Positions 1-61,993 of a stretch of 61,993 nucleotides of DNA are shown piece after piece. How positions within the stretch are numbered: the first letter of the stretch is position 1; every line of letters starts with the position of its first letter. Both the position numbers and the translations under genes were made by a program. The DNA comes from an uncultured Bacteroidota bacterium (GTDB lineage Bacteria > Bacteroidota > Bacteroidia > Bacteroidales > GWA2-32-17): assembly GCA_903872185.1 (NCBI GenBank), contig CAIQJL010000092.1, positions 1-61,993 of the forward strand. The letters run 5' to 3'. The notes beneath the pieces were generated by a model. The model did no database searches, had not been told where the DNA came from, and saw only the letters and a program-made list of their open reading frames with translations.

Positions 1-1
1 C

Positions 2-328
2 ACAGAAGAAAAGATAATAAAAGAAGAAAAAACTATTTATAACAAATCTGAAATTGCTGATTTACCAAATGTATTAAAAACATTACAAGAAACTGCAACT
101 CCAATCTTGGAAAAACTAATTGCCCGGCCATCTATGTCAACTGCAGAGGTTTTTGCAGAAATTATATTAGAAACAGGTATAAAATACAAACTTAATGTTA
201 TAATAAATTATAGCAAAGAGCTTAAAGAATGTGTAAACAATTTCGATATTGAAAAATTAAAATTTTTACTAAAAAAATATTCTACAATTATTAATGATTT
301 TAATAATTTAATAAAAGAAAATATTTAA
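2..328 (+). CDS. 5'-truncated CDS, probably the C-terminus of a signalling protein (hybrid sensor kinase tail)
   Basis: Frame is open from base 2 (TEEKIIKEEKTIYNKSEIADLPNVL...) to TAA at 328, so the TTG start at 107 is internal. Product guessed from the helical tail and the adjacent REC-kinase gene. Confidence 0.4.
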   Translation, partial: TEEKIIKEEKTIYNKSEIADLPNVLKTLQETATPILEKLIARPSMSTAEVFAEIILETGIKYKLNVIINYSKELKECVNNFDIEKLKFLLKKYSTIINDFNNLIKENI

Positions 329-329
329 T

Positions 330-1445
330 TTATTCCATTAACGTTGGACTTACTGGTAAGTTTATATGAAAAGTAGTTCCTTTTTTATCTTCACTTTCAA
401 TAGTAATACCTCCTTCTAAAAATTCTATTATATCATTACAAAGAAATAAACCCAAACCCATTCCGGCTTCAGAAAAAATATTGTTTGTCATTATTTTCTT
501 TTCAATAGAAAACAATTGATTTATTTTCTCTTTATTAATACCCACACCCGAATCGCAAACATTAACAGAAAAACTACCATCATCTGAAAGACTATAATTT
601 ACTCTAATTTTTCCACCAAAAGGAGAAAATTTAATTGCATTTGTTAAAAGATTTCTTAAAACTATTTTTAATAGATCTTTGTCCGTTGTTATACTTACTT
701 CAGGGCTAACTTCATTAATAATTGTTAATCTTTTTTCGGTTAAATTAGATAAATATAATTGTGATAATTCACTTACTAGTATATATAAACTTAGGGATAC
801 TGGCTTAACTTTAATTTTACCAAATTGAACCCTGCCCCAAACCAATAAATCGTTAACTATAGTGAATGATTCTTTTATTGAATTGTCAATTATTTCTATA
901 GCTTCGCTAAGTTCGCTTATTTTATTCTGGTCTTTTTTTGTTTTCGCAACATTAGTCATGTTAGAAATAATAGAGAGCGGAGTTCTTAAATCATGTGCAA
1001 TTACAGACATTAAAATACTTTTAAAAGAGTTTTGATATAAAAGTTCCTTTTTTTGCGACTGTATTTTTAAATGTGTTGAAACTCTTGCTAAAAGTTCTTC
1101 TGTATTAAAAGGTTTGGTAATGTAATCTACTGCTCCTATATTAAAACCATGTGTTATATCTTTTGAATCGTTTTTAGCAGTAATAAAGATTATAGGTATC
1201 TCTTTTGTTGCCGGATTTTCTTTAATTTTTTTACAAGTATCAAAACCATTAATTCCAGGCATCATAACATCTAACAATATTAAATCAAAACTACGTGTTT
1301 TTAACCAATCCAAAGCATCATAACCATTTGTAGCAAACTCAATCAAATAATTAGCTTCTCTTAAAATATTTCCAAGAATTTGAATATTCTTATGCATATC
1401 ATCTACTACAAGAATTGAAGCTAATATCTTTTTATCTGGTTTCAT
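330..1445 (-). CDS. Hybrid response regulator / sensor histidine kinase (REC-HisKA-HATPase)
   Basis: ILVVDD, DLILLDVMMP and KPF receiver motifs; H-box IAHDLRTPL; N-box NLLTNAIKF; G boxes DSGVGI and GMGLGL. Confidence 0.93.
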   Translation of the reverse strand: MKPDKKILASILVVDDMHKNIQILGNILREANYLIEFATNGYDALDWLKTRSFDLILLDVMMPGINGFDTCKKIKENPATKEIPIIFITAKNDSKDITHGFNIGAVDYITKPFNTEELLARVSTHLKIQSQKKELLYQNSFKSILMSVIAHDLRTPLSIISNMTNVAKTKKDQNKISELSEAIEIIDNSIKESFTIVNDLLVWGRVQFGKIKVKPVSLSLYILVSELSQLYLSNLTEKRLTIINEVSPEVSITTDKDLLKIVLRNLLTNAIKFSPFGGKIRVNYSLSDDGSFSVNVCDSGVGINKEKINQLFSIEKKIMTNNIFSEAGMGLGLFLCNDIIEFLEGGITIESEDKKGTTFHINLPVSPTLME

Positions 1446-1598
1446 TTAATTTAAATATTCTGTTTGTAAATTTATAAAATCTTCTTTAAAAATACTCATG
1501 ATAATTATTTTGACGTTTTTTGCGAAATTATTAATTCCGTTTACTAAAGCTCTTTAGAAAAATAAATAATAGCTTCGACTCAATCGCTTATTATTTAT

Positions 1599-2666
1599 TT
1601 AGTTGCAACCAAAGAACAATTTTTTAGAATACTTACTTTCTTTATTATAAACACTTACAAAATAAATTCCAGTTTTTAATTCTGCCACATCGGCATTCCA
1701 AACAAACTCATTTCCTTTAGGAATAAATTGTTTAGCAATAACTCTTGATGTGCAATCAAAAATAACAATTTCGCTACCCACCCATTCTGAGCTATAATTA
1801 AAAACTACTTTTTTATTAGCAGAAAATATTTTCATGCCTAAATTATTAATGTCAGTAGTTTCAACAGTTGTTGCGTCATCAGGCACTAAATAATAAATAG
1901 AATCGGAACTATTATTTATAATCCACAAACCATTATCGTCACAAGCAACACCATTAGGATAAGCACCACCGGGAGTTTGAATTGATTGTAATACAGCATG
2001 AGTAACAGGATCAATCATATTAGTAGTTTGAGATGGATTATCATTAACCCATAAATATTTTCCATTATATGATATCCCAGATGGGAAGTTTCCCACCGAC
2101 TCGAAACCATGGCTTAATTGTAATTGAGAAGATAAACCAAAAAGCGAATCGTTTGCGGCAGCAGGATTGGGTCCTTTTGTATCATTAAACCATAAATCGT
2201 TGTCAGCAAAGCAAAGTCCAGTAACATAAAGCGGATTATAAATACTGGTCAAATCAATTGTGTCGATAATAACACCCGACATTGTATACTCAATAATCTC
2301 TTTTGAAATATTATCCAATATGTACATTTTATTATCATAAAAAGTAATTCCATAAGGTTTTTGAATTGCTATTGAAACCGTACCCACAACATTACCTGTG
2401 TTTGGAGAAACTTTATACACTACAAAATCATTGTATCCTGTTACCCATAACATATTATCATAAAACGCAATTGAAGTAGGAATAGTACAAGGTGATGGAA
2501 AGGCAAGTTGTACAGGTATAATTTGAGCTTCCATACTTTTAGCACTAACATTTAAATTAATTAATGGAGAATTGCAATCTGTTGGCACACCCATATAATC
2601 AAGACTTTTCTGAGCCCATGTTTGAATACTCATCAAACAAACTGTTATTAAGATTATGGTTTTCAT
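1599..2666 (-). CDS. Secreted beta-propeller protein with a T9SS C-terminal sorting domain
   Basis: Signal peptide; repeated blade motifs (PYGITFYD, TGLCFAD, PSGISYNG, PNGVACDD); CTD-like end LKTGIYFVSVYN...SKKL. Confidence 0.65.
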   Translation of the reverse strand: MKTIILITVCLMSIQTWAQKSLDYMGVPTDCNSPLINLNVSAKSMEAQIIPVQLAFPSPCTIPTSIAFYDNMLWVTGYNDFVVYKVSPNTGNVVGTVSIAIQKPYGITFYDNKMYILDNISKEIIEYTMSGVIIDTIDLTSIYNPLYVTGLCFADNDLWFNDTKGPNPAAANDSLFGLSSQLQLSHGFESVGNFPSGISYNGKYLWVNDNPSQTTNMIDPVTHAVLQSIQTPGGAYPNGVACDDNGLWIINNSSDSIYYLVPDDATTVETTDINNLGMKIFSANKKVVFNYSSEWVGSEIVIFDCTSRVIAKQFIPKGNEFVWNADVAELKTGIYFVSVYNKESKYSKKLFFGCN

Positions 2667-2795
2667 GTTTTTTTTATTTACTATGTAAAATTACATCCTA
2701 ATGAACTCCGCATCTAGAGCAGTTTAACCTAATTTCACAGGTATATTACACCAAATATTATCAGGTGTTTTTACGCATAAGTAAATTATAGAAAC

Positions 2796-3162
2796 TTATT
2801 CAACAAGCGACAACCAATTTTCTGCTGCTTTGATAGAAGAGAAAAGTTTAATGTTTACCTGAGCTTTATTCAATTTATCAATTAGCAACAAAGTGTAAGC
2901 AGTTAATATTGGGTCTTCCTGGACTATTGCCGCTATTATTTTAATCTCAGAATTATATTCAATTTTTTTTTCTGAAATAACCTATTTCATTTATCGAAAT
3001 ATCAATATTAGATTGGCTGAAATCGGCAATTATTTTAATCTTCTTATTATATGTAAGAGCAGGAAATTTTTGAGTAAACACTAATAATTCTTCAACGTTA
3101 ATTTTATTGCTAAAATTAACGTTGTATATTTTGTTACTTTGGTTATATTTGTAATTAACCAT
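2796..3162 (-). pseudogene. STAS/SpoIIAA-like small protein frameshifted at an A9 tract
   Basis: ORF 2959..3162 stops just after AGA+A-run (T9 at 2963-2971 on +). Removing one A reads on as ...RKKIEYNSEIKIIAAIVQEDPILTAYTLLLIDKLNKAQVNIKLFSSIKAAENWLSLVE* (stop 2796-2798), giving 121 aa with the F-x5-A-x2-WL end typical of SpoIIAA-like proteins. Confidence 0.7.
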
Positions 3163-3183
3163 AAACTGTAATTGAAAAACATT

Positions 3184-4293
3184 TTATTTTTTCAACACAT
3201 TATTAAAAGCAACTCTTTTATCGTTTTTATATGCTACTATAAATGCATCTTGATATTTAGTTGAACTAGAAATTATTCTTTTTGCTTCGCTTGCTGCTTT
3301 ATATGAATAATACTCTCCAACCATATATTTTACAAACTCCTGCTGATCTTTTTTATCTTCCGACAATGGAGTTAATCCATGAAACTCATTAACATCAATT
3401 TTTTTAGTAAAAGCACCTATCTGCACTTTATATACTATTAATTCCAGAGGTTCATTAAGCTCAACGTTAGCCTTAGTTTCATTTATAATAGCTTTTGTCT
3501 CAGTTAAATTAGAGATAACGCTTTGGGGTTTTCTTTCGTTTGGGGTATTTAAATCAGCAGATAAAATTGGGTATTCACTTTTATTAATTGGCATATTATA
3601 ATATAAAGAATATGCTTGTTCATATTTTTTTATTGCTTCTAATTTTAACAAATTAGCTTTTTTTAAATAATCTATTCCATCTTCAAAATTAAAATCGTAA
3701 CTAGCTTTTTCTTGATTTATATTTGCCTTCTTATATAATTCTTGTGCTTCTTCGTTTAATTCAATAATTTGTTTTTGATACTTATGATTTTTTGCCATTA
3801 ATACACCGGTTGTTGGAAAATGGTCTTCGTAAATTTTAAACAATAAACTATTTCCCATTTCAAATAGCTCTTCTGCATCATATCTTAAAGATATTTCATG
3901 TTTTTCTTGCCTATTTATTTTTTTTTCAATCTTTAACTTATTCTCAATTTCATTTGTGTTAACGATTGTTTTCTTAATCTCATTTATTTCTTTAACTACA
4001 AGATCAGCATCTTTTACACATTGTTTTGCTTCAGTTGATAGTTCTTTTATATTCAATAATAAATCTTTTTCTTTTAAACTTAGTTTTAAATGCTTTGTAA
4101 TCTTTTCGCTTTTTACTTGTCTAATAGATTGTTCCAATTCACTATTTTCAAGTTTGTTCATATTTATATTTGCAACTAACTTTTTATCATTATTTGACTG
4201 TTGTGAAAAACTTGTAACATTTGAAAATAAAAAAACAAATGCTATGAATGTTGTTTTATTAAACATTCGTATTCTCGAAAAAATTAATTTCAT
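3184..4293 (-). CDS. Exported coiled-coil protein with a C-terminal SPOR-like domain (paralog A)
   Basis: Signal peptide; C-terminal YKVQIGAF...KYMVGEY...DAFIVAYKN. Confidence 0.7.
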   Translation of the reverse strand: MKLIFSRIRMFNKTTFIAFVFLFSNVTSFSQQSNNDKKLVANINMNKLENSELEQSIRQVKSEKITKHLKLSLKEKDLLLNIKELSTEAKQCVKDADLVVKEINEIKKTIVNTNEIENKLKIEKKINRQEKHEISLRYDAEELFEMGNSLLFKIYEDHFPTTGVLMAKNHKYQKQIIELNEEAQELYKKANINQEKASYDFNFEDGIDYLKKANLLKLEAIKKYEQAYSLYYNMPINKSEYPILSADLNTPNERKPQSVISNLTETKAIINETKANVELNEPLELIVYKVQIGAFTKKIDVNEFHGLTPLSEDKKDQQEFVKYMVGEYYSYKAASEAKRIISSSTKYQDAFIVAYKNDKRVAFNNVLKK

Positions 4294-4534
4294 GTCTGTT
4301 TTTTTTAATATTAGTTAAAATTAATTACTACTCTAAATGAAAACAAGAGTATTAATACCCGAATATTTTTAAGTAATTTTACTAACTTTTGTTATATTAT
4401 TTGTAAAAACAGTTGAATTAATTTTTCTTTATTAAAATGAAATTTTAAGTTTTATAGCCGACTTAACACTAGGGCTAATTGCCTGCCCTTAAACTTATTG
4501 CGACTAATCTATTTATTTGATTAATTTAAATTTA

Positions 4535-4655
4535 ATGAACTTATTTTATAATATAATTAGTAAAAAGACCGCCATTAATTATATTCCATGGTTCTTCAGA
4601 TAATTGGGTTATAAAGTAAAAATTATTGAAAATAATATTTAGAATTGTTCCTATT
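4535..4655 (+). pseudogene. Decayed copy of the 5' end of the ybfF-like hydrolase gene at 6145
   Basis: 4567-4591 matches 6179-6203 at 21/25 and 4592-4610 matches 6213-6231 at 16/19, with a 9-nt deletion between them. ATG AAC TTA TTT TAT at 4535 parallels ATG GAA TTG TTT TAC at 6145. Contains a frameshift and a stop. Confidence 0.75.
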
Positions 4656-4691
4656 ATTTCTAAAAATTAATTTGGACAGCTATATAAAAAT

Positions 4692-5924
4692 CTAATATTC
4701 TTTTTTGTTTTTTATATCATTATTCAGAACTATTCTTTTTTGATTTTTATAAGCAACAACAAAAGCATCTTTATAAGGAGTTGTTATTGAAATAATTCTT
4801 CTGGCTTCATTTGCTGCTTTGAATGAAAAATATTCACCTACCATATATTTAGAAAATCCTGCTTGATCTTTTTTATCTTCAAATAAAGGATATAGACCAT
4901 TAAATTCTTTAACGTTAACTGTTTTCCTAAAGGCACCTACCTGAACTTTAAAAACGACTCTGTTTTCCATATTGTTAAATGACTTGATTTCTGCAGGCTT
5001 AGCCTGATTTAATGTGTCTTCTGCTATATTTTTGTCAACTTTTGCAAATTTAATAGCATTTGTATCTAAAGAATTGTTTTTTATCATCTCTGTTGATTTG
5101 ATATCATTAACATTCTCAATTATATTTTTTTTGGCTAATTCTTCCTTATTATTAAGACTATTATTTTGCACATTATTGTCGCTTAACTGAGTGCTAGTTT
5201 CTGAATTGCTATCATTTTGAATATTATAATATAAATAATACAACTGTTCAAATTTTATTATCGCCTCTCTTTGATAAAATGTTGCTCTTTTTAAATATTC
5301 TAACTCTTCTTTATATTCTAAATCAATATTATCATTATCCTTTATTTTTATGGCTTTTGCGAATGACTCTTTTGCTTGTTTTACTATATTATTTATTTGC
5401 TGCTTTTTGTTAATCTCAATTTTTTCGATATCAGAAATTGAAGGAACATGATTCTCATAAATATTAAATAAGAGACTATTACCAATTTGATACAATTCTT
5501 CAGCATCATATTTATAAGTTATTTCGCTATTTTCTTTTCTAACAATTTTCTTATACGACTTTAACTTACTAGATTGATCTTCCGAGGAATTAATCATTTT
5601 CTGAGTTTCTGCAACTATCTCCTCATGAACTATTTCAGCCTCTTTTAAGCCATCTAAAGCTTCACTAAACGATTTCTTTATCTCAATTATTAGATTTTTC
5701 TCGTTAGTCTCTAAATTCATTTTTTGTGAAATTTTTTCAAATTTCTCAAGGCAAGTAGATTGTTCATCTATATTACTTTCAGATATATTTATTGGAATTC
5801 CTACTGAGGTCTTTTTAATAGATTTTAACGACTGTGAAAAACAGTAAAAATTAGAAATAAAAAGTACAAATATTAAGATAAAAAATTTATTATACTTTTG
5901 GCTTTTTAAAACAATTTGCTTCAT
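4692..5924 (-). CDS. Exported coiled-coil protein with a C-terminal SPOR-like domain (paralog B)
   Basis: Same layout as 3184..4293; C-terminal FKVQVGAF...EDKKDQ...KYMVGEYFSFKAA...DAFVVAYKN. Confidence 0.7.
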   Translation of the reverse strand: MKQIVLKSQKYNKFFILIFVLFISNFYCFSQSLKSIKKTSVGIPINISESNIDEQSTCLEKFEKISQKMNLETNEKNLIIEIKKSFSEALDGLKEAEIVHEEIVAETQKMINSSEDQSSKLKSYKKIVRKENSEITYKYDAEELYQIGNSLLFNIYENHVPSISDIEKIEINKKQQINNIVKQAKESFAKAIKIKDNDNIDLEYKEELEYLKRATFYQREAIIKFEQLYYLYYNIQNDSNSETSTQLSDNNVQNNSLNNKEELAKKNIIENVNDIKSTEMIKNNSLDTNAIKFAKVDKNIAEDTLNQAKPAEIKSFNNMENRVVFKVQVGAFRKTVNVKEFNGLYPLFEDKKDQAGFSKYMVGEYFSFKAANEARRIISITTPYKDAFVVAYKNQKRIVLNNDIKNKKEY

Positions 5925-6144
5925 AAATATTTGATTTGAAAATTATGTAAAATTAATCACTTTACTATTTGAATACAAGAGAAATAACACCTATAAAATT
6001 TTTAGTGTTTTACCTTAAATAATTATAGGTGTTTGCATAAATGTTTTAATTAACCTTACTTTTATAAAATAAAAAATACATTTAATTTAACACTCCAAAA
6101 ATACATTATCTTATATTAATCAGTACATTACTAAAATTTTATAA

Positions 6145-6948
6145 ATGGAATTGTTTTACAGAAAAATAGGCATAAGCGGACCACCATTAATTATTCTTCA
6201 TGGTTTATATGGTTCGTCGGATAATTGGATTTCTGTTGCAAAACTTCTTGAAAACCATTTTGAGATTTTTTTAATTGATCAACGTAATCATGGAAAGTCA
6301 CCACACTCAAATGATTTTAACTATGAACTTTTAAGTAATGACCTATTTGAATTTTTTGCTAAACACAATATTGTAAAAGCATCTATAATCGGGCACTCTA
6401 TGGGTGGGAAAGCTGCAATGTTTTTTGCTAAAAAATATCCCGAATTAATAAACTCATTACTTATTATAGACATTGCTCCAAAAAATTATCAAAACATTTA
6501 TAGCCCCGAACTTGTAACACATAACAAAATTATTGAAACTTTACTTTCAATAAACTTAAATGAGCTAAAAAGTCGCGAACAAGCCGACGAAGAAATGGCA
6601 AAAAATATTGATTCAATAAAACTAAGATCTTTTCTACTTAAAAACCTACATCGAAATAAAAACGGAAATTTTGAATGGTTATTAAATTTAAAATCTATCT
6701 CAGAAAACTTTAACAATATTGCAGATGGATTCGAAAAAATTGAATGGGAAAATATAGAAATTTCGGGATTTCCTGTGCTATTTGTTAAAGGAGAAAATTC
6801 TAAATATATTTTAGATGAAGATTTGCTATTAATTAATAAACTTTTTCCAGCAACTGAAATATTTGAACTATCTAACACAGGACATTGGCTTCATGCAGAA
6901 AAACCGAATGATCTTGCAGATAAAATTATTTCTTTTATTTTAAATTAA
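6145..6948 (+). CDS. ybfF: Alpha/beta-fold hydrolase, YbfF esterase-like
   Basis: LHGLYGSSDNW, DQRNHGKS, nucleophile elbow GHSMGGK, catalytic His in GHWLHAE. Confidence 0.88.
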   Translation: MELFYRKIGISGPPLIILHGLYGSSDNWISVAKLLENHFEIFLIDQRNHGKSPHSNDFNYELLSNDLFEFFAKHNIVKASIIGHSMGGKAAMFFAKKYPELINSLLIIDIAPKNYQNIYSPELVTHNKIIETLLSINLNELKSREQADEEMAKNIDSIKLRSFLLKNLHRNKNGNFEWLLNLKSISENFNNIADGFEKIEWENIEISGFPVLFVKGENSKYILDEDLLLINKLFPATEIFELSNTGHWLHAEKPNDLADKIISFILN

Positions 6949-7655
6949 GCGTGCTCTATATTTTCATCTAAAAGAAGAGGTTCACCTTTATATCTCAATA
7001 AAAGTTGAGCTAAAGCTAAAACATCTTTTTCGCAATATTTCACAATTCTTGGCAAGTCTTTTTCTACATAATAAACTCTTGCAACATCGGCGCCCGAAAT
7101 ATCATCTTTAGGAGTAGGAATATCAAAAATAGCAGTTAACAAATTTAACGATGTATAATGTTTATAATCGCCAAACTTCCATAATTCAAGTGTATCTAAA
7201 TGCTTTATTTCCCATGGTTTTTTGCCAGAATTATCTAAAATTTTGGGTAGTTTAAGTCCATTAATTAAACCCCTTCTTGCTATATAAGGATAATCGAATT
7301 CTTTACCATTATGAGCACAAAGAATATGATCGTTAGAATTAAAATGAGAAACCAGCATTTGAAAAAATTCCTCTAGCAACTTCTTTTCATCATCTCCAGA
7401 AAAAGATTTAAGTCTAATTTTCTTATCACCTTTTTCAGAAATAACACCAACAGAGATACAAATTATTTTACCAAACTCTGCAAAAATTCCTGCACGTTCA
7501 TATACCTCATCAGAAGATTTTTCATCACGAAAAGTTTTTGCTTTATCGTCCCAAAGTTTTTGAAATTTATTTGAAACATCAGAATAAGTTGGAAACTGAG
7601 GTACTGTTTCTATATCAAGAAACAAAATATTTGAGATTCTAATTTCATCAAGCAT
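6945..7655 (-). CDS. PolB-like 3'-5' exonuclease (DEDD)
   Basis: FLDIETVP (ExoI), HNGKEFDYP (ExoII), YCEKDV (ExoIII). Confidence 0.85.
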   Translation of the reverse strand: MLDEIRISNILFLDIETVPQFPTYSDVSNKFQKLWDDKAKTFRDEKSSDEVYERAGIFAEFGKIICISVGVISEKGDKKIRLKSFSGDDEKKLLEEFFQMLVSHFNSNDHILCAHNGKEFDYPYIARRGLINGLKLPKILDNSGKKPWEIKHLDTLELWKFGDYKHYTSLNLLTAIFDIPTPKDDISGADVARVYYVEKDLPRIVKYCEKDVLALAQLLLRYKGEPLLLDENIEHA

Positions 7656-8274
7656 GGCCTGTTGTTTTATTTAGTTTTCTTTCAATAAAATGCGTTAAAA
7701 TATCAATTGCAACTAAATTATCGCCTCCTTGAGGGACAATTAAATCGGCAAAAGATTTTGTAGGTTCAATAAACTGAATATGTGATGGCTTTACAGTTTT
7801 AATATATCTTTCTAATACTTTATCTACTGATCTTCCTCTTTCAATTATATCACGTTTAATAACCCTAATAAGCCTGTCGTCAGCATCAGCATCAACAAAG
7901 ACTTTGATGTCACAAATATTGCGCAATTTAGGATTTGTGAAAATTAATATCCCTTCAACAATCACAACTTTTTTAGGCTGAACAGGAATAAATTCAGAAG
8001 AACGGGTACATGTTAAATAAGAATATATAGGCATTGGAATTGTCTCGCCTTTCTTTAAACGACTAATATGATCAACAAGTAAATCAAATTCAACTGCATT
8101 TGGATGATCGAAATTAATTTCCAACCTTTCATCCATTGGCATTTTACTATTATCTCTGTAATACGCATCCTGGGGCATAACAACAACTTCATCTTTTGGA
8201 CAACGCTCAATAATTTTTTTAACAACTGTTGTCTTTCCCGAGCCAGTTCCGCCAGCAATGCCTATAATTAACAT
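7648..8274 (-). CDS. udk: Uridine kinase
   Basis: IGIAGGTGSGKTT, QDAYY, NFDHP, EGILI, FIEPTK. Confidence 0.95.
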   Translation of the reverse strand: MLIIGIAGGTGSGKTTVVKKIIERCPKDEVVVMPQDAYYRDNSKMPMDERLEINFDHPNAVEFDLLVDHISRLKKGETIPMPIYSYLTCTRSSEFIPVQPKKVVIVEGILIFTNPKLRNICDIKVFVDADADDRLIRVIKRDIIERGRSVDKVLERYIKTVKPSHIQFIEPTKSFADLIVPQGGDNLVAIDILTHFIERKLNKTTGHA

Positions 8275-8429
8275 ATTATAAATTTTACCACAATATATGA
8301 AGTTGTTTTATATTCTAAAAATTTTTTTAATCTCTTTTTAACATCTTTATTTAGTTTTTTATTAGCAGGCTGCCTATTTGTGAATTATCCAAAAAATTCA
8401 TTAGATTTGCTTTACTAATTCCCTGTAAT

Positions 8430-9500
8430 ATGAAAAACATTTTATTCTTTTTAATTTTTACAGTTGCAATATTTTCATGTAAAAAAGACAAACCAGAGCC
8501 TGCACCAACTATTCCAAATAGCGCAAATGCCTTAATCACTTTTTCAATTCCAGGCCAGTTATCTTCAGTTATTAGCCCAGGTGCACATACTGTAGTTATT
8601 ACTATGCCTTTTGATGTTAAACTTGACAGTCTTGTTGCTGCAAATTTCACCATTCCATCAGGAGCTACAATAAAAATTGGAACCATACCTCAAACAAGTG
8701 ACGTAACTTTAAATAATTTTATTTCTCCCATTACTTATACTATTACTGCAGAAAACGGAACAGCAATACAAGATTGGACTATTACTGCCGATTATGAAAC
8801 GTATTCATATTTATTAGAAGATTTTCCTACAACAAATGAATCATTCTATATGGAAATTGATAGTACTAATTTACAAGGATATTCACTTGAAACTCCTGGT
8901 AAAGGTAAAATTTGGAGTTTTTTAGGGCTAGGTATTGAAGCAACGGATACTTTAGATTTTCTTTCACCTTCTGCTCATCCTGCAGGCTCACAATTTCCAA
9001 GCGCATCAGTAGTTGTAAAAGATCATAGTTCCTCTTTTGATATGTTTGCTTCAAATTCAAGCACTAAATCAGAGCTAATTGGAATGTATGGTTCTGTAAA
9101 TGGAATGCTTATTTCTGTTCCAACAACAAATCGTTTAACCACGTTAAAATTTCCATCAGAGTTTGGTGTAAATTTTATTGATGACGGTGCTTTGCAAAAA
9201 GACACATCTATAACATATTCAGGATTTCCTGTTACTGTATCATTACAGGTTGATATTAATACTGAGAGTAATATTGATGCTAATGGAATTGTAAAAACAC
9301 CCATTGGAATTTTTAAATGTGTTCGCGAACATAATGTACAAATAAGACATACTCAGGTATTAGTTGCAGGTGCTTCATACCTGGATCAATCTGACACAAC
9401 CCGCACTTATAATTATTACAACAAAGAAAAAGGTTATCCTGTTATTATTGTAGAGGTTGATGCTTCAGAAAACATTAAAAAAATTAAACATCAAAAATAA
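8430..9500 (+). CDS. Lipoprotein with an N-terminal Ig-like (DUF5018-type) domain
   Basis: Lipobox IFSC-KKD; motif F..PITYTITAENG; function unknown. Confidence 0.6.
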   Translation: MKNILFFLIFTVAIFSCKKDKPEPAPTIPNSANALITFSIPGQLSSVISPGAHTVVITMPFDVKLDSLVAANFTIPSGATIKIGTIPQTSDVTLNNFISPITYTITAENGTAIQDWTITADYETYSYLLEDFPTTNESFYMEIDSTNLQGYSLETPGKGKIWSFLGLGIEATDTLDFLSPSAHPAGSQFPSASVVVKDHSSSFDMFASNSSTKSELIGMYGSVNGMLISVPTTNRLTTLKFPSEFGVNFIDDGALQKDTSITYSGFPVTVSLQVDINTESNIDANGIVKTPIGIFKCVREHNVQIRHTQVLVAGASYLDQSDTTRTYNYYNKEKGYPVIIVEVDASENIKKIKHQK

Positions 9501-9710
9501 TTGCAATAAGTTTATTGTGCTTTTGTATATAAAATTTAATTTTTTGTTACAAGAATAAAATACTTTATCAGGTGAAAATACCTGCGTAAATATTTCAAAA
9601 AACCGTAATAATACTCTTTTTTAATTAACTTAATTAAAGGAACTTTGATTATAAAAGTATCTTTTACTAGCATTCTATTTTTTCAAGAGATATTATTTTC
9701 AGACTAAAAA

Positions 9711-12296
9711 ATGAAGACAAAAAATAAAATACTGCTTTCTCTTTTTATCACAATAGTTTTAGTTTTTTGCAGTTTTTTATTTTTAGTACAATTAAATAAT
9801 AACAATTTACAAAATACTATTAACATTGAAAAGGACATACACAAAAAAACAATAATCACAATTACATCTTTTCATTCAGAGAATCTTGCAGAAATCGTTA
9901 AAGATTATGGCTGTTATGATCAAATGATAGCTTTTATGAAAACCCATGATACATTATGGGCTAAATCTGACATTACAATTATTAGTTCATTTAAGATGGA
10001 TGCTGTATGGGTTTACGACATTAAAAAAGAAAAATTATATACAGAATACTCAGATATAATATACTCTGAACCGTATGCACCCGACGAATCTTTAAATAAA
10101 CTATTTGAAAAAAAAATCATTCATTTTTTTATTAGAATTCCTGAAGGAATTATGGAAATTAGTGGAGGGTCAATTAATAGCACAGAAGATATAAACAGAA
10201 AAGATTATGCTAAAGGTTACTTGCTTATAGGTAAATTATGGGACAAAAATTTTATTAAACTACTTACTGAACAAACCAATAGCAGATTAAAAATAAAACT
10301 TGATACTACTGTAACAGAAATAAACTCAAATCCTAACAAAATAAATCTTCCTCTATACTCTTATGACAAGAAGATTATTGCAACTCTTTCTTCTATAAAA
10401 GAAAATCTCTTTTTAAAAAACAATAAAACTTTTAATCGCTTTATTTATCTTTTTTTCGGAATATTTTCAGTATTAATTCTATTAATTTTTTACTTTAGTT
10501 TTAAGAAATATGTTATTAGTCCACTCGGAAATATTATTACATCTCTTAAATCAAACGATGCTTCAATACTCGAAAAACTAAAAGTCAAACCTGATGAATT
10601 TGGAAGTATAGCTGAAATAATTATACAGTTTTTCGAGCAAAAAATTCAATTGGAGAATGATCTGTATGAAAGAAAAATTATTGAAATAAATTTACGCGAG
10701 AGCGAAAAAAGATTTAAAGATTTTGCTGAACTATTACCAGGGTTGGTATGCGAAGCAAATATTGACGGAAAGCTTACATTTGCTAATCGAGCAGCATTTG
10801 AAGCTTTTGGCTGGGAACCAAGCGAACTTAATGATTTATCTATTTACTCTATTTTTGCTCCTGAAGATGTGAATAATGTTAAAACAAATTTAGCTCGTCG
10901 TATTCAAGGAGAAAACCTGGGTTCAAATGAATATTTAGCATTAAGAAAAGACGGCACAACGTTTCCTGCTTTAGTATACGTAAATTTAATATATAACGAT
11001 GGCCAACCCGAATCTATTAGAGGTGTAATGGTTGATATAACAACTATTAGAAATGCGCAAAAAGAAATACGCAAATTACTTCATGCAATAGAACAAAGTC
11101 CGAATACAATAGTAATCACAGATACTAAAGGAATTATTGAATACATTAATCCTCATTTCACTGAACTTACAGGATATACAAAAGAAGAGACTATAGGAAA
11201 CAATCCCAATATATTAAAATCAGGCAAAATGACTGAAAATACATATAAAATGCTTTGGGAAACAATTAAGTCGGGTAATACCTGGAAAGGCGAATTTATA
11301 AACAAAAAGAAAAACGGAGAGCTTTATTGGGAGTATGCTACTATTTCTCCTGTAAAAGATAAGAAGGGCAATATCATAAATTTCATCGCTGTTAAAGAAG
11401 ATATTACTGAAAGAAAAAGACTTGAACAACTAATAATTGACAGCAATGAAGAAGTAAAATCTCAAAATGACGAATTAGAACTTCAGCGAAATATTGCAAC
11501 AAAGCAGAGAGATGAAATAATTGAAATAAATAATGAAATAAAATCGAGTATACGTTATGCAGAAAATATTCAAAAAGCAACTTTAACTCCAAAGATTCTT
11601 CTAGAATCATTATTCGATGATTACTTTATACTTTATCTTCCAAAAGATATTGTAAGCGGGGATTTTTATTGGGTAAAACATATAGGGAATAAAACAATTG
11701 TTGCTGTTGCAGATTGCACAGGACATGGAGTACCAGGTGCTTTTATGAGCATACTAGGAGTTGCATTTTTAAATGAAATTGTAAATAAAAAAGATGTGTA
11801 TTTTGCAAATGAAATACTTAACGAACTTAGGGAACACGTTGTTATATCATTGCAGCAAATTGGTGTTTCTGGTAGCTCTCAAGATGGAATGGATATGGCT
11901 ATAATAATAATTGATGAAACAGAAAATTCCTTACAATATGCTGGGGCAAATAATCAGGTTTGGGTAATAAATGAAAATTCATTAATTGAATTGTGTCCCG
12001 ACAAAATGCCTGTAGGAATTCATGAAAAAATGGTTCCATTTAGAAACAATATTATTAAAATTCAAAAAGGCGATTTGATTTATTTATTTACAGATGGAAT
12101 TGCGGATCAATTTGGAGGACCTCAATCAGAAGCAGGCGGGAAAAAATTCAAATTAAAACAATTAAAAGAATTATTAATATCAATCTCAACACTGCCATTG
12201 AAAAAACAGAAAGAATCTATAGAAATGGTTTTTAATAATTGGCGCAACGAAATTGAGCAAACTGATGATGTTACAATAATGGGAATAAAAATATAA
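9711..12296 (+). CDS. Membrane sensor phosphatase: CHASE4-like sensor, two PAS domains, SpoIIE/PP2C domain
   Basis: Two TM segments; DYGCYDQM (CHASE4-like); two PAS/PAC units; PKDIVSGDFYW, ADCTGHGVPGAFMS, FTDGIADQFGG, DDVT. Confidence 0.85.
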   Translation: MKTKNKILLSLFITIVLVFCSFLFLVQLNNNNLQNTINIEKDIHKKTIITITSFHSENLAEIVKDYGCYDQMIAFMKTHDTLWAKSDITIISSFKMDAVWVYDIKKEKLYTEYSDIIYSEPYAPDESLNKLFEKKIIHFFIRIPEGIMEISGGSINSTEDINRKDYAKGYLLIGKLWDKNFIKLLTEQTNSRLKIKLDTTVTEINSNPNKINLPLYSYDKKIIATLSSIKENLFLKNNKTFNRFIYLFFGIFSVLILLIFYFSFKKYVISPLGNIITSLKSNDASILEKLKVKPDEFGSIAEIIIQFFEQKIQLENDLYERKIIEINLRESEKRFKDFAELLPGLVCEANIDGKLTFANRAAFEAFGWEPSELNDLSIYSIFAPEDVNNVKTNLARRIQGENLGSNEYLALRKDGTTFPALVYVNLIYNDGQPESIRGVMVDITTIRNAQKEIRKLLHAIEQSPNTIVITDTKGIIEYINPHFTELTGYTKEETIGNNPNILKSGKMTENTYKMLWETIKSGNTWKGEFINKKKNGELYWEYATISPVKDKKGNIINFIAVKEDITERKRLEQLIIDSNEEVKSQNDELELQRNIATKQRDEIIEINNEIKSSIRYAENIQKATLTPKILLESLFDDYFILYLPKDIVSGDFYWVKHIGNKTIVAVADCTGHGVPGAFMSILGVAFLNEIVNKKDVYFANEILNELREHVVISLQQIGVSGSSQDGMDMAIIIIDETENSLQYAGANNQVWVINENSLIELCPDKMPVGIHEKMVPFRNNIIKIQKGDLIYLFTDGIADQFGGPQSEAGGKKFKLKQLKELLISISTLPLKKQKESIEMVFNNWRNEIEQTDDVTIMGIKI

Positions 12297-12319
12297 ACTT
12301 TTATTTATTTTGTTATAAT

Positions 12320-12352
12320 AAAAAAGGCTATTGAATTTCAATAGCCTTTTTT
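12320..12352. terminator. Bidirectional intrinsic terminator
   Basis: A6-GGCTATTGAA-T-TTCAATAGCC-T6 between convergent genes. Confidence 0.85.
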
Positions 12353-12366
12353 GTATATTTATTTTT

Positions 12367-13905
12367 TTACTCTAAACTTCCAACCGCTTTTTCAACTTCA
12401 TGAAGAATTTCGCAAGTCTGAACCAAAGCTTTCATAGTATTATGATCAGGATATAATGGACGATCAATATCTAAATAATCTATATGTTTTCTTATTACAT
12501 CTTTTGCAACCTGAGTTCCTTTTCCAAATATAAATTTCTCTTCATATTTTTCACGCAAATCCAATGCCTGAGCTGCTGCCATAAATTCTATTCCTAAAAT
12601 TCCAAAAGCATTATCTAAAATCTGAATGTTTTTTATAGCAGTATTCATTCCCATAGACACAAAATCTTCCTGATCGGCAGCAGCAGGAATAGATTGAATA
12701 GATGCCGGTGCAGACAAAATTCTTTGTTCTACAATTTGCATATCTGCTGTATACTGACTTAACATCATACCAGAAAACATTCCTGCACCCTTTGTTAAGA
12801 ATGGAGGTAAACCAACACTTAGGGCTGGATTATTTAAACGATTTAATCTTCTTTCGGATAAAACGCTAACCATTGTTACAGCAGCACCAATTAAATCCAT
12901 TGGCAAAGAAACCGGTGTACCCTGAAAATTTGCACCAGAAAGTTGTATGTTTTCGTCAGGAAAGAAAATTGGGTTATCTCCTACTCCATTTAATTCAATT
13001 TCTACCTGTGAACGAGCCCATGCAACAGCATCATGAGCGGCACCAATAACTTGCGGTGTTGAACGCATACTATAAGCATCCTGAACTTTTACTTTAATTC
13101 TTTTTTCTAATAAATCGCCATCAGTTGCTACTCTTCTAATTGCAGCAGCGCTTCTCATTGCTCCTTTAAAACCACGGATCTCATGAATCTTATGATTGTA
13201 AGGCCCAAAATTAGCTCTTAAAGCTTCAAGCGACATAGTACATGCAATTTCAGCTTGTTTTAACCAATTATTAACATCGTACAAATATATTGCACTCATT
13301 GCAGTCATAACATTAGAGCCATTAATAGTAGCTAGACCATCACGAGCTTGTAAACCAGGAATAGGAATCTCTGCTTTTTCTAATGCTTCTTTTCCTGTAA
13401 GAAATTCACCTTTATAATAAGCATGACCTTCGCCCATCATTAATAGAGCAATTTGTGACATAGGAGCTAAATCGCCACATGCTCCTACCGAACCTTTTTT
13501 ACAAACAAATGGAGTTACTCCTTTGTTTAGCATATCTACCAATGTTTGTGTTATCTCTATTCTAACACCTGAATTACCATGTGCATGTACATTAATCCTA
13601 CCTAGCATTGCTCCTCTTACATGTTCTAACGGCATAGCCTCACCAATACCTGCTGCATGATTATACACTAAATACTTTTGAAATTCTTTTACCTGATCAT
13701 CATTTAATACAACTTCAGAAAATTCACCAATACCTGTATTTACTCCATACATTATTTCATGTGCATCAACTTTTCTTTCGAGCATTGCGCGACATTTATT
13801 AATTTTTTTCACAGATTCTGGATGCAATTCAACTTTTTCTCCATGACGTGCAACTTTTACTACATCATCAATTGTAATTCCGCTACCTTTAACTATAAGT
13901 GTCAT
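12367..13905 (-). CDS. hutH: MIO-dependent aromatic amino acid ammonia-lyase (HutH-like) with an Ala-Cys-Gly MIO triad
   Basis: YGVNTGIG, GSVGACGDLAP, INGSN, QDAYSMRSTPQV, DNP, NFQG, QEDFVSMG. Histidine as substrate is likely but unproven. Confidence 0.75.
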   Translation of the reverse strand: MTLIVKGSGITIDDVVKVARHGEKVELHPESVKKINKCRAMLERKVDAHEIMYGVNTGIGEFSEVVLNDDQVKEFQKYLVYNHAAGIGEAMPLEHVRGAMLGRINVHAHGNSGVRIEITQTLVDMLNKGVTPFVCKKGSVGACGDLAPMSQIALLMMGEGHAYYKGEFLTGKEALEKAEIPIPGLQARDGLATINGSNVMTAMSAIYLYDVNNWLKQAEIACTMSLEALRANFGPYNHKIHEIRGFKGAMRSAAAIRRVATDGDLLEKRIKVKVQDAYSMRSTPQVIGAAHDAVAWARSQVEIELNGVGDNPIFFPDENIQLSGANFQGTPVSLPMDLIGAAVTMVSVLSERRLNRLNNPALSVGLPPFLTKGAGMFSGMMLSQYTADMQIVEQRILSAPASIQSIPAAADQEDFVSMGMNTAIKNIQILDNAFGILGIEFMAAAQALDLREKYEEKFIFGKGTQVAKDVIRKHIDYLDIDRPLYPDHNTMKALVQTCEILHEVEKAVGSLE

Positions 13906-14070
13906 AAATAAATAATTTTATTTTAATGATTTATTAATCTTTTTTTAGATTCCTCGAAATAAACGAAAAAAGATGAGATATAGAAATGATAAATTTCATC
14001 AGTTCTTAGTTTTAAAAAAATAAAAAGATTTTTTAATCAAAAAATAGAACTACAACAAGGCTTTATGGTT

Positions 14071-14078
14071 TATCTTTG
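14071..14078 (+). promoter_or_regulatory. Bacteroidota sigma70 -7 element
   Basis: TATCTTTG fits TAnnTTTG, 14 nt before the ATG at 14093. Confidence 0.55.
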
Positions 14079-14092
14079 CACAAATTTAATTT

Positions 14093-15160
14093 ATGAAACT
14101 TTATTTTCGATTTTCGATTTTACTCGTTGGTTTAATTTTTTCCTTAATATCAACAGCTCAAATACCTGCCGGATACTATGATTCTGCTGCAGGATTAACA
14201 GGAGCACCACTAAAAACTGCATTATATAATATTATTAAAGGTCATACGGTACAATCTTACCCTTTATGGTCATGGTACGACAATACAGATTTAAAATCTG
14301 ATGGGAAAATTTGGGATATTTATACCGACGATTGTGTTTTTACTTATTCAACAGATCAATGCGGTAGCTATGCTAATATTTGCGACTGCTATAACAATGA
14401 ACATTCCTTTCCTAAAAGCTGGTTTGGCGATGTGTCTCCAATGAATTCAGATATATTTCATCTGTATCCTACTGATGGAAAAGTAAACGGAATGCGCTCT
14501 AATTATCCATATGGAGAAACTTCCACTGGAACTGTTTATGGTAATAGCAAATTAGGTAACAGCACTTTTTCAGGATATTCAGGTACTGTTTTCGAACCTG
14601 CTGATCAATACAAGGGGGATTTAGCAAGAGGATACCTATACATGGTTACACGTTACGAAAACGTTGTTGCAGGCTGGGAAGCCGACGACCCAAATGGTGA
14701 TGCGATGTTAGATGGTACTTCATTTCCTTGTTTTGAACCATGGGCTTTATCATTACTTCTAAAATGGAATGCTCAAGATCCTGTTAGTCAAAAAGAAATT
14801 GATAGAAATAATAAAATTTACACTTTAGTTCAACATAATCGCAACCCATATATTGACCATCCTGAATGGGTCACTTCCGTTTGGGGCCCAGCTTCAGGAA
14901 TAAATAATATTGAAAATAATATTTCTGTTTCAGTTTATCCAAACCCTGCATCTACAATAGTAAATATTAGTATAAATTCCAATATTAATAAGCCATACGA
15001 ATTAAGCTTATTCAAATCAGATGGAACAAATATTTTCACAAAAACTGAGAATAATAAAAATGAGGCAATAGATTTTTCGGGATTGCCAGCTGGTGTTTAC
15101 TTTGTTAAATTAAAGTCTGCGATTTTTTCTAAAATCGAGAAAATTGTAATATTAAAATAA
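14093..15160 (+). CDS. Secreted endonuclease I (EndA/NucM-type) with a T9SS C-terminal domain
   Basis: NEHSFPKSW, SDIFHLYPTDGKVNGMRSNYP, KGDLARGYLYM, RNPYIDHPEW; CTD VYPNP...GVYFVKL...KIVILK. Confidence 0.9.
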   Translation: MKLYFRFSILLVGLIFSLISTAQIPAGYYDSAAGLTGAPLKTALYNIIKGHTVQSYPLWSWYDNTDLKSDGKIWDIYTDDCVFTYSTDQCGSYANICDCYNNEHSFPKSWFGDVSPMNSDIFHLYPTDGKVNGMRSNYPYGETSTGTVYGNSKLGNSTFSGYSGTVFEPADQYKGDLARGYLYMVTRYENVVAGWEADDPNGDAMLDGTSFPCFEPWALSLLLKWNAQDPVSQKEIDRNNKIYTLVQHNRNPYIDHPEWVTSVWGPASGINNIENNISVSVYPNPASTIVNISINSNINKPYELSLFKSDGTNIFTKTENNKNEAIDFSGLPAGVYFVKLKSAIFSKIEKIVILK

Positions 15161-15185
15161 GAATAGAAATATTCTTCTACATTTT

Positions 15186-15220
15186 AAACCTAATAAGTCT
15201 ATACAGACCTGTTAGGTTTT
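15186..15220. repeat. REP-like palindrome, copy 1
   Basis: AAACCTAATAAGTCT-ATAC-AGACCTGTTAGGTTTT; shares its core with 30362 and 41438. Confidence 0.75.
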
Positions 15221-15263
15221 TTTAATTTTAAATTAATAACTTTATCCCGATTAGTATTTTATC

Positions 15264-16286
15264 ATGGAAAATTTATCATTAAATATAGTTACGGGCAGAT
15301 CTGAAATAATATTCGGTTATTATTCTGAGAGATTAAACTTTCTTTCAAAAAACAGGAAAATAATAGTTATTTGCGATAAAAATGTAAATGAACTTTATTC
15401 TGATATTTCTAAAAATTATTCTGTTATAAATATAACCGCTTTAGAATCTGAAAAAACAATTCAAATTGTTGAGCAAATTTACATTAAGCTTTTGGAATTA
15501 AAAGCCGACAGATCAACTTTATTAGTAGCTATTGGAGGAGGAATTATTTGTGACATTACTGGTTACGTTGCAGCAACTTTTTATCGAGGATTATCTGTAA
15601 TTCTAATTCCAACAACTCTTTTAGCAATGGTTGATGCGTCGATTGGGGGTAAAAATGGTGTAAATTTTAATGGCAATAAAAATATTGTTGGAGTTATTCG
15701 ACAACCCGAAGCAATTATTATCGATACAACATTTCTAAAAACATTACCACCCGAAGAATTTAAAAATGGAATTGCTGAGATTATTAAACATTCAATTATT
15801 TCTGGCGGTGAATTCTATAATTTAATTTTAAATAATGCCGAATTAAAATCAGGAATAGTTTCAGAAAATATTTTGCAATCAGCAATAAATATAAAAATAA
15901 ATATTGTTGCCTCAGATGTTAATGAAAAAGGATTAAGAAAAGTTTTAAATTTTGGACATACTCTTGGACATATAATAGAACTAAAACAAGGAATTAGTCA
16001 CGGCAAAGCAATTGCTATAGGAATGATGATGTCTGCAATAATTTCGGCTCATTTTAATAAATGCAGTAAAAAAACAGTTGAAGAAATTTACAATTTGTTA
16101 ACTTTCTATAATCTTCCGGTAAAATCTTCTTTAGACATTGCAGAAATTGTAAAATATTTAAATTCCGACAAAAAGAAAGATGCCGAGTTATTACATTTTG
16201 TTTTTATTAAAAACATAGGAGAGATAATGCACGAAGGAATTTCTATTAACTTCTTACAAAATGAACTTCTAGAAATTTTTAAATAA
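15264..16286 (+). CDS. aroB: 3-dehydroquinate synthase
   Basis: AIGGGIICDITG, RG..IPTTLLAMVDASIGGKNG, LNFGHTLGH, HGKAIAIGM. Confidence 0.93.
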   Translation: MENLSLNIVTGRSEIIFGYYSERLNFLSKNRKIIVICDKNVNELYSDISKNYSVINITALESEKTIQIVEQIYIKLLELKADRSTLLVAIGGGIICDITGYVAATFYRGLSVILIPTTLLAMVDASIGGKNGVNFNGNKNIVGVIRQPEAIIIDTTFLKTLPPEEFKNGIAEIIKHSIISGGEFYNLILNNAELKSGIVSENILQSAINIKINIVASDVNEKGLRKVLNFGHTLGHIIELKQGISHGKAIAIGMMMSAIISAHFNKCSKKTVEEIYNLLTFYNLPVKSSLDIAEIVKYLNSDKKKDAELLHFVFIKNIGEIMHEGISINFLQNELLEIFK

Positions 16287-16290
16287 TTTT

Positions 16291-17550
16291 ATGAAAGTCA
16301 TTATTTACCCTTCTCAAATTGAGGGCAAGCTAACTGCTCCTTCTTCGAAAAGCATAGCACAACGTGCAATTGCAATATCTCTACTTACAAAGGGCACAAG
16401 TAAAATAAAAAATATTACATGGTCTAGCGACACTTTAGCTGCACTTTCTGTAGCACAAAATCTAGGTGCAACTGTTGAAATTACAGAAAATTCTTTAAAC
16501 ATTAATGGCGGAAATAGTCTTGATTCTGAAATCTTAGAATGTGGCGAATCTGGTCTATGTATGAGAATGTTTGCTCCAATTGCAGCATTATATAATCAAC
16601 AATTAACTTTAAACGCATCTGGAAGTTTATTAAACAGACCTTTTGATATGATTGAAGATGCACTTATTAAATTAGGAGTAAATTGTGTGTCAAATAATGG
16701 AAAACCACCTTTTAAAATTCGTGGTCCAATAAAAAACGGAAATATAAAAATTGATGGCTCAATAAGCTCTCAGTTAATAACTGGCTTGTTAATTTCACTA
16801 CCAACTATTAGCTCAGACAGCATTTTAGAAGTTGATAATTTAGTAAGCAAACATTATGTAGATGTAACTTTATCAGTAATGAATTCATTTGGAGTCTCTG
16901 CTGTAAACAAAAATTACAAACAATTTGTTATTAAAGGCAATCAAACATATAAACCAGCAGAAATTTATATCGAAGGAGATTGGAGCGGAAGTAGTTTTTT
17001 GCTTGTAGCAGCGGCTATTTATGGTAAAATTAAAGTTACAAATCTTTTCATGAATAGCTTTCAACCAGATAAAAAAATAGTTGAAGTTTTAAAACTAGCT
17101 GGAGCAAACATTAGTGTTAAAAACGACACTGTTACCTGTAAGCATGGTTCGCTAAATTCATTTAACATAGACGCAACTGATTGTCCCGACCTCTTTCCCC
17201 CTTTAGTTGCACTTGCTTCAAACTGTAAAGGAAAAAGTATTATTACCGGAATAAATCGATTAATTTATAAAGAAAGTAATAGACTTGAAATTCTTATTCG
17301 TGAATTTTCAAAAATGGGTGTCAAAATAAACAAAAACAATAACTCATTAGAAATTGAATGTGGAAACTTAAAATCAGTAGAAATAAATCCTGAAAATGAT
17401 CATAGAATTGCAATGGCTGCTGCCATAACTTATATGGGCTGCAATGAAAAAATAATAATTCATCAATCAGAATGTGTAAATAAATCTTATCCTGGATTCT
17501 GGGAAGAAATTAAATGTATGGGAATTAAAACAGAAGTAATACATGATTGA
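16291..17550 (+). CDS. aroA: EPSP synthase
   Basis: SSKSIAQR, CGESGLCMR, SSQLITGLL, DCPDLFP, KESNRL, NDHRIAMA, VNKSYPGFW. Confidence 0.95.
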   Translation: MKVIIYPSQIEGKLTAPSSKSIAQRAIAISLLTKGTSKIKNITWSSDTLAALSVAQNLGATVEITENSLNINGGNSLDSEILECGESGLCMRMFAPIAALYNQQLTLNASGSLLNRPFDMIEDALIKLGVNCVSNNGKPPFKIRGPIKNGNIKIDGSISSQLITGLLISLPTISSDSILEVDNLVSKHYVDVTLSVMNSFGVSAVNKNYKQFVIKGNQTYKPAEIYIEGDWSGSSFLLVAAAIYGKIKVTNLFMNSFQPDKKIVEVLKLAGANISVKNDTVTCKHGSLNSFNIDATDCPDLFPPLVALASNCKGKSIITGINRLIYKESNRLEILIREFSKMGVKINKNNNSLEIECGNLKSVEINPENDHRIAMAAAITYMGCNEKIIIHQSECVNKSYPGFWEEIKCMGIKTEVIHD

Positions 17551-18373
17551 TAAAGAAAACTGGTGGTACGAAGAAAAACAAGGACTTAAGCTTATTAAAT
17601 TTCATCATTTTGAAAAGCATCCAAATTTCGGATATTTTGTTACAACTAGAATTTCGGGAAAAAGTACGGGTAATTTATCATCTCTAAATCTAGGATTTCA
17701 AGATTACGACACTATTGAAAATGTAATTGAAAACAGAAAACTAATTTCTGACTCACAAAATATTCCTTTTAATTCTTTTGTCTTTTTAAGACAAACTCAC
17801 AGCAATAATATAAAAATTGTAAATGAATCGGATAAAGCAAAAGGACTTTTATTAAAAGCTACAGCCATTCAAGATACTGATGGTTATATTTTAACACAAC
17901 GCGATATTTGCCCGGTAGTCATGACTGCAGATTGTGTACCTGTGATTTTGTTTGATCCAATTAAGAATATTGCAGGTATATTTCATGCTGGATGGCGTGG
18001 CACATTAAAACTTATTGCTCAAAAAGGGTTAAATATCATGAAAAATGAATTTGACTCTAACACTTCTGATGTATTAGTCTCTATTGGCCCATCAAATGGC
18101 CCCTGTTGTTACGAAGTAGGACCTGAGGTTATTGATGAAGTAAAGAAAGTTTTTCCAAATAACATAAACGAACTAATTACTAACAAAAACAATAAATTTT
18201 ATTTGAATTTGTGGGCTGCAAACAAAGTTCAATTATTACAGGAAGGCATTATAGAAAACAATATTATTATTTGCAATGCCTGTACTTTTCATAATCCAGA
18301 AATATTCTTTTCATACAGATACTCAAGAGGGATTACTGGCAGGATGGGATCAGGAATTTATTTTAGAAGTTAA
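17543..18373 (+). CDS. pgeF: PgeF/YfiH family protein
   Basis: QTHS, TADCVPVIL, HAGWRG, IGPSNGPCCYEVG, FFSYR. Confidence 0.9.
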   Translation: MIDKENWWYEEKQGLKLIKFHHFEKHPNFGYFVTTRISGKSTGNLSSLNLGFQDYDTIENVIENRKLISDSQNIPFNSFVFLRQTHSNNIKIVNESDKAKGLLLKATAIQDTDGYILTQRDICPVVMTADCVPVILFDPIKNIAGIFHAGWRGTLKLIAQKGLNIMKNEFDSNTSDVLVSIGPSNGPCCYEVGPEVIDEVKKVFPNNINELITNKNNKFYLNLWAANKVQLLQEGIIENNIIICNACTFHNPEIFFSYRYSRGITGRMGSGIYFRS

Positions 18374-18748
18374 ATTATTATTTAGCCAAAGCCTTGCAGA
18401 ATCTAACTCGTTAAACATTACACAAGTCCAATCAATTTCAGAAATTTCTTTTTTATATATTTCAATTAAACTAGCAAATTCATCACTTTTACCAACTAGT
18501 GCAACTAACATGGAGTTATTCCATCTAGAGGCTGCTTTATCTAATACTCCAATAATTTCAACTTCTTCTTCAGTAATAAGAATTTCTTTAGTATTAGTAT
18601 AATCCCAAAGCTGGTATTTCATTGTTTCAAATTGATCATAAGAATACAAAAGTTTATTAATTTGAATAAGATCATTACCAGTTAATTTCTCACTGAATTT
18701 TATATAAACTCCATTTCTTTCAAAATCTATTTTATATCCAATTCCCAT
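18350..18748 (-). CDS. STAS/SEC14 (SpoIIAA-like) small protein
   Basis: 132 aa with QLWDYTN, VALVG and a FNELDSARLWL end; same pattern as the frameshifted gene at 2796..3162. Confidence 0.55.
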   Translation of the reverse strand: MGIGYKIDFERNGVYIKFSEKLTGNDLIQINKLLYSYDQFETMKYQLWDYTNTKEILITEEEVEIIGVLDKAASRWNNSMLVALVGKSDEFASLIEIYKKEISEIDWTCVMFNELDSARLWLNNNLTSKINS

Positions 18749-18832
18749 TTTCTTATTTTCAAGCGAACTATTTAACTGTTAAATTAAAAGCTAATATATT
18801 AATTTTATATTTTACAAACAAATTTTCAAAAA

Positions 18833-18859
18833 AAAAGACTGTGATTTTCACAGTCTTTT
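18833..18859 (-). terminator. Intrinsic terminator of the C10 peptidase gene
   Basis: 12-bp stem AAAAGACTGTGA / TCACAGTCTTTT followed by a U-run on the minus strand, 20 nt after the stop. Confidence 0.8.
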
Positions 18860-18879
18860 AAATTAATGTTATTTTATTT

Positions 18880-21540
18880 CTATTCAATTTTTGAAATTCG
18901 TTTTGAAATAACTCTTATTCCATCATCTATTGATAGAAAATATACCCCTGCATTACAACCGGATAGATTAAGCTGTGTTAAACTTATTCCTTTAGAAATT
19001 TCTTGCGATAAAACCCTCTTTCCTAAAACGTTATAAATACTTATTACAGCGTTATTCTCTTTAACTGTAGAAAACTCAATGTTAATATAATCTGTTGTTG
19101 GATTAGGATAAATAAGAATTTCATCATTAATTTCATTTACAGTTTCAGGCATAGAAGTTATTGTTGAGCTATCCCATTTATATATTCCACCATCCGTTGA
19201 ACTCACATTAAATCCACCAGCCCATCCAGTGTTATAATCATAAAAAGAAACTGTTGTATATTGAACAGAACCTGTATCTATATCAAGAAAAGAAGCACAA
19301 TCATTTATACTATATGAAGAACCAGGTGTTGTTGTAGCTGTGCTTAAACTAGCGCTTACATCAACCCACATTGAAGTAGTTCCTGGCACAAAATCAATAT
19401 CTGGTGACTTAACATAAAATCCGGTAGGAGTAACTGCTGTCCAAGTTGCACCACCATCAACGGTTTTTTTCATTCCCAAATAAGTATAAGGTGATGCGTT
19501 CTGAGTTCCTGTAACAAATCCCACACTAGCATTTTTAAATACCGGTTTTGCAATTGCTGATGTTCCTAAACCAGTTGCTGAAACTGTCCACGTTAACCCT
19601 TTATCGCTTGATTTATAAACCCGGCCACTTGAAGTTCCAAACCATATTGTATTTCCAAATGCATCATATAAATTTGTAATACTTGCTTCGCCAGATAAAC
19701 AATTTGGAAGAGTTGCAACAGGAACCTGTGTCCATGTTGTACCTCCATTTGCAGTGGTATAAATAACAAAATCAGTTCCTGCAGGGTCACCCATACAAAC
19801 ACCATCATTTGCATTAAAAAAATGCACTAAATCTAACCAACTAGTTGAAAAACTTGGTGAATTTGCAATTGACCAAGTATTTCCTGCATCAACAGTTTTT
19901 GCAATAACACCACCGGTTGTTCCGGTTGGAAACATTGCTGCAAAACAAACACTATCATCAAAAGCAAAGATATTCGCAACACCATAGTTAGTAGCATTTG
20001 TAAAATTTATAACGCCAGGAGTCCATGTAATTCCACCATTTACTGTTCGTGTAAATTCTCTTACATAAGTTGTTCCGCCTGATCCATCAAATGCTTTTGC
20101 CCAAACGGTATAAGGATTTACAATAAACACCTGATCAATTCCTCTTGATGCAGTAGCGAAACCAGTATTTTGCTTAATCCAGGCTGAAGGCGTACCCCCA
20201 ACATTAATATATGAACTTCTTGTTTTTGTATCTGAACCTGTACCATTTGTTACAGTTAATGATACAAGATACAGTCCTGCTGTATTATAAGTAACAGTTG
20301 GGAATTGTACTGTTGAAGTTGAAGGTGTTCCACCATCAAAAGTCCAGCTCCATGAAATTGGGCTATTTGTTGAGTTATCTGTAAAATTTACTGTACCAGC
20401 AACTGGTGGCGTTACATTATCAGCTACAAAATCTGCTAATGGCGCACTTGATGGTGGTTTAATTCTAATTACCGCAGAATTATCAAGATTAAAAGTATCG
20501 CCAATTGGATTTAAACTGCCAATTGCAAAATACCCATTTGCCATTCCATCCCATCCCCAATTAAAATGAAATTGGTTAGTTGTATTATAACCATCGCATA
20601 CAAAAGCATGACCACCTTGAGGGCCGGTACCTGAATAATAAATTGGATGAGAGTTGTCAAGTTCACCTTTTAACATTGTAATCCAATTCGCTGAAGTAAA
20701 ATCTGCAAGAAATTTTATCTCCGCACTTGTCGAATAATTAAAATAGCTAATCAACGCACTTGGCACATCAAAAGAATATGCTCCCGATGCACTTGGACTA
20801 TAATCCATGTTAACAGAAACACCTGCATGATACATTATAGTGGCGACAGCAGTTTTTTGTGTTGCAGTTGAACTACCAGAATAACTATTAAGCATATTTG
20901 CCCATTGGTATGTTGTTGCGCCAAAGTTAGCTGTTAATGCACCATAGGTAGCATGAGTATATGTATGAGTTCCAACTCCAGTTGTTGGATAATTCCAATA
21001 TTTCATAATTTGAGCCATTGCAGTAGCAACACATCCAGTTACTGAACCAGAAGGACATAAATTATTGTAAGGAGAAGACTGATCCCATGTTGTTGTACAA
21101 AGTGGGTTTACAACTTGTGTTGTTTTATTAAATTGATTATTTAATATTTTATTCCATTCTTTAATGGTCTCTATATTGCTCAAATTGTTATCAACAATAA
21201 ACTTAATATGATTATTGTAACCGTCTAACCATGCAGCAGCATTACTTGGTATGTTGTTTTTATCAAATGATTCAGTTGAAGAATAGCCCAAAACAGGAGT
21301 TACAGCATCATCGGCAGAAATCATTACAAAACCACCTGATTTAAAAACAAACACATAAAATGTAGAAATCTGACCAGATTTATATTCTACTACATCGGAA
21401 ATTAAATAATCATTTGTTTTTTCTGCATAATGTTTGTAAACATTAACCGCAACAGTTTTTGCAGATTCAAGTGAGACCGATGCAGCAAAAAGCCCAAAAC
21501 TAAATGCCAGCAACAAAAAAGTAATGGAAAGTTTTTTCAT
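18880..21540 (-). CDS. C10 (streptopain-type) cysteine peptidase with PKD, BNR/YCF48-like propeller and T9SS CTD
   Basis: Propeptide; W-Q--PYN, GCVATAMAQIM (catalytic Cys), GGHAFVCDG (His); PKD WSWTFDGG; repeated T-DGG-TW; CTD IYPNP...GVYFL. Confidence 0.9.
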   Translation of the reverse strand: MKKLSITFLLLAFSFGLFAASVSLESAKTVAVNVYKHYAEKTNDYLISDVVEYKSGQISTFYVFVFKSGGFVMISADDAVTPVLGYSSTESFDKNNIPSNAAAWLDGYNNHIKFIVDNNLSNIETIKEWNKILNNQFNKTTQVVNPLCTTTWDQSSPYNNLCPSGSVTGCVATAMAQIMKYWNYPTTGVGTHTYTHATYGALTANFGATTYQWANMLNSYSGSSTATQKTAVATIMYHAGVSVNMDYSPSASGAYSFDVPSALISYFNYSTSAEIKFLADFTSANWITMLKGELDNSHPIYYSGTGPQGGHAFVCDGYNTTNQFHFNWGWDGMANGYFAIGSLNPIGDTFNLDNSAVIRIKPPSSAPLADFVADNVTPPVAGTVNFTDNSTNSPISWSWTFDGGTPSTSTVQFPTVTYNTAGLYLVSLTVTNGTGSDTKTRSSYINVGGTPSAWIKQNTGFATASRGIDQVFIVNPYTVWAKAFDGSGGTTYVREFTRTVNGGITWTPGVINFTNATNYGVANIFAFDDSVCFAAMFPTGTTGGVIAKTVDAGNTWSIANSPSFSTSWLDLVHFFNANDGVCMGDPAGTDFVIYTTANGGTTWTQVPVATLPNCLSGEASITNLYDAFGNTIWFGTSSGRVYKSSDKGLTWTVSATGLGTSAIAKPVFKNASVGFVTGTQNASPYTYLGMKKTVDGGATWTAVTPTGFYVKSPDIDFVPGTTSMWVDVSASLSTATTTPGSSYSINDCASFLDIDTGSVQYTTVSFYDYNTGWAGGFNVSSTDGGIYKWDSSTITSMPETVNEINDEILIYPNPTTDYINIEFSTVKENNAVISIYNVLGKRVLSQEISKGISLTQLNLSGCNAGVYFLSIDDGIRVISKRISKIE

Positions 21541-21568
21541 GATAATAAATTTATTGGTTACAGTTAAT

Positions 21569-21576
21569 CAAAGATA
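21569..21576 (-). promoter_or_regulatory. Bacteroidota -7 element
   Basis: TATCTTTG on the minus strand, upstream of the C10 gene. Confidence 0.5.
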
Positions 21577-21745
21577 TTTAAAATTTGAACAGTGAACATT
21601 TTTTGAGTAAGAATTTTAAATCAGACCTAAAGACTGAACTTTTGGTTGCATTTATAAAATAAAAAGATAAAACAACAAAATTTTACAAATGACCAATATA
21701 TGATTAGCGATTTAGAGTTTACAATAATCGCTGTATTTAATAAGC

Positions 21746-22288
21746 TTATTTTTCGTCAATAAAATAAAGTTTATTGTCTTCAACTTTATAATACAAAGGA
21801 GCAATTATTACTTTTGGATATCTAAGTCTTAAACGCATTGTCTCACTAATAATAAAATCTGTTTCGCTACCTATTTCAAACAAAGGTGCATAGTGCATAA
21901 AATGCTCTTCGGCTTTTTCCCTTTCCCAACCTGCTGTTTCAACAAGACCATTAATAAATTCATTTTTACGTGATACTAAATTTACCATTCCACAATGATT
22001 ATGAGCAATAAGTACAATATAACCAACTTCTCCAACAGCGATAGCATAAGAAACTTTAAATTCACTATGTCGTAAATTTGCACCTCCTGAACGAATAATA
22101 AATGCAAAGTTATCGGGCATATGTAAATGTTTGCGATTATCCATACACATTCCTACCAAAAGCTGGGCTTTTTCATAATTAATTTGTGATCTGTTTAAAT
22201 TATGATATTCTAATAATAAGCCAATTGGCGTTTGCCTATACTCTGGAAGTATATCTTCTATCGAATTTACGGATATTAAATTTTTCAA
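21746..22288 (-). CDS. Beta-class carbonic anhydrase-like protein
   Basis: Zn ligand motifs C-x-D-x-R (GMCMDNR) and H-x-x-C (AHNHCGM); IIRSGGAN. Confidence 0.75.
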   Translation of the reverse strand: MKNLISVNSIEDILPEYRQTPIGLLLEYHNLNRSQINYEKAQLLVGMCMDNRKHLHMPDNFAFIIRSGGANLRHSEFKVSYAIAVGEVGYIVLIAHNHCGMVNLVSRKNEFINGLVETAGWEREKAEEHFMHYAPLFEIGSETDFIISETMRLRLRYPKVIIAPLYYKVEDNKLYFIDEK

Positions 22289-22317
22289 AAGCTGAATTTT
22301 ATTAATTTATAATCAAT

Positions 22318-22779
22318 TTATGAAGCTTTTGTTGAAAAAACAATGCCTTCTTCTTTTTTTTCTGCTTCATAAACTCTTCCCCATTTTATCATTACCCAAA
22401 TACGTTCGTGAAAATAGAAAAGAATAATTTTTGTAATTATTTCTGAGAACCCTAACTTAAATGCACCAACCCATTTCCCTGTTACAAACCATGATAAGAT
22501 AGTGGAATCTACAGAGCCAACTAATCTCCATGATATGCCTTTTACAAAACTACGCCAATGTGCAACTTTACCTTCATTATATCTACCTAACTTAATAACA
22601 TTCCAAAGTCTTTCGTGTAGAAAATACAAGAATATTTTAGTCATTAACTCCATTGCTGCTATTGATCCTGCATGTTTTACATTATCAAAAATAAACCAGG
22701 ATAGCAAAAATGTATCTATTGAACCGAAAAACCTCCAGCTCACACCCTTAACTATGCTTCTTAAATTTGTATCTCTCAT
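22318..22779 (-). CDS. Membrane protein with two DUF2061 repeats
   Basis: Two copies of K..SWR..GS.D......WF...E..TK...Y.HER.W. Confidence 0.85.
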   Translation of the reverse strand: MRDTNLRSIVKGVSWRFFGSIDTFLLSWFIFDNVKHAGSIAAMELMTKIFLYFLHERLWNVIKLGRYNEGKVAHWRSFVKGISWRLVGSVDSTILSWFVTGKWVGAFKLGFSEIITKIILFYFHERIWVMIKWGRVYEAEKKEEGIVFSTKAS

Positions 22780-22799
22780 TCAAATATTTAAATATGTAG

Positions 22800-22807
22800 C
22801 AAAGATA
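22800..22807 (-). promoter_or_regulatory. Bacteroidota -7 element
   Basis: TATCTTTG on the minus strand, 20 nt upstream of the DUF2061 ATG. Confidence 0.55.
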
Positions 22808-22861
22808 TTATAAATATTTGAATAGTCCATAAGGGCTATAGAATAGGTAATAAATTATTAT

Positions 22862-23227
22862 TTAATTTTCGTTAAGATCCTTTACAATAAGGCAATATCC
22901 ACCTTCAAGAATTAAATAACCATAATCGTAGCAAAAATAATAAGCACTTCCTTTTTTTGTAGTATAAATATGAGTGAAATATGTAAAGTTGAAACCCTTA
23001 TTAATTAGATTTTCTCGAGAAATTTTAGTTTTTTTATTTTCAGTACAATTCAAAAGTATTTTTCTGTTCTTACGCAATAAGTTATTTACATTACGCATTA
23101 ATGCAGTGACATCGCTATGGGCTTTGTTATTATATGAGTTACGACAGGCATCTGAACAAAATTTTTGATCGGCTCTTCCATGAAGAGTATCACTACATTC
23201 AAGACATTTTCGTTGAGTATTCTCCAT
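22862..23227 (-). CDS. Zn-ribbon (DUF2116-type) protein
   Basis: CLEC...GRADQKFCSDACRNSYNN. Start moved to ATG 23227 because the ORF-track start overlaps pepA by over 120 nt. Confidence 0.75.
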   Translation of the reverse strand: MENTQRKCLECSDTLHGRADQKFCSDACRNSYNNKAHSDVTALMRNVNNLLRKNRKILLNCTENKKTKISRENLINKGFNFTYFTHIYTTKKGSAYYFCYDYGYLILEGGYCLIVKDLNEN

Positions 23228-23238
23228 ACAAAACAAGT

Positions 23239-24675
23239 TTATTTTTGAATAATTCTGGTAAAAAAATCGAAAAATAATCTTACTCCAACCGCTGTTCCAC
23301 CATGTCCTCGATATGAATCCTTTGAATTTGCAAAGGCAGTACCCGCAATATCCAGGTGTATCCATGGATATTCAGTAAATTTCTCTAAAAACTTAGCTGC
23401 TGTAATAGCTCCAGCATATTTTCCACCTACATTTTTTAAATCTGCAATTTTTGATTCTATCATTTCGGCATAGTCATCCCATAATGGAAATTGAACTAAT
23501 CTCTCATAAGTTTCATTACCCGACTGCTCTAGTTTAGAATATAATTCATCGGCATCTTTAGAAAATGCAACCGAAGCAACTTTACCAATTGCAGCAATTG
23601 CCGAACCTGTTAAAGTTGCAATATCAATAACTAACATTGGGTTATATCTTTTTGCATAACATAATGCATCGGCAAGTATCATTCTTCCCTCGGCATCTGC
23701 ATTAAGCATTTCTACAGTAGTTTTATTCATCATTGTTATGATGTCGCCAGGAGCATATGCATTACCAGATGGGCGATTATCTGTTGCTGGTATTAATCCT
23801 ACAATATGAATTGGCAATTTTGCTTTTGCTGCGGCATACAATGCACCTGCAACTGAAGCTGCACCACTCATGTCACATTTCATATAATCCATACTATCGC
23901 CAGTTGGCTTTAAACTTAATCCTCCCGAATCATACACTACTCCTTTTCCAACAAGAACAATAGGACTGTCATTAATAAACCGTTTTGGTTTCCATTCCAT
24001 AACGGTAAAAGTAGGAGGATCAACACTGCCCATATTAACAGCTAACAAACCACCCATTTTCAATTCAGTAATTTTTTTCTTATCAAAAACTTTCACTGTA
24101 AAACCTGCTTCTTTTCCCATCTTTTCAATTTCTGATGAGAGCTGTTCTGCGTTAAGTGAATTAACAGGTTCGTTAACTAAATCACGAGAAATAGCTACTG
24201 CTTGAATTACATATTTTAGATGTTCCCATTTCTTCTTATTAGGATTTAACGAAACAATTATTGCTTTTTTTAAATTATTAGTTTTCTTTTCTGTTAAATA
24301 TTTATCGAATTTATATGAACTAAGCAATAGTCCCTCTACAAACGCAATCAAAAAATCCTCATTACCAATCAAATCAACTATCAGTATTTCTTTTTCCTCA
24401 TTTTCTTTTAGACAAAATTGCAATTTGTTTGCTAATTTTCTTAAATCCTCTTTTACTTGCCAATCTGTTTTTTTTATGTCAATAACTCTGAAATAACTCC
24501 AGTAAGAATAAGCATTTATCTCTATTGCTTTTTTATCATTCTTAATTTCATCTTTCAAAAATTTTAATTCTGGTTTAGAGAGATTTAAACTAGATAGATT
24601 TGTGTCTTTCTTAATCAAGTACACAACACTTTTTTGATTTGCAATTTCAACAGCAAAAGAAATTTCTGGTATCAT
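23239..24675 (-). CDS. pepA: Leucyl aminopeptidase (M17)
   Basis: GKGVVYDSGGLSLK, MKCDMSGAA, NADAEGRMILAD, DIATLTGS, WIHLDIAG. Confidence 0.93.
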   Translation of the reverse strand: MIPEISFAVEIANQKSVVYLIKKDTNLSSLNLSKPELKFLKDEIKNDKKAIEINAYSYWSYFRVIDIKKTDWQVKEDLRKLANKLQFCLKENEEKEILIVDLIGNEDFLIAFVEGLLLSSYKFDKYLTEKKTNNLKKAIIVSLNPNKKKWEHLKYVIQAVAISRDLVNEPVNSLNAEQLSSEIEKMGKEAGFTVKVFDKKKITELKMGGLLAVNMGSVDPPTFTVMEWKPKRFINDSPIVLVGKGVVYDSGGLSLKPTGDSMDYMKCDMSGAASVAGALYAAAKAKLPIHIVGLIPATDNRPSGNAYAPGDIITMMNKTTVEMLNADAEGRMILADALCYAKRYNPMLVIDIATLTGSAIAAIGKVASVAFSKDADELYSKLEQSGNETYERLVQFPLWDDYAEMIESKIADLKNVGGKYAGAITAAKFLEKFTEYPWIHLDIAGTAFANSKDSYRGHGGTAVGVRLFFDFFTRIIQK

Positions 24676-24768
24676 ATTAAAATTATTTATGGGTTAAAAA
24701 TAAGCAATTATTAATTAGTTCGGCTTTCAATTTCTAAAAACTATAAATATCTAAATAAACAAATCTAC

Positions 24769-24776
24769 TATCTTTG
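24769..24776 (+). promoter_or_regulatory. Bacteroidota -7 element
   Basis: TATCTTTG; it overlaps the ORF-track TTG start, which favours ATG 24783. Confidence 0.5.
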
Positions 24777-24782
24777 CAGCAA

Positions 24783-25664
24783 ATGATAAATCTCAAATCT
24801 TTATTCAAGATATTTTTAATTTTATTAATTGCCGCTACTGCTTTTGCAAGTGTAAGTACCCACCATAAGCCTACTCTAAAACAAACTTATAAAGCAGTTA
24901 AAAAAATTATTTGGAAGGAAATAGAACGAGGATTGTACTTTGCAGAATTTGATGCTCCTTTAAAATCAGTTGTTGGTGATTCAAAATTATCAATATTAAA
25001 AATAGATCCTAATTACTATTCATTTGAATTAATGGCTGCAACTGAATATGATAGCTTAAGACGTACAGTAGAACAATGGAGCCTTGACTTTAATCTAGTT
25101 GCAGTTGTAAATGCTGGTATGTTTAACCTTTCTGATCACTATACTGGTTCTGGATATTTTTGTAATTATGCTCACGTTAACAATGGAAGAATAAGAGAAA
25201 ACTTTCGAGCAATGGCATTGTTTAATCCAAAATCTAAAAAGTTTCCCGCAGTTAATATTGTTGATATGGAGACAGAAAATTGGGAATTTCTTAGAGAAAA
25301 TTATAATTCAGCTTTTCAAGACATAAGAATGATTGATTGTAATCAAAAACAAGTTTTATGGAAACCAAGAAGACCCATTTCTAGCAGTATGTGTGTGTTA
25401 GGAACAGATAAAAAAGGAAATGTTTTATTTGTTTTTACCAGATCGCCCTACACTGCAAATACTATGAGCAAATTTTTATTGAGCTTACCGTTAAATATTT
25501 TCAGTGTAATGTATTTAGATGGTGGTCCGGAATCTTCATTATATGTAAATGCAGGCGATACAATTATTGAAAAAGTTGGAAGTTGGGTTTCGCCTGGATA
25601 TGCAAACGATGACAATAATTATTTTTGGGAATTACCCAATGTTATTGGGGTTAAAAGGAAATAA
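24783..25664 (+). CDS. Phosphodiester glycosidase (NAGPA-like) family exported protein
   Basis: Signal peptide; VVNAGMF; MYLDGGPES motif; PNVIGV end. Confidence 0.7.
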   Translation: MINLKSLFKIFLILLIAATAFASVSTHHKPTLKQTYKAVKKIIWKEIERGLYFAEFDAPLKSVVGDSKLSILKIDPNYYSFELMAATEYDSLRRTVEQWSLDFNLVAVVNAGMFNLSDHYTGSGYFCNYAHVNNGRIRENFRAMALFNPKSKKFPAVNIVDMETENWEFLRENYNSAFQDIRMIDCNQKQVLWKPRRPISSSMCVLGTDKKGNVLFVFTRSPYTANTMSKFLLSLPLNIFSVMYLDGGPESSLYVNAGDTIIEKVGSWVSPGYANDDNNYFWELPNVIGVKRK

Positions 25665-25701
25665 TAGAAAGATTTAAATTATCTATTATTATATTTACAT
25701 T

Positions 25702-26313
25702 ATGGAAAATATGGAATTTAAATCATCGCCCGAAATACAGGAAAAACTTTCAACTTATGGAACAGTTAAAGCATTTAGCGAAGGTGATATTATTTTAAAT
25801 GAGAACGCATACATAAACGTAATACCTATTGTTATAAAGGGAAGTATTAAAGTTCTTCGCACTGATGAAGATGGGCGTGAAATTTTACTTTATTATATAA
25901 AATCTGGAGAAAGTTGTATAATGTCGATTTTTGGAGGAATTCACAATGATACCAGCAAAGTAAAAGTTGTTGCCGAAGAGGAAACAGAAATTTTATTTAT
26001 TCCAATTGATAAAGTTAGCTTGCTTATTAAGGACTATCCTGAATGGGTTGATTATATTTTCAGATTATACCATAAACGATTTGAAGAATTACTGGAAGTA
26101 GTAAATGCAGTTGCATTTAAAAAAATGGACGAAAGGCTACTAAACTTACTTCAAAAAAAATGTGAGTTGGCAAATAATAAAACTATTTCAGTCACTCATG
26201 ATCAACTTTCAAATGAGCTAGGAACCGCAAGAGTAGTAGTGTCCCGACTACTTAAGCAAATGGAAAACGAAAATCTTGTACTGCTAGGTAGAAATAAAAT
26301 TACCCTTATGTAA
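25702..26313 (+). CDS. Crp/Fnr family transcriptional regulator
   Basis: cNMP-binding-like N-terminus (LYYIKSGESCIMS); HTH THDQLSNELGTARVVVSRLLK; no FNR-type N-terminal Cys cluster. Confidence 0.92.
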   Translation: MENMEFKSSPEIQEKLSTYGTVKAFSEGDIILNENAYINVIPIVIKGSIKVLRTDEDGREILLYYIKSGESCIMSIFGGIHNDTSKVKVVAEEETEILFIPIDKVSLLIKDYPEWVDYIFRLYHKRFEELLEVVNAVAFKKMDERLLNLLQKKCELANNKTISVTHDQLSNELGTARVVVSRLLKQMENENLVLLGRNKITLM

Positions 26314-26389
26314 CAAAAGTAGCTGTACTCAATATTTTTATGTTTGACCTTTGCAGTGTATATAATTAAACACTAAAAAAATCAACTAT

Positions 26390-26614
26390 ATGAAAATTAA
26401 CATGGGTACAATCGACAGAGTTGCAAGAATTCTTGTAGCAGTCGCAATAGGAATTGCTTACTTTACAAATATTATTTCAGGAACTTTAGCAATTGTTCTA
26501 TTAGTTTTTGCATCAATCTTTATTCTCACAAGTTTAATTAGTTTTTGTCCGTTATACCTACCTTTAGGTATTTCTACAAGAAAAAAAGAAACTAAAACTA
26601 ATAATGTAATATGA
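26390..26614 (+). CDS. DUF2892 (YgaP-like) membrane protein
   Basis: NMGTIDRVARI...FCPLYLPLGIST. Confidence 0.9.
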   Translation: MKINMGTIDRVARILVAVAIGIAYFTNIISGTLAIVLLVFASIFILTSLISFCPLYLPLGISTRKKETKTNNVI

Positions 26615-28302
26615 AATATTTAATTGTTGGTGCTGTTGCAGGTGGAGCAAGTACAGCTGCCAGATTAAGAAGAAACGATGAAAATTCAGAAATCGTTATT
26701 TTTGAAAAAGGCGAATATATCTCTTATGCTAATTGCGGCTTACCATATTATATAGGTAATGTAATAAAAAACAGAAATGCATTGTTTGTTCAAACCGCAG
26801 CTTCGTTTAATAAACGCTTTAATATTGATGTTAGAACAATGACAGAGGTTACTGCAATTAACCCTACAACAAAAACCATTACGGCAAAAAACCATACTAC
26901 AGGAGAAATTTATGAAGAAAGTTACGATAAATTAGTTTTATCTCCAGGCGCAGAACCTATTCGCCCACCTTTACCTGGTATTTCTAATGAAGGAATTTTC
27001 ACTTTAAGAAATGTTGCAGATACCGATTATATAAAAAGTTTTGTTCAACAAAAAGAAGTTAAAAAAGCTGTTGTAATTGGTGCTGGATTTATTGGCTTGG
27101 AAATGGCTGAAAACCTTCACGAGCTTGGTCTTGATGTTACAATTGTTGAAATGAGTAATCAGGTTTTAGCACCAGTAGATTACCCGATAGCCGCTATTTT
27201 ACAACAACATATACGTTCAAAAGGTGTTCAAATCAGATTAAGTACAACCGTAAGTGGTTTCGAGAAAACTGAAAATAATTTAAAAGTCCTATTAAAAGAT
27301 GGAGATATTATAGATGCAGACGTTGTTATTCTTTCAATTGGTGTAAAACCTGACACAAAACTTGCAATACAAGCCGGATTAAAAATTGGTGATGCAAAAG
27401 GAATTTGGGTTAATGAATTTTTACAAACATCAAATCCTGATATTTATGCAGTCGGCGATGCTATAGAGTTTAATAATCCGATAACAAATAAGTCGATGAT
27501 TACTTATTTAGCAGGACCTGCAAATAAGCAAGGACGTATATGTGCAAATAATATAGCATTTGGAAACAACCAAAAATATAACGGATCAATAAATACTGCC
27601 ATTGTAAAAGTATTTGACATGACAGTTGCAACAGCTGGCACAGCGTCAAAACATTTACATCAGGCAAATATTAAACACATTGTTTCAACAACAAATAGCG
27701 GTTCGCATGCAGGATATTATCCTGGAGCAAAACAAATGACAATTCAAATTGCATTTACTCCAGAAGATGGTAGGTTACTAAGTGCTCAAATCGTAGGTTT
27801 TGACGGCGTAGATAAACGCTTAGACATTCTAGCATCAGCAATAAAAAGAAACAGTACTATTGATGAAATTACTGAATTTGAACATGCATACGCACCTCCA
27901 TTTTCCTCGGCAAAAGATCCAGTTAATATGGCTGGTTTTGCAGCAGAAAATATTTTACAAAAAAAATCAGTAATATATTATTGGAATGAATTTGATAAAA
28001 TTACTTCTGATGATATTTTGATTGATGTTAGAACTAAAAATGAATATACTGCTGGTAAAATTTTAAATGCTATAAATATACCTGTTGATGAACTTAGAAG
28101 CAGAATTTCTGAAATCCCAAAAGATAAAAAGATTTACATTTATTGTCTTGGTGGATTAAGGGGATATTTAGCACAAAGAATTTTAACCCAAAATGGATTT
28201 ACTAGCACTTTAAATCTATCTGGCGGATACCAAATATGGGATACTTGCACAAGAGAACTAAATTTAACAAATAAAAAAGTACTCATTGATGAACTTCGTT
28301 AA
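26611..28302 (+). CDS. CoA-disulfide reductase with a C-terminal rhodanese domain (CoADR-RHD / persulfide reductase type)
   Basis: GAVAGGAS; SYANCGLPY (redox Cys); IGAGFIGLE; YAPPFS; rhodanese DVR...YCLGGLRGY. Confidence 0.92.
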   Translation: MKYLIVGAVAGGASTAARLRRNDENSEIVIFEKGEYISYANCGLPYYIGNVIKNRNALFVQTAASFNKRFNIDVRTMTEVTAINPTTKTITAKNHTTGEIYEESYDKLVLSPGAEPIRPPLPGISNEGIFTLRNVADTDYIKSFVQQKEVKKAVVIGAGFIGLEMAENLHELGLDVTIVEMSNQVLAPVDYPIAAILQQHIRSKGVQIRLSTTVSGFEKTENNLKVLLKDGDIIDADVVILSIGVKPDTKLAIQAGLKIGDAKGIWVNEFLQTSNPDIYAVGDAIEFNNPITNKSMITYLAGPANKQGRICANNIAFGNNQKYNGSINTAIVKVFDMTVATAGTASKHLHQANIKHIVSTTNSGSHAGYYPGAKQMTIQIAFTPEDGRLLSAQIVGFDGVDKRLDILASAIKRNSTIDEITEFEHAYAPPFSSAKDPVNMAGFAAENILQKKSVIYYWNEFDKITSDDILIDVRTKNEYTAGKILNAINIPVDELRSRISEIPKDKKIYIYCLGGLRGYLAQRILTQNGFTSTLNLSGGYQIWDTCTRELNLTNKKVLIDELR

Positions 28303-28498
28303 AAAATATAAATTAACAATAATTGGAATAATTGCTGGTGCAATTGCTGGTTATCTTTATTATTATTTTGTTGGGTGCGCAAGTGGAACTTGTGCCATCA
28401 CATCAAAACCAATCAATAGCACTTTATATGGAGCTATGTTAGGCGGATTATTATTAAACACTTTTAAAAAAGAACAATCAAAAACAGAAATAAAATGA
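28286..28498 (+). CDS. Small membrane protein with a GC-SGTC motif (DUF6132-like)
   Basis: GYLYYYFVGCASGTCAITSKP; two TM segments. Confidence 0.75.
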   Translation: MMNFVKKYKLTIIGIIAGAIAGYLYYYFVGCASGTCAITSKPINSTLYGAMLGGLLLNTFKKEQSKTEIK

Positions 28499-28779
28499 AT
28501 ATCGAAAAGATTATTAAAGAAAATCAAGGCACAATAGTAGATGTGCGAACACCCCAAGAATTTTTTGGAGGAAATGTTATTGGATCAATTAATGTTCCTT
28601 TACAGGAAATTGAAATGAGATTAGACGAAATTAAAAAAATGAAAACTCCTTTAGTACTCTGTTGTGCATCAGGCGCCAGAAGCAATGCTGCGTATAATTT
28701 TCTAGCTCAAAATGGTATTGATTGCTGCAATGCAGGCACCTGGTTAAATGTAAATTATTATCAATCTTTAGCTGTTTAA
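28495..28779 (+). CDS. Single-domain rhodanese
   Basis: VDVRTPQEF; active loop CCASGARS. Confidence 0.9.
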   Translation: MNIEKIIKENQGTIVDVRTPQEFFGGNVIGSINVPLQEIEMRLDEIKKMKTPLVLCCASGARSNAAYNFLAQNGIDCCNAGTWLNVNYYQSLAV

Positions 28780-28782
28780 CAA

Positions 28783-29097
28783 ATGATACAAGCAATTAAA
28801 AACATACTCGGATTTGGTCCAAAAGTAGATTATGCCGAATTAGTAAAACAAGGTGCAATAATTTTAGACGTTCGTACTAAAGGCGAATTTGACACCGGAC
28901 ACATTAAAGGATCTTTAAATATTCCTGTTAATACTTTAAGTAATAACATTAAAAAGTTTAAAGACAAAAATAAAGCAATAATAACATGTTGCGCCAGTGG
29001 ATCAAGAAGTGCAATGGCAAAAAGTGTATTAAAATCAAATGGATTTTCGCAAGTGCACAATGGCGGAAGTTGGTATAGCTTGAAAAACAAAATATAG
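28783..29097 (+). CDS. Single-domain rhodanese
   Basis: LDVRTKGEF..GHIKGS; CCASGSRS. Confidence 0.9.
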   Translation: MIQAIKNILGFGPKVDYAELVKQGAIILDVRTKGEFDTGHIKGSLNIPVNTLSNNIKKFKDKNKAIITCCASGSRSAMAKSVLKSNGFSQVHNGGSWYSLKNKI

Positions 29098-29348
29098 TGA
29101 TAAAGAAAGTTCTTTTAAGTAATTGGCATTTCATGCGAATTATTAGATTGGTAGCAGGTGTTTATTTTGCAATAAATGCAATTAAAACTCATGATACTAT
29201 TTCTGGAGTGATTGCAGTATTCTTGTTATTTCAGGCAATTACAAATACTGGATGCTGCGGTGTAAGCGGTTGCTCTACTTCACCAGTAAAATCAGACACA
29301 AATAATTCAACTGAAATAGAATTTGAAGAAATAAAACAAAAATCATGA
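29097..29348 (+). CDS. Small membrane protein (DUF2892-like) with a GCCG motif
   Basis: WHFMRIIRL; two TM segments; NTGCCGVSGC; EIEFEEI tail. Confidence 0.7.
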   Translation: MIKKVLLSNWHFMRIIRLVAGVYFAINAIKTHDTISGVIAVFLLFQAITNTGCCGVSGCSTSPVKSDTNNSTEIEFEEIKQKS

Positions 29349-29641
29349 CTACATTTTCAGAAATAATTAATCAAGATAAATTAACGTTGGTCGACTTTTC
29401 GGCAGAATGGTGTGGTCCATGTAAAATGATGAAACCCATTTTAAATGATTTAAAAAATAAAATAGGCGACAATGCAACAATTATAAAAGTTGATGTAGAC
29501 AAAAGTCCTAACGCAGCAGTTGAGTATAACATTAAAGGTGTTCCAACCTTAATACTTTTTAAAAACGGCGAAATAAAGTGGAGGCAATCAGGTGTTGTAC
29601 AGGCAAATATGTTAGAAATAATAATTAGTAATAATTTATAA
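29345..29641 (+). CDS. trxA: Thioredoxin
   Basis: DFSAEWCGPCK; cis-Pro GVPT. Confidence 0.92.
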   Translation: MTTFSEIINQDKLTLVDFSAEWCGPCKMMKPILNDLKNKIGDNATIIKVDVDKSPNAAVEYNIKGVPTLILFKNGEIKWRQSGVVQANMLEIIISNNL

Positions 29642-29645
29642 TAGA

Positions 29646-30359
29646 ATGAAAAAGTATTTAATATTAAGTAATATTATAATTGCATTTTTGATTATAAGTT
29701 GCGCTGATGGTCAAAATAAATCAACAAAAACAAGCCTTTCGGCTTCTGAGTTTTCTGAAAAAATTAAGCAAACTCCAAAAGCACCGGTAATTGATGTTAG
29801 AACTCCAGATGAATTTTCAAAAGGACATTTGAAATCTGCAAAAAACATAAATATAAACGGTAACGATTTTAATCAACAGATTTCAAAAATCGAAAAATCT
29901 AAACCAGTTTTTGTATATTGTTTAAGTGGCGCTAGAAGTTCATCAGCTGCAAGTTATATGCGCAGTTCGGGATTTAAAGAGGTTTACGAGCTTTCTGGTG
30001 GGATAATGAAATGGAGAGCAGCTAATTTGCCTGAAACGACTGAAAATGAAACTGCATCAGCCGGAATGACTAAAAAACAATACGATAATCTTTTAAATTC
30101 AAATAAACTTGTTTTGATTGACTTTTATGCAGATTGGTGTGCACCATGTAAAAAAATGAAACCATATTTAGAAGAGATCTCAAAAGAAATGGCAGACAAA
30201 GTTGTTGTTATTAGAATAAATGCTGATGACAATCAATCACTTTGTAAAGAACTACAAATTGATGCACTTCCTGTTTTATCACTTTATAAAAACAAAGCTC
30301 AAATCTGGACAAATAAAGGATATATCAGCAAAGAAGACGTTTTAAAACAGCTAAAATAA
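29646..30359 (+). CDS. Lipoprotein with fused rhodanese and thioredoxin domains
   Basis: Lipobox IISC; DVRTPDEF, YCLSGARS; DFYADWCAPCK. Confidence 0.88.
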   Translation: MKKYLILSNIIIAFLIISCADGQNKSTKTSLSASEFSEKIKQTPKAPVIDVRTPDEFSKGHLKSAKNININGNDFNQQISKIEKSKPVFVYCLSGARSSSAASYMRSSGFKEVYELSGGIMKWRAANLPETTENETASAGMTKKQYDNLLNSNKLVLIDFYADWCAPCKKMKPYLEEISKEMADKVVVIRINADDNQSLCKELQIDALPVLSLYKNKAQIWTNKGYISKEDVLKQLK

Positions 30360-30361
30360 AG

Positions 30362-30402
30362 TTTTAGACCTAACAAGTCTTAAAGACCTGTTAGGTCTAA
30401 AA
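30362..30402. repeat. REP-like palindrome, copy 2
   Basis: TTTTAGACCTAACAAGTCT-TAA-AGACCTGTTAGGTCTAAAA, 2 nt after the stop codon. Confidence 0.8.
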
Positions 30403-30495
30403 AGTTTAACCCTTCATCAAAAAAATTGTATTTTAAAATTTGAAGGTTGGTAAATGTAACTCGTTATTTATATTTTTGTAGTATTATTGTAAATA

Positions 30496-31716
30496 ATGAA
30501 TTACCAAACCTACACTTTAAAAAACGGACTTCGTTTAATTCATCAACAAACCGAGAGGCAAGTTGCTCATTGTGCTATAATTGTAAACACAGGTACAAGA
30601 GACGAACTTGAAAACGAACACGGCATTGCACATTTTCTTGAGCATATTGTTTTTAAAGGTACCAGTAAGCGAAAGGCATATCATATTATTAGCAGAATGG
30701 AGGATGTTGGTGGCGAAATTGATGCATACACTACCAAAGAAGAAACATGTATTTATGCATCTTTTTTAAGTCAATATTACGATCGCACAATGGAATTAAT
30801 TAGCGATATGATTTTTAATTCTTCATATCCCGAAAAAGAAATAATCCGCGAAAGAGAAGTAATTTTAGATGAAATAAATTCCTATAATGATAGTCCAGCC
30901 GAATTAATTTATGATGATTTTGAAGAACTTATTTTTGACGGGCATCCACTTGGCAGAAATATTTTAGGAACAAAAAAATCTTTAAAAAAATTCCGAGGAT
31001 CTGATTTTAGCGATTTTGCAAAAAGAACTTATAATACCGACCAAATGGTTTTTTGCTCAGTAGGTAATATAACATTTGAAAAAATAGTTAAGTACTTCGA
31101 AAAATATTTTGGTGAAATTCCTGCAAACCCCAGAAACTGGAAACGAAAATCTTTTAAAAATTTAACCCCTGTTCAAAAAATAATTTCAAAAAAAACTCAT
31201 CAGGCACATTGCATTATTGGAACAACAGCTTTTAATTTCAGAGATAAAAAACGACTCCCTTTTCTTTTATTAACTAATCTATTAGGCGGATCAGGGTTAA
31301 ATAGCAGATTAAATCTTTCGCTTCGCGAAAAAAACGGATTAGTTTATTACGTTGAATCTTCTTACACACCATATTTTGATACAGGAATTTTTAATATTTA
31401 TTTAGGTTGTGATAAGGATAAGCTTAACAAAGCGCAACATCTTATTAATAAAGAGATTTCCAAAATTAAAAATGATCTTCTTGGAATCAATCAACTACAA
31501 CGCGCTAAACAACAAATGACCGGTCAAATTGCGATTTCACTTGAGAACTCAGAAAATCTATTATTAAGCCTTGGAAAAAGTTATTTGCTCTATAATAAAG
31601 TTGACAGTATTGAAGTTGTTACCGAAAGAATTGAACAAATCACATCAAAAGACATTATGGAAGTTGCTAACGAAGTTTTCATAGAAGATAATTTTTCAAC
31701 TCTAATTTACAAATGA
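30496..31716 (+). CDS. M16 family zinc peptidase
   Basis: HFLEH (HxxEH), DAYTTKE, SRLNLSLREKNGLVY. Confidence 0.92.
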   Translation: MNYQTYTLKNGLRLIHQQTERQVAHCAIIVNTGTRDELENEHGIAHFLEHIVFKGTSKRKAYHIISRMEDVGGEIDAYTTKEETCIYASFLSQYYDRTMELISDMIFNSSYPEKEIIREREVILDEINSYNDSPAELIYDDFEELIFDGHPLGRNILGTKKSLKKFRGSDFSDFAKRTYNTDQMVFCSVGNITFEKIVKYFEKYFGEIPANPRNWKRKSFKNLTPVQKIISKKTHQAHCIIGTTAFNFRDKKRLPFLLLTNLLGGSGLNSRLNLSLREKNGLVYYVESSYTPYFDTGIFNIYLGCDKDKLNKAQHLINKEISKIKNDLLGINQLQRAKQQMTGQIAISLENSENLLLSLGKSYLLYNKVDSIEVVTERIEQITSKDIMEVANEVFIEDNFSTLIYK

Positions 31717-32351
31717 ATTTGAGCCGCGAAATTGAAGAATATATTCTGGGTTATTCTGAACCAGAACCAGATGTTTTGCGAGAACTAAACCGCGAAACAA
31801 ATATTCACATTTACCATCCTCGTATGCTTTCAGGCCATTTGCAAGGTAGGATATTAAAAATGTTAAGTTGTATGATAAAGCCTAAAAATGTTCTTGAAAT
31901 CGGAACATATACCGGGTATTCTGCAATTTGTTTGGCAGAGGGATTAGTGCCAGAAGGAAAAATTCAGACTATAGAAATTAACGACGAATTAGAGGATTTT
32001 ATCAGACCATATATTATTAAAGCCGGTTTTGAGAATAAGATCATATTGCATTTTGGTGATGCACTTAAAATTATTCCAACCTTAAATATAAATTTCGATT
32101 TAGTATTTATTGATGGTGATAAACGCGAATACATTGACTATTACAATTCTATTATTCAGAAGGTAATAAGTGGCGGTTATATAATTGCCGACAATGTTTT
32201 ATGGGATGGTAAAGTAATTGAAAACACAGCAAACATGGATGAACAAACTCTAGGTATAGTAAATTTTAACAAGATGATTCAAGAAGATAGCAGAGTTTCA
32301 AATGTGATTTTTCCAATTAGAGATGGAATGATGGTGATACAAAAACTTTAA
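31713..32351 (+). CDS. SAM-dependent O-methyltransferase (TrmR/CCoAOMT-like)
   Basis: LEIGTYTGYSA, FDLVFIDGDK, ADNVLWDG, PIRDG. Confidence 0.88.
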   Translation: MNLSREIEEYILGYSEPEPDVLRELNRETNIHIYHPRMLSGHLQGRILKMLSCMIKPKNVLEIGTYTGYSAICLAEGLVPEGKIQTIEINDELEDFIRPYIIKAGFENKIILHFGDALKIIPTLNINFDLVFIDGDKREYIDYYNSIIQKVISGGYIIADNVLWDGKVIENTANMDEQTLGIVNFNKMIQEDSRVSNVIFPIRDGMMVIQKL

Positions 32352-32361
32352 ACATTTTGTT

Positions 32362-32829
32362 ATGGAACCACAAGAATTCTTTAATACTTTTATAATAAAG
32401 CAATCTAAAAAACTAATAGAAAACGAATCTTATATAGCTGCAATAATTGTTTTAACAATTGGGGTTGAAGTAATGGGTGGCTTTTTTGACAAAAAACCTT
32501 TAAAGTCACCAAAGCAATCAAAAGCAAGATTTAAAACTGCAATTGAAAAACTTTTTGGTGGAAAATATGCTGCATTAAATAGAGATGATTCAATATATGA
32601 ATTACTCCGCAATCAATTAATTCACTCATTAACAACAGGAGGTAAATTGCATCTCTCAATCGAAAAACCACACTTATCAGAATATAATAGAACAATTATT
32701 TTTAACCCAAAAACATTTTTTGAAGACGTAAACAAAGCATATATTAAATTATCAGAAATGCTGGTATTGAATAAAGCATTTTCTAAACGTATTCCCGATA
32801 CCTCAATTGAATTAGCGCATTTTATATAG
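32362..32829 (+). CDS. Hypothetical helical protein with an R-x4-H (HEPN-like) motif
   Basis: LLRNQLIHS; helical layout; family not confirmed. Confidence 0.5.
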   Translation: MEPQEFFNTFIIKQSKKLIENESYIAAIIVLTIGVEVMGGFFDKKPLKSPKQSKARFKTAIEKLFGGKYAALNRDDSIYELLRNQLIHSLTTGGKLHLSIEKPHLSEYNRTIIFNPKTFFEDVNKAYIKLSEMLVLNKAFSKRIPDTSIELAHFI

Positions 32830-33122
32830 AATAATATTTTACAACATAAACTTGCTATTTTTTTGTTGTTGAATTATTAAACAAGCCATGCTTATTTTAT
32901 ATGTTATTAAACATCTTTGTTTATTGCATTTGTCATTGTATATAACGAAGATGGATTTGCATCATTCTTACTCATGTGACTGCATATATGCGCATTACGC
33001 ACGTTGATTTTATTCAAATATCTATAATTTATTGATTTTTAGTTAACCTTTTTTGTTACAAATTATGTTTTTAGATATTCAAAATAATCGTTAAAATATT
33101 TGCGATTAGTTTAAAATGATTA

Positions 33123-33130
33123 TAAATTTG
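33123..33130 (+). promoter_or_regulatory. Bacteroidota -7 element
   Basis: TAAATTTG upstream of the citrate synthase-mdh pair. Confidence 0.4.
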
Positions 33131-33234
33131 AGATGTCAAACTAGGTTTTAAAACATATTTGATTAAATTTCAAAAAATGACTCTAAAAACTTTTTATACT
33201 AATCAATTTTTTATAACAAATTAAAATTAAAATT

Positions 33235-34524
33235 ATGTCACTTTTAAAAGAAAAGCTTCGTACAATTTTTCCTCAACAGAAAGCGGAAATCGCCCAGATG
33301 CTTAAAGAACATGGCGACAAAGTGGTAGACAAAGTAACTCTTTCACAAGCCTATGGCGGCTTACGTGGTGTTAAAGGTCTTGTTTGCGACACATCAGAAG
33401 TACCACCAGACAAAGGATTAATTATCAGAGGATATGAATTAAAAACTATCACTGATAAATTACCTGAAGAAATATTATTCTTACTTCTTACAGGACAATT
33501 ACCAAATGCAGAAGAATTAAAAGATTTGCAAAATGAATTAAAAGCAAAATCAGAAGTTCCTGCATACGTGTGGAGTGTTATTGATGCAATGCCTGCTGAT
33601 TCTCATCCAATGACGATGTTTAATGCTGCAGTTCTTATTATGCAACGCGAGTCTGTTTTTGCAAAAAAATATGACGAAGGCATGAAAAAAGACGAATACT
33701 GGGATGCAACATATGAAGATGCAATGAATATTATTGCTACACTTCCTGCAATTGCTGCTTACGTATACAGAAAAAGATTTAACAAAGGTCCAAGAATCGA
33801 ACAAGATAAAAATGCTGACTGGTCAGGTAATTATGTTCACATGCTTGGTTTACCAAATGAAAATGACGAATTTGCTAAATTAATGAGATTATATTTGAAC
33901 TTACATAGCGACCATGAAGGTGGAAACGTAAGTGCATATTCATCTGCAACTATTAGCTCAGCATTATCAGATTTATATTATTCACTATCTGGTGGATTAA
34001 ACGGATTAGCTGGTCCATTACACGGTTTAGCAAATCAGGAATGTTTAGGGTGGGTACTTGAAACAATGGAAAAATTTAACGGCGCTCCAACTGAAGAACA
34101 GTTATTCAAATTTGCTCAGGATACATTAGAATCAGGTAAAGTTGTTCCAGGATACGGTCACGCTGTATTAAGAATTACCGACCCACGTTTTGATGCTTTC
34201 TTAGCTTTTGGAAAAGCTCATATGGCAAACGATCCAGTTTTCCAGACAGTAGAAAGAGTATTTAATACAGTTCCAAAAGTATTATCACAAGTACAAAAAA
34301 TTAAAGATCCTTGGCCAAATGTTGACGCTGGTTCTGGTGCTTTGTTATATCACTTTGGTTTAAAAGAATTCAGTTATTATACTGTTTTATTTAGTGTTTC
34401 AAGAGCTTTGGGTATTTGTGCTCAGGCAATTGTTTCAAGAGCTATGGGATATCCTATTACCCGTCCAAAATCATTGCCAACAGCTGGATACAAAAAAATA
34501 GTTTCAGCTACAGTAACTGCATAA
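33235..34524 (+). CDS. gltA: Citrate (Si)-synthase, eukaryote-like type
   Basis: GGLRGVKG, HSDHEGGNVSA, GLAGPLHGLANQE, VPGYGHAVLR, PWPNVDA. Confidence 0.93.
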   Translation: MSLLKEKLRTIFPQQKAEIAQMLKEHGDKVVDKVTLSQAYGGLRGVKGLVCDTSEVPPDKGLIIRGYELKTITDKLPEEILFLLLTGQLPNAEELKDLQNELKAKSEVPAYVWSVIDAMPADSHPMTMFNAAVLIMQRESVFAKKYDEGMKKDEYWDATYEDAMNIIATLPAIAAYVYRKRFNKGPRIEQDKNADWSGNYVHMLGLPNENDEFAKLMRLYLNLHSDHEGGNVSAYSSATISSALSDLYYSLSGGLNGLAGPLHGLANQECLGWVLETMEKFNGAPTEEQLFKFAQDTLESGKVVPGYGHAVLRITDPRFDAFLAFGKAHMANDPVFQTVERVFNTVPKVLSQVQKIKDPWPNVDAGSGALLYHFGLKEFSYYTVLFSVSRALGICAQAIVSRAMGYPITRPKSLPTAGYKKIVSATVTA

Positions 34525-34555
34525 ATAAACAATTTAAAATAACAATAAATACAAT

Positions 34556-35488
34556 ATGAAAATATCAGTAATTGGAGCTGGAAATGTTGGAGCAAGTTGT
34601 GCTCTAGAAGTAGCTCAAAGAGAAATTGCAACTGAAGTGATTCTTCTTGACATAAAAGAAAATTATGCGAACGGTAAAGCTCTTGACATGTGGCAAACTG
34701 CTTCTGTTGATGGATTCGACACAAGAGTTATTGGCGTAACAAATGACTATGCAAGAACAGCTAATTCAGAAATCGTTATCATTACTTCTGGAAAACCACG
34801 TTCACCAGGAATGAGTCGTGATGATTTAATAGCAACAAACGCAGATATCGTTAGAAGCGTTACAGAACAAGTTGTAAAACACTCACCAAAAGCAATTATT
34901 ATCATTGTTTCTAACCCTCTTGATGTAATGTCGTATTGCGCATTCCTTACCGCAAAAATTGATTCGAAAAGAGTTTTTGGAATGGCAGGTATTCTTGATA
35001 CCGCACGTTACAGAATGTTTTTATCTGAAGCATTAAATGTTTCTCATAAAGAAATTCAGGCAATTTTAATGGGTGGTCATGGTGACACAATGGTTCCACT
35101 TCCACGTTATACAACTGTAGCTGGAATTCCTGTAACAGAGCTTATCGAAAAAGATAAACTTGATGCTATTATTGACAGAACTAAAAAAGGTGGTGGAGAA
35201 ATTGTAAACCTTTTAGGAACTTCTGCATGGTATGCTCCTGCTGCTGCTGCTGCTCAAATGGCTGAAGCAATTATTAAAGATCAAAAACGTGTATTCCCAG
35301 TTTGCGCTTGGTTACAAGGCGAGTATGGTTTAAAAGATATTTATTTAGGAGTTCCTGTAGTACTAGGGAAAAATGGTATCGAAAAAATTATTGAATTAAA
35401 ATTAAATGAAGAAGAAACAGCATCACTTCACAGTTCTGCTAAAGCAGTTAAAGAAGTAATGGATGTTTATGATAAAATGACTGTTTAA
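34556..35488 (+). CDS. mdh: Malate dehydrogenase (LDH-like)
   Basis: GAGNVG, RSPGMSRDDL, VSNPLD, LDTAR, GGHGD, RTKKGGGEIV. Confidence 0.93.
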   Translation: MKISVIGAGNVGASCALEVAQREIATEVILLDIKENYANGKALDMWQTASVDGFDTRVIGVTNDYARTANSEIVIITSGKPRSPGMSRDDLIATNADIVRSVTEQVVKHSPKAIIIIVSNPLDVMSYCAFLTAKIDSKRVFGMAGILDTARYRMFLSEALNVSHKEIQAILMGGHGDTMVPLPRYTTVAGIPVTELIEKDKLDAIIDRTKKGGGEIVNLLGTSAWYAPAAAAAQMAEAIIKDQKRVFPVCAWLQGEYGLKDIYLGVPVVLGKNGIEKIIELKLNEEETASLHSSAKAVKEVMDVYDKMTV

Positions 35489-35509
35489 AAAACACGATTT
35501 TATAAAATT

Positions 35510-35545
35510 AAAAATGGGAAGCAAATATATTTGCTTCCCATTTTT
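35510..35545. terminator. Bidirectional intrinsic terminator
   Basis: 16-bp perfect stem AAAAATGGGAAGCAAA-TATA-TTTGCTTCCCATTTTT between convergent mdh and ackA. Confidence 0.88.
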
Positions 35546-35570
35546 CTTGTTAAATATTTTCGATTATAAA

Positions 35571-36773
35571 CTAATTTAATTTACTTACAATTTCAAAAGT
35601 ATCTCGTGCAATAACTAACTCTTCATTTGTTTCAACAACCATCACAGTTACCTTAGAATTGCTCTTTGTTAAAACACTTGTACCTCTCTTCCCTTTGTTT
35701 AATTCAAAATCAAAATCAACACCTAAATATTCTAACCCTTTACAAGTTTCTTGACGAGTATAATCATCATTTTCACCAATTCCACCGGTGAAGACAATTA
35801 AATCTACACCACCCATAGCTGCTGTATATGAACCAATATATTTCTTTACTCGATACGCATACATATTTAATGCAGTATTAGCTCTTTCGTTTCCTTCATT
35901 TTTTGCTGCTAATATTTCTCTCATATCTGACGAAACTCCAGTAACACCCAACATTCCACTATGCTTATTAATCAATGTATTTGCTGCATTTACCCCTATT
36001 TCTTCTTTTTGCATTATGTATGTAAGAATTCCAAGATCTAAATCTCCTGATCTTGTTCCCATTATTAATCCTTCAACCGGAGTAAATCCCATACTTGTGT
36101 CAATTGATTTACCATTCTTTATTGCAGTAATGGAAGCTCCATTACCTAAATGACAAGTAATAATTTTTATAGCATTAAAATCTTTATTTAAAATTTCACA
36201 CGCTTTCTTAGAAACATACATATGGCTTGTACCATGATATCCGTATTTTCTTATGCTATATTTTTTATATAGCGAATAAGGAATTGCATACATATATGCA
36301 AAATCGGGCATGGTTTGGTGGAATGCAGTGTCAAAAATCGCACATTGTGGTACACCTGGCAACAATGAGTTAATTGCATAAATACCTTTTAAATTTGGTG
36401 GATTATGCAATGGAGCAATTATAGAACATTCTTCAACTTTTTCAATTACTTCAGGGGTAATTAAAACGCTGGTTTGAAATTTTTCGCCACCATTTACTAC
36501 ACGATGACCTACAGCTTTTATTTCATCAAGACTACCTATCGATCCATGTTTTTTACTTGTTATAGTACCGAGCACATATTCTATCCCCTGTTGATGATCT
36601 AAAACTTCACCCTCTAACTTAACTTTATCTCCATCATTTCTTTCCTGTTTAAGAAAAGAACCTTTCATTCCTATTTTCTCAACTATTCCTTTAATTATTG
36701 CTTCCTCAGAAGGTAAATCGTATAATTGATATTTTATTGATGAGCTTCCGCAATTTAAAACTAAAATTTTCAT
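35571..36773 (-). CDS. ackA: Acetate kinase
   Basis: LNCGSSSIK, GHRVV, APLHNP, FDTAFH, HLGNGAS, MGTRSGD, FTGGIGEN, TNEEL. Confidence 0.96.
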   Translation of the reverse strand: MKILVLNCGSSSIKYQLYDLPSEEAIIKGIVEKIGMKGSFLKQERNDGDKVKLEGEVLDHQQGIEYVLGTITSKKHGSIGSLDEIKAVGHRVVNGGEKFQTSVLITPEVIEKVEECSIIAPLHNPPNLKGIYAINSLLPGVPQCAIFDTAFHQTMPDFAYMYAIPYSLYKKYSIRKYGYHGTSHMYVSKKACEILNKDFNAIKIITCHLGNGASITAIKNGKSIDTSMGFTPVEGLIMGTRSGDLDLGILTYIMQKEEIGVNAANTLINKHSGMLGVTGVSSDMREILAAKNEGNERANTALNMYAYRVKKYIGSYTAAMGGVDLIVFTGGIGENDDYTRQETCKGLEYLGVDFDFELNKGKRGTSVLTKSNSKVTVMVVETNEELVIARDTFEIVSKLN

Positions 36774-36788
36774 AATGATTTCTATTTA

Positions 36789-37769
36789 TTATAGATCAAT
36801 AATATGTAATTCGGCCTGTTTTGTAGAACGTTGTCCGTTTTTATCATAAGAATAAAATCCTTGCAACGTTTTCCTACCTAAATGATTTGCTCTAACCAAG
36901 CGTTTAATTAATGGTGATGTTTTATATTTCATAAAGCCAAATTCATCATAAAGATTATCCATCCAACTTTGAATTTTATCTAAACCTATTTTATCAGCAA
37001 GCTCGAAAGGACCAAGTATTAAACCAAAATAATTTTTCATTGTTAAATCGATACTTTCACGACTTCCTACACCTTCCATCAATACATCGCAAGCTTCGTT
37101 TATCATAGCTGATACAACTCTAACACTTATTAAACCTGGTGATTCTTCAACAAGAATTGGAGTTTTATTAATTAGCTTAACAAATTTCACTGCATTATCA
37201 TAATTATCAGAAGTAGTATGTAAACCCCTTACAACTTCAACAACTCTGGCATTAGGGTTGGTTGTTAAAAAATGAATCCCAATCGATCGATCTCTGTGCT
37301 GTAAAAATGAAGAAAGCTCTGTAATTATTGCAGCAGTGGTGTTAGTTGCAATAATACATTTATCACATACATTTTCTTCGATTTTAATAAAAATTGACTT
37401 CCGCGTTTCGAATAATAGTTCGTTTGATTTTGATTTTATGCATTCAATAACTAATTCGCATCCTTTTAAATCAATAAAATTTGTTGTTCCTTTAATTCTC
37501 GATAATACTAGTTTTTTTTCTCCCGAAGTCATCCCCCAGTGATCAATTTGTTTATCAAGATTTTTTTCAAGTTCACGAAATGAATGCCGAATTCTATCTT
37601 CGCTTAACTCTACAAAAACTACCTCCATCCCACTTTGACTTACAGCCAAAGAGATTTCGCGCCCAACCATTCCGCAACCAATAATACCAATTTTTGAAAA
37701 CTGATTTTTTGGTCTATCTTTTTGGCTTAAACCGTAATCTTCTATTTGTTCAACTAACAATTCTGACAT
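36789..37769 (-). CDS. 3-hydroxyacyl-CoA dehydrogenase family protein (divergent)
   Basis: GIIGCGMVG, VIECI, GIHF...VVEV, MINEA, GPFELADKIGLD, GRKT..GFY. Confidence 0.8.
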   Translation of the reverse strand: MSELLVEQIEDYGLSQKDRPKNQFSKIGIIGCGMVGREISLAVSQSGMEVVFVELSEDRIRHSFRELEKNLDKQIDHWGMTSGEKKLVLSRIKGTTNFIDLKGCELVIECIKSKSNELLFETRKSIFIKIEENVCDKCIIATNTTAAIITELSSFLQHRDRSIGIHFLTTNPNARVVEVVRGLHTTSDNYDNAVKFVKLINKTPILVEESPGLISVRVVSAMINEACDVLMEGVGSRESIDLTMKNYFGLILGPFELADKIGLDKIQSWMDNLYDEFGFMKYKTSPLIKRLVRANHLGRKTLQGFYSYDKNGQRSTKQAELHIIDL

Positions 37770-37958
37770 GATTAAATATTTTTTAATTTTAAACAGGTTC
37801 GAAATATAAAAATTCTGATTTGTTTTTCAGATGCGATTAAAATATCTATAGATTTTCTATAGATTTCAAAAGTTTAGAATGTTAAAATTACCCCCTTTTG
37901 TTTTTGAAATTAATGACAATTATCAAGTTTAAGTATCGCTTTTCACTGTTATTAAGCA

Positions 37959-38984
37959 TTAGGGATTATACTTCGAACCATCAAGAATAATTTCATAGTT
38001 ACTTTCAAGCATTAGTTGTTGAAGAGATATTTCGGGGTGATTGTTCATGTATTTATTTACAATTCTCCAACCAATCCAAACACCTGTTCTTCCTGGTGAT
38101 TCCCGCGGAAACATAGTTGTAAAAGGAGCATCATCCATATATCGTTTAATATCCATTTCGCCAGAAATAAAAAATTGCTTATTGTCAATAAGATACGACC
38201 ACATTATTTGCTCATTTGCTAAACACCAATCCCATTGTGTTTTTGTATAAGCAAATTTTAAAGTATCCGAAACGTCAGGAAGCATTGCATCTATATAAAA
38301 TTGAACTTTCCCCTGATAAATAATATTATGAATTAAATCATCTATCGAATCATTAAATGGAAATTCCGACCATGCAATTGCTCTAAAACAATCTGGTACT
38401 ATAAAATCTTTTTGCATTTTATAACTTTGATAAGAAGCTAATCCCAATCGTGAGTAATAAGGGTAATTTTTTCCAAGATATCTTTCTAAACCAATACCCA
38501 AAATATTGTCACTCGTAACTATTGACTGATTAAAACCACCCATAAAAAAATAAATCTCGGGTATTTTTTTTTCAGGAAAATATGATTTGTAATATTTAAA
38601 TCCTGTTGTTAAATTATTAGTGATTTCAGACAAATCATTAAAACTCTTTTTGCAATCGCCAGATACTGTTAGCATATTATAATCCGAGACATACTTCTGC
38701 AAAAGCATTTCAAAATCACGACTGTTTTTGTTTCCAATATTTATAATTCTTGAACAAAACAAATTAAAAAATTCTCCAAATTCCTTTTCTAATTTTGGTA
38801 TATTTGAAGACATGCTATCAGAAACAATTTCAAAAAGTGCTTCATCAAACCGATGTATTTTAAGCTCTACTTTTATTCCTGATATATCAACTTTCGGTGT
38901 TGTGTCATCCTGCCCACACCGATAAAATAATAACAGACAGACGAATATAACAGAAATCGTTATAACTATTGAATTACTTTTCAT
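37959..38984 (-). CDS. gldB: Gliding motility lipoprotein GldB
   Basis: Lipoprotein Cys; IHRFD, GIGLERYLG, WCLANE..W, ESPGRTGVWIGWRIV, SKYNP end; located beside nadE. Confidence 0.88.
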   Translation of the reverse strand: MKSNSIVITISVIFVCLLLFYRCGQDDTTPKVDISGIKVELKIHRFDEALFEIVSDSMSSNIPKLEKEFGEFFNLFCSRIINIGNKNSRDFEMLLQKYVSDYNMLTVSGDCKKSFNDLSEITNNLTTGFKYYKSYFPEKKIPEIYFFMGGFNQSIVTSDNILGIGLERYLGKNYPYYSRLGLASYQSYKMQKDFIVPDCFRAIAWSEFPFNDSIDDLIHNIIYQGKVQFYIDAMLPDVSDTLKFAYTKTQWDWCLANEQIMWSYLIDNKQFFISGEMDIKRYMDDAPFTTMFPRESPGRTGVWIGWRIVNKYMNNHPEISLQQLMLESNYEIILDGSKYNP

Positions 38985-39002
38985 TGGAATTAAAATATTT
39001 TT

Positions 39003-39010
39003 TATATTTG
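39003..39010 (+). promoter_or_regulatory. Bacteroidota -7 element
   Basis: TATATTTG, 31 nt before the ATG at 39042. Confidence 0.45.
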
Positions 39011-39041
39011 TATTCTTCTGTAAAACTAAAAATTTAAAATT

Positions 39042-39725
39042 ATGAAAAAATATGCAATAGGTCTTCTAATCGTTATGTTTTCTATTGGCGTTATGGCACA
39101 AGGCGTTACCGGCGGATTATTTTTCAGTCCTGTAATTAGCTGGATGAAACCTGACTCAAAAACTATCACAAAAGACGGATCTAATTTTGGTTTTAGCTTT
39201 GGTGTACCAGTTGATTTTAACTTTTCGAAAAACTTTGCTTTTTCCACAGGTATTGCATTTATTAACTTAGGTGGAAGCTTAAAATATGCTGACTCAATTC
39301 CAAAATTTGAAACAGTTGATTCTATTTACACTTTAAAACCAGGTTCAGTTGTAAAATACAAGACTTCTTTTATAGAAATCCCTCTTTCATTTAAAGGAAA
39401 AACTAATGAGATAGGATATATAACTTATTTTTTAAAAGCTGGTGTAAGCCCTCAATTTAGGTTTAAAGCAAAAGGAGATGTTGGAGCTTTAAATACAGGC
39501 GATGATATTAAAGCAGAAGTTCGCGCTTTTAATATGGGTTACCATATTGGTGGCGGAATTGAATATTCGCTTGGCGGAAGCACAAAATTACTTGTAGAAG
39601 CTTTATTTACTAATGGCTTAACTAACTTTACAAAAGTTGAGACTTTAAAAAATGTTGCAAGTGGCCTAAAAAATGATAAAACTATTATGAATAGTATTTC
39701 ATTAAAAGTTGGAATTCTGTTTTAA
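39042..39725 (+). CDS. Outer-membrane beta-barrel (porin/PorT-like) protein
   Basis: Signal peptide; alternating strands, IEIPLSFK, GGGIEY; terminal Phe. Confidence 0.8.
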   Translation: MKKYAIGLLIVMFSIGVMAQGVTGGLFFSPVISWMKPDSKTITKDGSNFGFSFGVPVDFNFSKNFAFSTGIAFINLGGSLKYADSIPKFETVDSIYTLKPGSVVKYKTSFIEIPLSFKGKTNEIGYITYFLKAGVSPQFRFKAKGDVGALNTGDDIKAEVRAFNMGYHIGGGIEYSLGGSTKLLVEALFTNGLTNFTKVETLKNVASGLKNDKTIMNSISLKVGILF

Positions 39726-39746
39726 AAATTAATTTGTAAATCAGAT

Positions 39747-39778
39747 AATCCCGACCTTTAACAGTCGGGATTTTTTTT
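39747..39778 (+). terminator. Intrinsic terminator
   Basis: AATCCCGAC-loop-GTCGGGATT followed by a T-run, 21 nt after the stop. Confidence 0.8.
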
Positions 39779-39786
39779 AAAATTAT

Positions 39787-41439
39787 ATGAAGATTGCAAT
39801 TTGTCAACTTAATTTTAAAATTGCCGATTTTGATGGCAATACTAAAAAAATTATTTCTGCAATAAACGAAGCAAAACTAAAAGGTGCCGAAATTGCTGTT
39901 TTTTCTGAACTTGCAATTTGTGGATATCCTCCATTAGATATGCTCGAAAACAAAGATTTTATAAATAAATGTGAAAAAGCAATTCAGCAAATTTGTGAAC
40001 ACTGTTACGAAATTGCGACAATAGTTGGATCACCGGTAATTAATACTGATGAATTTGGTAAAAAACTATACAACGCTGCGATATTTATTGAAGAAGGAAA
40101 AATAAAAAGTATACATAAAAAAAGTTTATTGCCATCATACGATGTATTTGATGAATACAGATATTTTGAGCCAAATAGAAACTGGGAAACAGTAAATTTT
40201 AAAAACGAAAATATTGCCATAACAATATGCGAAGATTTATGGGTAAATCAGCCTATTGAAAATTCATTTACCCGGCAAAAGCTTTATACCTTTTCTCCTA
40301 TGGATGAGTTGATGAAGTTTTCACCAACTCTTATGATTAATATTGCATCTTCTCCTTTCTCCTTTAACCATGCCGAAACACGTAAAACTGTACTAAGCGA
40401 AAATGCAAAAAAATATAATCTCCCATTAATATACGTAAATCAAATTGGCGCAAATACCGAGCTTATATTTGATGGCGGATCAATGGCAATAAATAAATCT
40501 GGAAATGTTTTTTATGAATTACCATATTTTGAAGAAGCTGTAAGTATTATTGATACTACCTCAACTGAACTACAAAAAAATAACAATACAGCTAATAATA
40601 ATTCATCTATAGAAAAAATTCACAAAGCACTTATTCTTGGTATTCGCGATTATTTTAACAAAGTTGGGTTTAAAAAGGCTATATTAGGATTATCCGGTGG
40701 AATTGATTCTGCATTGGTATTAGTTTTAGCTGAACAAGCACTAGGGAAAGAAAATGTTCATGCATTACTTTTGCCATCAAGATATTCTTCGCAACACTCT
40801 ATAAGTGACGCATTGATGCTGGCATCAAACCTCGGAGTAACATACGATTTAATTTCAATAGAATCTGCATTTTCAAGTTTTGAGAATTCGCTTTTGCCCA
40901 TATTTGAAGGTAAACAACCAGATATTACTGAAGAAAATATTCAAGCGCGTGTTAGAGGAACTTTGCTTATGGCATACTCCAATAAATTTGGTAACATATT
41001 ACTAAATACATCTAATAAAAGCGAAGCAGCGGTGGGTTATGGAACACTTTATGGCGATATGGCTGGTGGACTTTCAGTAATTGGCGATTTATATAAAACA
41101 CAGGTATACCAACTTGCAAATTACATAAACAGTCATGGTGAAATTATACCACGTAATACAATAATAAAACCACCATCTGCAGAATTACGACCAGATCAGA
41201 AGGACTCGGATTCACTTCCAGAATACGATGTGTTAGATAAAATTTTATTTGAATATATTGAACAAAAAACTCCACTCGAAGAAATAGTTGAACAGGGGTT
41301 TGAAAAACAAATTGTAGAAAAAGTAATAAGATTAGTAAATACTAACGAATACAAACGTTTTCAAACTCCACCAATTTTAAGAGTTTCTTCAAAAGCATTT
41401 GGTTTTGGTAGAAGAATGCCGCTGATAGCGAAGTATTAA
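39787..41439 (+). CDS. nadE: Glutamine-dependent NAD+ synthetase
   Basis: Nitrilase-like E-K-C triad (ELAICGYPP, KKSLLP, ICEDLW); LGLSGGIDS, NIQAR, NKSE, PPSAELRPDQKD. Confidence 0.95.
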   Translation: MKIAICQLNFKIADFDGNTKKIISAINEAKLKGAEIAVFSELAICGYPPLDMLENKDFINKCEKAIQQICEHCYEIATIVGSPVINTDEFGKKLYNAAIFIEEGKIKSIHKKSLLPSYDVFDEYRYFEPNRNWETVNFKNENIAITICEDLWVNQPIENSFTRQKLYTFSPMDELMKFSPTLMINIASSPFSFNHAETRKTVLSENAKKYNLPLIYVNQIGANTELIFDGGSMAINKSGNVFYELPYFEEAVSIIDTTSTELQKNNNTANNNSSIEKIHKALILGIRDYFNKVGFKKAILGLSGGIDSALVLVLAEQALGKENVHALLLPSRYSSQHSISDALMLASNLGVTYDLISIESAFSSFENSLLPIFEGKQPDITEENIQARVRGTLLMAYSNKFGNILLNTSNKSEAAVGYGTLYGDMAGGLSVIGDLYKTQVYQLANYINSHGEIIPRNTIIKPPSAELRPDQKDSDSLPEYDVLDKILFEYIEQKTPLEEIVEQGFEKQIVEKVIRLVNTNEYKRFQTPPILRVSSKAFGFGRRMPLIAKY

Positions 41440-41480
41440 TATAGACCTAACAGGTTTTTAAAACCTGTTAGGTCTATATT
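41438..41480. repeat. REP-like palindrome, copy 3
   Basis: 20-bp perfect arms AATATAGACCTAACAGGTTT-TTA-AAACCTGTTAGGTCTATATT, overlapping the nadE stop. Confidence 0.85.
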
Positions 41481-41507
41481 AAAAAAGGGAGCTTCTCAGC
41501 TCCCTTT
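41481..41507 (-). terminator. Intrinsic terminator of the PqqL-like gene, possibly bidirectional
   Basis: AAAGGGAGCT-TCTC-AGCTCCCTTT with an A6 flank. Confidence 0.8.
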
Positions 41508-41526
41508 CAAAATTTATTGCAAATTG

Positions 41527-44343
41527 TTATTTCTTTTCTGGTTTTAAATAAACCTTAACATAATTTTTCATGTTAAAATATTTTGCCGCTGAAGCTTTTA
41601 TTTCGTCATTTGTTACGGCTTTTACTTTATCATTAAAATCAGCAAAAGAAACTTTTGGTTGATCATAATAATAAACATTTTCTAATTTTTTTATCCACCA
41701 ATCATTTTTCTTAAGATCTGTTTCACGCTCACGAATAAGTGTTTCTTTAATCTTAGCCATATCTACTTCAGTTGGGCCATTTTTAACAATTTTCTCCATT
41801 TCTTTAAAGATTACACTTACAAGTTTATCCTGTTTTTTTGGATCACAACCAAAAATAACTGTTAAGCTATACTCTGATTTTGGGAATTTTTCAACCTGAT
41901 CGCGTACTTGTAAACCATAGGTTCCACCTTCGTCTTCGCGAACTGTTTCACGTAATTTAATATCAAGTATACGAGATAATATCTTTTCTCTTAAAAGATT
42001 TTCAGGTGACCAATCGAAATTACTATTCCAAACTAAGCCAACAAATCCTTTTTCTTCTACACCTTTATTAACCTCGGTTTCTTTAATTCCTTCTGGAAAT
42101 TTAGGACTAACATCTTTCCACATTTCTTTTTGTCCTTTAGCTGGCAATCCACCCAAATATTTCTGCAAAAGAGGAATTATTGTTGCGTTATCAAAATTTC
42201 CTACAAAGAAGAATTTAAAACCAGAGGCATCAGAGAATCTGCTATGAAAAAACTCGAATGATTTATCAAGATTAACAGTTTCTAATTGCTCTACGGTTGG
42301 AATAACAATAGAACGAGGATCATTAGAGGTTACAGTTTCAATAAGTTTCCTGTAAAAAGCATATTGCGGATTGTTAGCAAGAAACATTAACTGACTTTTC
42401 ATTTTAGAAATAAATGCATCATATGCTTCTTTATCTTTACGAGGTTCGGTAAAATATAAATAAATTAATTGTAATGTAGTTTCTAAATCAGCAGGTGCAC
42501 ATTTACCATTAAAACCTTGTTGAACGTCAGAAACAACAGGACTTATTTCAATATCTTTACCAGCTAATTTCTTTTTTAAATCTGTTTGATTGAATTTACC
42601 AATTCCACCTTCGTCAACAATATTTGAAGCAAACATTGCAGATAAATAATCTTCGGTACTTGCTAAAGAAGTTCCTCCAAGGCTATATGCAGAAATTTTT
42701 ATTTCGTTATTTTTAAAATCAGTTGACTTTAAAACAACTTGCACACCATTTGCGAAAGTAACTTCGGTATATCCAAGTTCATCATTTTTCACTGTTGTTT
42801 TAATCTCTGTTCCAATTGGGTCTGTTGCAAGTAATGGATCTGCAGATAAAGTTTCAACATAAGGCTGTAATTCTTTTGCTTTAACATCTTTCATTATTTG
42901 TAAAAGATTTTCTGCTGTTGGAACTTTAATATTATCTTTCTTAGGTGCAGTTACCATCATTACTAAATTTTTATCAGAAATCCAGGTTTTTGCTAAAACA
43001 TTAATATCTTCAATTTTAATTTCTGGTAAAAACTGTTTTGCTAATTCAAAATTCTTTTGAGCTCCTGGCATTGGATTTTCGGCAAGAAAATTATATACAT
43101 ATTCCATTGCTAAATCGCCAGATTCAATTTTATCAAATTCTTTAGCTTCCTTATCGTAATTAGCTAAAATTTTAGATTTTTGACGCTCGAATTCTGTCGC
43201 AGTAAATCCGAAACGTTTTACGCGTTCATTTTCTGAAAGAAGAATTTCAAATCCTTTATCAATCATATTTTCTTTCATTTGAGCATATACCTGATAAGCA
43301 TCTTTTGAACGAGCCAAAAACTCACCATAACCTGTACCTGCATATACAAAAGGAGCATCAGGTTTTTGCATAATCTCATCCATACGATCATTTAACATTC
43401 CTGTAAATAATTCAGTCATTAAATAATTTTTATAATCACCTACTGTTTTTGTTAATTGTCTTGGATGTTTATAGAAAAACATTAAAGAACTTGCAGTTGC
43501 TTCTGGATCTGTTTCAATACTGATTAAAGGGTCTGTATTGTCTGGAAGATCAAAATTTTCACGTTTTGGTGAATTTGCAGGATTCTGAATTTTACCAAAA
43601 TGATCTTTAATTTTTTGTTCCATTTGAGCAACATCAATATCACCTACAATAACAACAGACATTAAGTTTGGACGATACCATGTTTTATAAAAATTACGAA
43701 TAGTTTCATATTTAAAACCTTCTAAAACTTCTTTTGTTCCAATTGGAATTCTGTTTGCATACTTTGATCCTTTAAAAATTACAGGAAAAGATTTTTTTCT
43801 CATACGGTCATCGGCACCTAAACCAAGACGGCGTTCTTCTAAAATTACTCCGCGTTCTTTATCAATTTCAGCATCTTCAAAAGTAACATTATGTGCCCAA
43901 TCTTCTATAATCTGCAAACCTTTTTCAACTAATTCAGGTTGATCAGTTGGTACCTTTAACATATATACCGTTTCATCAAAACCAGTATAAGCATTAAGGT
44001 CAGCACCAAAACGAACACCCATTTTTTCGATTGTATTTACCAATTCTGCTTTTGGAAAATTTTTAGTTCCATTAAAACACATATGCTCACTAAAATGAGC
44101 CAAACCCTGTTGATCATCATTTTCTAAAATTGAACCGGCATTAACTGCCAAACGAAGTTCAACACGATTTTCTGGTTTTGCATTTTTACGGATGTAATAA
44201 ACTAAACCATTATCGAGTTTTCCAATTTTTACATTTGGGTCAACTGGCATTGATTTAGCCAAATCGGTATTTGGCTGAGCCCAAGCTGACAGCGAAATAA
44301 TTCCGATAAATAAAGATAAAATTAATTTTTTTGTTGTTCTCAT
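41527..44343 (-). CDS. pqqL: Exported M16 zinc protease, PqqL-like
   Basis: Signal peptide; GKLDNGLVYYI, AHFSEH, DLNAYTGFDET, LRETVREDEGGTY. Confidence 0.88.
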   Translation of the reverse strand: MRTTKKLILSLFIGIISLSAWAQPNTDLAKSMPVDPNVKIGKLDNGLVYYIRKNAKPENRVELRLAVNAGSILENDDQQGLAHFSEHMCFNGTKNFPKAELVNTIEKMGVRFGADLNAYTGFDETVYMLKVPTDQPELVEKGLQIIEDWAHNVTFEDAEIDKERGVILEERRLGLGADDRMRKKSFPVIFKGSKYANRIPIGTKEVLEGFKYETIRNFYKTWYRPNLMSVVIVGDIDVAQMEQKIKDHFGKIQNPANSPKRENFDLPDNTDPLISIETDPEATASSLMFFYKHPRQLTKTVGDYKNYLMTELFTGMLNDRMDEIMQKPDAPFVYAGTGYGEFLARSKDAYQVYAQMKENMIDKGFEILLSENERVKRFGFTATEFERQKSKILANYDKEAKEFDKIESGDLAMEYVYNFLAENPMPGAQKNFELAKQFLPEIKIEDINVLAKTWISDKNLVMMVTAPKKDNIKVPTAENLLQIMKDVKAKELQPYVETLSADPLLATDPIGTEIKTTVKNDELGYTEVTFANGVQVVLKSTDFKNNEIKISAYSLGGTSLASTEDYLSAMFASNIVDEGGIGKFNQTDLKKKLAGKDIEISPVVSDVQQGFNGKCAPADLETTLQLIYLYFTEPRKDKEAYDAFISKMKSQLMFLANNPQYAFYRKLIETVTSNDPRSIVIPTVEQLETVNLDKSFEFFHSRFSDASGFKFFFVGNFDNATIIPLLQKYLGGLPAKGQKEMWKDVSPKFPEGIKETEVNKGVEEKGFVGLVWNSNFDWSPENLLREKILSRILDIKLRETVREDEGGTYGLQVRDQVEKFPKSEYSLTVIFGCDPKKQDKLVSVIFKEMEKIVKNGPTEVDMAKIKETLIRERETDLKKNDWWIKKLENVYYYDQPKVSFADFNDKVKAVTNDEIKASAAKYFNMKNYVKVYLKPEKK

Positions 44344-44452
44344 GTCGTTTGAAATTTATATTGAATTGCTGTGACGTTTATACATTACGATAAGTTACAA
44401 ACCTGCGAAATATTTTTGGTAAAAAGAATGATTTTAAGAATTACTTATATTA

Positions 44453-45403
44453 TTATATGGTTTTTTCGATTAAATAATGATTTCTATCTGCAGAATTACG
44501 ACTTACAAGTTCTGCGAGAAAACCTGATAAAAAAAGCTGAACTCCTAGTATTATAGCTAAAAGAGACAAGTAAAACAAAGGTTGATCTGTAACATTTCTA
44601 TATGATAAATTATTAACAGCACGATAAACTTTTTCGGCTAATAAATATACAGAAACTCCACCACCCAAAATAAACATTATCATTCCCCATATTCCAAAGA
44701 AGTGCATTGGTCGTTTTCCAAAACGAGTAATAAATGTAACTGAAAGTAAATCTAACGGGCCACGTATAAATCTTTCTAAACCAAATTTAGTTGTTCCATA
44801 TTTTCTTTCCTGATGCTGAACTACTTTTTCGCCAATTTTTTTATAACCAGCCCATTTGGCCAAAACAGGAATATAACGATGCATTTCGCCATAAACCTCA
44901 ACACTTTTAATAACTCTGCTTTTGTATGCTTTAAGTCCGCAATTCATATCATGAAGTTTAATTCCACTGATACGACGAACTGTCCAGTTATATAATTTAC
45001 TTGGTAAATTCTTTGTTAAAACAGGATCATGCCTGTTTTTTTTCCATCCCGAAACTAAATCATAATTTTCTTCGGTAATCATTTTATATAATCCAGGAAT
45101 CTCTTCCGGACTATCTTGCAAATCAGCATCCATAGTAATAACAACATTACCCTTTGTAGCTTCAAAACCACAAAACAAGCCTGCTGATTTACCATAATTT
45201 CTTCTGAATTTTATTCCTTTTACTTCAGGATTTTTTGAAGAAAGATTCTCAATAACTTCCCATGAGTTATCGTTACTTCCATCATCAACCATAATAACTT
45301 CATAGGAATATTTATTTTCGAGCATTACCTTCTTAATCCAATCAAAAAGCTCAGGCAAAGATTCTGCTTCGTTAAATAATGGAACAACTATCGAAATGTC
45401 CAT
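44453..45403 (-). CDS. GT2 glycosyltransferase (ArnC/DPM-like, membrane anchored)
   Basis: VVPLFNEAESL, VDDGSND, RRNYGKSA, MDADLQD, HDMNCGLKAY, HRYIP; two C-terminal TM segments. Confidence 0.92.
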   Translation of the reverse strand: MDISIVVPLFNEAESLPELFDWIKKVMLENKYSYEVIMVDDGSNDNSWEVIENLSSKNPEVKGIKFRRNYGKSAGLFCGFEATKGNVVITMDADLQDSPEEIPGLYKMITEENYDLVSGWKKNRHDPVLTKNLPSKLYNWTVRRISGIKLHDMNCGLKAYKSRVIKSVEVYGEMHRYIPVLAKWAGYKKIGEKVVQHQERKYGTTKFGLERFIRGPLDLLSVTFITRFGKRPMHFFGIWGMIMFILGGGVSVYLLAEKVYRAVNNLSYRNVTDQPLFYLSLLAIILGVQLFLSGFLAELVSRNSADRNHYLIEKTI

Positions 45404-45404
45404 G

Positions 45405-45968
45405 TTATTTATTTTCTTCGTTAATTTCTTTTTCTATTTCAGCCATAGCAGCATCGTAGCCGTTGGATTTTTTCTTTAAAAAAGCAGATGTGATAAGTGA
45501 AAAAAGAAAACCCCAAAATGTATAAGAAAATATTGTCATTAGTGATATAGACAATGGAGTTGTAAATTTTTTAGCCATTTCTAGCGACATTTCTAATTGG
45601 TCTTCTGGCAAACCTTGTTCAGACATTTTCACTTCCATTAAATCATACATTTTCTGCATTGCATCAGTATCTATAAACTTAAGAAAAACAAACATATAAA
45701 CTGCTACAATAATTGAGGCAAAAAGACTAATAAGTGTACCAGAACCTAACGCCCTTCCATATGACATTCTACCATTTTCAATTTTTTTCAAATATTTTGT
45801 CCCAACTACTATTGTTGAAATTAAAACCACATAAAAAAATAAAGAGGCTAAAAAACTTTCCTGAATATTTAAAAAATAAAGAATAACCGTAATTGCAATT
45901 AACCCAAACCCTGCAATTGCACCAAAATTCATATTATTTTTCCAAAACAAAACTCTTTGATTATTCAT
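45405..45968 (-). CDS. DUF4199 membrane protein
   Basis: Four TM segments with the SYGRALGSG pattern, upstream of a GT2 gene as is usual in Bacteroidota. Confidence 0.75.
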   Translation of the reverse strand: MNNQRVLFWKNNMNFGAIAGFGLIAITVILYFLNIQESFLASLFFYVVLISTIVVGTKYLKKIENGRMSYGRALGSGTLISLFASIIVAVYMFVFLKFIDTDAMQKMYDLMEVKMSEQGLPEDQLEMSLEMAKKFTTPLSISLMTIFSYTFWGFLFSLITSAFLKKKSNGYDAAMAEIEKEINEENK

Positions 45969-46000
45969 ATTATCAGATAATTATAATGATTTGACTACAA

Positions 46001-46008
46001 CAAAGATA
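46001..46008 (-). promoter_or_regulatory. Bacteroidota -7 element
   Basis: TATCTTTG on the minus strand, upstream of the DUF4199-GT2 genes. Confidence 0.5.
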
Positions 46009-46051
46009 TTAGTTTTTTTTCAAACTTTTTTTTATATCCGTTAATTATGTA

Positions 46052-46059
46052 TAATTTTG
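46052..46059 (+). promoter_or_regulatory. -7 element of the SRP RNA promoter
   Basis: TAATTTTG immediately upstream of the RNA 5' end. Confidence 0.65.
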
Positions 46060-46062
46060 TGC

Positions 46063-46161
46063 GGGGTAAGTCTTATACGACCAGCTCCCTTTGAACTCCC
46101 CCAGGTCCGGAAGGAAGCAAGGGTAGAAGGTTGTAGCGGTGCGATATAAGTAGCTTACCCT
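46063..46161 (+). ncRNA. ffs: Signal recognition particle RNA (small bacterial SRP, 4.5S)
   Basis: Domain IV core CAGGTCCGGAAGGAAGCA; terminal pairing GGGTAAG / CTTACCC; about 100 nt; followed by a T-run. Confidence 0.92.
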
Positions 46162-46284
46162 ATCTTTTTTTGGTAAACGAAAAGAAGGTTAAGCAAAATG
46201 CTTAAAAACATATCTCAAAATCTCAATTCTTTATATCAACTAATTAACAAGCTTTATTTAATCTTTTTTTAAAGCATTTCTAAA

Positions 46285-47220
46285 ATGTCTAAAAAAGAAA
46301 TAACAGAAAATATAAAAGAATTTGCCTTAAAATTAGGATATACAAATTGTGGCTTTTCAAAAGCCGAAGAATTAACAAAGAATAAAGAAAGTTTAATTAA
46401 TGCCATTAATAATGGATATACCGCAGAAATGGCTTATCTGCAAAACAATTTAGAAAAAAGAGCTAATCCTACAGTATTAATTGAAAATGCAAAAACAGTT
46501 ATCTCTGTTTTATTAAGTTATTATCCGCAACAAATTGAAAATAGTTCTGATTATAAAATATCTGCCTATGCTCATGGAAATGATTACCATGAAATAATGC
46601 ATGAATTATTAAATAAACTTTTTGAAAAAATAAAAGAAGAAATCCCTGCGGTTAATGGAAGAACATTTTGCGATTCTGGTCCTGTATTCGAACGTGCATG
46701 GGCTGAAAAATCGGGATTAGGCTGGATTGGAAAAAATAATTTATTAATAAACCCAACTGTTGGTTCATTTGTAATAATTGGCGAAATAATTATTGATCAC
46801 GAACTGGAATACGATTCACCAATTGAAGAACAATGCGGAACTTGTACTTTATGTATAAACGCATGCCCAACTCATGCTTTAACTCCATATTCTTTAAATG
46901 CAACAAAATGCATATCTTATGCAACAAATAGTAGTAAAAGTGAAAATATTTCTGACTTTTTTATTGGAAAAATAAAAAACGAGATTTATGGTTGCGATAT
47001 TTGTCAGGCTATCTGCCCATATAATAAAGAAATTAACAACTCATTTAATAAATTCTTTAACCAAAACGAATACGTAAACTGGGAAAAAAAAGACTGGGAA
47101 AATTTAACAGAAGAAAAATTTACTAAAGTTTTTGAAAAAACAACTATAAAAAGTATGGGGTTTAAAAGGCTGAAAAGAAATGTAAACTTTGTTAAGAATA
47201 ATATAAAAGTAACAAAATAA
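46285..47220 (+). CDS. queG: Epoxyqueuosine reductase
   Basis: YAHGNDYH, DSGPVFERAWAEKSGLGWIGKN, CGTCTLCINACP, GCDICQAICPYN. Confidence 0.92.
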   Translation: MSKKEITENIKEFALKLGYTNCGFSKAEELTKNKESLINAINNGYTAEMAYLQNNLEKRANPTVLIENAKTVISVLLSYYPQQIENSSDYKISAYAHGNDYHEIMHELLNKLFEKIKEEIPAVNGRTFCDSGPVFERAWAEKSGLGWIGKNNLLINPTVGSFVIIGEIIIDHELEYDSPIEEQCGTCTLCINACPTHALTPYSLNATKCISYATNSSKSENISDFFIGKIKNEIYGCDICQAICPYNKEINNSFNKFFNQNEYVNWEKKDWENLTEEKFTKVFEKTTIKSMGFKRLKRNVNFVKNNIKVTK

Positions 47221-47225
47221 TTATT

Positions 47226-47258
47226 AAAAAAAACACCTGCCACTTTCGCGACAGGTGC
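47226..47258 (-). terminator. Intrinsic terminator of sod
   Basis: Minus strand: GCACCTGTCGC-GAAA-GTGGCAGGTGT followed by T7. Confidence 0.85.
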
Positions 47259-47290
47259 TAAAATAAACACGAATTAAAAAAAGAATCAAA

Positions 47291-48022
47291 CTAAATAAAC
47301 TCTTCGTATCTTCTCTCAACTTCAGCCCAATTTACAACCGACCAAAAAGCTGAAACATAATCGGGTCTTCTATTTTGGTATTTTAAATAGTACGCATGTT
47401 CCCAAACATCCAAACAAAGTACAGGAGTTCCTTTTTTCTCGGCAATATCCATCAAAGGATTATCCTGATTTGGAGTAGATGAAACAAATAATTTCCCATT
47501 ACTGTCAACAGAAAGCCATGCCCATCCGCTTCCAAAACGAGTTTTTGCAGCATTATCAAATTCTTCTTTAAATTTTTCAAAAGAACCAAAAGTGCTATTA
47601 ATTGCATCAGCAAGTTTTCCGCTTGGTTTACCTGTACTTTTTGATGTTAACATTTGCCAAAATAAAGAATGATTATAATGTCCGCCACCATTATTTCTGA
47701 CAGCAACAGGATATTTACTTATATTCGAAAGAATTTCTAATAAGGGTAATTTTTCTGCATCAGTTCCTTTTAAAGCATTATTCAAATTAGCAACATATGC
47801 TGCATGATGTTTGGAAAAATGAATTTCCATTGTAGCTTTATCAATGTATGGTTCAAGTGCATCATATGCATAACCTAATTCAGGTAAAGCGTAGGGATAA
47901 ACAAGTTTTGTTTCTAATATTGTTAATGTTTCCATTTTACTATTATTATTTGATTTAAAATTATTGATTTGAAAAGACGAAAAAATTAATATTCCGAAAA
48001 AAGAGATTATTATTATTTTCAT
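47291..48022 (-). CDS. sodA: Fe/Mn superoxide dismutase with a possible N-terminal export signal
   Basis: [15 protein letters not shown] (Mn-type pattern), [20 protein letters not shown]. Confidence 0.9.
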
Positions 48023-48459
48023 ATTTTTTGGAAATTTAAATAATCAACCGAACCATTACCACCACTTACATCTTCTAGTCTAATAAAAGTTGAAGTTTGC
48101 TCAATAATATGCCAACCGTTATTTAACTTATTTAAAGGTAAACTTACACCAAAATCTAAAATCAATTTTGGAGTACTATCATCGCTGCCATTTGACCATG
48201 AGCCACTTGTATTGTTACTGTTAACAGAGGCAGTAATAGTTCCCGAAGAATTAAATATAAACTGGTATCCTGTAAAATAATATGTATCATCAGTTCCACT
48301 ATCGTGATATAATGTCACTTTCCAATTTCCTTGCTGAATTATAGTACTTATATTAATACCGGTAGAAGAGTTGCTTGAATTATCTTCTTTTTTACAAGAG
48401 TTTAAAGACAATATCACTGCTACTATAGCAATGATATATATTAAATTTATATTTTTCAT
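48019..48459 (-). CDS. Lipoprotein, lipocalin-like beta fold, function unknown
   Basis: Lipobox LNSC-KKED; GNWKV, GSWS, WHIIE. Confidence 0.6.
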
Positions 48460-48487
48460 TCTTTTATTTAATTAATAATAAATAACC

Positions 48488-48754
48488 CTAGCAACCTTCT
48501 TTTATTAGAATACTTGTACTTTGTTCTGTAACATACCAATTGCTAAGTATTTTTTTATATGGTGTAACAGTTCCATAATTAAGCATTAATTTCAACATAC
48601 TATATTCACTGCCAATTCCCATTTCACTATTACTTTTTTGATCATTGTTAGTTGAAGAGATCCATAAACCGTAATCGTCAGTGTACACTTCTTTAGTACA
48701 AGAATTAAAAAACAATAACACTAACATAACGATGGAATATATAATATTTTTCAT
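48488..48754 (-). CDS. Short lipoprotein, possibly a remnant
   Basis: MKNIIYSIVMLVLLFFNSC lipobox. The -7 element TATCTTTG at 48779-48786 favours ATG 48754. Confidence 0.45.
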   Translation of the reverse strand: MKNIIYSIVMLVLLFFNSCTKEVYTDDYGLWISSTNNDQKSNSEMGIGSEYSMLKLMLNYGTVTPYKKILSNWYVTEQSTSILIKEGC

Positions 48755-48907
48755 TTTTCTTATAATTAAATTATGAAACAAAGATAATGCTTATTTAGAC
48801 TAATTCCAAATAATATTAATATTATTTAACTATTTTTTAAAATTATATGGTTGTACCTTAAACCAAAAAGGTGTAATTTAGCTTATTCCCAATTCGATCA
48901 AGATATA

Positions 48908-50293
48908 ATGAAAGAGTCAGATTACTCAACTAAAATACAAGAGCTTGAAAAAGCAATTGCCGATTTATATAAAGAGAATCGTGAGTTGCTAAAACGTAAT
49001 CTGGAGCTTATTGAACAAAACCGAAATTTAGATGAAGGTTTAGAAAGGTTAAATTCTAAAATGAATCTTGAATCGGCAGATAAAAAAAGCATACGTTACA
49101 AAATGGCAACTGTATTTTTTGCTGATATTAAAGGGTTTTCAAAACTTGCAGAACAACAAAATGCTGAATTATTAATTGATGAACTTGATAGATTCTTTTT
49201 AATGTTAGACGAAATTATAGCTAGTCATAATATTGAAAAGATAAGTTCAATTGGCGATACTTTAATGTGTGCTGGTGGTATTCCTAAGAAAAACAGAACT
49301 AACCCAATTGAGATGGTGCTTGCAGCAATTAAAATTAACGACAAATTAAAAGAATTTCAAAAAGAGCTTTTTGGTGAAGATAAAGTAATTTGGGAAATTT
49401 CGATGGGTATTCATACAGGACCTGTAGTTGCTGCTGAACAAGGTAAAAAGAAAATCACTTATGAACTAAAAGGTGAAACTGTAAATATTGCAAGCAGAAT
49501 TGAATCTGCAAGCGAGCCAGGTAAAATTATTATTTCTGAAATGACACGTGAATTAATTTCAGAATTTTTTAGATGCAGTTATATTGGAAAAATTCCAGTA
49601 AAATATGTTGGCGATATAAATCTATATCAGGTAAAAGGATTTACACCAAAATATTCAGTTGATAAAAACGGTCTATTACCAAATAAAAAATTCCAGGTTA
49701 AATTTCAACTTATAAAATTTGATGATCTTGAAGAGTACATGTTAGATAAAATGGAGCGTGAATTACCAAAATATTTACATTATCACAATCTTAAACATAC
49801 CATTGATGTTGGAATTCAGGCAGAAATAATTGGACAAGGCGAAGGAATTTCAGATGAAGAAATGTTGTTATTAAAAACTGCTGCTTTATTTCATGATTCT
49901 GGTCAAACAATACAAACCCGCGACCACGAACTTATTGGAACAAGAATAGCCTCATCTATACTTCCAAAATTTGGTTATTCCAGCGAACAAATTGCAGAAA
50001 TTCAGCAAATAATAATGGCAACCAAGCTACCTCCACAACCAAAGACTCTACTACAAAAAATAATTTGCGATGCAGACTTAGATTATCTGGGCAGAAGCGA
50101 TTTTATTCCAGTATCAAATATGCTTTATAAAGAACTTCACGAACAGAATCTTATTAATTCTATTAATGACTGGAACAAATTGCAGATTAAATTTCTAACA
50201 CCTCATCAATATTTTACAGAAACCGCAAACAAATTACGCGAAGTAAATAAGCAAACTCAGATAGAGAGGCTTAAAAATGAAATTATTGATTAA
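48908..50293 (+). CDS. Coiled-coil / class III nucleotide cyclase / HD-domain fusion
   Basis: FADIKGF, IGDT, GIHTGPVV, NIASRIES; HD domain YHNLKHT, ALFHDSG, DADL. ATG 48908 preferred over TTG 48851. Confidence 0.88.
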   Translation: MKESDYSTKIQELEKAIADLYKENRELLKRNLELIEQNRNLDEGLERLNSKMNLESADKKSIRYKMATVFFADIKGFSKLAEQQNAELLIDELDRFFLMLDEIIASHNIEKISSIGDTLMCAGGIPKKNRTNPIEMVLAAIKINDKLKEFQKELFGEDKVIWEISMGIHTGPVVAAEQGKKKITYELKGETVNIASRIESASEPGKIIISEMTRELISEFFRCSYIGKIPVKYVGDINLYQVKGFTPKYSVDKNGLLPNKKFQVKFQLIKFDDLEEYMLDKMERELPKYLHYHNLKHTIDVGIQAEIIGQGEGISDEEMLLLKTAALFHDSGQTIQTRDHELIGTRIASSILPKFGYSSEQIAEIQQIIMATKLPPQPKTLLQKIICDADLDYLGRSDFIPVSNMLYKELHEQNLINSINDWNKLQIKFLTPHQYFTETANKLREVNKQTQIERLKNEIID

Positions 50294-51213
50294 TCTGCAA
50301 TAAATTTTTCTATAACAAATTGTATTTTTTCATCATTTGGCACTTCAGAATTTATCCAATTTATTGTAGTCCCTTTCTTTTCCATGCTTCTAAAATATGT
50401 CATTTGCCGTTTTGCAAACTGATGAATTGCAATTTCTAATTTTGAAAAGAATTCTTTAAAAGAATATTTTCCGGTTAAATATTCAGTAATATACTTATAT
50501 TCTAAACCATAATAGACTAATTGTTCTGCTCTTAATCCTTGTGATAACAATGTTTGCACTTCTTCAATTAATCCTTCTTTAAGTCTAATGTTAAGACGAT
50601 TTGTTATTCTTTTTCTTCTTAATTCTCTTTCACAATCAATCCCTATTATTAGGCTATTTAGTTTTGGATATTCTTTTTCTACAATATTATTATTTAAATA
50701 ATACTCTTCTATTTCTATTGCTCGAATAGCTCTTTTAACTGTATCACCATCACTTCTGTTATGAAGTCTTTTATATTTTTTTAGAACATCGCTCAATTCC
50801 ATTAGATTTTTATTCTCTAGTTCTTTTCTTAAATCTAAATTAACAGGAACATCAATTAATTTATATCCTTTTAAAGCAGCATCAATGTATAAACCGGTTC
50901 CACCACAAAGAACTGGAAAACCTTTATTAGATTTAATTGTTTCAAGCGCTTTCAAAAAATCACGTTGAAATTCAAAAACGTTATACTGATATCCTGCATC
51001 AACAATATCAATTAAATGACTAGGTATAATAACCTTTTCAATCTCATAATCTTTAATATCTTTGCCTGTGCCAATATCCATGCCCCTATATACTTGCCTG
51101 GAATCTGCACTAATTATTTCACCTTTAATTCTTCGACTTAACTCAACAGCAAAGCGAGTCTTACCGCTTGCAGTAGGTCCAAGTATTGTTACTATATTAT
51201 ATTTAGAAGTCAT
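50290..51213 (-). CDS. miaA: tRNA dimethylallyltransferase
   Basis: GPTASGKT, ISADSRQVYRGMDIGTGKD, GGTGLY, FAKRQMTYFR. Confidence 0.93.
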   Translation of the reverse strand: MTSKYNIVTILGPTASGKTRFAVELSRRIKGEIISADSRQVYRGMDIGTGKDIKDYEIEKVIIPSHLIDIVDAGYQYNVFEFQRDFLKALETIKSNKGFPVLCGGTGLYIDAALKGYKLIDVPVNLDLRKELENKNLMELSDVLKKYKRLHNRSDGDTVKRAIRAIEIEEYYLNNNIVEKEYPKLNSLIIGIDCERELRRKRITNRLNIRLKEGLIEEVQTLLSQGLRAEQLVYYGLEYKYITEYLTGKYSFKEFFSKLEIAIHQFAKRQMTYFRSMEKKGTTINWINSEVPNDEKIQFVIEKFIAD

Positions 51214-51231
51214 TAAGCTGTAAAAATATTA

Positions 51232-51239
51232 TAAATTTG
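51232..51239 (+). promoter_or_regulatory. Bacteroidota -7 element
   Basis: TAAATTTG upstream of the Yip1-smpB genes. Confidence 0.45.
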
Positions 51240-51268
51240 CATTTAAATTAAACTAAACACAATTAATC

Positions 51269-51868
51269 ATGAACTTTCTTGCAATTTTCTCAAGATCAAA
51301 AAACATTTTATTTAAACCAGCCGAAGAATGGGATGCAATTGAAAAAGAAAATAATAGCACTTCATCTGCAATTTTCGGATATGCTTTACCTTATATTATT
51401 GCAATTACTCTAGCTTCATTAACTATTACTTTTATTGCTGGTTTTGGGTGGTATTCATTAGGATATATAGTATTAAGTACAATAAGCAATCTCATTACTC
51501 CTTTTGCAGTAATCGTTTTTTCTTCATTAATTATAAATGCTATTGCTCCTAGTTTTGAATCTACAAAAAACATTGGAAATGCATTTAAACTTGTAATATA
51601 TTCATATACTGCAGCATTTTTAACAAGTATTGCTGCTGGGTTAATTCCAATTCCAATTTTTTCAAGCCTAATTGGCATAGCAGGTTTATATTCTGCATAT
51701 ACTTTATGGATGGGAATTTCTCCAATGATGAAAACTCCAGAACACAAAAAAGTTAGCTACACTATTTTGAGCTTTATTATTATGATGGGCGTTTATGGTG
51801 TTACTTTTTTAACATTGAACGTAATAACTGCAGCATTTTATTTTACAAATACAGCTTTTAGATTCTAA
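51269..51868 (+). CDS. Yip1 family membrane protein
   Basis: ILFKPAEEW start; five TM segments; LYSAYTLWMG. Confidence 0.8.
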   Translation: MNFLAIFSRSKNILFKPAEEWDAIEKENNSTSSAIFGYALPYIIAITLASLTITFIAGFGWYSLGYIVLSTISNLITPFAVIVFSSLIINAIAPSFESTKNIGNAFKLVIYSYTAAFLTSIAAGLIPIPIFSSLIGIAGLYSAYTLWMGISPMMKTPEHKKVSYTILSFIIMMGVYGVTFLTLNVITAAFYFTNTAFRF

Positions 51869-51886
51869 TATTTGATTTTATATTTA

Positions 51887-52336
51887 ATGGGCGATAAAAT
51901 AATAAGTAAAAACAAGAAGGCTGGGTTTCAGTTTGAAATTTTTGAAAAATTTGTTGCTGGTATTATTTTAACTGGAAGCGAAATAAAATCAATACGTCAG
52001 GGAAAAATTAATTTCGTTGATTCATATTGTATATTTATTAACAACGAGCTTTATATTCGTGGTTTGCATATTGCCGAGTACACACATGGTGGTTATGCTA
52101 ATCATGTTCCGGTGCATGATAGAAAACTTTTGTTAAATAGAAGTGAACTAAACAGAATTCTAAAAAAAGTAAAAGAAAAAGGATTTACTATAATTCCTAC
52201 TTCTTGTTTTTTAACCGAAAAAGGAAAGGCAAAATTCGAAATTGCTGTTTCGCGTGGCAAAAAATTATATGATAAAAGAGAGTCACTAAAGAAAAAAGAC
52301 AGTAAAAGAGAAGCCGACAGGGCAGACAAAGATTAA
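51887..52336 (+). CDS. smpB: SsrA-binding protein
   Basis: NKKA.F, AGIILTGSEIKSIR, RKLLLNRSE, RGKKLYDKRESLK; ATG at 51887. Confidence 0.95.
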   Translation: MGDKIISKNKKAGFQFEIFEKFVAGIILTGSEIKSIRQGKINFVDSYCIFINNELYIRGLHIAEYTHGGYANHVPVHDRKLLLNRSELNRILKKVKEKGFTIIPTSCFLTEKGKAKFEIAVSRGKKLYDKRESLKKKDSKREADRADKD

Positions 52337-52342
52337 AAAAGA

Positions 52343-53740
52343 TTATTGATCAAAGAAGAAATTGTTAAGTTCGTAAATATCTTCTATTGTAAAATTTGTT
52401 CCAAAATCGAAGAATTTATCGATTGCAATATTTAATTCTTCAACTGAAATATAATTATCATTATTTACATCAACTGGTTTAAACTTCGCTGGCATTTCAA
52501 GATACATTGTTGTAAATTTCTTAATTCCACCAGCCTGTCTGCATAGACTTGGATAATAATCACAAATACGATTTGTTGGTACAGCATTTCGAAGTTTAGA
52601 TTCTGCAATAATTTCTTCTTCAGTAAAGGTAACTCCTTGAAGATTTACATTAGCATTTTCGGCAGACTCTAATTCTTTATCTAAATAATTTGGAAAACCA
52701 TCATCATCTTTATCAATTGGACATCCTTTTGAAGTTACTTCAACACCTGGTGGAGTAGATGGACATTCATCCCATAAATCAACAACGCCATCGCCATCTT
52801 CGTCTTCAGCATCAATTGAAGAAAATAAAACATCATTATAATGCTCTTCAAGTACTGTTAACTTTGGAGGAGAAAACAAATCATAATGTAACGTAACATA
52901 AGTTACTATAAACTTATCCCCATGTTTATTTCCCGAACGGCTTCCGGTTCCTGCATCGCTAACATTATCTACATTATTATTAAAGTTAAAATGATATGTT
53001 GCTCCAATGCGAACTGAGAATCTATTTGAATAAAAATATTCAAAACCAAAATCAATCGGAATTGCAAACGCTACCTGAGGATATTTTCCTAAACCATCTA
53101 AATTTTGTTCACGTAAATCAGTTTCATATTTATAATCTCGTTGTAGAATCACACTATTTAACTCATTACCTTGAGTTTCGGCAATATTTCTAATTGTTCC
53201 ATCAGACCAATAATTATATAACACTCCATTTGCGTCATACATATCAGCTTTTGAATTAAATTCGAAAGATTCCAACCCTAATGAAATAAAAGGCATTACA
53301 ACAGATGGTTTTTTTATTAAGTGTTTAAAATTGTAACTTACATTTATTCCACCAGCTAAGACTTCTGACTGAAAATTAATCTTTCTTGTAGGAGTTAAAG
53401 CATTACCGGTAAGTTTACCATATGTTATCTGAAAATTTAATTTTAAAAATGGATTTAAATTTCTTGAAATTACCCCTATCCAAGCTGGTCTTCCAACTAA
53501 TGGATTTGAACTATAATTATCTCTTACATCTCCAAAAAAAGTAAATACTCCACGTCCAAACCCAACTACTGGCTTATATACAGGCGTTTTTTCTTTAGCT
53601 GTTGTATCAAGAATCAGATATTCATAAGGTCCATGATCTGAAGGAATATCTTTTTTTGTTGAATCAACAGTCTCTACCTGACTCATTACGAATCGGGGAA
53701 CAAATATTATAATACAGATTAACAGACACTTTGCCGACAT
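52343..53740 (-). CDS. Outer-membrane beta-barrel protein with TSP3-like acidic repeats and a C-terminal EF-hand-like loop
   Basis: Signal peptide; amphipathic strands; DEDGDGVVDLWDECP...GCPIDKDDDG; DVNNDNYISVEE. Confidence 0.65.
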   Translation of the reverse strand: MSAKCLLICIIIFVPRFVMSQVETVDSTKKDIPSDHGPYEYLILDTTAKEKTPVYKPVVGFGRGVFTFFGDVRDNYSSNPLVGRPAWIGVISRNLNPFLKLNFQITYGKLTGNALTPTRKINFQSEVLAGGINVSYNFKHLIKKPSVVMPFISLGLESFEFNSKADMYDANGVLYNYWSDGTIRNIAETQGNELNSVILQRDYKYETDLREQNLDGLGKYPQVAFAIPIDFGFEYFYSNRFSVRIGATYHFNFNNNVDNVSDAGTGSRSGNKHGDKFIVTYVTLHYDLFSPPKLTVLEEHYNDVLFSSIDAEDEDGDGVVDLWDECPSTPPGVEVTSKGCPIDKDDDGFPNYLDKELESAENANVNLQGVTFTEEEIIAESKLRNAVPTNRICDYYPSLCRQAGGIKKFTTMYLEMPAKFKPVDVNNDNYISVEELNIAIDKFFDFGTNFTIEDIYELNNFFFDQ

Positions 53741-53787
53741 TCGGGAAACTTTGTGCTTTTTTTACGAAAATAATAAAAAAAAGTTTG

Positions 53788-55158
53788 TTATTGATACCAT
53801 TTCTGATTAGCAATCATAATTGCTTCCTGAACTGTTATTCTGGTACCATTATTATATGCAGAAACAAAAGCATCACGAATTGGAGTAGTTTCCCATATTT
53901 TCACTCTATGATCACGGGCATCTTTGTACTCGGCATGCGAACCAATAATATATTTATTTAAACCATCATTAACTTCTATTGCAACATCTTCAGACACCTG
54001 CATTTTCTTGAAATATGAAGTCTTTAGATTATTACGATAAGCTCCAATTTGTACTTTATAATTTACACCCTTTTCTGGTTCTACAATTATTTGATTATTT
54101 ACAATCTGATTATTGTTATTATTTTGATTGTTTTGATTATTAATTTGGTTATTGTTCTGATTGTTGGTTTGATTCTTTATTGTATCAATTTGATTATTAT
54201 GATTTTGATTGTTATTTGTATTGTTGTTATTTAAATTATTTTGATTACTGTTCTGATTATTTTGATTGTTAGTATTATTCGCCAATATACTAGAATTCAA
54301 GAACTCTTTATTCTCAATAGTTTTTATTTTAGTTCCTTCATTTTCAATATATGATAACGAACCTGAAATATCTGGTATTCCAGATGACGGAGTATTTGAA
54401 GACAGTTTATAGCTTATTTGAAATTGATTATCTGGAGGAAGAGACATCCAAAGAAATTTCACAGTATTATCTTTAAATGAAAAGATTCCATCTTTGCTTT
54501 CAATATTTGTTGCAGTAAATTCGCTTGGTATTTTTTCCTGAATTTTAGCAAATTTATCTTTTGATAAGTTTGCAGTATTTATTAAAAGATGAACTGTTAT
54601 CCCATCTATATCGCGTATGATTTGACGATAACAAAATATTTCATTAGCTTGAAAATTCTGAGTTACAGTATTATTTACAACTTGTTTTGAACTATCAGGA
54701 TTTGTGTTTTGATTATTATTTGCAAGAGCCCCTTGAGATTTAATAATTACTGTTTTGCTAGAAATTGCCATAGTTTTACGTTCGTTATCATAGATATAAC
54801 TAAAATCGCCACCTAAAACTAAAGGGCCTTCTGCTGTGGGGTCAACCAGAATGTTATATGTTATTGTAAAAGTACTATCTGAAGGAAGTTTTAACCAAAT
54901 TATTTTAACTTTTTGATCTTTAAAAGTAAAATCTCCATTAAAAGAATTTAATTGTGTTGCAGTATAACCAATTGGCAAATCTTGCTGATAACGTGCAAAA
55001 CTTGCTAAATCAGTTTTAGAAATCTTTAATTCAACAGTAAAACTTGTTCCAGGAACAACTTCATCAGGTGCATTTACTGTAACCGCTACGTCACCTAAAA
55101 ATAAATTAACGAGCAGAAAACCAATAAAATTCAGAAGTAGAATAAGATACTTAATCAT
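53788..55158 (-). CDS. Exported protein: two Ig-like repeats, an Asn/Gln-rich linker and a C-terminal SPOR-like domain
   Basis: Internal repeat F.FKD..VK..W..LP; YKVQIGAY...DAFVSAYNNG. Confidence 0.7.
   Translation of the reverse strand: MIKYLILLLNFIGFLLVNLFLGDVAVTVNAPDEVVPGTSFTVELKISKTDLASFARYQQDLPIGYTATQLNSFNGDFTFKDQKVKIIWLKLPSDSTFTITYNILVDPTAEGPLVLGGDFSYIYDNERKTMAISSKTVIIKSQGALANNNQNTNPDSSKQVVNNTVTQNFQANEIFCYRQIIRDIDGITVHLLINTANLSKDKFAKIQEKIPSEFTATNIESKDGIFSFKDNTVKFLWMSLPPDNQFQISYKLSSNTPSSGIPDISGSLSYIENEGTKIKTIENKEFLNSSILANNTNNQNNQNSNQNNLNNNNTNNNQNHNNQIDTIKNQTNNQNNNQINNQNNQNNNNNQIVNNQIIVEPEKGVNYKVQIGAYRNNLKTSYFKKMQVSEDVAIEVNDGLNKYIIGSHAEYKDARDHRVKIWETTPIRDAFVSAYNNGTRITVQEAIMIANQKWYQ
54091..54279 (-). 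repeat. Low-complexity AAT/CAA coding repeat (Asn/Gln tract)
   Basis: 63 codons, of which 37 encode Asn and 12 Gln (hand count). Confidence 0.9.
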
Positions 55159-55187
55159 AAATTAGTACATTTTTCAACTAAACTGCT

Positions 55188-55195
55188 CAAATGTA
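55188..55195 (-). promoter_or_regulatory. Bacteroidota -7 element
   Basis: TACATTTG on the minus strand, 29 nt upstream of ATG 55158. Confidence 0.45.
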
Positions 55196-55232
55196 AGCAT
55201 TAAAGTTGAAATTTTAAAAAACCCGACAATTT

Positions 55233-55319
55233 TTATCAACAATTGTTAATAAAAATTGTTTAAAACTTCTGGGTTTTTTACGTGGCAAAAGCAAAAAAGT
55301 TATCAACCAATGTTGACAA
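55233..55319. promoter_or_regulatory. Two inverted-repeat sites TTATCAAC-N4-GTTRAYAA (DnaA-box-like)
   Basis: TTATCAACAATTGTTAATAA at 55233-55252 and TTATCAACCAATGTTGACAA at 55300-55319. Confidence 0.4.
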
Positions 55320-55320
55320 G

Positions 55321-56031
55321 TTAAAAATTAGGTTTGTGTACGTACTTTTGATAAAATGCATGAATGTGCTCAACAGCCTCATCTGCAGTGTCAACTAAAT
55401 GAAATAAATCTAAATCAGCTACAGCAATATTATGTTCATCATTTAGAACCGATTTTTTTATCCAATCCATTAATCCCTGCCAATAGTCTTTACCAACTAA
55501 AACAATAGGAAATCGTGCAATTTTATCAGTTTGAATTAGTGTTATAGCTTCAAAAAGCTCATCAAAAGTCCCAAAACCACCTGGTAATGCAATAAATCCT
55601 TGAGCATACTTCATAAACATTACTTTTCTAACAAAGAAATAATCAAAATTTATAATTTTATCTAAATCAATGTATGGGTTTGGATGTTGCTCAAATTCGA
55701 GAACAATGTTAACTCCAACAGATTTTCCACCTCCCAGTTTTGCTCCTTTGTTTCCAGCTTCCATAATTCCTGGGCCTCCACCGGTAATTACTCCATAGCC
55801 TATTTGTGTGAGTTTAAAAGCAATTTCTTCTGCTAATTTATAATACTTATTATCTGGTTTTGTTCTAGCTGATCCAAATATTGAGACACAAGGACCAATT
55901 TCAGATAATTTTTCAAATCCTTGAACAAATTCAGACATAATTTTAAAAATATGCCATGAATCGTGGGTTTTAATTTCATTCCAGTCTTTATTTTCAAAAG
56001 CCCTGATAATTTTTTCTTCACTTGTACTCAT
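55321..56031 (-). CDS. LOG family (TIGR00730-type) nucleotide phosphoribohydrolase
   Basis: SIFGSAR, TGGGPGIMEA, FFVRKVMF, PGGFGTFDE. Confidence 0.9.
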   Translation of the reverse strand: MSTSEEKIIRAFENKDWNEIKTHDSWHIFKIMSEFVQGFEKLSEIGPCVSIFGSARTKPDNKYYKLAEEIAFKLTQIGYGVITGGGPGIMEAGNKGAKLGGGKSVGVNIVLEFEQHPNPYIDLDKIINFDYFFVRKVMFMKYAQGFIALPGGFGTFDELFEAITLIQTDKIARFPIVLVGKDYWQGLMDWIKKSVLNDEHNIAVADLDLFHLVDTADEAVEHIHAFYQKYVHKPNF

Positions 56032-58913
56032 AGTTCTTCACATTTATTTTTTTGATACGTTAAATTCTTATGAAGGTTTAATTCCTCTTTTAAAAATGGC
56101 GCTGTAAATCCAATATTGTTTTTAGCAATTTCCTCTGGCGACCCCTGTGCAATAATCTGCCCACCTCGAGTTCCGCCTTCCATGCCCATCTCTATTATAT
56201 AATCGGCTTGTTTTATTACATCTAAATTATGCTCAATAACAATAACTGTATTTCCTTTATTTGCTAATTTATTTAACACATTCATTAATATTCTTACATC
56301 TTCAAAATGAAGACCGGTAGTTGGCTCATCTAAAATATAAAGAGTTTTGCCTGTATCTTTTTTTGTAAACTCAGCAGCTAACTTAATACGCTGAGCCTCA
56401 CCCCCACTTAAAGTTGTTGATGGTTGTCCAAGCGTTATGTATCCTAAGCCAACATCATTCAACGCTTTAAGTTTATTATGAATTGCTGGAATATTCTCAA
56501 AAAATTCTACAGCTTGTTTTACGCTTAATTCTAAAATGTCGCTAATAGATTTACCTCTATATCGAACCTCAAGGGTTTCACGATTATATCGCTTGCCATT
56601 ACAATCAGTACATGAAACATACACATCTGGCAAAAAATTCATTTCTATTGTTTTAACACCAGCACCGCCACAACCTTCGCATCTACCACCTTTTACATTA
56701 AAGGAAAATCTTCCTGCATTAAAACCACGAATTTTTGAAGCAGGCATTTGCTCAAATAATTTTCTGATATCTGAAAATATTTGAGTGTATGTTACAGGAT
56801 TTGATCTTGGGGTTCTACCAATAGGCGACTGATCTACTTCAATTACTTTATCTATATTCTCTAGCCCTTTTATATTGTTATATGGTAATGGATTTTTTAA
56901 TGCTCTAAAAAAATGTTTTGATAAAATTGGTTGCAAAGTTTCTTTTATCAAACTCGATTTACCGCTACCAGAAACTCCGGTAACACAAATTAATTTTCCT
57001 AATGGGATTATAATGTCAACATTTTTTAAATTGTTACCAGCTGCGCCAGTTAAAGAAATTGATAACCCATTACCCTTTCGTCTCGTTTTGGGAACACAAA
57101 TAAATTTTCTCATGCTGAGATAATCAGCTGTCAAGCCTTTTTGTTTCAATATTTCAGCAGGAGTTCCTTGAGCATCAACTTCACCACCATTTCGACCAGC
57201 AAACGGTCCCATATCAACTACGTGATCTGCAGACATAATCATTTGCTTATCGTGTTCAACAACGATTACCGTATTACCTGCATCCCGCAATTGTTTTAAA
57301 GATATTATCAATCGTTCATTATCTCTTTGATGAAGCCCAATACTCGGTTCGTCTAAAATATAAAGTACGTTTACAAGTCTGCTACCGATCTGTGTTGCTA
57401 ACCTTATTCGCTGACTTTCTCCACCGGATAATGAAGCTGCTGGACGATTTAGATTAAGGTAATCAATCCCAACATCGAGAATAAATTTTAATCTATTTCT
57501 AATCTCCTTTAAAATATCACGAGCAATTATAGATTGTTTTTGAGAAAGTCTTTCTTCTAAATTGTTAAACCATTCATATAAATCGGATAAATTCATTTGA
57601 GATAATTCAGAAATATTTTTTCCGTCAATCTTGAAATAAAGCGATTCCTTTTTTAATCTTGCCCCATTACAATCAGGGCAAGTCTCATTTACAACAAAAT
57701 CATCTGACCATTGTTTTGCCTTTTGTGATGTAGATTCATGATGTTGGTTTAAAATATAATTAACCAAACCTTCCCAATTTATTAAATAATTTGAAGATAT
57801 TCCGGGATAATTACCCTGCAGTCTAAATGTTTCGCCAGATCCATATAAAACAACATTTAATGCGTTTTCCGGGATATCACTAACTGGTGTTTTTAATGAA
57901 AAATCATATTTTGCAGCAATCGCTTCAAGTTGCCAAAAAATTAATGAACTCCTGTATTTCCCCAATGGTGCAAATGCTCCTCTGGCAATTGAAAGTGTTT
58001 TATCTGGAATTATTTTATTTAAATCAACGCGCGCAAAACGACCTAGTCCTCCACAATGTGAACATGCACCTTGCGGCGAATTAAAAGAAAATGTATGTGG
58101 TGCTGGTTCATTATACGAAATCCCACTTGTAGGACACATAAATGAGCGACTGAAATATCTGACTTTTTCAGTTTCCTTAGTTAGAATCAAGCAAACACCA
58201 TCTCCTTGTTTCATTGCCATTTGTACAGATTCCCGCAAACGTTTTTCTGATTCTTCAGAAACTTTAATTCTATCAATAACTAATTCAATGTTATGAACTT
58301 TATATCGATCTACCTTTAACCCGAATTTTAACTCTTTAATTTCATCGTCAATTCTTGCATACAAAAAACCTTTACGTCTAATACGATCAAATAATTCCTG
58401 ATAATGACCTTTACGACCTTTTACAAGAGGTGCTAAAATTGTAATATTTTCTCCTAAAAACTGTTCATTTATAAGTGCATTAATCTGCACTTCTGAATAC
58501 TTTACCATTTTTTCACCCGTAACATAAGAATACGCTTCTGATGCACGAGCATAAAGTAATCTTAGAAAATCATATATTTCTGTAGTTGTTCCAACTGTTG
58601 ATCTTGGATTTCTGCTAATTGTTTTTTGTTCAATAGCAATAACTGGACTTAGACCTGAAATTTTATCAACTTCTGGGCGTTCAAGGTTGCCTAAAAAATT
58701 TCTTGCGTACGCAGAAAATGTTTCAATATATCTTCTTTGTCCTTCTGCATATATCGTATCAAAAGCAAGAGAGGATTTTCCGCTGCCACTTAATCCGGTA
58801 ATTACAGTTAATTTGTTACGCGGAATTACAAGGCTAATATTTTTAAGATTATGAACCCGTGCACCTGAAATTTCTATATTTTCCTGCCTTTTTACAGCAA
58901 GCTTATCAGTCAT
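56028..58913 (-). CDS. uvrA: Excinuclease ABC subunit A
   Basis: GARVHNLKN, GLSGSGKSS, two ABC cassettes (LSGGESQR, LSGGEAQR), CxxC Zn fingers. Confidence 0.97.
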   Translation of the reverse strand: MTDKLAVKRQENIEISGARVHNLKNISLVIPRNKLTVITGLSGSGKSSLAFDTIYAEGQRRYIETFSAYARNFLGNLERPEVDKISGLSPVIAIEQKTISRNPRSTVGTTTEIYDFLRLLYARASEAYSYVTGEKMVKYSEVQINALINEQFLGENITILAPLVKGRKGHYQELFDRIRRKGFLYARIDDEIKELKFGLKVDRYKVHNIELVIDRIKVSEESEKRLRESVQMAMKQGDGVCLILTKETEKVRYFSRSFMCPTSGISYNEPAPHTFSFNSPQGACSHCGGLGRFARVDLNKIIPDKTLSIARGAFAPLGKYRSSLIFWQLEAIAAKYDFSLKTPVSDIPENALNVVLYGSGETFRLQGNYPGISSNYLINWEGLVNYILNQHHESTSQKAKQWSDDFVVNETCPDCNGARLKKESLYFKIDGKNISELSQMNLSDLYEWFNNLEERLSQKQSIIARDILKEIRNRLKFILDVGIDYLNLNRPAASLSGGESQRIRLATQIGSRLVNVLYILDEPSIGLHQRDNERLIISLKQLRDAGNTVIVVEHDKQMIMSADHVVDMGPFAGRNGGEVDAQGTPAEILKQKGLTADYLSMRKFICVPKTRRKGNGLSISLTGAAGNNLKNVDIIIPLGKLICVTGVSGSGKSSLIKETLQPILSKHFFRALKNPLPYNNIKGLENIDKVIEVDQSPIGRTPRSNPVTYTQIFSDIRKLFEQMPASKIRGFNAGRFSFNVKGGRCEGCGGAGVKTIEMNFLPDVYVSCTDCNGKRYNRETLEVRYRGKSISDILELSVKQAVEFFENIPAIHNKLKALNDVGLGYITLGQPSTTLSGGEAQRIKLAAEFTKKDTGKTLYILDEPTTGLHFEDVRILMNVLNKLANKGNTVIVIEHNLDVIKQADYIIEMGMEGGTRGGQIIAQGSPEEIAKNNIGFTAPFLKEELNLHKNLTYQKNKCEEL

Positions 58914-58928
58914 AACTTTCCTTATAAT

Positions 58929-59975
58929 TTATTTGGGTTTAGTAATATTTGTTGTGTCTGCAACTTCATCTTGAAGTAGCCCTGATTCAATCCAAATTTT
59001 ATTCAAATCGCGATAGCCTGATTTAGGTATTTTTAAAATATATTTTTTACCTTGTGTTATAGTAAGTGTATTCTGCCTTAACCAAGGGTTAAAATATTTC
59101 AATAGTTTATAATTTACCTCCTTTGAAATAGCAAAATTAGCGAGATCAGTTATTGAGGTATCGAGCAAAACGTTATCTGTTGGAATTGGCGGATATAAAT
59201 CTTTTTTTCTATAATGAAAACCATAATTTTTTGGATTATCCATTATTGTTTTAATTGCAATAATGCGAAACACATAACGTGAAGTCTCTTCATTCAGCAT
59301 TAAATCATAATATGATGTTACCTTTTGTTTTTTAATTTGATTATCAACGCCTCCCATTCCTGCATTATATGAGGCCGCAACCAATGCCCAATCTTTATAA
59401 TATTTGTAGCAATCATTAAGATAATTACAAGCTGCATTAGTAGATTTTTCTAAATTATATCTTTCGTCAATTTCATCAGAAATTTCTAATCCATATTTTA
59501 AACCAGTTGGTTTTATAAATTGCCAGAATCCTGCTGCACCTGCTGGACTCACAACATTACTTAAACCACTTTCGGCAACACATAGATATTTAAAATCATC
59601 AGGAATTCCATTCTTCTTAAGTATTGGTTCAATAACAGGAAAATATCTGTATGCCCGCTTTATAAATAGAAACGCCTGAGAGTGCCAATAGGTATTGATT
59701 AAAAATTCTCGGTCTAAGTTTTCATAAACATCAAAATATTCCAACGGTACTTTCTCTCCTGCAAAAGTTAAATTATCAGGAAATTCTATTGCAAATACTG
59801 CATATTTAGTATTAAATTCTTCTATATACTTTTTATCAACATAAGAATCTGTTTTCTGACCAGAAAAGCTAAATAAGCTTATAATTAGCCAGAGTAAACA
59901 AAGAGCAGTAAAAGTTGAAGCTAACTTAAGCCAGAATTGTTTTAAACGATTAGAATCAATATTTTTCAAGCTCAA
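58929..59975 (-). CDS. Lytic transglycosylase (SLT/MltD-like)
   Basis: VAESGL (catalytic Glu), GAAGFWQF, DERYNLEKST, AASYNAG, EETSRYV. Confidence 0.9.
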   Translation of the reverse strand: MSLKNIDSNRLKQFWLKLASTFTALCLLWLIISLFSFSGQKTDSYVDKKYIEEFNTKYAVFAIEFPDNLTFAGEKVPLEYFDVYENLDREFLINTYWHSQAFLFIKRAYRYFPVIEPILKKNGIPDDFKYLCVAESGLSNVVSPAGAAGFWQFIKPTGLKYGLEISDEIDERYNLEKSTNAACNYLNDCYKYYKDWALVAASYNAGMGGVDNQIKKQKVTSYYDLMLNEETSRYVFRIIAIKTIMDNPKNYGFHYRKKDLYPPIPTDNVLLDTSITDLANFAISKEVNYKLLKYFNPWLRQNTLTITQGKKYILKIPKSGYRDLNKIWIESGLLQDEVADTTNITKPK

Positions 59976-61035
59976 CAGGTTTTGTGATACGTGTATTTAT
60001 ATATAGAAATAAGAGGATAAAGATACCATAGATTAATGAAAATAGTCCTACCCATATTGATATTTGTTCTTTTGTATTTAAAACCAAAAGAGCTAAACAA
60101 ATTGAAATAATATTTATTAAAAAATATATAATTGCAATTTTTGGTTCAGAAAACCCTCTGTAATTTAAAAAATGTGTAGTATGATCTCTACCACCAACAA
60201 ATGGTGATTTCTTTTTAAGCAATCTGTTAATTGTTACAGTAAATGAGTCAATAATTGGAATAAGAAAAATCATGAAAATAATTAGCACATGAAAAATTGA
60301 AGGTTTAATATCAATAGTAACAGTACCATTCCAAAAATAAACAATGCTAAAAGCTCCTAAAAAAGCTCCAATCATTTGACTTCCACTATCACCCATATAC
60401 ATTTTTGCAGGGTGCCAGTTAAATTTCATAAAAGACAATAATGAAGCTAAAAGAGCAAGAAAAATAAACAAATCTATATTTGCGCCGCCTATTAATATAT
60501 TTTGACAAATTAATCCAACTAAAACAGTAATAGAAATTGAAGAAGTTATTGCATCCATATTATCCAGCATGTTAATTGAATTCATTATACCAGTTATCCA
60601 AAAAACAGTAAAGAAAGCATTAAAATAATAATCTGATGATATTTGAATATAAAGACCTCCTCTTACAAGTATTAAAGCACATGCGACCTGTATTGCAAAT
60701 TTTAAAAATGGAGAAGTACTAATCATGTCATCAGCAAGTCCCATTAAAAATGAAATAATTAGAACTAATCCAACATAAAGATAAATTGGATTAATATTTA
60801 AAATACTTTTCTCATAAAGCAAATAAACTATTGCAGAAATTAAAAGGGTTACAAAAAAAGTTATTCCGCCAGAAACAGGTTTTGTTTGACTACTCCAACG
60901 AATACCATTAAGATTAGCTTTGCGAATATTATATTTTGTAGATTTCTTAAAAAGAAAATTATGAATAAAATATGAGACGACTAACAATACAAAAAAATAA
61001 ATAATAAGCAATATATGTGTATCAATTAAAATCAT
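59956..61035 (-). CDS. MraY/WecA-family polyprenyl-phosphate sugar-1-phosphate transferase
   Basis: GLADD, NSINMLDNMD, FNWHPAKMYMGDSGS, RDHTTH; multiple TM segments. Confidence 0.88.
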   Translation of the reverse strand: MILIDTHILLIIYFFVLLVVSYFIHNFLFKKSTKYNIRKANLNGIRWSSQTKPVSGGITFFVTLLISAIVYLLYEKSILNINPIYLYVGLVLIISFLMGLADDMISTSPFLKFAIQVACALILVRGGLYIQISSDYYFNAFFTVFWITGIMNSINMLDNMDAITSSISITVLVGLICQNILIGGANIDLFIFLALLASLLSFMKFNWHPAKMYMGDSGSQMIGAFLGAFSIVYFWNGTVTIDIKPSIFHVLIIFMIFLIPIIDSFTVTINRLLKKKSPFVGGRDHTTHFLNYRGFSEPKIAIIYFLINIISICLALLVLNTKEQISIWVGLFSLIYGIFILLFLYINTRITKPVELEKY

Positions 61036-61037
61036 GA

Positions 61038-61993
61038 TTATAATTTAGAAATAATTTTACCCAAAAACCCTTTTTTCTTTTTCTTTTCAGAATCACCATA
61101 ATAATCTGTATGATAATCCGTATTTCCGTATCCATAACCATAGCCATAGCCATAATTATAACCGCCATACCTTGACTTTTCTAAATCAATCCCATTTAAA
61201 ACAACTGACAGATTTAGAATATGCTTTTCTATAAATAAATGATTTAGATTATATAAAAATGCTCGTTTAGAATAATTTGCTTTAATCACATAAATTGGGT
61301 AATCGCAGGTTTTAAAAATTTCTAAAGCATCTGTAACTAAACCTAAAGGCGGCGTATCTATTATTATAACATCATAAATAAGCTTCAACTTTTCTATTAG
61401 TTTGAATAACTCCAAACTTGCAGTAAGTTCTGATGGGTTTGGAGGCACAGGCCCTGCAGTGATATAATCGAGATTTGATATTTTTGATTTTCTAATACAT
61501 TCTTCAAAAGTATTTTTTTTAATAAGAATTGTACTTAATCCTTTGCTATTATCGGTATTAAAACATAAGTGAAAACGTGGTTTTCTTAAATCTAAGTCTA
61601 ATAAAATAACACGTTTGCCTTGAATTGCAAATATCCCAGCCAAATTAAGTGCTATAAAAGTTTTTCCCTCGCCACTTATAGTAGAAGAAACAGCAATAGT
61701 TTTTGATCCATCAATATTCTTAAGAAAATCTAAACTGGACTTAATAGATCTGAATGATTCAGAAAAAACCGAATTAGGTTTAACATCAACTAAAAGTTGT
61801 GAAACAGCTAGCTTAGTTTTATATAACGGAACTACGCCAACAACTGGCACTTCAGAATAAGATCGAACATCCTCAGGAGAAGTAATTTGATTATAAAGTA
61901 AATACCTTAAAATTATGATACTTGCATTTAATACTAACGCAACTACCATAAATAGAACAAAAACAGAATTTCTTATTGGTGATATTGGAGCAG
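61038..61993 (-). CDS. wzc: Wzc-type tyrosine kinase / chain-length regulator, 5'-truncated by the window edge
   Basis: Frame is open to the window edge (APISPIRNS...); ESFRSI; Walker A GEGKT; DLDLRKP; IIIDTPP; Tyr cluster YGGYNYGYGYGYGY. Confidence 0.9.
   Translation of the reverse strand, partial: APISPIRNSVFVLFMVVALVLNASIIILRYLLYNQITSPEDVRSYSEVPVVGVVPLYKTKLAVSQLLVDVKPNSVFSESFRSIKSSLDFLKNIDGSKTIAVSSTISGEGKTFIALNLAGIFAIQGKRVILLDLDLRKPRFHLCFNTDNSKGLSTILIKKNTFEECIRKSKISNLDYITAGPVPPNPSELTASLELFKLIEKLKLIYDVIIIDTPPLGLVTDALEIFKTCDYPIYVIKANYSKRAFLYNLNHLFIEKHILNLSVVLNGIDLEKSRYGGYNYGYGYGYGYGNTDYHTDYYGDSEKKKKKGFLGKIISKL

Follow-up and report, generated by a model that had tools for sequence, protein, structure and literature searches.

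The closest described systems to the gene analysed here are the bacterial histidine ammonia-lyases (HAL, HutH; EC 4.3.1.3), represented by the solved enzymes from Pseudomonas putida (1B8F and 1GKM) and Thermoplasma acidophilum (7TQR). The same fold is shared by the ergothionase from Treponema denticola (6S7J), the tyrosine and phenylalanine ammonia-lyases (TAL and PAL) and the aminomutases, the ergothionase presumably being devoid of the triad from which the cofactor 4-methylidene-imidazol-5-one (MIO) is formed. From a chemical point of view, cysteine can yield the same dehydroalanine as serine, and an engineered S143C variant of the P. putida HAL, made by Langer, Lieber and Retey in 1994, reportedly matures to an active enzyme, thus offering a precedent for the formation of MIO by loss of H2S; to our knowledge, that laboratory mutant is the only instance so far from which this elimination route is known. 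In textbooks and reviews the serine of the triad is treated as invariant: Ala-Ser-Gly is presented as a HAL-defining feature in one review (PMC9002059) and as "strictly conserved" in another paper (PMC3903478). The literature searched yielded no report of an MIO triad that occurs naturally as Ala-Cys-Gly, the "Ala-Cys-Gly" papers found there concerning no MIO enzyme.

The window—the whole stretch of 61,993 nucleotides that was analysed—contains a lyase gene, the product of which, P0001, has precisely such a triad in the context GSVGACGDL (Table 1). In the phmmer alignment, which is gap-free up to this point, Cys143 of P0001 is the exact counterpart of Ser143 of the P. putida histidase; instead of the Ala-Ser-Gly expected of a HAL there is Ala-Cys-Gly, with the position and the flanking GSVG and GDL conserved, including the adjacent Gly144 and Asp145. 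Both motifs that the sequence-only reading had singled out, i.e. Ala-Cys-Gly at the MIO site and LVYNH in place of LxxSH, were recovered when the minus strand was read again. Based on the results described below, P0001 is probably a functional HAL belonging to a distinct clade of Bacteroidales paralogues, the MIO of which would be made from cysteine via loss of H2S. The natural triad spelled with cysteine is the majority state of this very conserved and uncharacterised clade.

Table 1. Features of the lyase gene and of its surroundings in the window
Feature	Position	Strand	Basis
Lyase gene (clade B HutH paralogue); protein P0001, 512 aa, HAL family	12367-13905	-	ORF listing and translation
MIO precursor triad Ala142-Cys143-Gly144, codons GCA TGT GGC	13474-13482	-	Reverse complement of the plus strand
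Cys143 codon	13477-13479	-	Within the triad
LVYNH, segment of the substrate switch, containing Asn82-His83 (Ser-His in canonical HAL)	13657-13671	-	
QEDF (412-415): Glu413 = HAL-specific Glu414; Phe415 against His of canonical HAL	12661-12672	-	
Tyr53, catalytic base of the lid loop	13747-13749	-	Alignment
Gln275, Tyr278, Arg281 = P. putida Gln277, Tyr280, Arg283	13063-13083	-	Alignment
ANFQ: Phe327 = Phe329 (needed for MIO formation); Gln328 PAL-like (canonical HAL: His)	12922-12933	-	
Hairpin of 17 bp bordered on either side by T/A runs; situated between the lyase gene and the PAS-SpoIIE gene convergent with it	12318-12354	.	Consensus scan only
AT-rich divergent intergenic region 5' of the lyase gene	13906-14092	-	Sequence read
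Sensor, 861 aa: CHASE4, two PAS and SpoIIE/PP2C phosphatase domains; convergent with the lyase gene, shares the hairpin	9711-12296	+	
Endonuclease I carrying a fused C-terminal sorting domain of the T9SS type, probably a secreted nuclease; divergent from the lyase gene	14093-15160	+	
Streptopain-like C10 cysteine peptidase, 886 aa: N-terminal Spi-type inhibitor prodomain, PKD, T9SS C-terminal sorting domain	18880-21540	-	
Three ORFs (356-410 aa), each without a Pfam match at E <= 0.001	3184-4293; 4692-5924; 8430-9500	-; -; +	

Concerning the family placement, P0001 matches the aromatic amino acid lyase profile PF00221 with 528 bits over positions 1-465 of 466. Its top scores among the NCBIfam models are those of the two HAL models, both lying below their own cut-offs—523.4 against 524 for NF006871 and 487 against 539.15 for TIGR01225—and the models of aminomutases, TAL and PAL follow 166-366 bits below the HAL models (TIGR03832, TIGR04475, NF053541 and TIGR01226 reaching 357, 345, 330 and 203 bits against cut-offs of 501, 800, 700 and 519, respectively). 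The closest solved relatives by sequence are the T. acidophilum HAL, with 297 bits, and the P. putida HAL, with 275-279 bits, whereas the ergothionase, TAL/PAL and the aminomutases reach 197-269 bits. With the best solved relative at 297 bits only, the objection that the enzyme might be a standard histidase from an already characterised clade is not borne out. The AlphaFold2 model of P0001, for which an alignment of 116 sequences served as input, has a mean pLDDT of 96.8, and its best fold matches are the HALs from P. putida, T. cruzi and T. acidophilum, the first of them leading with a TM-score of 0.94-0.95 and an rmsd of 1.6-1.7 Å. The identity to the solved HALs in Foldseek is 32%; ergothionase, TAL/PAL and the aminomutases share the fold at TM-scores of 0.88-0.94, their specificity residues being different.

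The catalytic set known from the P. putida HAL is intact in P0001. The two proteins are numbered alike up to approximately residue 230, so that Tyr53 and Asn195 keep their numbers, and the Gln, Tyr and Arg of the QDxYSxR motif as well as Phe329 are found two positions earlier. Both HAL-specific substrate residues, His83 and Glu413 (Glu414 in P. putida), are also kept, the former being near-invariant in the family alignment; it is by this His/Glu pair that HALs differ from the aminomutases and from PAL and TAL. The differences from the canonical HAL comprise, in addition to Cys143, Asn82 for Ser just ahead of His83, i.e. within the Ser/His selectivity switch described previously (PMC11432326), NFQG for NFHG, with the glutamine resembling that of plant PALs, and QEDF for QEDH. 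P0001 exhibits none of the marks of TAL, PAL or aminomutases, such as the His-Leu or Phe-Leu switch or the absence of Glu at position 414, since it reads Asn-His and possesses Glu413. An identity as TAL, PAL, aminomutase or the flexirubin enzyme FlxA was therefore discarded based on both the model scores and the specificity residues, and so was an ergothionase-like enzyme without MIO, the context of the triad and the catalytic set being retained.

In the maturation envisaged for P0001, the backbone at Ala142-Cys143-Gly144 would cyclise autocatalytically with the loss of water, and Cys143 would subsequently undergo β-elimination of H2S, where a serine would lose water, the product being the same 4-methylidene-imidazol-5-one in both cases. 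The mature enzyme would then convert L-histidine to trans-urocanate and NH3. Both the maturation by loss of H2S and histidine as the substrate are what we infer as most likely from the comparisons presented here.

The sequences grouping with P0001 are designated here as clade B, and the canonical Bacteroidales HutH as clade A. Clade B was found in 55 of the 151 Bacteroidales genomes sampled, its members being 72-100% identical to P0001. The distribution of identities over these 151 genomes is strictly bimodal, every PF00221 gene outside clade B, HutH of clade A included, sharing 39% or less with P0001. All the 120 closest database clusters are at least 80% identical to it and originate from metagenome-assembled genomes of Bacteroidia/Bacteroidales; 114 of them contain Ala-Cys-Gly and six Ala-Ser-Gly. 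This, together with the codon counts given below, bears out the proposal of a natural Ala-Cys-Gly subfamily. By contrast, the triad of clade A is always spelled with serine (GSLGASGDL in 40 of 40 sequences). The two clades also differ in their Pfam scores (above 590 bits for clade A, about 525-545 for clade B), in their mean pairwise identity, which amounts to 82% within clade B and 64% within clade A over the same taxonomic span, and in 63 positions fixed differently, among them Asn82/Ser, Gln328/His, Phe415/His and, in the lid loop, Ile59/Phe and Phe62/Leu. Outside clade B, Ala-Cys-Gly occurs sporadically in other HAL lineages (e.g. P0180, P0216 and P0225), the total being 8 of the 138 motif-bearing representatives at 50% identity. 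It should be pointed out that PROSITE-type patterns and the curated HAL cut-offs miss clade B, which leaves a gap in annotation, and that many Bacteroidales contain two very different histidase paralogues.

The possibility that the cysteine codon arose from an error in sequencing or assembly, or that it is an oddity of one strain, can be dismissed almost entirely. Among 111 orthologous clade B loci, drawn from one-genome-per-species collections and thus from independent assemblies, the site is occupied by cysteine in 77 (TGC in 39, TGT in 38), including the 98%-identical locus L006, and by serine in 34; nothing favouring an error was found, and the objection that a serine codon had been misread is set aside by the same counts. 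The phylogeny of the Ala-Cys-Gly sequences, which the sequence-only reading had proposed as a check, was calculated as a maximum-likelihood tree of 108 distinct clade B proteins, of which 74 have Cys and 34 Ser at the site. The clade is tight, and within it cysteine and serine replace each other 15 times by parsimony, at least five of these changes being forced by well-supported branches; shuffling the labels on the same tree yields 29 changes on average. Near-identical sisters of opposite state are exemplified by the pairs L054 (TGC) and L057 (AGT) and L126 (TGT) and L134 (AGT), separated by path lengths of ~0.05 and ~0.14 substitutions per site, respectively. The serine codons come from both families, AGY (18) and TCN (16), each of which is one substitution away from TGY but not from the other. 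This fits cysteine as the common and probably ancestral state at position 143 of clade B, replaced by serine repeatedly and independently.

Across the columns of the clade B alignment, no residue was found to change together with the Cys/Ser site. Such a free exchange without co-variation fits a precursor side chain that would be lost on maturation, leaving the same dehydroalanine-derived MIO, and it does not fit a Cys143 used as a thiol. This bears on the view that Cys143 stays unconverted—as a thiol or as a cyclised ring without elimination—giving a different chemistry or a non-catalytic, regulatory paralogue, which is considered here to be quite improbable. It may be said in its favour that MIO formation in natural Ala-Cys-Gly proteins has so far been deduced rather than seen, and that homologues without MIO, such as the ergothionase (6S7J), do exist; clade B, however, retains the triad that the ergothionase is devoid of, as well as the whole MIO-forming and catalytic set. 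The frequent, uncompensated exchange of Cys and Ser among near-identical orthologues is hard to square with a functional thiol, and an inactive enzyme would not be expected to be under such strong purifying selection. As regards the S143C mutant of the P. putida HAL, clade B has the same replacement at the same position, the former being a laboratory construct and the latter carrying the cysteine as its natural majority state. A large natural clade with cysteine would show that the H2S-elimination route exists in nature, and it supplies near-identical pairs of Cys and Ser orthologues for studying MIO maturation. The practical consequence would be modest if the mature enzyme is, as seems likely, an ordinary histidase.

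With regard to the locus itself, the lyase gene is flanked in the window by the convergent gene for the CHASE4-PAS-SpoIIE sensor phosphatase on one side, and on the other by the divergent gene for the T9SS-secreted endonuclease I, which is followed by aroB, aroA and a PgeF-like gene. A link to aroB-aroA was rejected, these genes being on the other strand, beyond the gene for the secreted endonuclease, and not conserved as neighbours in the relatives. The hairpin listed in Table 1 is likely a bidirectional terminator, as predicted from its sequence, for both convergent genes, and the lyase gene would then be monocistronic in this window. Upstream of the lyase gene, TAAATTTG is situated at ~14083-14090 on the minus strand and is a putative match to the Bacteroidetes -7 motif TAnnTTTG.

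In the related loci, of which 80 were compared, the surroundings of clade B are arranged in a conserved block on the same strand, consisting of DUF6016, hisS, (clade A), clade B, a 146-aa protein, SusC and SusD. The gene hisS, which encodes a histidyl-tRNA synthetase, lies directly upstream of clade B on the same strand in 30 of the 80 loci, and the canonical hutH of clade A does so in eight, in five of which it is inserted between hisS and clade B. The full block with both clades and with one or two copies of the 146-aa protein is seen in L015, L030, L055, L082 and L084 (e.g. L030:4890-9527). The protein of ~146 residues, for which there is no Pfam match, is encoded just downstream of clade B and ahead of SusC/SusD in 42 of the 80 loci (e.g. 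L027:10038-10478); it is often duplicated in tandem, and the locus in the window does not contain it.

The genome of origin contains exactly one PF00221 gene, although its assembly consists of 407 contigs (G000) and a canonical hutH could formally be missing from it. The sequence-only reading had noted the lack of hutU, hutI and hutG next to the lyase gene and inferred a possible substrate other than histidine. The observation stands for the neighbourhood in the window, where none of the three was found, but not for the genome, in which urocanase (hutU), imidazolonepropionase (hutI) and glutamate formiminotransferase (ftcD) are encoded on contigs C238, C388 and C325, respectively. In this organism the hut genes are just scattered over separate contigs, hutU being flanked by the unrelated genes for ApbE and ChaN, and the argument leading from missing hut neighbours to a non-histidine substrate was consequently abandoned. 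P0001 thus shares with the bacterial HutH a genome that also encodes the rest of the Hut pathway and differs from it in that its gene is unlinked to hutU. As the only enzyme of its kind in the genome, it would feed these scattered hutU, hutI and ftcD.

The same association is observed across the genomes sampled. Clade B is the sole PF00221 gene in 21 of the 151 genomes, and 20 of these 21 carry urocanase; overall, urocanase is present in 54 of the 55 clade B genomes, these counts not being independent as the genomes are related to each other. Of the 28 PF00221-negative genomes, 20 are listed individually, and none of the 20 has urocanase. On the other hand, hutU is often found next to clade A genes but never next to those of clade B. 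It should be noted that all this is co-occurrence and not a proof of flux. Histidine as the substrate of P0001 is suggested by the preserved catalytic and imidazole-binding residues, by the co-occurrence with hutU and by the neighbourhood of hisS, so that the sequence-only suggestion of another substrate is not supported by the data: His83, Glu413 and the six catalytic residues are present, the only PF00221 gene is accompanied in its genome by hutU, hutI and ftcD, and nearly all the genomes with clade B as their sole PF00221 gene contain hutU.

The observations that count against the histidase reading are the HAL scores below the cut-offs, the 63 fixed differences from clade A, the absence of hutU adjacency and the coexistence of the two clades. 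Clades A and B belong to the same family and occur together in about half of the clade B genomes, sometimes with A directly upstream of B on the same strand, which is not what one would expect if the enzyme were fully redundant and thus counts against a plain histidase isozyme. It is conceivable, although rather unlikely, that clade B is an MIO enzyme acting on another substrate, for example N-methylhistidines or a different amino acid, or an aminomutase, and that it coexists with clade A for this reason. Such an enzyme would agree with the many genomes possessing both clades, often in an A-then-B tandem, with the clade B-specific replacements in or near the pocket (Asn82, Gln328, Phe415, Ile59 and Phe62), with the position of P0001 under the curated HAL cut-offs and with the conservation within clade B being unusually strong in comparison with clade A. 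It is nevertheless opposed by the retention of the HAL-marking His83 and Glu413, by the distance of the aminomutase, TAL and PAL models from the HAL models, by the hisS neighbourhood, which points to histidine, and by the urocanase kept in the genomes with clade B only, since that enzyme needs a source of urocanate.

A related proposal is that clade B goes beyond a variant spelling and provides anaerobic Bacteroidales with a second enzyme of the histidase type, functionally specialised. In that case cysteine would be ancestral and might have been retained for the sake of a better maturation of the cofactor by thiol elimination in a reducing, anoxic cytoplasm, and the altered pocket with Asn82, Gln328 and Phe415 might reflect a distinct substrate or a regulatory role. 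It would account for the conserved gene order hisS-A-B and for the unusual slowness with which clade B evolves, yet it is put forward here only as a speculative, less probable option. The most likely interpretation of clade B as a whole continues to be that of a slowly evolving histidase isozyme.

In addition to clades A and B, a third class of PF00221 paralogues is present in Bacteroidales, with Pfam scores of about 535-573 bits, 32-35% identity to P0001 and slightly longer matches; examples are G057:C3:773186-774610, G094:C20:27909-29321, G044:C1:159760-161184 and G132:C1:1128989-1130407. The members of this class are probably not histidases, because at least four genomes having it as the sole PF00221 match (G044, G081, G132 and G134) lack urocanase. 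Two further genomes, G098 and G115, are also without urocanase, and their single PF00221 match is of unassigned class.

Finally, clade B genes with 78-82% identity were also encountered on contigs labelled as non-Bacteroidales (L016, L037, L042, L047, L057, L060, L062, L065, L066, L074 and L085), the labels of the records being Alphaproteobacteria, Deltaproteobacteria, Zixibacteria, Ignavibacteria, Aminicenantes, Bathyarchaeia or Thermoplasmatales; these could be due to either mis-binning or a recent transfer of a very conserved gene.

Follow-up and report, generated by a model that had tools for sequence, protein, structure and literature searches.

The nine tightly packed genes at positions 25702-30359, all on the + strand of the window (the whole stretch of DNA analysed, 61,993 nt from an uncultured Bacteroidota bacterium), probably constitute an accessory cassette for the homeostasis of reactive sulfur species (RSS; persulfides and polysulfides), being the reductive variant of a module found across the Bacteroidota. 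The best reading of the data is a two-compartment system for reactive-sulfur homeostasis, a self-contained cassette whose most likely function is the removal of toxic reactive sulfur by NAD(P)H reduction.

Gene content and occurrence of the cassette

In total, the cassette (Table 1) encodes four rhodanese domains, two CxxC thioredoxin domains and three Cys-bearing miniproteins. A previous reading, made from the sequence only, had listed the rhodaneses, the CxxC thioredoxins, a CoADR-rhodanese, three Cys miniproteins and a lipoprotein, and all of them were found where it had placed them. Between g2 and g9, neighbouring genes overlap by up to 17 nt or lie at most 4 nt apart; g4 starts either at TTG 28286 (70 aa) or at ATG 28289 (69 aa). 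The palindrome that follows g9 is likely an operon terminator and REP-like element. By prediction, the products are distributed among the cytoplasm (CoADR-RHD, two rhodaneses and Trx), the membrane (the three miniproteins) and the periplasm (the Rhd-Trx lipoprotein).

Table 1. Features of the cassette and of its regulatory region.
Feature	Position	Strand	Basis or remark
g1, Crp/Fnr regulator, 203 aa	25702-26313	+	Pfam cNMP_binding + HTH_Crp_2
Candidate operator GTAACAAAAGTAGC	26310-26323	+	8/10 match to GTAAC-N4-GTTAC
-7 promoter box GACCTTTG, Bacteroidota type	26346-26353	+	Consensus TAnnTTTG
g2, YgaP-like_TM/DUF2892, 74 aa, SFCPLY motif	26390-26614	+	Pfam E 2e-20
g3, CoADR-rhodanese (CoADR-RHD / Npsr / CoAPR type), 563 aa	26611-28302	+	Pfam and PDB matches
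g4, DUF6132 miniprotein, GCASGTC	28286 (or 28289)-28498	+	Pfam
g5, single-domain rhodanese, 94 aa, loop CASGAR	28495-28779	+	Pfam
g6, single-domain rhodanese, 104 aa, loop CASGSR	28783-29097	+	Pfam
g7, two-helix miniprotein, 83 aa, GCCGVSGC	29097-29348	+	DUF2892 match below Pfam threshold
g8, thioredoxin, 98 aa, WCGPC	29345-29641	+	Pfam, TIGR01068
g9, Rhd-Trx lipoprotein, signal peptide and lipobox Cys19, WCAPC	29646-30359	+	Pfam, NCBIfam
Palindrome/hairpin, 19-bp stem	30362-30402		Directly 3' of the g9 stop

No PDO, SQR, TauE or YeeE gene is present in the cluster, as the earlier reading had already noted. Its description of the locus as purely reductive also agrees with the rest of the window genome, in which no PDO-rhodanese fusion was found, nor the SQR-like and DsrE2 genes that relatives carry, the SQR search covering one SQR type only. 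The lack of a recognisable SQR that could supply persulfide is nevertheless a point against the RSS reading.

The flanking genes (M17 peptidase, NAGPA, M16 peptidase and O-methyltransferase) have housekeeping functions with no relation to the cassette. Within the genus, the whole cassette, including the Crp gene, has been cleanly inserted or deleted between NAGPA and M16: it is accessory and patchy, being present in three of eight genomes, and one genome has an empty 60-bp site in its place. This behaviour as a unit supports a role in RSS homeostasis, as does the approximately 10-fold induction by H2S of a DUF2892 gene in Azospira (PMC5358917).

The CoADR-rhodanese and the reductive variant of the module

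The g3 product is a full-length CoADR-RHD that keeps both catalytic Cys residues, Cys42 (motif SYANCGLPYY) and Cys512 (loop CLGGLR of the rhodanese domain), with PDB matches to 3icr (1e-170), 3nta (7e-158) and the E. faecalis CoA-persulfide reductase 8a56 (1e-146). Given this strong homology, g3 would reduce CoA persulfide to H2S and CoASH at the expense of NAD(P)H, by way of FAD, Cys42 and Cys512; polysulfide is a possible further substrate. The RSS reading is favoured because of this complete enzyme and because the E. faecalis operon likewise pairs CoAPR with two rhodaneses.

Here the two rhodaneses are g5 (loop C57-ASGAR, preceded by Cys56) and g6 (C70-ASGSR), which are cytoplasmic and belong to distinct subfamilies; inspection of the g5 translation revealed no signal peptide. 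Conserved and non-redundant, they would collect sulfane sulfur from other persulfides and deliver it to CoA or to the CoADR-RHD. The g8 thioredoxin, also cytoplasmic (TIGR01068, 103.8 bits vs a cut-off of 96.8), would reduce persulfidated proteins.

The g1-g9 gene set recurs in many Bacteroidota lineages, and the carriers of the module include the cultured Ginsengibacter hankyongi BR5-29. Because it was found in about 20 of 80 loci retrieved through CoADR-RHD relatives, and in independent loci retrieved through DUF6132, the cluster is not a chance assemblage. The neighbourhood, whose conservation had been suggested as a check, is conserved in gene set but shuffled in gene order. It should be noted that about half of the close CoADR-RHD relatives either lack the module or lie beside SQR-like, DsrE2 or DsrC genes, so that g3 is not tied to the module, which counts against our reading.

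In all three loci inspected around close DUF6132 homologs, a Lactamase_B-Rhodanese gene lies immediately upstream of DUF6132, in the slot of g3, and in two of them a half-size TauE is located between the DUF2892 gene and this fusion. A balanced phylum sample of DUF6132 loci contained 10 with PDO-RHD and 1 with CoADR, and a TauE-family gene is often present in the PDO-rhodanese clusters. Between the PDO-variant loci and the window, the shared module proteins (miniproteins, rhodaneses, Trx and lipoprotein) show 54-81% identity (68% for the g5 orthologs). Since the slot upstream of DUF6132 is occupied here by CoADR-RHD and usually by PDO-rhodanese, the window cassette is, as judged from gene content, the rarer, reductive version of a widespread Bacteroidota module. 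In most relatives PDO-rhodanese and TauE would oxidise sulfur, and CoADR-RHD would replace both here. The recurrence of the gene set and the exchange of g3 for PDO-RHD are further reasons for assigning the cassette to RSS homeostasis.

The genes for TPMT-type methyltransferases and HMA proteins that relatives often add count against this assignment, in that Se, Te or soft metals are possible targets. Detoxification of chalcogen oxyanions or soft metals (selenite, tellurite and Hg/Cu/Ag-type thiophiles) would explain why the module has acquired, in relatives, HMA (CxxC) proteins, methyltransferases of the TPMT family or class I, and even a fusion of TPMT with HMA. Persulfide-like adducts of Se or Te would then be processed by rhodaneses and Trx and reduced by CoADR-RHD, while binding or movement of thiophiles, in the manner of MerT, MerF and MerE, would fall to the Cys miniproteins. 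The Cys-pair two-helix proteins resemble the small mercury transporters in outline only, a similarity counted in favour of this explanation. In addition, one contig carries a paralogous Crp-DUF2892-rhodanese trio about 5 kb from a methyltransferase that is ArsM-like by eye, along with thioredoxin-fold, thioredoxin-flavoprotein fusion (reductase-like by eye) and OsmC-like genes. However, methyltransferase and HMA genes are both missing from the window cluster, the TPMT matches score far too low for the Se/Te equivalog (53 bits vs a cut-off of 223), Pfam and NCBIfam returned no homology to Mer proteins, and the alternative catalytic head of the relatives' clusters, in which a TauE gene (sulfite-exporter family) accompanies a persulfide dioxygenase, has sulfur-specific chemistry. 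We therefore regard a metal or chalcogen function as very improbable.

Regulation

In g1, Cys72 lies in the former cAMP pocket, and the position of CRP Arg82, the cAMP-binding Arg, is occupied by Thr (alignment to E. coli CRP 4bh9, 3dv8); the sequence of the recognition helix is RVVVSR. All 26 cluster-linked homologs keep Cys72, suggesting that g1 would sense sulfane sulfur through this residue in a rebuilt effector pocket. A second pocket Cys, present in 23 of these 26 homologs, is absent from the g1 of the window, which counts against the reading.

The candidate operator overlaps the g1 stop codon, and its centre lies 36.5 nt from the last G of the -7 box, a spacing that corresponds to a class II activator (-41.5-like) geometry. 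Sites matching GTAAC-N4-GTTAC at 8/10 or better were found in 16 of 19 Crp-downstream regions of related loci (0.8 expected from shuffles), and a 36.5/37.5-nt spacing between operator and box in 14 of the 19 (0.2 expected). That the window's own operator reaches only 8/10 is a point against the reading. The comparison of loci supports a model in which g1 would activate g2-g9 by binding this sequence, its centre lying about 41.5 nt before the start site. A spacing conserved far above shuffles, the invariant Cys72 and the replaced cAMP Arg all favour RSS homeostasis, and the interpretation of the cluster as a conserved, co-regulated sulfane-sulfur system is supported.

A dedicated Cys-bearing activator fits a stress sensor, and this bears on the possibility that the cassette serves sulfur acquisition, the periplasmic and cytoplasmic rhodanese-thioredoxin pairs cleaving thiosulfate or polysulfide under sulfur limitation and the released sulfide feeding cysteine and cofactor synthesis. 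Rhodanese and thioredoxin can indeed act as a thiosulfate reductase (GlpE-type enzymes), the end product of every step, H2S, is assimilable, and the accessory distribution would be compatible with such a role. Nonetheless, thiosulfate/sulfate transporter and cysteine synthase genes are absent from the cassette and from the related loci, and the swap with a dioxygenase that destroys sulfur as sulfite, which is then exported, argues for disposal. Of the explanations considered, acquisition appears the least probable.

Membrane and periplasmic proteins

The miniproteins g2, g4 and g7 are predicted to be N-in/C-in hairpins, and their Cys residues are invariant. Positive-inside analysis places Cys53-Pro of g2 (Cys invariant in 45/45) at the cytoplasmic end of TM2; the equivalent residue of YgaP, C159, sits at the C-terminal end of TMH2 (PMC4730233). 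In g4, Cys31 and Cys36 (invariant in 89/89) lie in an inter-helix loop poor in K/R that is predicted to face the periplasm; the AF2 model (pLDDT 79) has helices at 2-29 and 42-68 joined by a loop at 30-41. The motif C53-C54-G-x3-C59 of g7 is located just past TM2, on the cytoplasmic side, and is followed by a tail ending with a conserved acidic (F/Y)EE; AF2 gives helices at 10-31 and 34-48 and a disordered tail. The description of the membrane proteins as the undescribed part of the system proved apt; the DUF2892-like g7 family (1657 representatives at E<=0.001) has no Pfam model above threshold. By homology to YgaP, g2 and g7 would carry their Cys at the inner membrane face and partner the free rhodaneses and Trx in the membrane as a split YgaP. 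The miniproteins may also have a smaller role at the membrane; that their roles and that of g9 are proposed from topology and neighbourhood is a point against the reading.

The g9 lipoprotein, whose lipobox Cys is invariant in 16/16, contains a rhodanese (Cys92) and a thioredoxin domain (C165-APC168); with no acidic surface-export motif in g9, it is predicted to face the periplasm. From topology and neighbourhood, it would repeat the chemistry there, the rhodanese taking up sulfane sulfur and the fused thioredoxin freeing H2S, while its CxxC would be recycled by housekeeping DsbD/CcdA, possibly aided by the DUF6132 dithiol. The invariant miniprotein Cys and lipobox, and the presence of DsbD/CcdA elsewhere in the genome, are consistent with RSS homeostasis.

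The sequence-only reading had instead proposed a trans-envelope relay, in which the lipoprotein captures extracytoplasmic polysulfide, sulfur or electrons cross through the miniprotein Cys, and CoADR-RHD couples the chain to NADH. Its parts are indeed predicted in all three compartments, with an invariant periplasmic-loop dithiol in DUF6132 and inner-face Cys in the DUF2892-type proteins. A CcdA/DsbD gene was found in none of about 140 related loci, and DUF6132 adjoins thioredoxin-fold genes in about 50 of 60 loci across the phylum. In about 20 loci DUF6132 is paired with a membrane-anchored ResA/TlpA-like protein, and roughly half of them have another, larger thioredoxin-fold gene ahead of it (the one scanned encodes a cytoplasmic-type protein disulfide oxidoreductase). 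Moreover, g9 weakly matches NCBIfam TsoB, a rhodanese/DsbD/thioredoxin fusion. However, the same membrane and periplasmic parts accompany the O2-dependent PDO-rhodanese in most relatives, and therefore CoADR/NADH is not their obligate partner or electron source. Of the three Cys motifs, the DUF6132 pair alone faces the periplasm, the other two facing the cytoplasm, and no route through the bilayer is evident for a two-helix hairpin whose Cys both lie on the same side. Periplasmic thioredoxin folds are ordinarily reduced through DsbD/CcdA, which is encoded outside the cassette in the window genome (4 matches) and is present in 20/20 other DUF6132-bearing genomes tested, and subunits of a respiratory polysulfide reductase (Psr/Phs) are absent from the cluster. 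As originally stated, the relay from NADH to the periplasm is thus not supported, and we consider it unlikely.

Comparison with known systems

Among known systems, the CoADR-RHD/Npsr enzymes of B. anthracis (3icr), Shewanella loihica (3nta) and Archaeoglobus fulgidus (6pfz) match g3 from end to end (E 1e-170 to 5e-112), including both active-site Cys. These CoA-bound enzymes reduce per- and polysulfides in an NAD(P)H-dependent manner (PMC7969121, PMC6026696), but they were studied as single enzymes outside such an operon context; the physiological substrate of g3 is predicted from homology.

In E. coli YgaP, for which a role in thiocyanate export is proposed but unproven, a rhodanese is fused to DUF2892. 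The g2 product matches its membrane domain over the full length, including the Cys where TMH2 meets the cytoplasm, and shares its operon with rhodanese genes; in the cassette, however, rhodanese and DUF2892 are separate genes.

Like the DsbD/CcdA-TlpA/ResA relays, the C-terminal CxxC thioredoxin fold of g9 needs cytoplasmic reducing power, and g9 matches the TsoB fusion in both its rhodanese and thioredoxin parts. The DsbD_TM domain, in contrast, is absent from the cassette and related loci, and DUF6132 has two helices with both Cys in one loop, while the DsbD/CcdA core has 6-8 helices.

The S. aureus cst operon (CstR; TauE, CstA, CstB, SQR) is a functional counterpart of the commoner Bacteroidota variant, with which it shares a CstB-like PDO-rhodanese fusion and TauE. 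The window differs from it in lacking PDO, TauE and SQR, in its regulator family and in its membrane and periplasmic parts. Like the window, the cst-like operon of E. faecalis (CstR, RhdA, RhdB, CoAPR) combines a CoADR-rhodanese and two separate rhodaneses in one regulated, purely reductive operon free of PDO and SQR, with Cys42 and the rhodanese Cys kept. The enterococcal CoAPR converts CoASSH to CoASH and H2S and is sulfide-induced (PMC9405070). While its CstR is a CsoR-family repressor, the window regulator is a predicted activator of the Crp/Fnr type, and the window's three Cys miniproteins, thioredoxin and periplasmic Rhd-Trx lipoprotein have no reported counterpart in the E. faecalis operon.

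Gene content and limits of the operon

The rhodanese, thioredoxin and CoADR-rhodanese domains that a sequence-only reading had named between 25702 and 30359 were all recovered by Pfam and NCBIfam, confirming the observation. The nine genes of this cassette, designated g1 to g9, are listed in the table below; from g2 to g9, adjacent genes meet at junctions of -17 to +4 nt. The cassette is flanked by unrelated genes (M17 peptidase, M16 peptidase, NAGPA and O-methyltransferase). The upstream NAGPA gene was considered as a possible member and ruled out, because its conservation does not extend beyond the genus and it also occurs at an empty site. Among the nine products, Pfam and NCBIfam gave no domains of the Mo catalytic, Fe-S or membrane-anchor subunits of the respiratory polysulfide/thiosulfate reductases (PsrABC/PhsABC). 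The operon is genuine, conserved and clearly delimited.

Features of the cassette and of related loci
Feature	Position	Strand	Description
Cassette g1-g9	window 25702-30359	plus	nine genes, all in the same direction
g1			Crp/Fnr regulator (Pfam/NCBIfam)
g2			YgaP-like_TM/DUF2892 protein; SFCPLY
g3			CoA-disulfide-reductase-rhodanese fusion (CoADR-RHD); Cys42, Cys512
g4			DUF6132 protein; GCASGTC
g5			single-domain rhodanese; loop CASGAR
g6			single-domain rhodanese; loop CASGSR
g7			two-helix protein; GCCGVSGC; DUF2892 match sub-threshold only
g8			thioredoxin; WCGPC
g9			lipoprotein; lipobox Cys19; rhodanese Cys92; thioredoxin WCAPC
Candidate operator	window 26310-26323		over g1 stop; -7 box end at 26353
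Palindrome	window 30362-30402		19-bp stem, directly 3' of g9 stop
NAGPA-M16 interval	window 25664-30496 (loci L197-L200)		variable spot in the genus
Paralogous mini-cluster	C145:5498-6710	minus	Crp 71%, DUF2892 75%, g6-type rhodanese 49% identity
Insertion in L097	L097:6201-7820		539-aa Por_Secre_tail (type IX secretion signal) protein, between DUF6132 and two rhodaneses
Insertion in L023	L023:7062-7913		TPMT methyltransferase-HMA fusion, Cys-rich N-terminus, between the module's two rhodanese genes

Within the genus the cassette is accessory, g3 being present in three of eight genomes. Between the NAGPA and M16 genes, three genomes have the sulfur operon, one has an empty site of 60 bp, and three further ones have a 561-aa membrane protein, a 508-aa protein and other cargo, respectively. 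The Crp regulator gene moves together with the structural genes of the cassette.

A paralogous mini-cluster, composed of Crp, DUF2892 and g6-type rhodanese genes, is found on C145, another contig of the genome to which the window belongs, and carries a GTAAC-N4-GTAGC site at the Crp stop, placed as in the window. This trio suggests that these three genes may represent the minimal unit. It is followed downstream by a TonB-dependent receptor gene, and the genes upstream were named by eye as thioredoxin-fold, thioredoxin-flavoprotein fusion (thioredoxin-reductase-like), radical-SAM-like, ArsM-like methyltransferase and OsmC-like.

The reductive head and its exchange

The g3 product contains Pyr_redox_2 (3.5e-65), Pyr_redox and Pyr_redox_dim domains (Pfam), i.e. 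the FAD/NAD(P)H and dimerisation domains of the CoADR-RHD/Npsr/CoAPR enzymes, and aligns over its full length with the proteins of Bacillus anthracis (3icr, 1e-170) and Shewanella loihica (3nta, 7e-158) and with the CoA-persulfide reductase of Enterococcus faecalis (8a56, 1e-146). Its Cys42 lies in SYANCGLPYY, which is aligned to SFANCGLPYY of 3icr and fits the redox-Cys motif S(F/Y)ANCGLPY, while Cys512 lies in the loop CLGGLR of the C-terminal rhodanese domain (467-544, Pfam). Domains and both Cys residues thus place g3 among these persulfide reductases, and an NAD(P)H-dependent activity is predicted.

A scan for g3 relatives yielded 80 Bacteroidota loci, labelled Chitinophagaceae, Saprospiraceae, Sphingobacteriia, Bacteroidales and Flavobacteriales and chiefly from freshwater metagenome-assembled genomes. 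About 20 of them contain most or all of g1-g9 in differing orders (e.g. 1-2-4-5-6-7-8-3-9, 3-2-4-5-6-7-8-9 and 1-3-2-4-5-6-7-8-9), a pattern better explained by functional coupling than by inherited synteny. Other close relatives of g3 are solitary, or stand beside SQR-like, DsrE2 and DsrC/TusE genes. Insertions met in relatives are genes for a methyltransferase (class I or TPMT family), for an HMA protein and for a half-size TauE; two individual insertions are listed in the table.

The same module was met when starting from g4. Homologs of the DUF6132 gene form 2899 clusters, and the neighbourhoods of three close homologs were looked up. All three showed largely the same module, with DUF6132, two rhodaneses and a g7-type protein (54-81% identity between the module proteins and those of the window); two of the three contained the thioredoxin and the rhodanese-thioredoxin lipoprotein, two the Crp/Fnr gene and DUF2892, and two a half-size TauE gene. 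In every case, a Lactamase_B-Rhodanese fusion of about 450 aa, sharing the persulfide dioxygenase-rhodanese (PDO-RHD) architecture of CstB, was encoded immediately upstream of DUF6132. In a balanced sample, DUF6132 was present in 94 of 401 Bacteroidota genomes (67 of 180 genera), and it was absent from all 14 control genomes. Among 60 fetched DUF6132 loci, PDO-RHD was found in 10 and CoADR in one. The window is therefore the less frequent, reductive form of a common module whose catalytic head has been exchanged. Neither a PDO-rhodanese fusion nor the SQR-like and DsrE2 genes of the relatives were found in the genome from which the window derives.

As to how the heads were exchanged, recombination within the rhodanese domain was ruled out, because the C-terminal rhodanese of g3 shares only 34-40% identity with its counterpart in the PDO fusions, and is no closer to it than to g5, g6 and g9; the exchange thus involved the entire head gene.

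The TPMT and HMA genes of the relatives suggest that the module may serve the detoxification of selenium, tellurium or soft metals. However, neither gene occurs in the window, the TPMT matches of the relatives are far under the equivalog cut-off, and the alternative head (PDO/TauE) belongs to sulfur chemistry. Sulfur acquisition would be another possible function, but transporter and cysteine-synthesis genes are absent from every variant. The more probable function is detoxification of reactive sulfur species (RSS).

Predicted regulation by g1

Of 19 related regions downstream of the Crp gene, 16 contain a match of at least 8 of 10 positions to GTAAC-N4-GTTAC, where shuffles would give 0.8. 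Fourteen of the 19, window included, have TTTG (the core of TAnnTTTG, the -7 box of Bacteroidota) ending exactly 36.5 or 37.5 nt from the centre of the palindrome (0.2 expected). If transcription starts a few bases past the box, we infer that the putative operator would be centred near -41.5, the position of a class II activator. The definition of a regulon by a genome-wide search for the operator with this spacing was abandoned, because it proved too noisy in this AT-rich genome (62 matches from 5046 loose sites).

The g1 product keeps the Crp fold, with an effector domain and a C-terminal HTH_Crp_2 domain (Pfam). It differs from E. coli CRP in having Thr at the position of Arg82 and the recognition helix RVVVSR instead of RETVGR, and it lacks the N-terminal Fe-S Cys cluster of the FNR type, its sole Cys residues being Cys72 and Cys154. 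Cys72, next to what was the nucleotide pocket, is conserved without exception in the 26 cluster-linked homologs; a second Cys follows it by five or six residues in 23 of these, and is missing from both copies of the present genome. The closest solved structure, an uncharacterised Crp/Fnr-family protein from structural genomics (PDB 3dv8), also has a Cys aligned to Cys72 (MDMCLLS vs GESCIMS in g1). Cys72 may reasonably be proposed to sense sulfane sulfur.

Membrane and periplasmic parts

Judging from Lys and Arg counts, the three families of Cys-bearing membrane miniproteins (g2, g4 and g7) are N-in/C-in hairpins whose short loops are nearly devoid of Lys and Arg. Cys31 and Cys36 of DUF6132 are located in the loop and are invariant in 89 of 89 sequences; the AlphaFold2 model places the pair between helices 2-29 and 42-68 (pLDDT 79). 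Cys53 of DUF2892 (conserved in 45 of 45 sequences) and Cys53, Cys54 and Cys59 of g7 are instead on the cytoplasmic side, just past TM2. The g2 product matches PF11127 over positions 1-66 of 66. The g7 family, with 1657 representatives at 50% identity, has no Pfam model. The lipobox Cys of g9 is invariant and is followed by no acidic surface-export motif, so that g9 most likely faces the periplasm.

Across the phylum, about 50 of 60 loci have thioredoxin-fold genes next to DUF6132. In about 20 of the 60 it is paired with a membrane-anchored ResA/TlpA-like protein (L130-L135, L139, L140, L142, L144, L146-L148, L151, L152, L155, L157, L167 and L176). The latter loci belong to one large lineage and have no rhodanese genes, and in roughly half of them a larger thioredoxin-fold gene precedes DUF6132; in L131, the sole example scanned, this is a TIGR02187-type protein disulfide oxidoreductase. 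These neighbourhoods suggest that the basic partner of DUF6132 may be a thioredoxin fold. Elsewhere (L141, L160, L162, L164, L172, L177 and L180), a recurring four-gene set comprises DUF6132, DUF302, an N-terminally anchored rhodanese (about 128 aa) and a thioredoxin (about 125 aa), with an ECF-sigma-like gene adjacent in some loci.

The sequence-only reading had proposed a purely reductive trans-envelope chain, in which extracytoplasmic polysulfide is linked to NADH through Cys carriers in the membrane. This model stands only in part. In most relatives the accessory parts are shared with, and serve, an O2-dependent dioxygenase, so that they cannot be dependent on CoADR and NADH. Moreover, DsbD/CcdA homologs are encoded elsewhere in the present genome (four matches) and in 20 of 20 other DUF6132 genomes tested. 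What is retained, at low probability, is a weaker relay through the miniproteins, in favour of which are the frequent thioredoxin-fold and ResA/TlpA-like neighbours of DUF6132 and the lack of a DsbD/CcdA gene beside DUF6132 or CoADR-RHD in any related locus. In such a relay, the periplasmic-loop dithiol of DUF6132, combined with the cytoplasmic-face Cys residues of DUF2892 and of the g7 family, would link cytoplasmic thioredoxin and rhodanese to periplasmic thioredoxin folds, i.e. g9 here and the ResA/TlpA-like proteins in other lineages. The DsbD_TM core (PF02683) has no Pfam match in g2, g4 or g7. DUF6132 was also considered as a substitute for DsbD/CcdA; its role as a replacement was rejected, because DsbD_TM genes coexist with it in every genome tested. 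On the relay reading, which is rather unlikely, the miniproteins would constitute a new minimal membrane relay for thiols or sulfane sulfur alongside DsbD, and the Crp-family protein with its invariant pocket Cys would be a new structural class of dedicated RSS sensor-activator.

Comparison with known systems

In Firmicutes and Proteobacteria, RSS detoxification has been studied extensively and is represented by the CstR, SqrR/BigR and FisR regulons. The regulator type and the membrane parts of the present cassette are undescribed within this known kind of system, and no paper on the Bacteroidota module, on DUF6132 or on the g7 family was found in the literature. The novelty of the locus is CoADR-RHD in place of PDO-RHD/TauE: one conserved accessory set (Cys-bearing Crp activator, two rhodaneses, thioredoxin, three Cys miniproteins and periplasmic rhodanese-thioredoxin) takes either an O2-dependent dioxygenase or an NAD(P)H-dependent reductase. 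This exchange is a natural experiment, which parts the accessory functions from the catalytic head, and may reflect adaptation to freshwater niches low in oxygen. The cassette also offers small, defined targets for probing the roles of DUF2892/YgaP and DUF6132.

In YgaP, the rhodanese domain is cytosolic and C159 is located at the end of TMH2 (PMC4730233). The DUF2892 domain of g2 has its Cys53 in the equivalent place; in YgaP, however, rhodanese and membrane domain form a single protein, whereas neither g2 nor g7 contains a rhodanese, and g5 and g6 are separate genes. From this placement of the Cys, g2 and the free rhodaneses look like a split YgaP. A DUF2892 gene of Azospira suillum is induced about 10-fold by H2S (PMC5358917).

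The closest characterised system is the cst-like operon of E. faecalis, in which CoAPR is encoded with two rhodaneses under the control of CstR; the enzyme converts CoA persulfide to CoASH and H2S, and is strongly elevated after exposure to sulfide (PMC9405070). As in the cst-like RSS operons of Firmicutes, g3, of the CoAPR type, stands in one tightly coupled operon with the stand-alone rhodaneses g5 and g6. However, while those operons have the CsoR-family persulfide sensor CstR, the sole regulator of the cassette by Pfam and NCBIfam is Crp/Fnr, and for this reason the cassette is classified as working like a cst-like operon rather than as a member of that group.

Follow-up and report, generated by a model that had tools for sequence, protein, structure and literature searches.

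The window, the whole 61,993-nt stretch of DNA analysed, carries a complete gene on its forward strand (48908..50293, +) that encodes a 461-aa protein and ends in a TAA stop codon. The full open reading frame (ORF) extends over 48851..50293 (+) and opens with TTG, and an in-frame ATG at 48908 gives the 461-aa product; because this length matches that of the homologs (454–470 aa), the comparison supports ATG 48908 over TTG 48851 as the probable start. The ORF list, the Pfam domains and direct reading of the codons agree with the original prediction that the protein is a fusion of a class III cyclase-homology domain and an HD domain, preceded by a coiled coil. In the full-length AF2 model (pLDDT 85.9, pTM 0.73), residues 3–56 (48914..49075, +) form one helix with Leu, Ile and Asn at the heptad a/d positions, which is presumably a dimerization helix. 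No transmembrane (TM) segment was found in the 461-aa protein by Kyte–Doolittle analysis, in which the 19-residue mean peaks at 1.0, so the N-terminus is, as had been proposed, a coiled coil without a membrane segment. The cyclase-homology domain (residues 63–245; 49094..49642, +) is delimited by Pfam PF00211, alignments to AC8 and AC9, the codons and the contrast with long paralogs. The family alignment defines a conserved linker (residues 246–284; 49643..49759, +), also found in the long paralogs, with a predicted helix at residues 260–285 and two residues, D273 and E283, that are invariant across the short forms described below. The YpgQ/YedJ-like HD phosphohydrolase domain (residues 285–458; 49760..50281, +) is supported by Pfam HD, a PDB profile search and Foldseek.

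The cyclase-homology domain matches Pfam Guanylate_cyc (PF00211) over residues 63–243 (124.9 bits; cut-off 21.9) and, in the PDB, AC8, AC9 and CyaB. Both metal-binding Asp residues (D73 in FADIKG and D117) and the transition-state N-x3-R pair (N193 and R197 in NIASR) are intact in the codons, as predicted, and K232 (in KYVG) is also present; with all these residues in place, the protein could retain some cyclase activity. The substrate-specifying pair consists of S113 (in KISSIGD) and E186. Ser113, encoded by AGT (49244..49246, +), takes the position of the adenine-specifying Lys in the codon check and in the comparison of long and short forms. Glu186 belongs to E186-L187-K188 (49463..49471, +), which gives YELKG instead of YDIWG in the codons, the close-homolog alignment and the tree. 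The original prediction had read these substitutions correctly. A Lys/Asp (or Lys/Thr) pair selects ATP and a Glu/Cys pair selects GTP; the protein has neither, and a guanylate cyclase was rejected on the absence of Glu/Cys from the codons. Unusual substrate residues need not abolish activity in bacterial class III cyclases: the mycobacterial Rv1900c (Asn/Asp) and Rv0386 (Gln/Asn) are active, as are class IIIb cyclases with Thr at a substrate position. The full set of non-canonical positions, with the canonical residue in brackets, is S113 (Lys), S165 (Arg), E186 (Asp), K188 (Trp), L119 (Tyr) and S114 (Thr). Two further changes had been singled out, AEQG for GVVG and KYVG for KGKG: the letters are right, but they carry little weight, as the conserved Gly179, Lys232 and Gly235 of these motifs are all retained and the family varies at the residues between them. 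Ser165, encoded by TCG (49400..49402, +) and unremarked in the original prediction, replaces the Arg of the RxGxHxG strand, which here reads ISMGIHTG. This position aligns with the Arg of both C1 and C2 of AC8 and AC9, which we take, from mammalian cyclase structures, to be a phosphate-binding residue.

The HD domain matches Pfam HD over residues 295–390 (33.5 bits; cut-off 22). Its motifs, checked at the codon level, are H293, H297, H329-D330, H340-E341 and D388-A-D390-L-D392-YLGR, and the H...HD...D metal motif (H297, H329-D330 and D388) is complete, as had been predicted. A profile of the domain finds in the PDB 2pq7 (8.7e-7), E. coli YedJ (3gw7, 1.9e-5), 3dto (7.8e-4) and B. subtilis YpgQ (5dqv, 8.1e-3). 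With the AF2 model of the domain (pLDDT 87.9) as query, the top nine Foldseek matches all belong to the YpgQ/YedJ-like group (TM 0.49–0.69; 2pq7, YpgQ, 3b57, 3djb and 2qgs, 0.55–0.69), and class I phosphodiesterases (PDEs) rank after them. Profile and predicted fold together assign the domain to the YpgQ/YedJ-like subgroup of the HD superfamily (PF01966). It shares with these proteins, 3dto among them, a compact, all-helical HD fold of roughly 200 residues and the H..H, HD and DAD-LD-xG motifs. The members of that group, however, are stand-alone proteins with 17–23% identity to the present domain, which is fused to a cyclase and has additional invariant residues (H340-E341, D390, D392, Y393 and R396). 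Among bacterial relatives of the domain, only YpgQ has a defined biochemistry: it is a Mn-dependent (d)NTP pyrophosphohydrolase and not a cyclic nucleotide (cNMP) phosphodiesterase (PMC8177086). For the plant YpgQ-like HD proteins AtCN-PDE1 and BdPDE1, hydrolysis of cGMP/cAMP has been reported (PMC6692503, PMC8431786).

Two other HD families were considered and set aside. PF00233 (PDEase_I) gave no match in the 461-aa protein at E≤0.1 and weak matches in nine of 15 family members tested (best E 0.0024). PDE5, PDE2 and PDE4 superpose on the HD model with TMq of about 0.6 and TMt of about 0.4, the HD domain being about 130 residues shorter. On such marginal similarity, membership of the class I PDEs (PF00233, a fold of about 330 residues) was rejected and the resemblance kept as an analogy; this weak similarity, in predicted fold and in sequence, would count against a cAMP substrate. 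Membership of the HD-GYP c-di-GMP phosphodiesterases was likewise rejected: the similarity is marginal and confined to the surroundings of the HD motif, where 46 residues align with PmGH (4mcw, E 0.017), and HD-GYP structures stand low in the Foldseek ranking.

The cyclase-HD proteins form a very large, uncharacterized family of Bacteroidota. The cyclase-linker-HD module of about 400 aa is found in more than 150 clusters (50% identity), of which the majority are 1150–1310 aa long. These long, receptor-type forms have an N-terminal sensor, a TM part and a transducer helix with an 'NILP' motif; they are annotated merely as 'adenylate/guanylate cyclase domain-containing protein' and are themselves uncharacterized. 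The same genome encodes one (G000:C53), a 1287-aa paralog with a propeller-type sensor, a TM part, a canonical cyclase (motifs KIKTIGD, IRIGVHTG and YDIWGDTVNIASR) and the same HD domain; it is 52% identical to the 461-aa protein over residues 21–458 and 57% over the HD domain. The short form, in contrast, has only the coiled coil. Its N-terminus has no counterpart of the NILP cyclase-transducer motif found in the long paralogs, and in that region LIANILPKDTAEEL of the long paralog aligns with LIEQNRNLDEGLERL of the 461-aa protein. Lys188 is present in 120 of 121 close homologs and the Trp-to-Lys change is a single event on the tree, where the short Trp188Lys proteins form a monophyletic clade (support 99) within the long forms. 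Trp188Lys is, to judge from alignment and tree, the hallmark of the entire short clade, and the short form is apparently derived from receptor-type long forms through loss of the sensor and membrane part.

Conservation differs between the two forms in opposite directions for the two domains. The D-K-D-D-W-N-R-K set is retained in 127 of 136 long forms, but the HD motif is broken in about 49 of 143; in short forms, the HD catalytic residues are invariant across all 81 species-level genomes. The HD domain has a mean column entropy of 1.05 in short forms vs 1.79–2.09 in long forms. The cyclase domain is equally conserved overall in both (mean entropy 1.52 in short vs 1.46–1.59 in long forms), but an unbiased contrast of alignment columns picks out D73, D101, I112, K113, T114, Y119, R165, D186, V192 and G227 as invariant in long and variable in short forms; mapped by alignment, these are exactly the metal, base and phosphate positions of the cyclase site and their neighbours. 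Position 113 is Lys in 100% of long forms but K69 R9 S3 among the 81 short-form species; position 165 is Arg in 97% of long forms but T/S/N/A in the short clade (K32 R27 S10 T7 among the 81 species); and position 186 is Asp in 99% of long forms but D68 E12 S1. Loss has recurred on the tree: Asp73 is missing from 29 of the 81 species (at least 11 changes), the basic residue at 165 from 22 (at least 8 changes), and Asp186 is altered in 13 (at least 10 changes). The transition-state residues have been kept, with Asn at 193 in 79 species and Arg at 197 in all 81. In a relative from the same order (43% identity), positions 73 and 186 are Thr and Phe, and the HD domain is intact. Overall conservation equal to that of the long forms, combined with relaxation at the catalytic positions, suggests therefore that the domain is kept while its catalysis is unprotected. 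In these alignments, the long and short lineages show reciprocal degeneration of the HD half and the cyclase half.

Within this clade, the particular residues of the 461-aa protein are shared but of narrow distribution. The D-S-D-E combination is common to 38 of 121 close homolog clusters and so is not private to this sequence, yet it characterizes one small lineage: Ser113 has a single origin on the tree, the lineage comprises three of the 81 species, its members are 65–95% identical overall, and orthologs at 50–60% identity carry the canonical Lys/Asp pair.

The gene has no evident functional partner nearby. Its neighbours in the window are a convergent miaA, small lipoprotein-like ORFs, sodA and queG, and no effector gene (TM or TIR) was found beside it. 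Clustering of the flanking ORFs at 80 homolog loci revealed no conserved effector or operon partner, only lineage-specific housekeeping synteny (recO-like, uvrB, deoxynucleoside kinase and RdgB-like genes). At 13 of the 80 loci a tandem-USP gene lies upstream, and at 19 a long-form cyclase is encoded about 3 kb downstream; the window falls in none of these clusters, the housekeeping ones included. The host genome (estimated to be 100% complete) encodes five cyclase domains and ten cNMP-binding proteins. The best match to CpdA in it reaches 19 bits against a cut-off of 225, for an E. coli-type equivalog model that a divergent metallophosphoesterase PDE could escape; no class II phosphodiesterase was detected, and PF00233 had no match in a search in which the control genomes were equally silent.

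The HD family is linked, by these comparisons of genes and genomes, to canonical cyclases through fusion, adjacency and co-occurrence. Stand-alone close HD homologs of about 200 aa directly adjoin canonical TPR-TM-cyclase genes (two loci, L036 and L037), and among 29 sampled genomes that encode a close HD homolog, 27 have a class III cyclase, vs 180 of 301 overall, a count limited to close homologs (E≤~4e-30), as a looser threshold (E≤1e-12) draws in a distant HD subfamily of about 400 aa. Because some close HD relatives are fused to YitT-like membrane proteins and distant branches (27–33% identity, proteins of about 400 aa) are found in genomes that lack class III cyclases, the family does not seem to be tied exclusively to cAMP.

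We therefore weighed several readings of the protein, and the best is an HD hydrolase, probably of cAMP, with a regulatory, weak or pseudo-cyclase domain, to which we give about an even chance. The protein would be a soluble homolog of the Bacteroidota receptor-type adenylate cyclase-HD proteins that has lost the sensor and membrane part. The N-terminal coiled coil would dimerize the cyclase-homology domain, retained as a folded domain whose site is under relaxed or shifted constraint; this domain probably serves as a dimerization and nucleotide-binding regulatory module, with weak cyclase activity or none. The conserved catalytic output of the short lineage would be the C-terminal YpgQ/YedJ-type HD phosphohydrolase, which most likely hydrolyses cAMP that the cell's own canonical cyclases produce. 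We infer both cAMP as the HD substrate and regulation of the HD by the cyclase-like domain from the patterns above; our literature search found neither enzymology for any family member nor a characterized bacterial cyclase-HD fusion. Somewhat below an even chance we place the wider proposal that the YpgQ-like HD domains on Bacteroidota cyclases are an unrecognized class of bacterial cAMP phosphodiesterase, and that the family is split into receptor cyclases with a silent HD and soluble PDEs gated by an ATP/cAMP-sensing pseudo-cyclase.

If the cyclase were instead active despite Ser113, Glu186 and Ser165, the protein would be a true make-and-break cAMP enzyme whose HD domain degrades the product, giving a self-limiting or pulse-forming signal. 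We regard this as doubtful, though it has real points in its favour: D73, D117, N193, R197 and K232 are all there, Glu186 is a conservative swap for Asp, the cyclase domain as a whole is as conserved as in long forms, about 40% of species-level orthologs retain acidic 73, basic 165 and the Lys/Asp pair together, and Marchantia CAPE shows that one chain can host both a working class III cyclase and a working PDE (PMC5159850, PMC11032487). Yet the phosphate-binding Arg and the adenine Lys have both become Ser, loss of the first metal Asp has been tolerated time and again in the clade, and the PF00211 score of about 127 bits is some 60 bits less than those of the genome's other cyclases (162–192 bits). 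Short forms are, moreover, almost never the sole cyclase of a genome: in 23 of 24 short-form genomes, in 22 of which the short form lacks an acidic residue at position 73, there is also a higher-scoring cyclase (about 190 bits), mostly in an ORF of about 1100–1260 aa. This coexistence, together with the long-form cyclase found downstream at 19 loci, would also suit a short form that pairs with a long canonical cyclase in a C1/C2-like heterodimer with one active and one regulatory pocket, bringing an active HD to the receptor cyclase. In the mammalian C1/C2 division of labour, one heterodimer subunit can dispense with some catalytic residues, and Asp73 and Arg165, lost in short forms, are among the residues that are dispensable in this way. 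We nevertheless consider such pairing very improbable: the protein has its own coiled coil, which favours homodimers, the window shows no operon link, and the losses follow no consistent C1-like or C2-like pattern, the 461-aa protein having lost the 'C2-type' Lys and Asp and others the 'C1-type' Asp.

The original prediction favoured a rewired base specificity, in which Ser113, Glu186 and Lys188 pick a non-canonical NTP (CTP, UTP or another) and the HD domain degrades the resulting messenger. The lack of both the Lys/Asp and the Glu/Cys pair agrees with this, as do the retention of D-S-D-E within its own lineage and matches to PycC models of up to 60.6 bits. A new specificity should, however, give a new conserved signature and none is seen, so that the idea is unsupported: D-S-D-E is limited to one shallow lineage, in which conservation says little, sister lineages have Lys/Asp, and the repeated loss of Asp73 and Arg165 in the clade resembles relaxation rather than retuning. 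The Pycsar precedent cited for it fares no better. PycC has a class III-like cyclase fold and matches the protein weakly, but the generic PF00211 model scores higher (124.9 bits), and the present family is vertically conserved in housekeeping neighbourhoods without an adjoining TM/TIR effector; a Pycsar or defence role, suggested by weak PADLOC matches to PycC, was rejected. We give the rewiring very little credence, and a pseudo-cyclase regulating the HD, which had been offered beside it, fits better, with an HD invariant in 81 of 81 species and relaxation centred on catalytic and substrate residues of the cyclase. The remaining alternative concerns the HD itself, which may not act on cyclic nucleotides at all: it would be an NTP/dNTP pyrophosphohydrolase like YpgQ, or a hydrolase of (p)ppGpp, Ap4A or 2′,3′-cNMP, with the cyclase-like domain as a nucleotide-sensing or scaffolding partner. 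Its best structural and sequence relatives (2pq7, YpgQ, YedJ, 3b57, 3djb and 2qgs), the activity of YpgQ (PMC8177086), the YitT-like fusions and the distant relatives in cyclase-free genomes all point this way. Against it stand the persistent fusion to canonical adenylate cyclases, the stand-alone copies beside them, the co-occurrence with cyclases, the failure to detect CpdA or a class II enzyme in a genome with so many cyclases and cNMP receptors, and the plant YpgQ-like proteins reported as cNMP PDEs (PMC8431786, PMC6692503), and we consider it improbable.

The hydrolase with a pseudo-cyclase is thus more likely than a maker of a new nucleotide because the HD is strictly conserved while the cyclase site drifts, and the Ser/Glu/Lys residues are better read as marks of a relaxed regulatory cyclase-like domain than as a sign of a new cyclic nucleotide. 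To our knowledge, cAMP signalling in Bacteroidota is almost unstudied; their genomes are nevertheless rich in class III cyclases and cNMP-binding proteins. Were the HD domain joined to these cyclases a cAMP phosphodiesterase, it would supply the pathway with its degradation step, add the YpgQ-type HD as a new enzyme class to bacterial cAMP turnover, and represent the 'missing' PDE in organisms where CpdA is absent despite numerous class III cyclases and cNMP receptors. The family would also offer a clean natural experiment in maker-breaker specialization, in which long forms keep the maker while the breaker decays, and the opposite holds for short forms.

Degeneration of one half of a composite second-messenger enzyme is known from GGDEF-EAL proteins (such as Caulobacter PdeA) and from RelA, with its dead HD hydrolase. 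As in the cyclase-HD family, GGDEF-EAL and RelA/SpoT proteins carry maker and breaker on one chain, and lineages keep one half while the other becomes regulatory or nucleotide-binding; they differ in fold and in messenger (c-di-GMP and (p)ppGpp), and the cyclase-HD pattern is known from sequence conservation alone. AtCN-PDE1 and BdPDE1 come from the same neighbourhood of HD subfamilies, a likeness drawn through a shared template, as BdPDE1 was modelled on 3DTO, which the HD profile also matches (PMC6692503, PMC8431786), but these are eukaryotic proteins without a fused cyclase. In CAPE of Marchantia and other streptophytes, too, a single polypeptide combines a class III cyclase with an HD-superfamily domain that degrades cAMP (PMC5159850, PMC8115329, PMC11032487); there, a class I PDE lies N-terminal to the cyclase and both are reported to be active, whereas here a YpgQ-like HD lies C-terminal to a cyclase whose site is relaxed.

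The gene encoding the cyclase–HD protein (the query) lies in an ORF extending from a TTG codon at 48851 to 50293 on the forward strand; because homologues are 454–470 aa long, we place its start at the ATG at 48908, which gives a protein of 461 aa. The query contains a class III cyclase domain (residues 63–243; Pfam, 124.9 bits) and an HD domain (residues 295–390; Pfam, 33.5 bits). A full-chain AlphaFold2 model (pLDDT 85.9) consists of three parts: a long N-terminal helix (residues 3–56) bearing a Leu/Ile/Asn heptad, a cyclase fold (residues 62–245) and an all-helical C-terminal domain (residues 260–458). A Kyte–Doolittle scan of the query detected no hydrophobic segment (maximum 19-residue mean of 1.0). 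The gene is solitary, with sodA and small lipoprotein-like ORFs divergent upstream. The convergent miaA (50290–51213, reverse strand) shares four bases (50290–50293) with the cyclase–HD stop codon, leaving no space there for separate terminators.

Far from being an oddity, the query is a member of a cyclase–HD family that is large, conserved and experimentally unexplored. A word-indexed search returned thousands of matches, the best 120 of which (56–95% identity) come from Bacteroidia/Bacteroidales genomes and metagenomes and all contain both domains. Among 50%-identity representatives searched exhaustively, more than 150 clusters align over query residues ~20–460, mostly as proteins of 1150–1310 aa and in a minority of cases of 450–530 aa. 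The genome of the window measures 4.3 Mb, is estimated to be complete and encodes five class III cyclase domains. A 1287-aa paralogue encoded there (G000:C53:4704–8240, locus L002) combines a propeller/Y_Y_Y-type sensor, a TM segment and a fully canonical adenylate cyclase with an intact HD domain of the same family as that of the query (the module is 52% identical and the HD domain alone 57%). In a tree of 189 modules, the short proteins with Lys188 form one clade (support 99) nested among the long sensor-fused proteins. The short form thus descends from receptor-type cyclase–HD proteins and is an offshoot without the sensor. The literature that we searched contained no description of a bacterial cyclase–HD fusion.

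Every residue named in the original prediction was confirmed. The query has D73 (FADIKG), D117, N193 and R197 (NIASR) and K232 (KYVG) in the cyclase domain, departs at S113 (KISSIGD) and at E186 and K188 (YELKG), and has H293, H297, H329-D330, H340, D388, D390 and D392 in the HD domain. Two further differences put forward there, AEQG and KYVG, read as stated but occupy family-variable positions flanked by conserved Gly and Lys residues, and so carry little weight. Overlooked at that stage was Ser165 (ISMGIHTG), which replaces the Arg of the RxGxHxG strand, a stretch reading IRIGVHTG in the canonical paralogue of the same genome. This Arg aligns with one in each half of mammalian AC8 and of AC9 and, in mammalian cyclase structures, contacts the triphosphate.

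These departures had been read as rewired base specificity in an enzyme that makes and breaks a non-canonical cyclic nucleotide. Across 81 species-level genomes with the short form, position 73 is Asp in 52, Asn in 13, Tyr in 7, Glu in 5, Ser in 3 and His in 1; position 113 is Lys (69), Arg (9) or Ser (3); position 165 is Lys (32), Arg (27), Ser (10), Thr (7) and others; position 186 is Asp (68), Glu (12) or Ser (1); and position 188 is Lys (73) or Trp (8). On a tree of these sequences, the minimum number of changes is 11 for non-Asp at 73, 8 for a non-basic residue at 165 and 10 for non-Asp at 186, and one each for a non-basic residue at 113 and for Trp188Lys. Together these counts point to Lys188 as an old hallmark of the short clade, to many losses at both 73 (the first metal Asp) and 165 (a basic residue), and to a single origin of Ser113 in the shallow lineage of the query itself. 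The combination D-S-D-E (positions 73, 113, 117 and 186) is shared by 38 of 121 close clusters, and is hence not drift private to the query; nor is it an alternative code for the family as a whole. In a same-order relative (43% identity), positions 73 and 186 carry Thr and Phe beside a perfect HD domain. Relaxation would be expected to leave such a pattern, and retuned specificity would not; rewired base specificity is unlikely, given that D-S-D-E is limited to one shallow lineage and catalytic residues have been lost repeatedly across the clade.

The two halves of the fusion have decayed reciprocally. The cyclase signature D73-K113-D117-D186-W188-N193-R197-K232 is canonical in 127 of 136 long forms and variable in the short clade, whereas the HD motif is broken in about 49 of 143 long forms (for example, HYLFFEDRE) and intact in 45 of 46 tree rows and all 81 species-level genomes of the short clade. 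We contrasted alignment columns between the two forms with no positions chosen beforehand. Ten columns are near-invariant in long and variable in short forms (D73, D101, I112, K113, T114, Y119, R165, D186, V192 and G227), and these are either metal, base or phosphate residues or positions directly beside them; those invariant in short and variable in long forms lie nearly all in the linker and HD domain, with two exceptions in the cyclase domain (E215 and P230). In the cyclase domain, columns have the same mean entropy in short (1.52) and long forms (1.46–1.59); by this measure the HD domain is under much tighter constraint in short forms (1.05) than in long ones (1.79–2.09). Short forms thus keep the cyclase-like domain as a domain with its catalytic positions unprotected, and the HD domain is the protected part. 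This family-level decay of maker and breaker deserves experiment.

Among the long forms (P0165–P0266), a large clade of ~1200-aa sensor–cyclase–HD proteins has a perfect adenylate cyclase signature and has lost the HD metal ligands, with, for example, HYLFFEDRE replacing HHHDHEDDD. Judged by these motifs, the HD domains of that clade are putative pseudo-HD domains kept behind an active cyclase.

Sequence alignment of the HD domain of the query with 2pq7 spans its whole length and covers both the DAD-LD-xG motif and the C-terminal TETA motif. A 15-member family profile matches 2pq7, YedJ (3gw7), 3dto and YpgQ (5dqv), after which PDE9 and trypanosome PDEB1 come as weak matches. Similarly, an HD-only AlphaFold2 model (pLDDT 87.9) gives TM scores of 0.49–0.69 to 2pq7, YpgQ, 3b57, 3djb, 2qgs and 3dto, with class I PDEs next in rank at lower coverage. 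YpgQ acts on (d)NTPs as a Mn-dependent pyrophosphohydrolase (PMC8177086), and plant YpgQ-like proteins have been reported as cGMP/cAMP phosphodiesterases (PMC6692503, PMC8431786), so homology alone does not fix the substrate. Assignment of the query as a Pycsar cyclase, of its HD domain as HD-GYP and, by membership, of the latter as a class I PDE was ruled out.

Genomic context links this HD family to cyclases. Close homologues (36–46% identity) also occur as stand-alone genes of ~200 aa: in L036, one (6053–6667, −) follows a canonical TPR–TM–adenylate cyclase gene (6885–8831, −) on the same strand, and in L037, one (7314–7895, +) is divergent from such a gene (5264–7237, −), 77 bp away. Both are, in effect, the fusion in 'split' form. 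Among 301 genomes of the phylum, a class III cyclase is present in 27 of the 29 with a close HD homologue (E ≤ ~4e-30) against a background of 180 of 301, although the genomes are phylogenetically non-independent and the 29 include several fusions. Of 24 genomes with a short form, which in 22 of them is without an acidic residue at 73, 23 also contain a ~190-bit cyclase, usually in an ORF of ~1100–1260 aa. Distant relatives (27–33% identity, at the C terminus of ~400-aa proteins) occur in Bacteroidota genomes in which no class III cyclase could be detected (G022, G027, G051, G055, G063, G095, G111 and G123), indicating that the wider family has cyclase-independent roles. The genome of the window encodes ten cNMP-binding proteins and only two copies of the query-type HD domain; its best match to CpdA reaches 19 bits where the cut-off is 225, a search that could miss a divergent metallophosphoesterase, and no class II PDE was found in it. 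By elimination, the HD domain is the leading candidate for degrading cAMP in this cell, with the relatives in cyclase-free genomes and the YitT-like fusions described below as caveats. Its family is a candidate new class of cAMP phosphodiesterase that deserves experiment. One of the ten cNMP-binding proteins is encoded in the window by a 211-aa ORF (domain at 25768–26034, +; 48 bits) and is probably a Crp/Fnr-type regulator.

We propose that the coiled coil would pair two cyclase-like domains, whose dimer interface would keep a pocket lined by D117, N193, R197 and K232. This pocket lacks the Lys, the Asp and the Arg for phosphate binding that a competent adenylate cyclase has, but would probably still bind a nucleotide, either ATP or cAMP as the product. 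Its occupancy may tune the linked HD domains, which would hydrolyse cAMP made by receptor-type cyclases of the same cell. A pseudo-cyclase regulating an HD hydrolase was the other reading in the original prediction and is its better-supported half: the relaxed catalytic positions and invariant HD domain speak for it. Our data show the domain anatomy, its ancestry, how conservation differs between the two forms and the genomic association with cyclases; allostery, the HD substrate and the binding of a nucleotide to the cyclase-like domain we infer. A bifunctional protein with residual cyclase activity beside the HD domain would fit the retention of both metal Asp residues and the Asn/Arg pair; with S113 and S165 in place of the adenine Lys and the phosphate-binding Arg, we consider it rather unlikely. 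Functional analogies are offered by GGDEF–EAL proteins whose degenerate GGDEF domain senses GTP and by RelA/SpoT homologues with a dead HD domain. Marchantia CAPE, a class III cyclase joined to a class I PDE (PMC5159850), is likewise a functional analogy, the closest relatives of the query being the uncharacterised long cyclase–HD proteins.

Other neighbours recur around the family. In L017 (G143:C11) and L018 (G001:C45), close HD homologues show N-terminal fusion to a YitT-like (DUF2179-type) multi-pass membrane protein in ORFs of 493–499 aa, and in L037 (genome G083) the stand-alone HD gene (7314–7895) is followed after 8 bp by a separate YitT-like gene (7903–8775). This suggests a second functional partner besides cyclases. 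Among 80 homologue loci (L040–L119), 13 have a tandem universal-stress-protein gene upstream on the opposite strand, and 19 are followed on the same strand, at ~3 kb, by a gene for a long-form sensor cyclase; both are absent from the window. In a 456-aa ORF further along the window (53788–55158, −), two similar repeats at the N terminus and a long low-complexity stretch rich in Asn/Gln precede a C-terminal domain.
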